Part shown: in pieces, positions 1 to 26,088 of the stretch
How the letters are laid out: every line of letters begins with the position of its first letter
Numbering within the stretch: position 1 is the first letter of the stretch
Translations under genes and position numbers: made by a program
Origin: a virus
Taxonomy: Duplodnaviria; Caudoviricetes
Direction: 5' to 3' (one strand)
Virus record (IMG/VR): IMGVR_UViG_3300048080_000322
Coordinates: 1-26,088 of that record
Length of the DNA stretch: 26,088 nt
The notes under the pieces: generated by a model
Databases searched by the model: none
Told to the model about the DNA's origin: nothing
What the model saw: the letters and a program-made list of their open reading frames with translations, nothing else

Positions 1-9
1 GATACGACC

Positions 10-213
10 ATGCCCGCAGCCAAGTCGCAGCCGCCCGCGCGATCGCTCGACGGCGATCCCGCCGAGCCGACGAGCCCGTTCGCGCCGCAGCGCTCGACGT
101 ACCCGCTCGACCTCGAGCGCGTGCAGTCGGGGGGGCTCGACGACGATCCGACAGAGTCAGGCGATCCGGTGAAGAACCGCGTGTCGTCGAAGAACCTCGA
201 AGGGGGCCGGTAG
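10..213 (+). CDS. Small Pro/acidic hypothetical protein (67 aa), member of microprotein cluster
   Basis: ATG-started ORF with G/C-ending codons; C-terminus SSKNLEGGR resembles PAKNLKR of the next ORF. Confidence 0.65.
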   Translation: MPAAKSQPPARSLDGDPAEPTSPFAPQRSTYPLDLERVQSGGLDDDPTESGDPVKNRVSSKNLEGGR

Positions 214-236
214 GCTCGCCGTAGATAGGAGTGCCG

Positions 237-425
237 ATGCCCAGCCCGCGCGAGATCGCCAAGCAGAAGAACGACCCGTCGAAGTTCGACGGGACAGTCG
301 AGAGTTACGACGCCGAGGCGGGAACCCCGGCCGGCGTCGCGCCGCAGGGGCGGGCCCCCGACTACGCCGCCAACCCCACCAACCCGCCGGATCCGCCCCC
401 GCCGGCAAAAAACCTCAAGAGGTGA
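237..425 (+). CDS. Small Pro-rich hypothetical protein (62 aa), YDxxxG microprotein
   Basis: AGGAG at 227-231 favours ATG 237 over GTG 231; contains ESYDAEAG and DPSK motifs shared with neighbours. Confidence 0.75.
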   Translation: MPSPREIAKQKNDPSKFDGTVESYDAEAGTPAGVAPQGRAPDYAANPTNPPDPPPPAKNLKR

Positions 426-428
426 TCC

Positions 429-788
429 ATGGACGCACAGGACATTCAGGACTGGGCCGGACGCACGGCCGGCAACACCGGCGCGGAGACGCCCCCGGCA
501 GAGACCCCAGCCGAACCGGCACCTGATGACGCGGGGACCCTGCGCGTCGCGGTCGAAGCGGTCACGCGGCTGGCGGACGACCTCGAGGCCATCAAGGAGC
601 GCGCGGCCGACAAGGAAGTGGACCTCGACTTCGTGGACGACGCCGTCAAGAACCTGCGCGAACTGCCCGACCAACTCACCACGGCGGCCGACGAGCTGCA
701 AGCCCTCGCCGACGAAGAGGCCGAGAAGGCCGCCGAGGAAGCCGAAGACGAGGCCGAAGAAGGCGGCGGCGAAGGCGCGCAGGCTTGA
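429..788 (+). CDS. Acidic, probably helical hypothetical protein (119 aa)
   Basis: GAGG upstream, starts 3 nt after previous stop, strong GC3 bias, Glu/Asp/Ala-rich C-terminal tail. Confidence 0.8.
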   Translation: MDAQDIQDWAGRTAGNTGAETPPAETPAEPAPDDAGTLRVAVEAVTRLADDLEAIKERAADKEVDLDFVDDAVKNLRELPDQLTTAADELQALADEEAEKAAEEAEDEAEEGGGEGAQA

Positions 789-814
789 CGGCGCAACCCG
801 CCGCGTGAGACCGT
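785..814 (+). promoter_or_regulatory. Possible sigma70-type promoter for a leaderless transcript of ORF 821
   Basis: TTGACG (785-790), 18 nt, TGn-GACCGT (809-814), 6 nt to ATG 821; no SD before the ATG; -10 match is weak. Confidence 0.3.
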
Positions 815-820
815 CGAGCC

Positions 821-994
821 ATGGCTGACCAGACAGCGCAGCACGGCACGCCGGGCTACGACGAGTGCGACGAGTACGATCGCCGGCAGGGCCGCACGAC
901 CGACAAGGACGAGCAGAAGCCGTCGGGACTGACGGAAGCCGGCAACAAGCCGTCTCCACATCCGGTCTCGTTCAAGACCACGACAAGCAAGTGA
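821..994 (+). CDS. Small hypothetical protein (57 aa, MADQTAQHGTPGYDECDEYDRRQG...PVSFKTTTSK), not in the ORF track
   Basis: Manually translated; mostly G/C-ending codons; DEYDRRQG motif; stop overlaps the next GTG (GTGA). Confidence 0.7.
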   Translation: MADQTAQHGTPGYDECDEYDRRQGRTTDKDEQKPSGLTEAGNKPSPHPVSFKTTTSK

Positions 995-1482
995 GAGCGT
1001 ACACGCGCAGGCCTATCGGCGAGCGTCTCTTGGCGCTTGTTCAGCCGGAACCGAATTCGGGTTGCTGGCTTTGGCAAGGATCGCTCACGGGTGGTGGCTA
1101 CGCCCAAATCATGGATCCTGCGTGGCCCAGTCGTCGGCGCGACGCACACCGTGTCTCGTACGAACTATGGGTGGGGATGATCCCGCCTAGGATGCAGGTT
1201 TGTCACAAGTGTGATACGCGCTCGTGCGTGAACCCGAGTCACCTTTTTCTGGGAACTGCGACGGCGAACATGCGAGACGCAGCGCTGAAGGGTCGGTTGC
1301 ACGTTGCCAGTCGTGTGGGGGAGAACAACGCGAATGCTCTGCTTACGGCCTCACAGGTGTGCGAGATCCGCAGACTGCGTGGTAGGCTGAGTCAACGAGA
1401 AATCGGCCGACGCTACGGTGTCCATCGGAACACGGTCTACGAAATTTTTGCCGGTAACAACTGGAAGGAAGGAACTCCATGA
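991..1482 (+). CDS. HNH homing endonuclease with C-terminal HTH (about 163 aa)
   Basis: SGCWLWQG...AHRVSYEL...VCHKCDTRSCVNPSHLFLGT..NMRD motif; C-terminal SQREIGRRYGVHRNTVYEI HTH; start placed at GTG 991 by GTGA coupling rather than 865. Confidence 0.9.
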   Translation: MRAYTRRPIGERLLALVQPEPNSGCWLWQGSLTGGGYAQIMDPAWPSRRRDAHRVSYELWVGMIPPRMQVCHKCDTRSCVNPSHLFLGTATANMRDAALKGRLHVASRVGENNANALLTASQVCEIRRLRGRLSQREIGRRYGVHRNTVYEIFAGNNWKEGTP

Positions 1483-1649
1483 ACGAAGAACCGAAGGATC
1501 CAATAGAGGCGTACGACGCGGCTCATGGGGATCCGTCCAAGACGCCGGCCGCGCCCGCGCTCTCGGAAGCGGACGAGTGGGGCACGAAGCTGAACCCCGT
1601 GCGGGACACGCCGCTGGCCGGGACCGGGCTCAAGCAGGTCGGCAAGTAG
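1479..1649 (+). CDS. Small hypothetical protein (56 aa, MNEEPKDPIEAYDAAHGDPSK...GLKQVGK), not in the ORF track
   Basis: Manually translated; AAGGAAGGA upstream; ATGA overlap with HNH stop; ends 3 nt before next gene; EAYDAAHG and DPSK motifs. Confidence 0.75.
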   Translation: MNEEPKDPIEAYDAAHGDPSKTPAAPALSEADEWGTKLNPVRDTPLAGTGLKQVGK

Positions 1650-1652
1650 GCC

Positions 1653-2048
1653 GTGGCCCTCCCCGTCCTCATCTCGCACACCGGGAGCATTAACGGCTCC
1701 CCGGCGCAAAGCTCACAGATCTCCCCGTCGCTGCAAGAGATCCTGAACACGTCGTTCTCGGCGACGTACGGTAGCAGCAAGGGAAGCCGCCCGTCGATCA
1801 TCGGCGCGACGGATCTGGCACCGTTCGTCATCCCGCTCGAGACGATCGTGAAGGTGCGGCTCATGGCATTCCGCGTGCGGGGCGGCTCGCTCAAGTTCAA
1901 GTTCACGTCCGCCGCCGGCGCGGACCAGGCTCTACTCATCTCCGATTTTTTCTTGTGGCACGCGCCTAACGCCGGTGATGAGGTCACGGCTATCAAGGCC
2001 GTGGGCACGGCAGACCTCGAGTACATTCTGAGTGGGGACGTCTCGTGA
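1653..2048 (+). CDS. Putative virion structural protein, beta-rich (131 aa)
   Basis: Tight packing and codon bias; alternating hydrophobic pattern; position in head module; function inferred. Confidence 0.65.
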   Translation: MALPVLISHTGSINGSPAQSSQISPSLQEILNTSFSATYGSSKGSRPSIIGATDLAPFVIPLETIVKVRLMAFRVRGGSLKFKFTSAAGADQALLISDFFLWHAPNAGDEVTAIKAVGTADLEYILSGDVS

Positions 2049-2080
2049 TGTAGTAGACTCCCCGACCAACGGAGGAACCC

Positions 2081-2476
2081 ATGTCACTGCGAGACACGCT
2101 GAACGACAACAACCTGAACCAGGCCGAGGACGCGCTGTCGGCCATCAGCCTGGGCGAGCTGCTCACGCTGCTCATCAAGAACTCGACGGCCACGGAAGCG
2201 GGTCTCGTGCCGGCGGCCGATCAGATCACGCTGGCGGCCACGCCGACGGCGCTGTTCCAGATCAACGCCACGGCTGGGGCTGTCACCGGGGTCAAGCGAC
2301 TGCGCAAGGGGCCCATCACGGGCTCGGGCGCGATCGTCCCGGCGACGGGCGAAGCCGTGTGGGACGGCGGCACCAAGGTGCTGTTCGCCTCCGTCGATGC
2401 CGTGACGGCCGCGAGCGTGCTCTACGCCAAGTCCACTGACAAGGCGTCGATCCTGCTGCGCGACCTGACCGACTAG
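2081..2476 (+). CDS. Putative head decoration/structural protein (131 aa)
   Basis: GGAGG RBS; Ala/Thr/Gly-rich; lies just upstream of scaffold and capsid genes. Confidence 0.6.
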   Translation: MSLRDTLNDNNLNQAEDALSAISLGELLTLLIKNSTATEAGLVPAADQITLAATPTALFQINATAGAVTGVKRLRKGPITGSGAIVPATGEAVWDGGTKVLFASVDAVTAASVLYAKSTDKASILLRDLTD

Positions 2477-2509
2477 ACGCTTGGGCCGAAGGGCCTCGTT
2501 TCTCCAACA

Positions 2510-2546
2510 CGCCCCCGCTGGGCGGTCAAACCGGCGCGTAAAGGAG
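2510..2546 (+). promoter_or_regulatory. Candidate H-type pseudoknot next to the scaffold RBS
   Basis: Stem 1 CGCC 2510-13/GGCG 2521-24; stem 2 CGCTG 2516-20/CGGCG 2532-36; AAGGAG at 2541-46. Confidence 0.4.
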
Positions 2547-2552
2547 TGAACC

Positions 2553-3338
2553 ATGCCCGACGAAGCACCCGCCACGACCCCGGCCGCGCCGGCTGCGACC
2601 CCACCGGCCGCGACTACGCCCCCAGCAGCCACGCCCCCGAAGCCTGCTCCGGCCGCCGCGAAGCCGCCGACGAACGGCAAGCCCAAGGAGATCCGCATCC
2701 CGATCAACGCCTTCAAGGAGCGTGTGCGCCGGGACGCGGCGGCGCTCGTGCGGCAGACGCTCGGCGTCAGCATCGAGGAGGCCGAGAAGATCATCAAGGC
2801 GGGGCCGCCTGTCGCGACCGACGGGACCCAGCCCCAGGCCGCCGCGGCGACGGCCGATGCCGCAATCGGTCGCCTGCAAGCCGAAGTGGACCGCTTCAAG
2901 AAGCAAGCCGCCACGGCGACACAGGCGCGCGACGACCTCGACCGCAAGTACAAGAAGGACACCCAGCGGCTCCGCGACCGCGCCGTCGAGACCGAGCTGC
3001 GCTACGTGGCGGCCCAGGCCGGCGTGATCGACACGGATTACGCGACGCACCTGTTCGCGCGCGCCGCGCACGCGGGCAAGGCGAGCGACCCGAAGGCGTT
3101 CTTCGAGGCGCTCAAGCAGAGCCATGCCCACCTGTTCGTGGCGCCGACAGTGGCCGTGGCCCCGCCCGTGGTGACGGTGCCGCCGACGACGGCCCCGCCG
3201 GAGTCGCTGGCGCCGGGGGAGACCAAGCCCACGCCGAGCGCGCCCACGACGGGGACTGTGGTGGACGTGGACAAGCTGTCGGGGCCCGAGTTCGCTGCGC
3301 GCACTCGCCAGCAGTATGGGTTCTCACCGGGGGGGTGA
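2553..3338 (+). CDS. Capsid scaffolding protein (261 aa)
   Basis: Pro/Ala/Thr-rich termini, central coiled coil, C-terminal helix (DVDKLSGPEFAARTRQQYG); AAGGAG RBS; upstream of the major capsid gene. Confidence 0.75.
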   Translation: MPDEAPATTPAAPAATPPAATTPPAATPPKPAPAAAKPPTNGKPKEIRIPINAFKERVRRDAAALVRQTLGVSIEEAEKIIKAGPPVATDGTQPQAAAATADAAIGRLQAEVDRFKKQAATATQARDDLDRKYKKDTQRLRDRAVETELRYVAAQAGVIDTDYATHLFARAAHAGKASDPKAFFEALKQSHAHLFVAPTVAVAPPVVTVPPTTAPPESLAPGETKPTPSAPTTGTVVDVDKLSGPEFAARTRQQYGFSPGG

Positions 3339-3339
3339 C

Positions 3340-3368
3340 GTGACCTGCGGGTGAAGGGGGAGTAGGAT
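3340..3368 (+). promoter_or_regulatory. Putative sigma70-type promoter upstream of the endonuclease and capsid genes
   Basis: GTGACC (3340-45), 17 nt, TAGGAT (3363-68), 6 nt to GTG 3375. Confidence 0.45.
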
Positions 3369-3374
3369 TGATGC

Positions 3375-4115
3375 GTGGGCTGGCCCAAGGGGAAACCCCA
3401 GTCGGAGACGGCCAAGGCAGAAAAGCGCGTGAAGATGCTGGCGCGCATCGCGGCCGGACTGTGGAACGCGGATTTCTGTCGTACATGCAACAGCCCAGAG
3501 GCGAAAGCCCGTCGGCTGGCGACGAATCGCGCGCGTGGAAACGACACGAAGTGCGCGAAGGCGATGGCGGTTTCCATGGCCAGACCGGACGTGCGGGCGA
3601 AGTTGTCCGTCGAACGAAAGGCGCGCTTCTCGACGCCAGAAGGCCGCCAGAAAATTCTCGCCGTAGCACGCGCGGCGCAGACCCCAGAAGTGAACGAGCG
3701 GCGCCGAGCAGCATCGAAAGCCTACGCCATATCGCCCGAAGGCCGTCTCGCGAAGCAGCGCGGGGGACTTGCGGCGCTACACAGCCTGCGCGGGGCCTCG
3801 GCGCGCAAGGAGTGGGAGTACCAGGAGCACCGCTTTCGTTCGTCTTGGGAGCGAGACTTCGCGCGGTTTCTCGATTTGCTGGGCGTGAAGTGGTGGTATG
3901 AACCGACGGTGTATCAGGTAGGAAGTCGCCACTACGTTCCCGACTTCCGCGTGGAGATCCCAGGGCGTGGATCGGTCATCGTAGAGGTCAAAGGTGTGCG
4001 CCTCGGGCGCGGACTTGAAAAGTTCCAGGACTTCGTGCGAGAGTACCCGGAAGTACCGGCCGTGCTCATCGGTGACGAAGAAATCGCGGCGATACGCAAG
4101 CTGAACAGGAGCTGA
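3375..4115 (+). CDS. Free-standing PD-(D/E)XK endonuclease with N-terminal NUMOD3-like basic repeats (putative homing endonuclease)
   Basis: FRSSWERDFARFLD..GVKWWYEP...YVPDF...VEVKG catalytic motif; repeated (S/T)PE-x-R/K helices; atypical codon use; inserted between scaffold and capsid genes. Confidence 0.8.
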   Translation: MGWPKGKPQSETAKAEKRVKMLARIAAGLWNADFCRTCNSPEAKARRLATNRARGNDTKCAKAMAVSMARPDVRAKLSVERKARFSTPEGRQKILAVARAAQTPEVNERRRAASKAYAISPEGRLAKQRGGLAALHSLRGASARKEWEYQEHRFRSSWERDFARFLDLLGVKWWYEPTVYQVGSRHYVPDFRVEIPGRGSVIVEVKGVRLGRGLEKFQDFVREYPEVPAVLIGDEEIAAIRKLNRS

Positions 4116-4119
4116 AAAA

Positions 4120-5496
4120 ATGGCGAATTTTCCCGACTCGAGTTTGCCGGTCACCTCGTTCAACCCGACGGTGATTTCGGCGATACAGGACAGAACTTTG
4201 AGTCGCACTTTTCGCGACGCCCTCTACCCGCGGCTCCTGTACCGCATGGAGGCGCTCGCGGAGTTGTGGCCGGTGAACCTCGGCGCGAACATGACGTTCA
4301 CGCGCGCGGGGCTCATCGAGCCGACGACGCGCCCCCTGGCGCCCGGGAGCGACCCGCCGCTCAGCACCTACGCGATCGAGCAGTGGGAAGCGACCGCGCA
4401 GCAGTGGTCGGCGGCCGTGGACACCCACATGCCCACGAGCTACGTCACGCTGGCGTCGCAGTACCTGCGCAACATGCACCAGCTCGGGCTGCACAGCGGC
4501 CAGTCGCTCAACCGCGTCTCGCGCGACAAGCTGTTCAACGCCTACGTGGCGGGGAACACCGTCGTCAAGGCGGGCGGTGTCGGCGCGGGCGTGCTGGTCC
4601 CGGTGGTGAACCTGGACGGCTTCACGCGCAAGCTGTTCAACGGCCGGCCGACGCCGGTTTCAGCCGCGAACCCGATCTCCATCACTATCCCGGCCGCTGG
4701 GTACACGGGCGTCGTGACCGGGTTCGTCTCGGACTTCCCGAACGACGAGATCCACGGCGGGACCCTGACGGTCTCCCCGGCGGTGCCCGCGCTGGCGGGC
4801 CGGGAAGCCGTGCTGTCCGCCAACCGCTCGAGGCTCATCTACTCGGGCGCCGGCAACCGCGTGGACGACATCACGGCGGTCGACCAGTTCAAGCTGGCGG
4901 ACGTGCGCGAGGCCGTCGCGCGGCTGCGCTTCGACAACGTGCCGCCGCACGAGGATGGGTCGTACCACTGCCACCTCGACCCGATCTCGGAGTCGCAGAT
5001 CTTCGGCGACAACGAGTTCCAGCGGCTGAACCAGTCCATCCCGGACTACATCCACTACCGGCGCTTCGCCGCGGCGTTCGTGCTCAACACCACGTTCTAC
5101 CGGAACACCGAGGCGCCGACGACGGCGACGGTGAACGAGAACCCGGCCAAGGGGTTCACGACCGGGTTCGAGCTGACCAACCCCGCGGGCGTCGTCATCC
5201 ACCGCCCGATCTTCACGGGACAGGGCGCGCTCGAGGAGAAGTACCTGGACGAGTCTCGGTACATCGCCGAGGCCGGCATCCAGGGCAAGATCGGCGAGTT
5301 CGCGGTGGTGAACGGCGGCGTGCAGGTCATGACCGAACGGATCCGACTCGTCCTGCGCGCGCCGATGGACCGACTCCAGCAGCAGACGAGCGCCGCGTGG
5401 AGCTTCAGCGGCGACTTCACCGTCCCATCGGACGAGGGCTCGCCGAGCGGGCCCGCGACGTTCAAGCGCAGCTCGATCGTGGTTCACGGCGAGTAG
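4120..5496 (+). CDS. Major capsid protein (HK97 fold; resembles N4-gp56-like capsid proteins), 458 aa
   Basis: Size, position after the scaffold, very strong codon bias, capsid-like motifs (GANMTFTR, GQSLNRVSRD, VREAVARLRFDNVPP..GSYHCHLDP); family assignment from recall, not a search. Confidence 0.85.
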   Translation: MANFPDSSLPVTSFNPTVISAIQDRTLSRTFRDALYPRLLYRMEALAELWPVNLGANMTFTRAGLIEPTTRPLAPGSDPPLSTYAIEQWEATAQQWSAAVDTHMPTSYVTLASQYLRNMHQLGLHSGQSLNRVSRDKLFNAYVAGNTVVKAGGVGAGVLVPVVNLDGFTRKLFNGRPTPVSAANPISITIPAAGYTGVVTGFVSDFPNDEIHGGTLTVSPAVPALAGREAVLSANRSRLIYSGAGNRVDDITAVDQFKLADVREAVARLRFDNVPPHEDGSYHCHLDPISESQIFGDNEFQRLNQSIPDYIHYRRFAAAFVLNTTFYRNTEAPTTATVNENPAKGFTTGFELTNPAGVVIHRPIFTGQGALEEKYLDESRYIAEAGIQGKIGEFAVVNGGVQVMTERIRLVLRAPMDRLQQQTSAAWSFSGDFTVPSDEGSPSGPATFKRSSIVVHGE

Positions 5497-5509
5497 CGTC
5501 ATTGACGTT

Positions 5510-5753
5510 CGCCGCACAAGTTCCAGTCCCCTTCGGGGGCTCTGGTCCTGGCTTCGGCCAGGATGGTGTCCCGTCCTTCGGGTCGGGACCTTTTCCCCTC
5601 GACATACGAGACGGCCTTCGGGCCTACCCTCCGCGTCTTGGGGACCGACCGGGAATCTTCAGGCTTCCCTTCCCCGCCGGGTCAGTGCGGTGGTTTGGCT
5701 GACGGCTTCGGCCTGACGCCTTTGCCTGATCCCGTTCACGGTCGGCTTTTTTT
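5510..5753 (+). ncRNA. Candidate highly structured RNA (ncRNA or large cis-regulatory element)
   Basis: Five cUUCGg hairpins (loops 5532-35, 5553-56, 5577-80, 5617-20, 5707-10), nested stems, closing helix 5645-51/5739-45 followed by T7 (5747-53). Confidence 0.65.
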
Positions 5754-5755
5754 CC

Positions 5756-5992
5756 ATGGCGAAACGACGACCCGACGAAGCTCCTGTGCCGGCGGCCCCG
5801 CGGCCTCCGTCGCAGGAGCGCTTCTACCGCGTGACGAAGACGTGCCGGATCGCTCGCGGCGCCACGTACTACACGCTGCCGGTCGGCAAGGTGCTCTCGT
5901 CGCTCGGCTATGACATCGACGAGCTGTGCACGATGGGCGTCACGATGGAGGCGGTAGACAGCCCCGTCATGCGGCCGACCGTGCTGCCCTGA
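5756..5992 (+). CDS. Small hypothetical head-associated protein (78 aa)
   Basis: Codon bias; typical small gene between capsid and connector; no clear SD. Confidence 0.7.
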   Translation: MAKRRPDEAPVPAAPRPPSQERFYRVTKTCRIARGATYYTLPVGKVLSSLGYDIDELCTMGVTMEAVDSPVMRPTVLP

Positions 5993-6011
5993 GTTGGAGT
6001 AGGATAGAGGC

Positions 6012-6425
6012 ATGAGCGCGGTCCTCACCGAGGACGAGAAGGCCAGGATCCGGCATCACCTCGGGTACATCCTGCTTGATCCTGTACCCAGCATCACCCT
6101 CGGTGTGCGCGGTCTCGGCCAGCCGCAGTTCCTGGTCGAACTGGCGCTCAACCAGATCCCTGAGAACGCCGTTGGGATCATCCGCAACTACGTCGCCATC
6201 ATGGACGGCATCGAGAACCAGCTCGTCGAGGCGCAGCGGCGGTTCAAGGCCGAGAAGCTAGGCGAGATCACGCTCCGCAAGGACGAGACCGACCAGCTCG
6301 AGCGCGAGTACGCCAGGTGGGCCAAGCGGCTCGCTGACGACCTCGGCGTGCCCCTGAACATGTTCAGCGAACGGTTCCGCACAAACGGTGGCATGATGCC
6401 CCTGTCCGTCTCCGTGCAGCACTGA
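6012..6425 (+). CDS. Putative head-tail connector/adaptor (137 aa)
   Basis: LTEDEKARIRHHLGY N-terminus, helical composition, synteny after the capsid gene. Confidence 0.65.
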   Translation: MSAVLTEDEKARIRHHLGYILLDPVPSITLGVRGLGQPQFLVELALNQIPENAVGIIRNYVAIMDGIENQLVEAQRRFKAEKLGEITLRKDETDQLEREYARWAKRLADDLGVPLNMFSERFRTNGGMMPLSVSVQH

Positions 6426-6447
6426 CCCCTGAGCCAAGGAGAAGATC

Positions 6448-6924
6448 ATGTCCACGCTACTCGTCGAGACCCTGTCGTCGTCCGCGGGGCCAGTGGCCCG
6501 CGAAACCGCAACGAGCGCCCCGGCCGTCGAGACCGAAGCCGCGCGGCTCGAGCAGGTCGGTCCCTATCGCCAGGACAACTCGGCCGCGGCGCAGACCGAC
6601 GTGGCCCTGTCGCTCGGGGCGACAGACGCCGCAGCCCCGACGGAGCTGGTCGCGGGACGCGCCGGCACCATCATCGGCGTCGTCGCGCGCTCGAACGCCG
6701 ACCTGACAGCGGGCACGGCGACCTTCCGCGCGAGCAAGAACGGCACGGGCGTGGGCGGCTCGGGCTGCGTCCTGTCCGACACCGTGCAGCAGAAGATTTC
6801 GGAGTCCGCGGCCGTGGAGTTCGCGGCCGGCGACCTCCTGGGCGTGCTCATCACGACCAACGGCGCGTTCGCGCCTGTCACGGCCGACGTGCAGGCGTAC
6901 CTGCTGGTGCGCTGGGCCGCGTAA
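6448..6924 (+). CDS. Putative virion structural protein, beta-sandwich-like (158 aa)
   Basis: AAGGAG RBS; Ala/Thr/Gly-rich with FAAGDLLGV motif; located in the neck region. Confidence 0.6.
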   Translation: MSTLLVETLSSSAGPVARETATSAPAVETEAARLEQVGPYRQDNSAAAQTDVALSLGATDAAAPTELVAGRAGTIIGVVARSNADLTAGTATFRASKNGTGVGGSGCVLSDTVQQKISESAAVEFAAGDLLGVLITTNGAFAPVTADVQAYLLVRWAA

Positions 6925-6936
6925 GGCGCGTAGTGC

Positions 6937-7548
6937 ATGGCCCGCGACCGCACGAACTCTGGCACGCCGCGGGCCGAGCTGCCGGAGCTGACGGGTGCGG
7001 TCAAGGCGCTACCGCCGGGGCACGGGGACTCCGCGCTCGCGTCGGCGCTCACGCCCGTCGTGGACGAGATCCGGCAGCTCTACACGGAGTTCGGGGTACG
7101 CCCGTACCAGGTGTTCTTGATCCACATGCAGTGGTCGGGCAACCGCATCGGCGAGGGCAGCGCGGTCGAGATCAGCCGCCGCGAGATCCTACCGACACCA
7201 CAGGTCGTGGACATGGGCTCGACGACCGAAGTGTTGCGGCAGTTCGGGCTCACGGAAGAAGGCGGTTTGGTCGTGGACCAAGTCAGCACGAAGTACACCG
7301 AGGACGACCTGATGGGTCGAACGCCGGATCTCATTGACCCCACGATGCCTCGCACGGGGCTTTCCACCGTGGAGTTCTTCTGGGAAGTGATCGAGTCACG
7401 GCCATCGAATCCGGCGTCTGTGCCTCGGCGTTACGTCCCGGTCGGAGTGCCCATGCTGAGCCGTGATCGTTTCCAGTGGCGGGTGGCGCTCGCAAAGCAG
7501 GACTACAACCGCTCGCGCGGTCGGACGTTCGACCGCAGGGTGTCCTGA
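6937..7548 (+). CDS. Putative head closure/stopper protein (203 aa)
   Basis: Synteny between adaptor and gp10-like gene; beta-rich pattern. Confidence 0.55.
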   Translation: MARDRTNSGTPRAELPELTGAVKALPPGHGDSALASALTPVVDEIRQLYTEFGVRPYQVFLIHMQWSGNRIGEGSAVEISRREILPTPQVVDMGSTTEVLRQFGLTEEGGLVVDQVSTKYTEDDLMGRTPDLIDPTMPRTGLSTVEFFWEVIESRPSNPASVPRRYVPVGVPMLSRDRFQWRVALAKQDYNRSRGRTFDRRVS

Positions 7549-7551
7549 GCC

Positions 7552-8055
7552 GTGGCCGTCACGGTTCTGCGCTACCGGGACATCGGTGGCTGGATCCTTG
7601 GCCGGACGAAGAAGCAGTACCGTGTGGCAGTCAAGACGCTCCAGCTCGAGGCCAAGACGACAGCGCTACGAGCGATCCAGGAGCAGATCGGTCAGACCGA
7701 TCCTTTGCCAGTGGACCGCGGGACGTATCGGCGCGGCTGGACGACGACGAACCTCCCAGATGGAGTCATGATCTACAATGCGGAGGTGCACGCCGCCGTG
7801 ATCGAGCACGGGCGCCGACCCGGCGCACGCATGCCGCCTCCGGCCGTTCTAGGCGAGTGGGCCCGGCGCAAGGGGCTGCTCCGGGATGTGCCCAAGCGCG
7901 GGCGTCAGGCGGCACAGCGCAGCCTTGGTTTCGTGATTGCTCGTGCCATCGCACGGAAGGGGCTCCCCGCCAGGCGGGTGCTCGACCGCGCGCGTCAGGT
8001 TTTCTGGCCGGCCATCAAGCGCGCCGTGCGCCTCGCCATGAAAGCGGCGACGTGA
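7552..8055 (+). CDS. HK97 gp10-like neck/tail completion protein (167 aa)
   Basis: PVDRGTYRRGW...YNAEVHAAVIEHGRRPG motif typical of the family; very basic. Confidence 0.8.
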   Translation: MAVTVLRYRDIGGWILGRTKKQYRVAVKTLQLEAKTTALRAIQEQIGQTDPLPVDRGTYRRGWTTTNLPDGVMIYNAEVHAAVIEHGRRPGARMPPPAVLGEWARRKGLLRDVPKRGRQAAQRSLGFVIARAIARKGLPARRVLDRARQVFWPAIKRAVRLAMKAAT

Positions 8056-8056
8056 G

Positions 8057-8683
8057 ATGCCCATAAGCCGTGCGCAGTACAGCCGGCGCGCCTCGCACGA
8101 TGTGCGGGGGGCCATGGGGCTCGCCCTGCGGCGGCACCTGGAGGTTCTTCAGTTTCAGAACGCCGGCGCGATTTTCGGGTTCAACGAGGTGTTCGACGAG
8201 TGGCCCTCGTACATCCAGCGGTATGTTCCGCCAGCCGCGTGCGTGCTCCCGGGCTCATGGGAGTACGGCGATTGGTCGTTCACGCCGACGCTGCTCGAGG
8301 ACACCTGGGAGGTTCGCGGGGAGCCGGGCTTCGGGCTCTACAAGCTGTCCGAGCTGTCGGCCAACTTTGAAGTCAGCATTCGGGCGAACAGCAACGCGGA
8401 AAGATCGTCGCTCATTCAGGGGATCGAGGAATCTTTCGTGGCACCTCGGCTGCTGATGGATGACCCAGCCGGTGCCAGGTACGGTGTGTTTCTTCCGCTC
8501 CCGGAGTATTATGGCCTCGAAGCGAGGTTCGCCCTGCTAAGCGCCCGAAACATGGACACCGAGGATTCTGCGCTGCGGGAGCATCGCGACGCCGTGTTCG
8601 TTGTGTCAGGGCAAGCACCACAGGTTAGAGTGGGCCCCGTTTTTCCTCTCAACCTGACGATTCAACTCGATCCGTACTGCTGA
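8057..8683 (+). CDS. Putative tail terminator/completion protein (208 aa)
   Basis: Synteny between the gp10-like gene and the sheath. Confidence 0.55.
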   Translation: MPISRAQYSRRASHDVRGAMGLALRRHLEVLQFQNAGAIFGFNEVFDEWPSYIQRYVPPAACVLPGSWEYGDWSFTPTLLEDTWEVRGEPGFGLYKLSELSANFEVSIRANSNAERSSLIQGIEESFVAPRLLMDDPAGARYGVFLPLPEYYGLEARFALLSARNMDTEDSALREHRDAVFVVSGQAPQVRVGPVFPLNLTIQLDPYC

Positions 8684-8699
8684 AAAGAGGAGTCACAGC

Positions 8700-10607
8700 A
8701 TGCCCTTCACCCTTCGCCTCACAGAGACTCCGACGCTTTCGCGCACCACGGAACTCGAACAGATCATCATCGTGGACAAGACGGGGCCCTCCACCCCGCT
8801 CGGAGTTTCGTCCGGGGCGTCCTGCCTGGTCGGGGAGTTCCTGAAAGGCCCGTTTGCGCCCACCGAGGTCTTTTCGCAGGGCGACCTGCAAGGGGTCTTC
8901 ACGGGTGATGGGACCAGGCTCGACCGCATCTCGCAAAACGGGCTCGACCCGACCGCCGCGGGGTTTGACCAGGATGGCTCGGCCGTGACCTTCGACGGCA
9001 ATGGCCACGCGGAACTTCTCGGCAAGCAGTTCAACCGCCTGGTGCTCTCCCGTGTGGACTGCGACATGGTGGTGGCGGACGATCCCCTGGCGAACAAGGC
9101 GTATCTGGCCTTCAACGTGACCGTCGCCGCTGCCGATGTCACGGCGGGCAGGACGAACAAGGACTTGCTGATCCCGGAGGGGACACGGTTCGCGACCGAT
9201 TCTTCTCTCGCCACACCGCCCACCGTCATCATTGCGCTCTCTCAACCCCTGCTCATCCCGGCGGGAACCGCGGTCAGGACGACCAACCGCATCTTCATCT
9301 CATCGGTGGCGGTGGACACCGGCGCCGCAGACGACGAGATTTTCAACGTCTCCCAGGATCCGGCGACAGGGGCCCTCACCCTGCTCATTCAGGGCCCTTC
9401 CGACACGAGTCCGGGCTTCCCGAGGCTGGCGGTTCCCGGGTCCATCGGACCGACGTGCTTCTTCGTGAAGAACTACACGGCGGCGATCGGCGTCATCGAC
9501 TCGGTCATCACGCCCGGCGACAACGCCATCCCGAACTCCGCGTCAACGATCACGGCGACCGGGATCTCGACCGTGGACATCGCGGCTGTCGCCACGGACG
9601 TCTGGGCGCCGCGTTCGGCTGCCGTCGCCACCGCCGCCCTGACCAACCGCATCCTCACGCGCTACCCGGACGCCATCAAGCGGACGCTGCCCACCGATGC
9701 GCCCATGATCGACATCACGCACATCTGGTCGGCCAAGAACTGGTCGGCGTTCGAGGCCACGGTGGGTGCCGTGACCACGGCGCTCGCCGGCAACATCCGC
9801 TCGAAGCTGTGGGAGAACGCCAAAGACGCCTCGGCCCAGGCTCGGGGCCGGACGTGCGGCGTGTCCAACCCGCCGTCGCGCTTCCCGACGCTGGCCGGCG
9901 CCTCGGAGGCCAAGACGGCGGTCAAGGTGCTCCAGGCCGAGTTCACTGGTGTGGACGCCGACCGCGTGTTCGTCAACTTCCCCTACAGCAAGCAGTTCAT
10001 CACGGCCCTCAACCGGAACGTCCTCGTCAGCCCCGGCGGCTGGAAGGCGAGCCTGGTCTCGAATCTGCCCGAGGAGTTCCAGACGTCGGTGCAGAACAAC
10101 CTCATTCAGTCCATCCAGGGCCTGGAGGACGCCTTCGTGGTGAGCCCGCTGGAGCGCAGCGATTACGTGGACTTCAAGGCCAAGGGCGTCTCGGCGCTGA
10201 TCAAGGACCGAGTCGTCGGCTGGTGGTTCCAGTCCGGGATCACGGCGGTCAGCGCCACCTTGTTTCCGACGCGGGTGTCGGACAACCGCCGCCGCATGGC
10301 CGACTTCATCCAGGACACCATCGCCGGCATCGCCGCCAAGTACAGCAAGTTCCCCGGCACGACCGAGCGGGTGGACGCACTCGTGGGCGAGATCGATGCT
10401 TTCCTCTCGTCGCTCAAGTCGGTCGAGAACCCGGCGACTCAGCGCATCGAGGACTACAGCATCGATGCCAAGAGCCTGAACACGCCGGCGCTCACGGGCC
10501 AGGGGATCCGCACGTTCGCCATCAAGGTCCGCATGCTGGGCGATCTCAACTACCTGGTCTTCGAGACCTCCATTGGGCCTACGGTCGAAGTCAATCAGGT
10601 CGCGTGA
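8700..10607 (+). CDS. Contractile tail sheath protein (635 aa)
   Basis: N-terminal LVGEFLKGPFAPTEV; C-terminal RRMADFIQDTIA...IDAFLSSLK...RIEDYSID sheath motifs; GAGGAG RBS. Confidence 0.9.
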   Translation: MPFTLRLTETPTLSRTTELEQIIIVDKTGPSTPLGVSSGASCLVGEFLKGPFAPTEVFSQGDLQGVFTGDGTRLDRISQNGLDPTAAGFDQDGSAVTFDGNGHAELLGKQFNRLVLSRVDCDMVVADDPLANKAYLAFNVTVAAADVTAGRTNKDLLIPEGTRFATDSSLATPPTVIIALSQPLLIPAGTAVRTTNRIFISSVAVDTGAADDEIFNVSQDPATGALTLLIQGPSDTSPGFPRLAVPGSIGPTCFFVKNYTAAIGVIDSVITPGDNAIPNSASTITATGISTVDIAAVATDVWAPRSAAVATAALTNRILTRYPDAIKRTLPTDAPMIDITHIWSAKNWSAFEATVGAVTTALAGNIRSKLWENAKDASAQARGRTCGVSNPPSRFPTLAGASEAKTAVKVLQAEFTGVDADRVFVNFPYSKQFITALNRNVLVSPGGWKASLVSNLPEEFQTSVQNNLIQSIQGLEDAFVVSPLERSDYVDFKAKGVSALIKDRVVGWWFQSGITAVSATLFPTRVSDNRRRMADFIQDTIAGIAAKYSKFPGTTERVDALVGEIDAFLSSLKSVENPATQRIEDYSIDAKSLNTPALTGQGIRTFAIKVRMLGDLNYLVFETSIGPTVEVNQVA

Positions 10608-11203
10608 TGATTCTGGTGAATCTGCTCATTGACCCGCTTCGTGAAGAAAAGCGGGAACGTCGAAGGGCACAGGATCGGAAGAGGTATGCGCGTCATGCAA
10701 AGGCGATCATCGCCAAGACCTCCGCGTATCAGAGGGCACACCGCGAGCAGCAACGCAGTTACAGTCGCACATACTACTGCAAGCATCATCAGAAGGAACT
10801 GGCGCGAGCTTCCAAGTACCGCCGGGAAAACCTGCGCACACCTGTGCAGCTTGCTCGGGTGCGCGAAACGAGTCGTGCCTGGAGAGCCACACATCTTGGA
10901 TATGAAAGGAACCGCTACTGGAACGATCCGGCGTTTCGGACATACAGACTATCGAAGGACCGGAAGCGCGGAGCGCGGAAGGCCGAAGGCCACATTGTGC
11001 ACGAGCAGTGGATGGCCGTTCTTGCCGCCTACGGTGGCCTTTGCGCGTACTGTGCCTCTCCTGCGGCTGAGATGGATCATGTGATACCGTTGTCGCGTGG
11101 TGGCCGACATGACATCAGCAACATTGCGCCGGCATGCACTTCTTGCAATCGCTCGAAGGCGGCTCGACTACTAGTCGAGTGGAAAGGAAAGTCCTGTGCC
11201 TGA
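10607..11203 (+). CDS. HNH endonuclease, McrA-type zinc-binding (198 aa)
   Basis: CAYC...EMDHVIPLSRGGRHDISNIAPACTSCNRSK; basic repeated N-terminal helices; start overlaps sheath stop (TGATG); the 9455 start in the track is a shadow extension. Confidence 0.9.
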   Translation: MILVNLLIDPLREEKRERRRAQDRKRYARHAKAIIAKTSAYQRAHREQQRSYSRTYYCKHHQKELARASKYRRENLRTPVQLARVRETSRAWRATHLGYERNRYWNDPAFRTYRLSKDRKRGARKAEGHIVHEQWMAVLAAYGGLCAYCASPAAEMDHVIPLSRGGRHDISNIAPACTSCNRSKAARLLVEWKGKSCA

Positions 11204-11639
11204 ATTGCGAATTTTTGGCCGCGAGATCCAGATCCGCCTCACGCGGGATGGCTCCCTGCTCACCGAGATCACGGCGATCAAGAACTTCGTGTTCGAGACG
11301 CGCCACCGCATCATCACCGAGGGCTACCTGGGGGAGACGGCGCAGCGACAGGACGAAATCTTCGACGAGGTGGGCGGCAACTTCACCGTGCACCCGGAGG
11401 GAACGGAGATCCTGGAACTCCAGCGCCTCATCGTGGACAGGTCCAGCCGCCGGGTCGCGAACGACGAGCAGGTGTCCTGCACCTTCCGCACGCTGTTCCC
11501 CATCAACGGTGGGACGGTCGCCCGCATCACGATCCCGGACATGAAGTTCGACCCGATCCCGCTATCGTTCTCTGCTCGCGACGCCTACGTCGAGATGGGA
11601 TTTGTTTTCAAGGCGTCCCGCTACCTGCTCAACATCTGA
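11196..11639 (+). CDS. Tail tube protein (147 aa)
   Basis: Size, beta-rich sequence, position after sheath and before chaperone. Confidence 0.8.
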   Translation: MPELRIFGREIQIRLTRDGSLLTEITAIKNFVFETRHRIITEGYLGETAQRQDEIFDEVGGNFTVHPEGTEILELQRLIVDRSSRRVANDEQVSCTFRTLFPINGGTVARITIPDMKFDPIPLSFSARDAYVEMGFVFKASRYLLNI

Positions 11640-11658
11640 CACCGCTCAGTCGGAGGGG

Positions 11659-11687
11659 TTGACAGGAAACGGACACGCTGGCAGGTT
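11659..11687 (+). promoter_or_regulatory. Putative sigma70-type promoter for the chaperone/tape-measure genes
   Basis: Perfect TTGACA (11659-64), 17 nt, TGn-CAGGTT (11682-87), ATG 8 nt later with no SD. Confidence 0.5.
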
Positions 11688-11695
11688 TCTACTCC

Positions 11696-12091
11696 ATGGA
11701 CCAGCCGCCTTCCGTCAACCCCATGGGGCAAGCCGCTGCTCTCGCCGCCGCCCGCCCGCGCTACAAGTTCATCGTCCCGGAGACGTCCCGGGCTTGGCCG
11801 AGCGACCCCAAGGTGGTGGTGCTGCGCGAGATCACGATCTCCGAAGAGACGCAGGCGGCGACCCGGGCCGGCGGGGGCGCGCTGCTCAAGCACCTCTACG
11901 AGTGCCTCAAGTACGCCATCGTGTCCGCGGATGGCGTGAACATCACCTGGGAAGACGGCGGCAAGGAACGCTTCCTCGAAGGCTGCTCGCCCAAGGTCGC
12001 GACATTGCTCGTGCGCGCCTACAACCACGTGCATCAGCCGCAGGAGGAGGACTCCGCGGCTTTTTTGTCCAGCGCGACGACGGTGGTCTAG
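11696..12091 (+). CDS. Tail assembly chaperone (lambda gpG/P2 gpE analogue, 131 aa)
   Basis: Between tube and tape measure; slippery heptamer near the 3' end. Confidence 0.8.
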   Translation: MDQPPSVNPMGQAAALAAARPRYKFIVPETSRAWPSDPKVVVLREITISEETQAATRAGGGALLKHLYECLKYAIVSADGVNITWEDGGKERFLEGCSPKVATLLVRAYNHVHQPQEEDSAAFLSSATTVV

Positions 12092-12114
12092 GCCGTCTAG
12101 CTCGGGCCCGCTGG
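12045..12114 (+). promoter_or_regulatory. Programmed -1 ribosomal frameshift signal
   Basis: T TTT TTG at 12061-67 in the correct phase; AGGAGG 10 nt upstream; downstream stems GACGGT/GCCGTC and CCAGCG/CGCTGG. Confidence 0.85.
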
Positions 12115-12246
12115 GACCTGATCGCGTACCTGGCCCGCTACGGCAGGCAACCCCTCTCCGAGATCACGGCGCTCACCATGCGCGAGGCCCGCGAGTTCGT
12201 GGACGCCCTCTCCGACCTGGTAGAGCGGGAGAGCAAGGGGAAGTAG
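12064..12246 (+). CDS. -1 frame extension of the tail chaperone (gpGT/gpE+E'-like; fusion about 183 aa from 11696)
   Basis: Open -1 frame ...WDLIAYLARYGRQPLSEITALTMREAREFVDALSDLVERE ending just before the tape measure; no own upstream start with RBS. Confidence 0.8.
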   Translation, partial: FVQRDDGGLGRLARARWDLIAYLARYGRQPLSEITALTMREAREFVDALSDLVERESKGK

Positions 12247-12263
12247 TAGGATAGGGGCGCGCG

Positions 12264-13943
12264 ATGGCCGAAGCCGAGACAGAAACACTCGTCCTCAAGG
12301 CGTCGGACCAGGCGACCGCGCCGGCACAGAAGGCGGCGGCGGCGTTCGACAAGGCGGGAGCAGCGGCCGAGCAGCTTCGCGCCAAGATTGGCGGGCTCAA
12401 GCAGCACACGCTGCTCCTAGCTGGTGGCATCACGGGCCTCGGGTTCGGGTTCAAGGCCCTGGCCGAGAAGACGATGCACGCGCTCAAGGCGCAATCGTCG
12501 ATGGAGAAAGGAATCGCGTCGCTCAACTTCTCGATGCTCCAGTGGCCTAAGAATATTTCTGCACAGGACAAGTGGAACACCTCGCTGGCGATGGGCGCCG
12601 AGACGCTGGCGCGGTTGGAAGAAGAGTCGTCACGCCTCGCCATGCCGGTGGAGCAGTTGAATGCGGCTTACGGGAAGCTGGCCGGCCCTGCGTTCACGAA
12701 GCTAGGGCTCTCGACGGAGCAGACCTTCGGGCTGCTGACCAAGGCGGCCGAGGGCGCCAAGGCGTTCGGGCTTTCTGGTGAGCATGCTGCCCAGGTGATC
12801 TCCCGGGCGCTCATCACGCGCACCATCGGGCGCGGGCTCGACCCATTCAGCGACAAGTTGCGCGTCGCTCTCGGCAACATGAAGAAGTTGAGCGCGAAGG
12901 AAATCTACGATCGGATGCAGAAAGGGTTGGGTGACGTCAGTCAGCAGGCCGAGTTCATGGCGACCGGCATGGACGCTTCCCTCTTTCGTATTCGCGATTT
13001 CTTCGAGAGCACGCTCAAAGGAATCGGTGCGCCCACGATCAAGTACATCACGGGGTTGCTCAAGGGCTGGACGGACAAACTGGCCGAGGCGAAGAAACAC
13101 GGCCACGACATCGTGGCCGAGTACGGCGACAAGCTACTCGGCGCCTTCAAGTTCTTGGAGAAGGTGACGCGCGCGCTCCTGGACAACTGGAAAGAGATCG
13201 CGGCGATCTTCGTCGCGACCAAGGCTGAATCCTGGATCAAGGGCCTCGGGGCACTCGGCGGTGCCGGCAAGAAAGAAGGTGAGGGTGCCGGCGGTTTCAT
13301 GGGAGCGATCGGGAAGTTCAGCAGCAAGCTGCTCTCGACGACCGAGGCGCTCGGCGGGTTCTACGTTGCGTTGAAAGTGGGCGCGGAGATCCTGGACGAG
13401 TGGCAAACGAAGAAACTCCAGAAGGAATCTCGGGCACCCCTGATAGATGCTGCACTCACGAGTCTCACCAAGGCGTCCACTGCGAGATCGGAACGCGAGG
13501 GGGCCGCTGCCTTGCGCGCTGCTCGTCAGCAGTTCGGTCCAGGCATCATCACTGCCGGCGGCAAGGTCCAGCGCGGTGTGCTGACGACCGCGCTCGAAAG
13601 TCTGTCTGCGAAGGACATGATGAAGGTCGCGGGGCAACTCGGGGGCACGACCAGGGGCAGGGGAACCGTGGAACAGCAGGTCATGATGAAAATCGCGGAT
13701 AAACTGGAGGCGCTCATGCGGGCGTATCCAGAAGCCGCGCCGAAGGTGGCTGGAGAGGTCAAGCCCGAGGCGATGAAAGGAAAAGTGGTCAAAGCCCCTG
13801 TGCAGAACTTCGGTGACGTCTACATCACGCAGGATTTCAAGGACGCCGATCCCGATCGCGTGTTCATCCGCTTCAAGAACGATCTGGAGAACCAGGCCGA
13901 AAATCAGACGCAGTCGTCGCTTTCCGAATGGGCGGGGCCCTGA
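12264..13943 (+). CDS. Tape measure protein (559 aa)
   Basis: LVLKASDQATAP N-terminus, Ala/Gly/Lys-rich amphipathic helices, synteny after the chaperones. Confidence 0.85.
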   Translation: MAEAETETLVLKASDQATAPAQKAAAAFDKAGAAAEQLRAKIGGLKQHTLLLAGGITGLGFGFKALAEKTMHALKAQSSMEKGIASLNFSMLQWPKNISAQDKWNTSLAMGAETLARLEEESSRLAMPVEQLNAAYGKLAGPAFTKLGLSTEQTFGLLTKAAEGAKAFGLSGEHAAQVISRALITRTIGRGLDPFSDKLRVALGNMKKLSAKEIYDRMQKGLGDVSQQAEFMATGMDASLFRIRDFFESTLKGIGAPTIKYITGLLKGWTDKLAEAKKHGHDIVAEYGDKLLGAFKFLEKVTRALLDNWKEIAAIFVATKAESWIKGLGALGGAGKKEGEGAGGFMGAIGKFSSKLLSTTEALGGFYVALKVGAEILDEWQTKKLQKESRAPLIDAALTSLTKASTARSEREGAAALRAARQQFGPGIITAGGKVQRGVLTTALESLSAKDMMKVAGQLGGTTRGRGTVEQQVMMKIADKLEALMRAYPEAAPKVAGEVKPEAMKGKVVKAPVQNFGDVYITQDFKDADPDRVFIRFKNDLENQAENQTQSSLSEWAGP

Positions 13944-15088
13944 TGGCTGACTTTCTTTCGCAGGCCAACACCTTCACCGTGCGGATCCTCGAAGGGGAAC
14001 TGGCCGGCACGGACATCTTGCTCGAAACCCGCGCGCTGCCTTACCGGGGCGTCAGCTACGAGACCGAGCAGCGGGTGAAGACCACCTACTACGCCGGCAA
14101 CCCCGTGGCCACGCAGCAGGTGATGGGCCCCATCGAGAAGAACACGATGGTGACCGGGATGTGGAAAGACATCTTCCTGGGCAACGGCACGGCCGCTGCC
14201 TTGCGCGACACCTTCAACGACATCTGCCGCGCCGGCCTGTTGATCGAGGTGCGCTGGGGCGCCGGCATCTTGCCCGACGGCTCGCTGGTCTCGACGCCGA
14301 TCGTGCGCCGGGGCGTGATCAAGCGGTTCAAGCACACCTACGACCGGCCGCAGGACATCGCCTGGGAGGTCGAGTTCGAGTGGCGCGGCCGGGACGAGCC
14401 GACGCAGCCGCCGCTCCAGGGGGCGGGACAGGGTGAGAGTGACTTCTCGGACGCGATCTCGCTGCTCGACGAGGTCACCTCGAAGATTGCGGCCTTCCTG
14501 GGCGACCCCATCAACCGGCTCGCCGGCTTCCAGCAGTCGTTTCTCGATGATGTGGACGACTTCCTGAACGCGGTCGCGGCGGCGAACGGCGCGTTCAATG
14601 CTGCGGCCGAGGCCCTGCGGTTCCAGGGCGAGCTATCGACCGCCGTCATCGAGCGCGTGCGGGGCGCTGTGCAGGGCACCATGCGGGCGGCGGTGGACCT
14701 GGTGGGGGCCTTCGAGGAGTTCAAGGACTGGACGACCGAGGTCAAAGACACGGCGCTATCACTGCTCGGGTTCAAGGCCCAGAAGATGGGCGTCATGCGC
14801 GGGCTCGACGACGCGCAGGAGCGCATGCGGACGATCGACGAAGACCTGGCGGCACGCGAGATCCCTGATGTGATAGCCGAGGTGCGCGTGCCGGCCGACA
14901 CCGACCTGCGCGATCTCGCGCAGAAGTTCTATGGCAACGCGGACCTGTGGTGGGTGATCGCCAACTTCAACGGCATCGGGACGTCGTCGAAGGTCCCGGC
15001 CCTGCCTTCCGGCGTGAGCGACAACCCCGGACGCGCGATCCGCATCCCGCGCATGACCGAAGGCGCGCAGGGGCGCCTGGCCTGCTAG
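13943..15088 (+). CDS. Baseplate tube-initiator protein with C-terminal LysM/tail-X-like domain (381 aa)
   Basis: TGATG coupling gives ATG 13943; N-terminal tube-like domain; C-terminal DLRDLAQKFYGNADLWWVIANFNGI...IRIP. Confidence 0.75.
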   Translation: MADFLSQANTFTVRILEGELAGTDILLETRALPYRGVSYETEQRVKTTYYAGNPVATQQVMGPIEKNTMVTGMWKDIFLGNGTAAALRDTFNDICRAGLLIEVRWGAGILPDGSLVSTPIVRRGVIKRFKHTYDRPQDIAWEVEFEWRGRDEPTQPPLQGAGQGESDFSDAISLLDEVTSKIAAFLGDPINRLAGFQQSFLDDVDDFLNAVAAANGAFNAAAEALRFQGELSTAVIERVRGAVQGTMRAAVDLVGAFEEFKDWTTEVKDTALSLLGFKAQKMGVMRGLDDAQERMRTIDEDLAAREIPDVIAEVRVPADTDLRDLAQKFYGNADLWWVIANFNGIGTSSKVPALPSGVSDNPGRAIRIPRMTEGAQGRLAC

Positions 15089-15098
15089 GAGCCAGCCG

Positions 15099-17195
15099 GT
15101 GCCCGAGCGAAAGCCCAGGAAGTACCAGCCGGCGGCGCTGATCAAGTTCACCATCCAGTTGGAGGACTTCGCGGAGGTCACGAATCCCGACACCGAGAGC
15201 GAGCAGAAGCCTTTCCGCGAGCGGGCTGCGAAGCTGGACGAGTCGATCACCCGCGCTCGGGGCTTGCTCGCCACCGCGCAGAACTCGCAGAAGGATGGCC
15301 GTCCGATCAGCGTCGAGGTGTCCCGTCGCAGGCGTGTGCTCCGGTCCCTGGAGAAGTCGCGCCAGATCCTCAAGAAGCAGCCGCCCACCCCTGCCGCCTT
15401 GCCGACCGACCAGGGCAACGACTTCACGATCGTCGTGTACGTCGCTCCCATATCGCTCACTGTCGAGATCAATAGCTTCCGCATCGCGGACACGGTCATC
15501 GCGTCTTTCCCGTTTCTCGACGCGCCTTTCTACTCGTACACGATCCGGTCGGCGTTCATGGACGTGTTCATGGGCACCATGCCGGTCGAGGAGTTCGGCA
15601 AGCCCGACGCCTGGGTGCTGCCGCTCGACAGGGCCACGCTGATGTTCCGCGGCTACGTGGACTCCTGGGAGACCACGCACGACGACGCCGACGCCATGGT
15701 GCAGGTGCAGGCGCGCTCCTACGAGAGCGTGCTCATGGACGCCAAGGTCAATCCTCTGGCGAAGGCCCACCGTATCGCCGGTCAGGGCGAGAAGATCAGT
15801 GACTACGTGAACCGCATCCTGTCGCAGTTCCCGCAGACCAGCGGGAAGTTCGGAGATCAGATGCGCGCCGTCTGGTACGGCGCCGCAGCGGACCAGGAGC
15901 CGGTTCTCGACCGCAAGCGTCTCCTGCGCACGCTCCAGACCGCCAAGAGTCGAAACGAGACGCTGGGGCAGGTCCAGATCCCAGAGCCCAACGGGCAACA
16001 GGTAGCGCCCGACGCGGACACCGGGGGAACCGATCCTGGTGCGACTACGGGCGTGGCGGGCTCGCCGCAGGTCCCTTCGGGATCACCCGGGCAGGACATG
16101 TCCGTGTGGGACCTGCTGACCCAGGCGTGTGAACTTGCCGGCTGCATTCCGATCTACGACCCGAGCCTTCCTGCTGTCGGAGGTGTGGACCCTGTGAACT
16201 CGATCCTGCTCCGGCCGCCGCAGACGATCTACGAAGACGTGCTCGGGGGCGCGCGCATCCGGGGTGGTCCCATCGACGGATTCTCGCGAGAGTTCACGAA
16301 TCCGCGCAGCCAGTTCGGCGTGAAGTACCAGTCCGAGATTCGTCTGATGGTCTGGGGGCACAACGTCAAGAGCCTCAAGACCAGCCGCAAGCTAGGGAAG
16401 ATCAAAGCCCAGGCGGTCGAAGTCGTTTCCTACAACCCGGATGCGGCGCCGAAAGATCGCACCATCACCGTGCGCTACCCCGACATCAAGCGGCCCACCT
16501 GGACGAATGCCAAGGGCGGCAGCAAGATCGATCAGGTTTTCACGAAGGTCGTTCGCGGTGTGCGGGATCGTGACCTGCTCAAGCAGATCGCCGTGAGCAT
16601 CTTTCACCAGATCACGCGGCAAGAGGTGGGGGTCGTGATCGAGACCGACGACCTGGCCTCGTACATCGACCCGACCACGCCCGTGGACCCGAACGAGAAA
16701 ACCGACATCTTGAAGCTGCGTGCGGGGACACCCGTGCGGGTGAACGTGGCGCGCGAACGGAAAGAACTCAACAACCCGGGGGCCATCGTGATCTCCCCAC
16801 TCTCGAACATGTTCGAGAAGCGCAGCGACGAGATCATCCAGTTCTTGAAGCGGCAGAACGCACGCTTCGAGCGCAACGCCAACGACGCGCGGGCCATCGA
16901 GCGCGTGGCGGTGCGCCTGGCCCGTGCGTTCTCTTCGGCCAGATTGACCGACGTGTTCTACTGCCGATCGGTCTCGCACAAGTTCGAGGCGGACGGGGGG
17001 TACTCGGCTACCATGGAACTCGTGAACTACCTTGAGGCGCGCTCGGACGCGAAGAACCTGGGCAAACTGGATCAGCAGGCGAACGACCAGCGCAAGACCC
17101 ACAAACTGGCCAAGTCCGAGGTGGAGCGCCGCAAGGAAGCCGCCGCCAAGACCAGGGCCAACGTGCGCCGCGCGGAGCAGGAGCGGAGAACCTGA
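15099..17195 (+). CDS. Baseplate hub protein (T4 gp27/P2 gpD/Mu gp44-like, 698 aa)
   Basis: MFRGYVDSW, SVWDLLTQACELAG and FYCRSVSHKF..GGYSATMEL motifs; AGGAG RBS; synteny. Confidence 0.75.
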   Translation: MPERKPRKYQPAALIKFTIQLEDFAEVTNPDTESEQKPFRERAAKLDESITRARGLLATAQNSQKDGRPISVEVSRRRRVLRSLEKSRQILKKQPPTPAALPTDQGNDFTIVVYVAPISLTVEINSFRIADTVIASFPFLDAPFYSYTIRSAFMDVFMGTMPVEEFGKPDAWVLPLDRATLMFRGYVDSWETTHDDADAMVQVQARSYESVLMDAKVNPLAKAHRIAGQGEKISDYVNRILSQFPQTSGKFGDQMRAVWYGAAADQEPVLDRKRLLRTLQTAKSRNETLGQVQIPEPNGQQVAPDADTGGTDPGATTGVAGSPQVPSGSPGQDMSVWDLLTQACELAGCIPIYDPSLPAVGGVDPVNSILLRPPQTIYEDVLGGARIRGGPIDGFSREFTNPRSQFGVKYQSEIRLMVWGHNVKSLKTSRKLGKIKAQAVEVVSYNPDAAPKDRTITVRYPDIKRPTWTNAKGGSKIDQVFTKVVRGVRDRDLLKQIAVSIFHQITRQEVGVVIETDDLASYIDPTTPVDPNEKTDILKLRAGTPVRVNVARERKELNNPGAIVISPLSNMFEKRSDEIIQFLKRQNARFERNANDARAIERVAVRLARAFSSARLTDVFYCRSVSHKFEADGGYSATMELVNYLEARSDAKNLGKLDQQANDQRKTHKLAKSEVERRKEAAAKTRANVRRAEQERRT

Positions 17196-18058
17196 TGCCG
17201 GCCCCGGGGCAGGCCGCGCGCAAGGGATTCGGCACGAACATCCGCCGCGTGGCGGACACGCGCCGGCTCGCCAAGGCCCTGACGTCGGCCGGCATCGACC
17301 CGCGCCAGTGGGCCTCCTACGGCACCGTCTGCACGGTAGGCGACGACGGGGAATGCGACTTCTCCGACAAGCGGGCGGTCTACGTCGGCCCCGAAGGCGT
17401 CGAGGTGGACGTGGTGCTGGAGCCCCTACGCATCCCGGTCGTGGCCCACTACGCCGGCATCCAGGGCGGGTGCGAGACGACGTTCTACACGCCCATCCGC
17501 CCGGGTGACCGCGTGCTCCTGGTGCTGCCCGACGGCGACCCGAACCTGCCGCCGGTCATCACGAACATCCTGCACTCGGCCGACTGCAAGGTTCCGATCG
17601 CGGACGGCAAGCCGATCTTCAAGAACGACCGCGTGCTGCTGTACGCCGAGAACGTTGATGTCGATCTGCGAACGAAGGGTGGGACCCAGGTCGAGGTCAA
17701 GCAGGACGGGGCGATCAATGTCAATGTCCCGACCCTGCTCGGAAAGGTAAACCTGGGCCGCGCTGACGCGGTCGAGCAACTGATCCTGGGCACGACGTAC
17801 CGCGGGCAAGAGGCCACCATGAATGGGACCATCATGGCAGCGCTCACGGCCATCACCGCGGCCTATGCCGCCTGGGTGGCTCCTGCCGCGGAGGGGTCGG
17901 TTGCCCCGCCTGGAGCGTTCCGCGCGGCTTACCCCGGCACGTCCGTGTTGATCGACACCCTGGCCGGCCCGTCCGGGGCAGCGGCGATACTTGCGGCGAT
18001 CGTGGCGTTCGAGGCGCAAGCGCTGACCTACCTTTCCACCATCACGAGGTCCAAGTAG
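17195..18058 (+). CDS. Baseplate central spike (gpV/gp5 OB-fold-like, 287 aa)
   Basis: YTPIRPGDRVLLVLPDGDPNLPPVI OB-fold motif followed by short beta repeats. Confidence 0.8.
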   Translation: MPAPGQAARKGFGTNIRRVADTRRLAKALTSAGIDPRQWASYGTVCTVGDDGECDFSDKRAVYVGPEGVEVDVVLEPLRIPVVAHYAGIQGGCETTFYTPIRPGDRVLLVLPDGDPNLPPVITNILHSADCKVPIADGKPIFKNDRVLLYAENVDVDLRTKGGTQVEVKQDGAINVNVPTLLGKVNLGRADAVEQLILGTTYRGQEATMNGTIMAALTAITAAYAAWVAPAAEGSVAPPGAFRAAYPGTSVLIDTLAGPSGAAAILAAIVAFEAQALTYLSTITRSK

Positions 18059-18898
18059 ATGCCCATCATCCGATCAGGCGGTCTTGGCTTCGAGGCGCTG
18101 GGCGACCCGTTCGGCGCGGGCGGCCCGCTCCACGTCGTGCGCGCCCTGGCGGTCGAAGGCCAGACCGTGCGCGTGGTCTTCGACGAGGAGCCGCTGCATG
18201 TCGGCGGTGCTGCACAGAACGACGCCCTCAACCCGGGCAACTACACGGTCGAGATCCTGACGGGCGAGGGCCAGGACCCGGTGGTCGTCGGCGTCAAGCC
18301 TGCCATGGTGACCGGCCCCGTGTACGGCGTCCTCATGGGGGACGAGCGCGCCTTCGACATCCAGACCGACCGCCAACTCGTGACGGGGCTCGTCTACGAG
18401 GTCACGGCGGCGAACATCAAGTCGAAGCTGGGCATGGGCCTGGGCTTTCCGTACTCGGCCACGTTCCCGGGCGTCGTGCCGGTCAAAAGCACGCTCCGGC
18501 CCACGCGCCAGCTCGAGAACATGGACCTGGCGAACACCCCCGTGCTCGGGGCCTTCACCGTGGACGACTCGGGCGACGTGGCGCCGCACGGGGGGTCTGA
18601 GGGCCTGCGCAAGCGAGTCGTGCGGCGCCTCGTGACTCCAAAGGGCGCCTTCGCGTTCCTGCCCACCTACGGCGTGGGGCTGCGGCTCAAGAACCCAGCG
18701 TCGAGCCGGGAACTCGTCCAGTTCCAGGCCGACGTGGTTCAGCAGCTCTCCGAGGAGCCGGAGGTCGCCACCGTGAACGTCAAGCTGTCCCATAACGGCA
18801 ATGGCGTGCTCACCGTGCAGACGCAGATCAAGACCCGGACGGGGCTCGCGCTGGAGGTGACGGCACAGAATACCGGCAACGGCATCGTGATAACGTAG
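18059..18898 (+). CDS. gp25/Mu gp46-like baseplate wedge protein with N-terminal Ig-like domain (279 aa)
   Basis: C-terminal LRKRVVRRLVTPKGAFAFLPTYGVGL...QLSEEPEV motif; N-terminal TVRVVFDEE..ALNPGNYTV Ig-like pattern. Confidence 0.75.
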   Translation: MPIIRSGGLGFEALGDPFGAGGPLHVVRALAVEGQTVRVVFDEEPLHVGGAAQNDALNPGNYTVEILTGEGQDPVVVGVKPAMVTGPVYGVLMGDERAFDIQTDRQLVTGLVYEVTAANIKSKLGMGLGFPYSATFPGVVPVKSTLRPTRQLENMDLANTPVLGAFTVDDSGDVAPHGGSEGLRKRVVRRLVTPKGAFAFLPTYGVGLRLKNPASSRELVQFQADVVQQLSEEPEVATVNVKLSHNGNGVLTVQTQIKTRTGLALEVTAQNTGNGIVIT

Positions 18899-18925
18899 GG
18901 CCTTCGTGGAGGTACTATTTTGGTG

Positions 18926-19606
18926 CTATTTTCGCGCGTGCGGGTGCCTCGGAGTTTCGAGAATCTTGTTATCCGACCATCCTCTGCGAACACGATGCAT
19001 CATGCCGGTCCAGGACAAGCCGAGCCGGTCTGCCCACGCAGCGGCCGGCAGGGTTTCTCCGCACAGCGTGATCAGGTGATTTCCTCGGCGGACACGGGAG
19101 TTGTCTCGTTTGTTCATTGCCTGCTCTTTCCGCGTCGCCCAGCGGCAGTTTCCGGGCTCATAGGGTCCATCGTTGTCGATGCGATCCAGGCTGTGCCCAG
19201 GAGATGGGCGCGTTCCCATGTCGGCGAAAAATGCGATGAACGATCCGCGCCAGCGTTCGCAGACGACGATGCCGCGTCCGCCGTATCTCCCGAAGTCCTT
19301 ATCGTTGAGGTTGTGGCAGCGGCTTTTCGCCGCCGCCCACGAAGCATGCTCTGGTATCTTGTGCAGGCCGTGTGTCTTAGCGTAAGTGTTTCCTCTGGTG
19401 CGTTCCTGACTGAGACATCCGCAACTTCTGGAACCGCCATTCAGCAATGGCTGTGTCGTGACGCGGCCTTCTCTCCCGCACGAGCAAAGGCATCTCCAGC
19501 GCACTGGCTTGACCTCTTTGATTTTCTCAATCACGGTCCAGCGACCGAAAGTTTGCCCCGTCAACTGGACCGCGTTGTGGGGGACGCTTCCTTTCTGGAA
19601 TGCCAC
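18926..19606 (-). CDS. HNH homing endonuclease, inverted relative to the operon (about 226 aa)
   Basis: LTGQTFGRWTV, WRCLCSCG, SRSCGC, YGGRGIVVCERW, SLDRIDNDGPYEPGNCRWATRKEQAMN; GTG 19606 preferred, TTG 19615 possible. Confidence 0.9.
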   Translation of the reverse strand: MAFQKGSVPHNAVQLTGQTFGRWTVIEKIKEVKPVRWRCLCSCGREGRVTTQPLLNGGSRSCGCLSQERTRGNTYAKTHGLHKIPEHASWAAAKSRCHNLNDKDFGRYGGRGIVVCERWRGSFIAFFADMGTRPSPGHSLDRIDNDGPYEPGNCRWATRKEQAMNKRDNSRVRRGNHLITLCGETLPAAAWADRLGLSWTGMMHRVRRGWSDNKILETPRHPHARK

Positions 19607-19641
19607 GGCGAACAAGATAGAACAGTTTTCTAGGATAGGCC

Positions 19642-20751
19642 ATGGGAGATTTGCCTACGCGCGCTGACTTTTTTTCCGTCGGGCGCAAGAGCATCGCCAT
19701 CACGTCGGGCCTGCGCATCAACCCGCGCGTCGTGGACATCCCCGGCTCGGACTTGAACATCATCCTCGGGGCCATGTCGCTCATGTCCGAGGAGACCATC
19801 GCGGCGCTCGCTGTCTGCTTGCAGGGCTCCTTCATCGAGACGGCGAGCGGCGATCAACTCGACCGCGTGGCCTTCGACCGCTTCGGTCTCGCGCGCCTGG
19901 CTGCCACGCCGGCCACCGTGGACCTGACCCTCACCCGGCCGGCGGCGGGCCCGGCCGGAACCTACCCGGCGGGCTCCCGCGTGCAGACGCCCACGGGGGC
20001 GCAGTTCGCGACGAACACGGATGCGGTCTTCGCGGGGGCCACGCTCACGGTCGCCGTCTCGGCCACGGCGCTCATCGCCGGCCCGGAGAACAACGTCGCC
20101 GCGGGGCTCGTGACCCAGTTTCTTGACGCGCCGTTCGATCCGACGCTCACGGTCACGAACGCGGCCGGGGCTGCCGGCGGGGCCGAGGCCGAGGATGACA
20201 TCGCCTTCCGGGGCCGCTTGCGGCAGTTCTTCCCGACTATCCGCCGGGGCGTCATCGGCGCCATTGAGTTCGGGGCCATCCAGGTGCCTGGCGTGGCCGT
20301 GGCGCGTGCCATCGAGGTCGAGAACGGCGGCACGGGCCTCCCGGCGGCAGCCGTGAGCCTGTTCGTCGCGGACTCGAACGGGCTTTCCACCGCGACCATG
20401 GTGCAGGCCGTCGTAGATGCGCTGATCGAGTTCCGGGCGGCCGGGATCCCTGTCCTGGTCACGGGGGGCGCGCTGGCGCCGCCGATCCCCATCACCTGGC
20501 GACTGGGCTTCGAGACGGGCGTCAACCAGGTCGAGGTGCAGGAGCAGATCCGGGCGGTGAGCATCGCCGTCGCCCAGTTCCTGCGCCCCGGCGAGACGCT
20601 CTACCGCTCGGCGCTCATTGCGGCAGCGCGCACGGTCCTCGGGGCGATCATCAACGACGGCTCCCTGGTCTCCCCCTTCGGGGACGTGACCCCGTTCCCC
20701 GGAAACCTCGTCATCCGCGTCCAGAACGCCGACGTGACGTTCGTGACCTGA
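19642..20751 (+). CDS. Baseplate J-like wedge protein (369 aa)
   Basis: TASGDQLDRVAFDRFGLAR..ATPATV, GGAEAEDDIAFRGR, QVPGVAVA motifs. Confidence 0.9.
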   Translation: MGDLPTRADFFSVGRKSIAITSGLRINPRVVDIPGSDLNIILGAMSLMSEETIAALAVCLQGSFIETASGDQLDRVAFDRFGLARLAATPATVDLTLTRPAAGPAGTYPAGSRVQTPTGAQFATNTDAVFAGATLTVAVSATALIAGPENNVAAGLVTQFLDAPFDPTLTVTNAAGAAGGAEAEDDIAFRGRLRQFFPTIRRGVIGAIEFGAIQVPGVAVARAIEVENGGTGLPAAAVSLFVADSNGLSTATMVQAVVDALIEFRAAGIPVLVTGGALAPPIPITWRLGFETGVNQVEVQEQIRAVSIAVAQFLRPGETLYRSALIAAARTVLGAIINDGSLVSPFGDVTPFPGNLVIRVQNADVTFVT

Positions 20752-20758
20752 TTCCCCC

Positions 20759-22318
20759 ATGCCGCCTCCGATCCCGCCCACACCAGTGCGCCAGACGTTC
20801 CTGGACGTGCTGGCGCGAACGATGGACGCCGGCTGGCTGGAGGGGCTGCGCGCGGACGTCAACAGCAACGCAGTCCTGAACGCCCTGTTCGACATCGCGG
20901 TGCGCTCACAGGAGGCGGTCAACCGGGGTTGCGGCTCCGTCCTGATCTCGGAAGCCTCGGGCGGGCGCTCCGGGATCTGCGAGTTGACGCTGACGCGTGC
21001 GTCCACGGTCAACACGGTCACCATCCCCAAGGGCTACAAGTTCCGCGACGAGCGTGGGATCCAGTACATCCTCACCATGAACGTGCCGGTCATCGTCGGG
21101 CAGGCCGTCGTGGTCCTGCCGCTCGAAAGCGTCCGGCACACGGAACTCGTGAACACGGTGAACGACACGTTCGAGAGCGTGGCCGTGGGAGCGTTGCCGC
21201 CGGCATTCGTGGACCCCGATAGCCCCGAGATCCTCGACTCGGGCTTCGAGATCGTCCTTCGGCCCGAGCCTTTTCTGGTCTTCGGCGGGACGCTGCTCTA
21301 CACCTCGTCCACGCCCACGACGCTCGGGGCCTCGGACTACCTCTCGGCGCACGGACAGGAGCGCGGTCAGCTTCGGCAAGCCAGTGAGACCGAGCACGAC
21401 TTCCGACTGCGAGTGCGCAACATCCCGGACGCGGTCTCGCCGCAGGCCATCGCCCAGGCTGTCAACAGCATCGGCGCGGCCGTGGACGTCTACCCGATCA
21501 CGACGCAGGAGCCGTTCAATGATGGGGCGAGCGTGGCGCTCAAGGACAACCTGTACCTCGACTACTTCGACACCTACTTCGGATCCGCCACGGTGCCGGC
21601 GGCCGGGAGCCCGATCGTGGACTTCTTCGACGACATCTTCTTCGCGCCTTCACCGCTGCCCTTCGGGTTCGTGGTCCGCCCGCGCGACACCGTGAGCCGC
21701 CGCGAGGCCACCGCCTACTTCCGTCTGCTCACGCCCAACGTGCTCAAGGACCCTGACGGGCTGCGCTTCTTCGCGGACGTGTCGTTCCTCGACGATCCGG
21801 TGTGGGGCTACCTGGACGTGAACGACCACCCGCAGGTCATTGCCGCGCTCATGGCGATCTGGGAGGAGGCCAACCGCAAGCGCGCGGCGGCCGTGCAGTT
21901 CGACGTCCTGTGCCCCCTGCACCGCGACAAGGTGGGCGTGGGCAGCGTGGTCTCGGCCGTCGAGACCACGGTGTTTCTCATGGAGTCGGAGCCCGGCGCA
22001 GCGGTGCCCCTCGTGCCCGGGGACACCTCCTGGTTGCTCATGGACGCGGCGGCTGGGCACGACGCGGCGATCTCAGGCGGCTCGCCGTCGGCGGGCTCCT
22101 ACCACAAGCTGATGTTCACCTTCCACGACGCCACGACGTTCACGACGCCGGCCTTCTTCGGGATCTACACGGAGGATTTGTCCAATCGGATCCTGCTGGC
22201 GATGGGCTTTCCGTTCACGAAGCGGATCGCCCGGATCGAGGGCCTCGTGCTGGGAGATGGTGTAGAAACGCTCAACCTGGTCGCCACCGTTCGAGTTCTG
22301 GAGTTCATCGAATCCTAG
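20759..22318 (+). CDS. Second baseplate wedge protein (J-like/gpI-like, 519 aa)
   Basis: J-like segment LTLTR..TVTIPKGYKF and LSAHGQERGQLRQASETEHDFRLRVR motif; directly follows J. Confidence 0.65.
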   Translation: MPPPIPPTPVRQTFLDVLARTMDAGWLEGLRADVNSNAVLNALFDIAVRSQEAVNRGCGSVLISEASGGRSGICELTLTRASTVNTVTIPKGYKFRDERGIQYILTMNVPVIVGQAVVVLPLESVRHTELVNTVNDTFESVAVGALPPAFVDPDSPEILDSGFEIVLRPEPFLVFGGTLLYTSSTPTTLGASDYLSAHGQERGQLRQASETEHDFRLRVRNIPDAVSPQAIAQAVNSIGAAVDVYPITTQEPFNDGASVALKDNLYLDYFDTYFGSATVPAAGSPIVDFFDDIFFAPSPLPFGFVVRPRDTVSRREATAYFRLLTPNVLKDPDGLRFFADVSFLDDPVWGYLDVNDHPQVIAALMAIWEEANRKRAAAVQFDVLCPLHRDKVGVGSVVSAVETTVFLMESEPGAAVPLVPGDTSWLLMDAAAGHDAAISGGSPSAGSYHKLMFTFHDATTFTTPAFFGIYTEDLSNRILLAMGFPFTKRIARIEGLVLGDGVETLNLVATVRVLEFIES

Positions 22319-22330
22319 AGGGGAGCAAAG

Positions 22331-23860
22331 ATGGCCAACCCACTTTCGATCGTCATCGAGAACGCTCGCGAGGAGTTCCTGTCGTCGGACTTCACCCGCG
22401 CCGAGCAACTGGCGTCCACGCAGGCGCAGAACATCCTGCGGGATACGACGCGATTGCCCGACGCGGGGAACGCGCTCGACGACGGGGCGTTCAACGGCGA
22501 CAAGCAGAGCAATGCCTTCTTGATGGCGCCCACGTTGACGCCCGCAGCAGGGTTCACGATGGATCTCGGCGTCGGGCAACTCATGACCCAGGACGGGTCG
22601 GCCGACACCCTGGATGGGGACGGCACGAACTACTTCCCGATCCGCTGGATCGCGGATGTGCTCACCTTCGCGGCGCCCGATCCCGTCAACCCGCGGATCG
22701 ATCTCGTCGCCGTGGACACGGTCATCACGACGGTGAACACGGACCTGGAGAGCCGGAACATCCTGCTCGACCCGGTCCTGCGCACGGTAGCGCCCGCTTC
22801 CGTGCCCAAGACCCAGCACCCGCGCTCGGCCGTGAGCGTGGTGACGGGGACCCCGGCGGCGATCCCCCTGCCTCCGGCCATCCCGGCGGGCTCGGTCGCG
22901 TTGATGCTGGTGCACGTGCCGGCCGCCGCGCCCTCGTCGGCCACGTTCTCCACGGCGCGCGTGGCGACGCGCCTCACGTCCTATCCCATGAGCACGGCGC
23001 ACGGGATCTTCGCCGGCTGCAACTTCCTGTGGAGCGACGTGGATGACACCGTCGTGGACTCCGACCTGTCCCTTGCCGTGACCGAAGTCAACAAGGTGAT
23101 GATCAGCGGCGAGTTGCTGTCGTTTCACGGCGGTTTCGAGGCGAGTCCGCCCGAACCACCCCTCATCGTCCAGGCCAGCGGCGCGGATGATCCGTTCGCG
23201 GTCGCGGCGCCGGCCACGAACGACAAGCCCTACTACCTCTATGCCTGCGGCGGGCGCTTCGCTCCGTTCCTGGTTGGCCGGCGCGGGTTTCTGTTCGGCG
23301 GCGCGGATGCACTCAATCCGGTGGTGATCGTCGAAAGCCTGACGCCGCCGACTGTGGAGGGGTATGCGTCGGCGGCGCTCACGACTGCGCTCGGGACTTT
23401 TCCGACGCCTGCGACGCTGTTCGTGGGCTGCGGCTGGGTCACGAAGGGCACGACGTTCCGCAAGGCCATTACGCAGGATCGTGAATGGTTCTGGGCCAAC
23501 TCGTCGTTTATCGAGGGCACGGTTGCCCCGGTAATCGGGACAACAGACCTCACCTTGGCGTCGCGCCCCTTCGCGGGGATCTGCAAGTCGGCCATGATTC
23601 GCGCGCGGCTGCTCGTGGGTGCCGCTGGCGTGGTGCCCACGCGCTTGATGGCTTTCAGAAAGCGCACCGCTGTCCCTGTTTCCGAGTCACTTGCCGAGAT
23701 TTTTGTCACGGTGCTCAGCACGCATTTTGCGGGGTTGTTTCAAACCAACTTCGTGACGACGCCCGAACTCGTGTACACCACGACTACCGTGGCCGACGTC
23801 TTTGTCGAGCTGCACGCGCAGGCGTACAAGGTCCAGCTTCCCCGACTGAGATCCAGGTAG
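22331..23860 (+). CDS. Putative tail fibre/baseplate peripheral protein (509 aa)
   Basis: APDPVNPRIDLV...GTPAAIPLPPAIPAG motif common in tail proteins; GGAG RBS; synteny. Confidence 0.65.
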   Translation: MANPLSIVIENAREEFLSSDFTRAEQLASTQAQNILRDTTRLPDAGNALDDGAFNGDKQSNAFLMAPTLTPAAGFTMDLGVGQLMTQDGSADTLDGDGTNYFPIRWIADVLTFAAPDPVNPRIDLVAVDTVITTVNTDLESRNILLDPVLRTVAPASVPKTQHPRSAVSVVTGTPAAIPLPPAIPAGSVALMLVHVPAAAPSSATFSTARVATRLTSYPMSTAHGIFAGCNFLWSDVDDTVVDSDLSLAVTEVNKVMISGELLSFHGGFEASPPEPPLIVQASGADDPFAVAAPATNDKPYYLYACGGRFAPFLVGRRGFLFGGADALNPVVIVESLTPPTVEGYASAALTTALGTFPTPATLFVGCGWVTKGTTFRKAITQDREWFWANSSFIEGTVAPVIGTTDLTLASRPFAGICKSAMIRARLLVGAAGVVPTRLMAFRKRTAVPVSESLAEIFVTVLSTHFAGLFQTNFVTTPELVYTTTTVADVFVELHAQAYKVQLPRLRSR

Positions 23861-23863
23861 CCC

Positions 23864-24772
23864 GTGGCGTTCGAGACCGTGGAAATCAGGTCGCGCCTCA
23901 ACGCGATCTCTCCGATCGTCGGCTACCGGCAAGACCTGGCGGTCTCCGACGCGGTCACGCTCGAACTCACCGACACGACCGGCGTCTCGACCTTCCGGTG
24001 GCTCCTCGTGGGCCGCCCCGAGGGTAGCGTGGCCGGCGGCGCGGGACCCGAGCCGCTTCTGCTCGGGAACTCGGGCACGGCCGGGTTTACCGTGGACACC
24101 GACACCGGGTTCCCGAAGGACGGCACGTACACGGTCCACTGCATCCTGAACGAGAACTCGCCCACGGAAGCCACGATCAAGACGATCCTGGTGCGGCTCA
24201 ACGTGCTCACGACGGCCGACGGTCGGACGCTGCGCATGCTCGGCGCCTTCGAGACCGACGAGGACACGGCCGACGCTCTGGTAGCGCAGGGCTACGCGAA
24301 GATGCTCAACCGCTGGCTGCGCAAGCTGGCCGCTCTGACGGCGGCGGCGCCCTTCAAGCGCGTCACCCTCACCGATGGTGAAGGTGTCGCGACCGAGGCC
24401 GACCGCACCACGGAGCACATCTGGTTCTCGTGGGCCATCGACTTCTCCTACTTCACTACGGCGACCATCAAGCTGACGTTCATGGCCGAGGTGCGCGGCG
24501 AGGACAACGGCGTGGACTCGCCGGATGTGTCGGTGTTCCTGATGCCCACGCCGAACGGCAACGGCGGGGCGGTTCCCACCGGAGGCTCGACGCTGCTCAT
24601 CGGCCCCACTGCGTTCGACACGAATGGTGCGTTCAGCACGGTCGCCCCGGCGCCGGTCTCCATCGCAACCCCTGCCGGTGTCCAGGTGCTGGCCATCTCG
24701 GTGAAGGGCGCCTCGCCGGCCGTGCCGATCGCGCTCGTGCAGGGCCCGGTGCTGATCGTCGAGGAGGAGTAG
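23864..24772 (+). CDS. Putative tail-associated protein, paralog A (302 aa)
   Basis: PKD/Ig-like N-terminus (WLLVGRPEGS, DGTYTVHC); paralogous to the next gene. Confidence 0.7.
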   Translation: MAFETVEIRSRLNAISPIVGYRQDLAVSDAVTLELTDTTGVSTFRWLLVGRPEGSVAGGAGPEPLLLGNSGTAGFTVDTDTGFPKDGTYTVHCILNENSPTEATIKTILVRLNVLTTADGRTLRMLGAFETDEDTADALVAQGYAKMLNRWLRKLAALTAAAPFKRVTLTDGEGVATEADRTTEHIWFSWAIDFSYFTTATIKLTFMAEVRGEDNGVDSPDVSVFLMPTPNGNGGAVPTGGSTLLIGPTAFDTNGAFSTVAPAPVSIATPAGVQVLAISVKGASPAVPIALVQGPVLIVEEE

Positions 24773-24776
24773 CCCG

Positions 24777-25724
24777 GTGTCGTTCGACACCGTCCAGATC
24801 CGGTCGAAGGTGAACGGGACCCTCCCGGTTTTCGGCTACCGCGACGACCTGCTGGTGGGCGACACAGTGAGCCTCTCCCTGTCCGACACCACGGGCGTGG
24901 ACCCTTCGGGGACGGAGTGGTGGCTGGTGGGGCGCCCCGAAGGTTCCGTCGTCGGTTTCGCCGGGCCCGAGCCGATTTTTCTCGGTGGCGGACTCACGGT
25001 CTCGTTCGTGGTGGACGACGACACGCTCTACCCGCGCGACGGCAGCTACCTGATCCAGTGCGTCGTCAGAAACTTTCCCGTGGGGCCGAATCCGCCCACG
25101 CGGGTGACCAGGATCCCGGTGCTGCTCGCGCGGCTGTCGGGGCTCACGTTGCCAGACGGCCGGGAACTGCGCATGCCGGCGGCCTACGAGACCGGCGAAG
25201 ACACGGAGAACCCGATCATCAAGCTGGGCACCAGCAAGATGATTAACCGCTGGCTTCGGCGCGTGGCCACGCTGATCGGCACCGCGGAGCAGGGCAAGCG
25301 CATCTCGCTTACGCGCGGCTTCGGGACCGTCACGCACGGCTCCGCGGACACCTTCGGCGTCTACTACTCGTGGGCCGTGGACTTTGATCAGTTCGACGCG
25401 ACAGAAGTCAGGTTCCGACTCTGGGTCGAGGCGCGCCTGGTGGGAGCCGCTACTTCCAACGGGACGGTCCTACTTGCGATTCAACCCAACGGGGTCGCGC
25501 GAGGCGCGGCCCCTCCAGGTGGATCTGCGGGGGTCACGAGTGTCGGAGTGCTTTCGACTTCGTGGACTTCGCTGGCCATCACGTCGATTCCGTTCGCGCG
25601 GCCTTCCGGCGTGAAGGTCGTGGGCGTCTGGCTTCTTGCGGGGTTTACCAGCGGTGGAGAAGGCCCGCCGATTCCCACGCCGATCTTCGCCGCCGGCCCC
25701 GTGGTCGTGGTCGAGCCGGTATGA
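24777..25724 (+). CDS. Putative tail-associated protein, paralog B (315 aa)
   Basis: Shares GYR.DL, LVGRPEGSV, AGPEP, KM.NRWLR, SWA.DF and GPV.VVE motifs with 23864-24772. Confidence 0.7.
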   Translation: MSFDTVQIRSKVNGTLPVFGYRDDLLVGDTVSLSLSDTTGVDPSGTEWWLVGRPEGSVVGFAGPEPIFLGGGLTVSFVVDDDTLYPRDGSYLIQCVVRNFPVGPNPPTRVTRIPVLLARLSGLTLPDGRELRMPAAYETGEDTENPIIKLGTSKMINRWLRRVATLIGTAEQGKRISLTRGFGTVTHGSADTFGVYYSWAVDFDQFDATEVRFRLWVEARLVGAATSNGTVLLAIQPNGVARGAAPPGGSAGVTSVGVLSTSWTSLAITSIPFARPSGVKVVGVWLLAGFTSGGEGPPIPTPIFAAGPVVVVEPV

Positions 25725-26088
25725 GCAGCCGTCTGTGGGCGCTGACGGCGTTCTTCAACTCGTGCGGCTACCGCTCCCGCCTGTCCAACTACCGCGCTTT
25801 CCGCGCGTGCCTGCACATGCCGCTCGTGACCGTGGAGTTGGCGTTCGGCTCGGCTGCCTTCGCGCTCCGGCCGGGCGACGCCGAGGTGCTCGTCCAGGTC
25901 CGCGGAGGTGACGTGATGTGGCAGAAGGAACGCCTGTTGAACATCGGGCTCGGCCGGCTCCCGCGCGAGTGCACGAAGGTGCTCGCCGTGGACTGCGATA
26001 TGGTCGTGCGCAACGCGCGGGCGTGGCCCGGGGCCGTGTCCGGGCTCCTGGACACGCACGCGGTGGTCCAGCCCTACGCGCGCCTGCA
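25721..26088 (+). CDS. Putative GT-A fold glycosyltransferase, truncated by the window end, not in the ORF track
   Basis: ATGA overlap; manual translation MSSRLWALTAFFNSCGYRSRLSNY...VMWQKERLLNIGLGRLPRECTKVLAVDCD...VVQPY with a DxD motif after a hydrophobic strand. Confidence 0.7.
   Translation, partial: MSSRLWALTAFFNSCGYRSRLSNYRAFRACLHMPLVTVELAFGSAAFALRPGDAEVLVQVRGGDVMWQKERLLNIGLGRLPRECTKVLAVDCDMVVRNARAWPGAVSGLLDTHAVVQPYARL

Follow-up and report, generated by a model that had tools for sequence, protein, structure and literature searches.

A pseudoknotted RNA family between the major capsid gene and a small head gene of contractile-tailed phages

Introduction

What does a phage keep in the 259 nucleotides between its major capsid gene and the next gene? 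The question is raised by positions 1 to 26,088 of IMG/VR virus record IMGVR_UViG_3300048080_000322 (Caudoviricetes; uncultured phage), a stretch of 26,088 nucleotides that was analysed as a whole and is called the window below. The window is a 26-kb piece of a phage late operon, with a scaffold-like gene, HNH-type genes, and capsid, neck, sheath and baseplate genes. A sequence-only reading had described the gap behind the capsid gene as the only long one and had placed in it a candidate novel RNA marked by UUCG-capped hairpins. Among the 28 open reading frames (ORFs) picked, this gap is indeed the longest, but gaps of 151-172 nt exist too.

Annotated capsid proteins of Streptomyces phage Kromp, phiKX1 and Raharianne share 29-35% identity with the capsid protein of the window. 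In these three nearest cultured phages the capsid gene is followed by a gap of ~0-60 nt, and comparison of the gap DNA with cultured phages gave short chance matches only. The sole host label comes from a 47%-identical capsid protein within a deltaproteobacterial bin.

For two large structured phage RNAs, GOLLD and ROOL (the latter Rfam family RF03087), functions are still missing, partly since genomic context tells little. We describe herein an RNA family of phages that is real, uncatalogued and supported by covariation, with a core that can be delimited and a constant place in the head module. Comparison of relatives establishes how the RNA folds, from which strand it is read, that it stands at a constant place just before a small head gene, that it occurs once per genome and that its distribution is patchy.

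Results

Features of the locus

4120-5496, plus strand: gene for the 458-aa major capsid protein (match to PHROG 1357, major head protein, at E 3e-8)
5497-5507, plus strand: small hairpin right behind the capsid stop codon, not conserved (sequence inspection and folding)
5510-5517, plus strand: 8-nt stretch that can pair with 5685-5692 and would then compete with the pseudoknot (duplex of -16.2 kcal/mol, present in the minimum free energy fold)
5517-5522, plus strand: weakly conserved single-stranded CAAGUU-type motif just 5' of the first hairpin (post hoc pattern)
5523-5589, plus strand: three variable UUCG-capped 5' hairpins, 5523-45, 5546-63 and 5568-89 (comparison of relatives)
5595-5643, plus strand: domain 1 of the short type, a UUCG hairpin (5613-24) over a 1x3 loop C/UAC, with helix 5608-10/5629-31 and outer helices 5601-03/5635-37 and 5595-98/5640-43 (descriptor and covariation)
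5645-5745, plus strand: domain 2, where helices 5645-51/5739-45 (closing) and 5659-64/5724-29 (inner) frame the pseudoknot and a side hairpin (covariation and fold)
5667-5693, plus strand: H-type pseudoknot, helix 1 5667-69/5679-81, helix 2 5672-77 with 5687-90 and 5692-93 (descriptor and covariation), bulged U5691 and loop UCAGU 5682-86 (fold)
5697-5720, plus strand: side hairpin with UUCG cap and symmetric UGAC/UGAC loop (fold and relatives)
5747-5753, plus strand: U7 run behind the closing helix, predicted to act as a leaky intrinsic terminator and to form the 3' end of the RNA (terminator-like site 5726-5745)
5756-5992, plus strand: small conserved gene, 78 aa with a ~49-aa domain (after the capsid gene in 90 of 104 regions)
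6000-6425, plus strand: next conserved gene (6012-6425), with a TAGGAT promoter-like hexamer 6 nt upstream

Hairpins and folding stability

All five cUUCGg hairpins of the sequence-only reading were located (5528-39, 5546-63, 5568-89, 5607-40 and 5704-13), as were the helices 5645-51/5739-45 and 5659-64/5724-29 that it had proposed to close a 3' domain, and the run of seven T at 5747-53. Of the 15 cUUCGg hairpins on the plus strand of the 26-kb window, five fall within this 259-nt gap. SSCTTCGGSS was counted 14 times in the window versus 3.2 expected, with four of the matches in the gap. Positions 5500-5765 fold with z = -2.57, and 1 of 200 shuffles was equally stable. The helix CGAGACG/CGTCTTG, in which the fourth hairpin was supposed to be nested, is not supported: 45% of cells pair, a level reached by 156 of 500 shuffles, and locally it is weaker than an alternative pairing (-10.6 versus -19.1 kcal/mol).

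Homologous regions

A search with the capsid protein gave 152 loci and, once 8 truncated loci and duplicates were dropped, 104 distinct downstream regions; 12 long-form regions from an IMG/VR motif search were added and used in later analyses. The relatives are contractile-tailed phages, with complete genomes of 80-95 kb. By classes assigned by eye with the aid of descriptors, the 90 loci in which the small gene stands downstream of the capsid gene comprise 25 with a short RNA, 18 with a long form, 5 unclear or degenerate, and 42 without the RNA. The RNA-less loci mostly have a gap of ~60-150 nt with one hairpin.

A conserved two-domain core

As predicted from these comparisons, the RNA is about 240 bases long, and its conserved part is a two-domain core made of a bulged hairpin and a junction with an H-type pseudoknot. 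The feature proposed by the sequence-only reading is real, but that reading missed the best-conserved part, the pseudoknot at 5667-5693. A strict pseudoknot descriptor gave 27 matches among loci with the small gene, 24 of them placed 61-120 nt before the small-gene start, versus a background of 5 in 409 capsid-coding windows. With a looser score of at least 8, the pseudoknot was found in 42 of 53 candidate regions, which is not a blind rate since these regions were picked by eye or motif, versus 6 of 198 background windows.

Because the descriptor itself demands pairing, helix 1 was left out of the search for an independent test. A parse on helix 2 alone succeeded in 25 of 47 regions. In 23 of these 25, helix 1 paired as well; the expectation was 6.6 with shuffled letters and 9.5 with swapped loci (maximum 17 in 2000). 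Among 36 non-redundant parses, CG forms the middle pair of helix 1 in 21, GC in 12, UA in 2 and AU in 1, and each of the four central pairs of helix 2 occurs as 5-6 pair types in 36 sequences. Judged by these counts, both pseudoknot helices covary. The crossing loop starts with UCA, its third base being A in 32 of 36 parses. When the pseudoknot cores were aligned on sequence alone, the result was too uneven for pairs to be counted.

The descriptor for domain 1 matched 16 of 24 short-type regions (background, 1 of 396), and 14 of the matches lie 58-62 nt before the pseudoknot. In a sequence-only alignment, 87.5% of cells pair in 5608-10/5629-31 and 5613-16/5621-24, which none of 500 shuffles reached, with two-sided changes at 7 of 8 pairs. 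In an alignment of 20 sequences fitted to covariance model R1, two-sided changes occur at 14 of 15 consensus pairs, including the closing helix. R1 was built from 12 sequences; it recovered six unseeded short forms at E < 1e-6 and two more weakly, and had no off-site match in 573 kb. Thus, both core domains keep their pairing in relatives by compensating base changes. Outside the window, the UGAC/UGAC loop of the side hairpin was seen only in the nearest relatives, L001-L003.

A variable periphery and a strand preference

The UUCG hairpins, on which the sequence-only reading centred, are all present, but they are mostly variable periphery. The three 5' ones in particular differ among relatives in number and sequence, from none to many. 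By eye, several lineages (L009, L011, L015, L041, L042, L081 and L119) have hairpins capped not only by UUCG but also by five bases, CUCGU or UUCGU. The CAAGUU-type motif was present in 32 of 53 regions versus 694 of 2650 shuffles (26%), a weak signal from a post hoc pattern. That the RNA is read from the plus strand, as had been proposed, is borne out by 118 sense versus 3 antisense occurrences of CTTCGG in 20,713 nt of homologous regions, so the constraint acts on a plus-strand RNA.

The long form

The long form measures 400-640 nt and shares the pseudoknot, while domain 1 and the side hairpin are missing. It carries a 16-nt invariant internal-loop motif with covarying flanks, found in 10 of 18 loci from the capsid search versus none of 25 short forms. 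Because model R1 does not detect the long type, the two types are linked by the pseudoknot descriptor, their position and the closing helix rather than by a sequence score. Taken together, the RNA ranges from ~235 to 640 nt, with peripheral hairpins added around a fixed core, and its minimal core is ~160 nt. In GTDB genomes the long-type motif hit 120 loci, none with capsid, small-gene or next-gene matches; in IMG/VR, the flank-matched loci all lay inside the phages' own family (80 of 118 with full flanks). The long-type loop presumably resembles the second helix of c-di-GMP-I riboswitches. Rfam did not report this riboswitch.

Distribution and history

In a quick capsid tree of 86 rows, the short forms make up one clade (support 99) and the long forms another (support 100), the two being joined at a support of 82 only, under a midpoint root. 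RNA-less rows nest within both RNA-bearing clades, as expected for an accessory RNA, and a third clade of 22 rows is wholly RNA-less. The RNA appears to have been lost several times, and one old origin followed by several losses is the simplest reading. Three RNA-bearing genomes searched with model R1 had a single copy each, while the complete RNA-less genomes G001, G002 and G006 and the partial G007 gave no match. The long motif was likewise absent from four RNA-less genomes, with a positive control. Three short-type patterns detected no member outside the phage family, and among the pattern matches no member of the RNA stood off this site. In the degenerate forms L020, L033, L034 and L037, the closing helices are kept and the pseudoknot is altered, interrupted or missing; in L034 a hairpin is inserted into the crossing loop.

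Neighbouring genes and inserts

The AUG of the small gene lies 2 nt after the U7 run and is not preceded by a Shine-Dalgarno sequence. The small protein had no match in Pfam, PHROGs or PDB and no further sequence match; a weak lead from the Atlas is PF14000 in 26% of a cluster, with a score of 0.83. The gene occupies the place of lambda FI, a packaging chaperone, a likeness that is positional: the comparison of the two proteins by hhalign was not significant (E 0.09).

Inserted ORFs or tRNAs separate the capsid gene from the RNA in L001, L013, L031, L033, L038, L040 and L049, and inserts follow the small gene in L021, L034, L041 and L125. No insert between the RNA and the small gene was seen. 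The pseudoknot lies 61-128 nt upstream of the small-gene start in nearly all homologs. Two tRNA genes stand between the capsid gene and the promoter-like motif of the RNA in L040 (3528-3675). In one subclade, a small alanine-rich ORF family appears to be inserted between the capsid gene and the small gene (by eye; L017, L028, L029, L031, L033 and L049, reversed in L033). The head module of the window contains two endonuclease genes, 865-1482 and 3375-4115, one of them HNH (PF13392) and one between the scaffold-like and capsid genes, and HNH-like ORFs (by eye) are also inserted right behind the capsid gene in L013, L032, L038, L045 and L051. Given these endonuclease genes and HNH-like entries, the site behind the capsid gene is likely an insertion hot spot.

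Transcription signals

No promoter-like site for the RNA was found in the window. A motif TTGAC-n-xAxxxT occurs 5' of 13 of 53 RNA regions (13,287 nt scanned) versus 11 occurrences in 137,597 nt of capsid genes, about twelve times the capsid-gene rate, and in six of these regions AGATG follows at the first hairpin 6-7 nt later. The same motif is found 75-80 nt before the small gene in the RNA-less L017, L028 and L029, so it may serve the small gene. Four of the five plus-strand TAGGAT hexamers of the window (3363, 6000, 12247 and 19631) stand 5-11 nt before the starts at 3375, 6012, 12264 and 19642, which suggests that they are late promoters giving leaderless or nearly leaderless messages. 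A comparable TAGGAT-type spacing was seen before the small gene in several RNA-less relatives. Since one hexamer lies 6 nt before 6012, gene 6012-6425 may be transcribed separately and would then perhaps be independent of read-through from the RNA. At the 3' end, an automatic count of closing helices and U tails was disturbed by flank pairings, and a T-run count was used instead. Of 42 homologs, 30 have a stretch of four or more T behind the pseudoknot, and 15 have one of five or more.

Coding frames and alternative pairings

A capsid fusion and a read-through, frameshift or coding element were considered and rejected: the gap modulo 3 is distributed as 15/14/12, with no fixed frame to the next gene. 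Nor is there a conserved open frame; a frame is open in 25 of 36 sense sequences (16.8 expected) but also in 19 antisense (11.5 expected), and its register is not fixed (12/11/11). Two long off-frame ORFs, 4266-5702 (without family matches) and 5563-5913, overlap the RNA. Since 94% of shuffles have an open frame, off-frame ORFs are expected at this GC content.

The pairing of 5510-17 exists in this phage and is not clearly conserved: when the window was left out, 1146 of 5000 permutations were as good. Among pairings with the 3' strand of the pseudoknot, which the test for a conserved alternative fold covered, cognate upstream pairing was no better than swapped (1514 of 5000), and the signal for a post-stop pairing depends on the window. 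A G-started strand, 5511-17, is complementary to 5685-91 in the window. For such a 5' strand pairing, 45 of 5000 permutations were as good in eight short-type loci including the window, and an unbiased scan showed no excess.

Search for catalogued RNAs

With the covariance models of Rfam 15, no family reached its gathering score in the window, and only chance-level matches appeared up to an E value of 10. In 20 related loci, Rfam gave only two tRNAs, and L131 and L011 had chance-level matches up to E 10. ARAGORN found no tRNA or tmRNA, in agreement with the sequence-only reading, and a search of largely open-access literature found no description of the RNA. Covariation in both core domains, the sense-strand bias of CTTCGG and the absence of an Rfam family uphold the earlier proposal of a novel plus-strand structured RNA.

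Discussion

An accessory RNA that exists as a separate, protein-binding species would account for three traits, namely a large periphery that grows freely while the loops stay invariant, a start signal belonging to the RNA itself and repeated loss. From such sequence comparisons we tentatively favour, at somewhat less than an even chance, a discrete late RNA that the phage can do without and whose closing helix doubles as a leaky end of the capsid message. As no promoter-like site was found in the window, the RNA of this phage would be transcribed at the end of the capsid message. Most transcripts would stop at the closing helix and U7, 2 nt before the AUG of the small gene, and partial read-through would supply that gene. 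A cut near 5517-5522 would release an RNA of ~235 nt, which the UUCG-capped hairpins would shield from nucleases, and where other genes entered behind the capsid gene, a promoter of its own would drive the RNA. The RNA would then bind protein through its invariant loops, the first candidate partner being the small head protein encoded alongside. That a U run of at least five is found in just 15 of 42 homologs counts against a discrete RNA.

As the main rival, the RNA could instead regulate the small head gene in cis, as its leader or attenuator. A protein (the small protein, the capsid or the scaffold) or a small molecule would bind the core and so determine if the closing helix stops transcription or masks the start codon. 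We consider this possible, if rather unlikely. The pseudoknot keeps its distance of 61-128 nt before the same gene in nearly all homologs and is never elsewhere among the pattern matches, and the RNA is never parted from that gene although inserts occur on either side, which favours a role in cis. In the window, the AUG follows the U7 run by 2 nt without a Shine-Dalgarno sequence and an 8-bp competing pairing is available, and RNA-less relatives have a plain hairpin or a short leader at the site. There is also a precedent, T4 gene 32, which is autoregulated through a leader pseudoknot (PMC10690425). However, no conserved alternative fold emerged among pairings with the 3' strand of the pseudoknot, the post-stop signal being window-dependent; the RNA reaches 640 nt, far beyond the needs of autoregulation; and its 3' platform varies from U8 to U4 plus a hairpin to none. 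Improbable in our judgement is a 3' barrier, with a knot that blocks exonucleases and thereby makes the capsid message more stable and fixes the ratio of capsid to downstream proteins. It would agree with the location right after the capsid stop in most loci, with the closing helix and U run, and with a terminator-like hairpin at the site in 16 of 42 RNA-less relatives (by a crude test), but a plain hairpin would suffice for it. Moreover, the RNA is intact although a terminator-like hairpin, genes or tRNAs, or the promoter-like motif intervene (L003, L013, L031, L033, L038, L040 and L041), and this retention behind inserted genes is not explained by a mere stabiliser of the capsid message.

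Two further readings assign the RNA a more specialised activity. The HDV layout consists of a closing helix, a 3-bp helix with a CC loop, a later GG, a side hairpin and a short junction. The RNA recalls HDV-like and theta ribozymes in how its helices are ordered about the 3-bp helix, with CC in the loop of that helix and GG further on, and 5511-17, G-started and 7 nt long, is complementary to 5685-91 in the window; a self-cleaving ribozyme that processes the late transcript is nonetheless extremely unlikely. The last junction, 5721-23, is UUU and unconserved in relatives, where HDV-like ribozymes have a catalytic C at the first position of J4/2 (PMC10879173). A 5' substrate helix is not clearly conserved, and the pseudoknot loop covaries instead with a downstream strand. 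Also highly improbable is a packaging or head-assembly RNA that acts with the small protein on proheads, an analogue of phi29 pRNA in terminase phages. It would suit the invariant loops, the predicted capsid-level abundance and the constant place in the head module, next to a gene located like that of lambda FI, a packaging chaperone that bridges capsid and terminase (PMC13595911). Against it stand the absence of the RNA at the site in 42 of 90 small-gene loci, the failure to find it elsewhere in complete RNA-less genomes, the lack of a significant profile match between the small protein and FI, and an ordinary large terminase in the RNA-bearing genome G014 (491 aa; PHROG 38, E 1.6e-72; the only one of five genomes searched that gave one). 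Most terminal loops are UUCG caps, which are not known to kiss. phi29 pRNA forms rings through complementary interlocking loops; here the only loop pairing found is the local pseudoknot. A search for PF05894, the phi29-type gp16 motor that stands in for a cleaving terminase, was silent, as were its controls. A bolder version, to which we give little credence, is an old class of head-module RNAs of 235-640 nt that form a particle with the FI-like protein and act on proheads or terminase in packaging; if true, phages with a conventional terminase would have their first assembly RNA, and the protein alone would replace the RNA in lineages that lost it.

How does the RNA compare with known RNAs? 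Mu-gpT-DE is named for its place downstream of the Mu-like major head gene. Its model (Rfam RF03012, 53 positions) found nothing over the cut-off in five genomes and nothing at this RNA. With phi29 pRNA (RF00044), the RNA shares a two-domain form, a similar size and a phage origin, this RNA being tied to the head module. According to PMC5066667, however, pRNA is essential and confined to phi29-like motors, whereas the present RNA is missing in 42 of 90 loci and occurs together with an ordinary terminase, so that the analogy drawn by the sequence-only reading is weak. The pRNA model gave no match to it, its control being equally silent.

In the acceptor arm knot of tymovirus tRNA-like structures, a 3-bp helix is crossed by a short pyrimidine-pyrimidine-A loop. 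The pseudoknot described herein is likewise short-looped and H-type, as is that of the T4 gene 32 leader; it differs in sitting inside a junction that long helices close, in its bulged helix 2 and in lacking a free 3' CCA. Structured RNA candidates of viruses were predicted from IMG/VR intergenic regions by Fremin et al. (2023), and the text of that study mentions candidates upstream, not downstream, of a capsid gene (PMC10690425). Motif strings and three sample ids had no match in its searchable supplements, which did not cover the alignments, and the candidate set could include a piece of this family.

By analogy, the RNA resembles ROOL and GOLLD most, as these are described in PMC12286853, yet is not a member of either. 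Like them, it is encoded by phages, multi-helical and pseudoknotted; like GOLLD, it combines a conserved 3' part with a variable 5' part, and like ROOL, which was abundant yet non-essential in one strain, it is apparently dispensable. ROOL and GOLLD reach high abundance and self-assemble into nanocages. They are often near tRNA islands (PMC12286853), whereas this RNA sits in the head module, with tRNAs upstream in 1 of 20 loci scanned (L040) and none in the window. It is also smaller (235-640 nt versus about 660 to over 800 nt) and matched no model in the window or 20 relatives. The family adds a covariation-supported fold new to Rfam, and it offers a ~160-nt core, natural variants of 235-640 nt and a constant location, with the capsid gene on one side and a single small head gene on the other. 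With close relatives that have or lack the RNA, its function thus becomes directly testable by swap and deletion.
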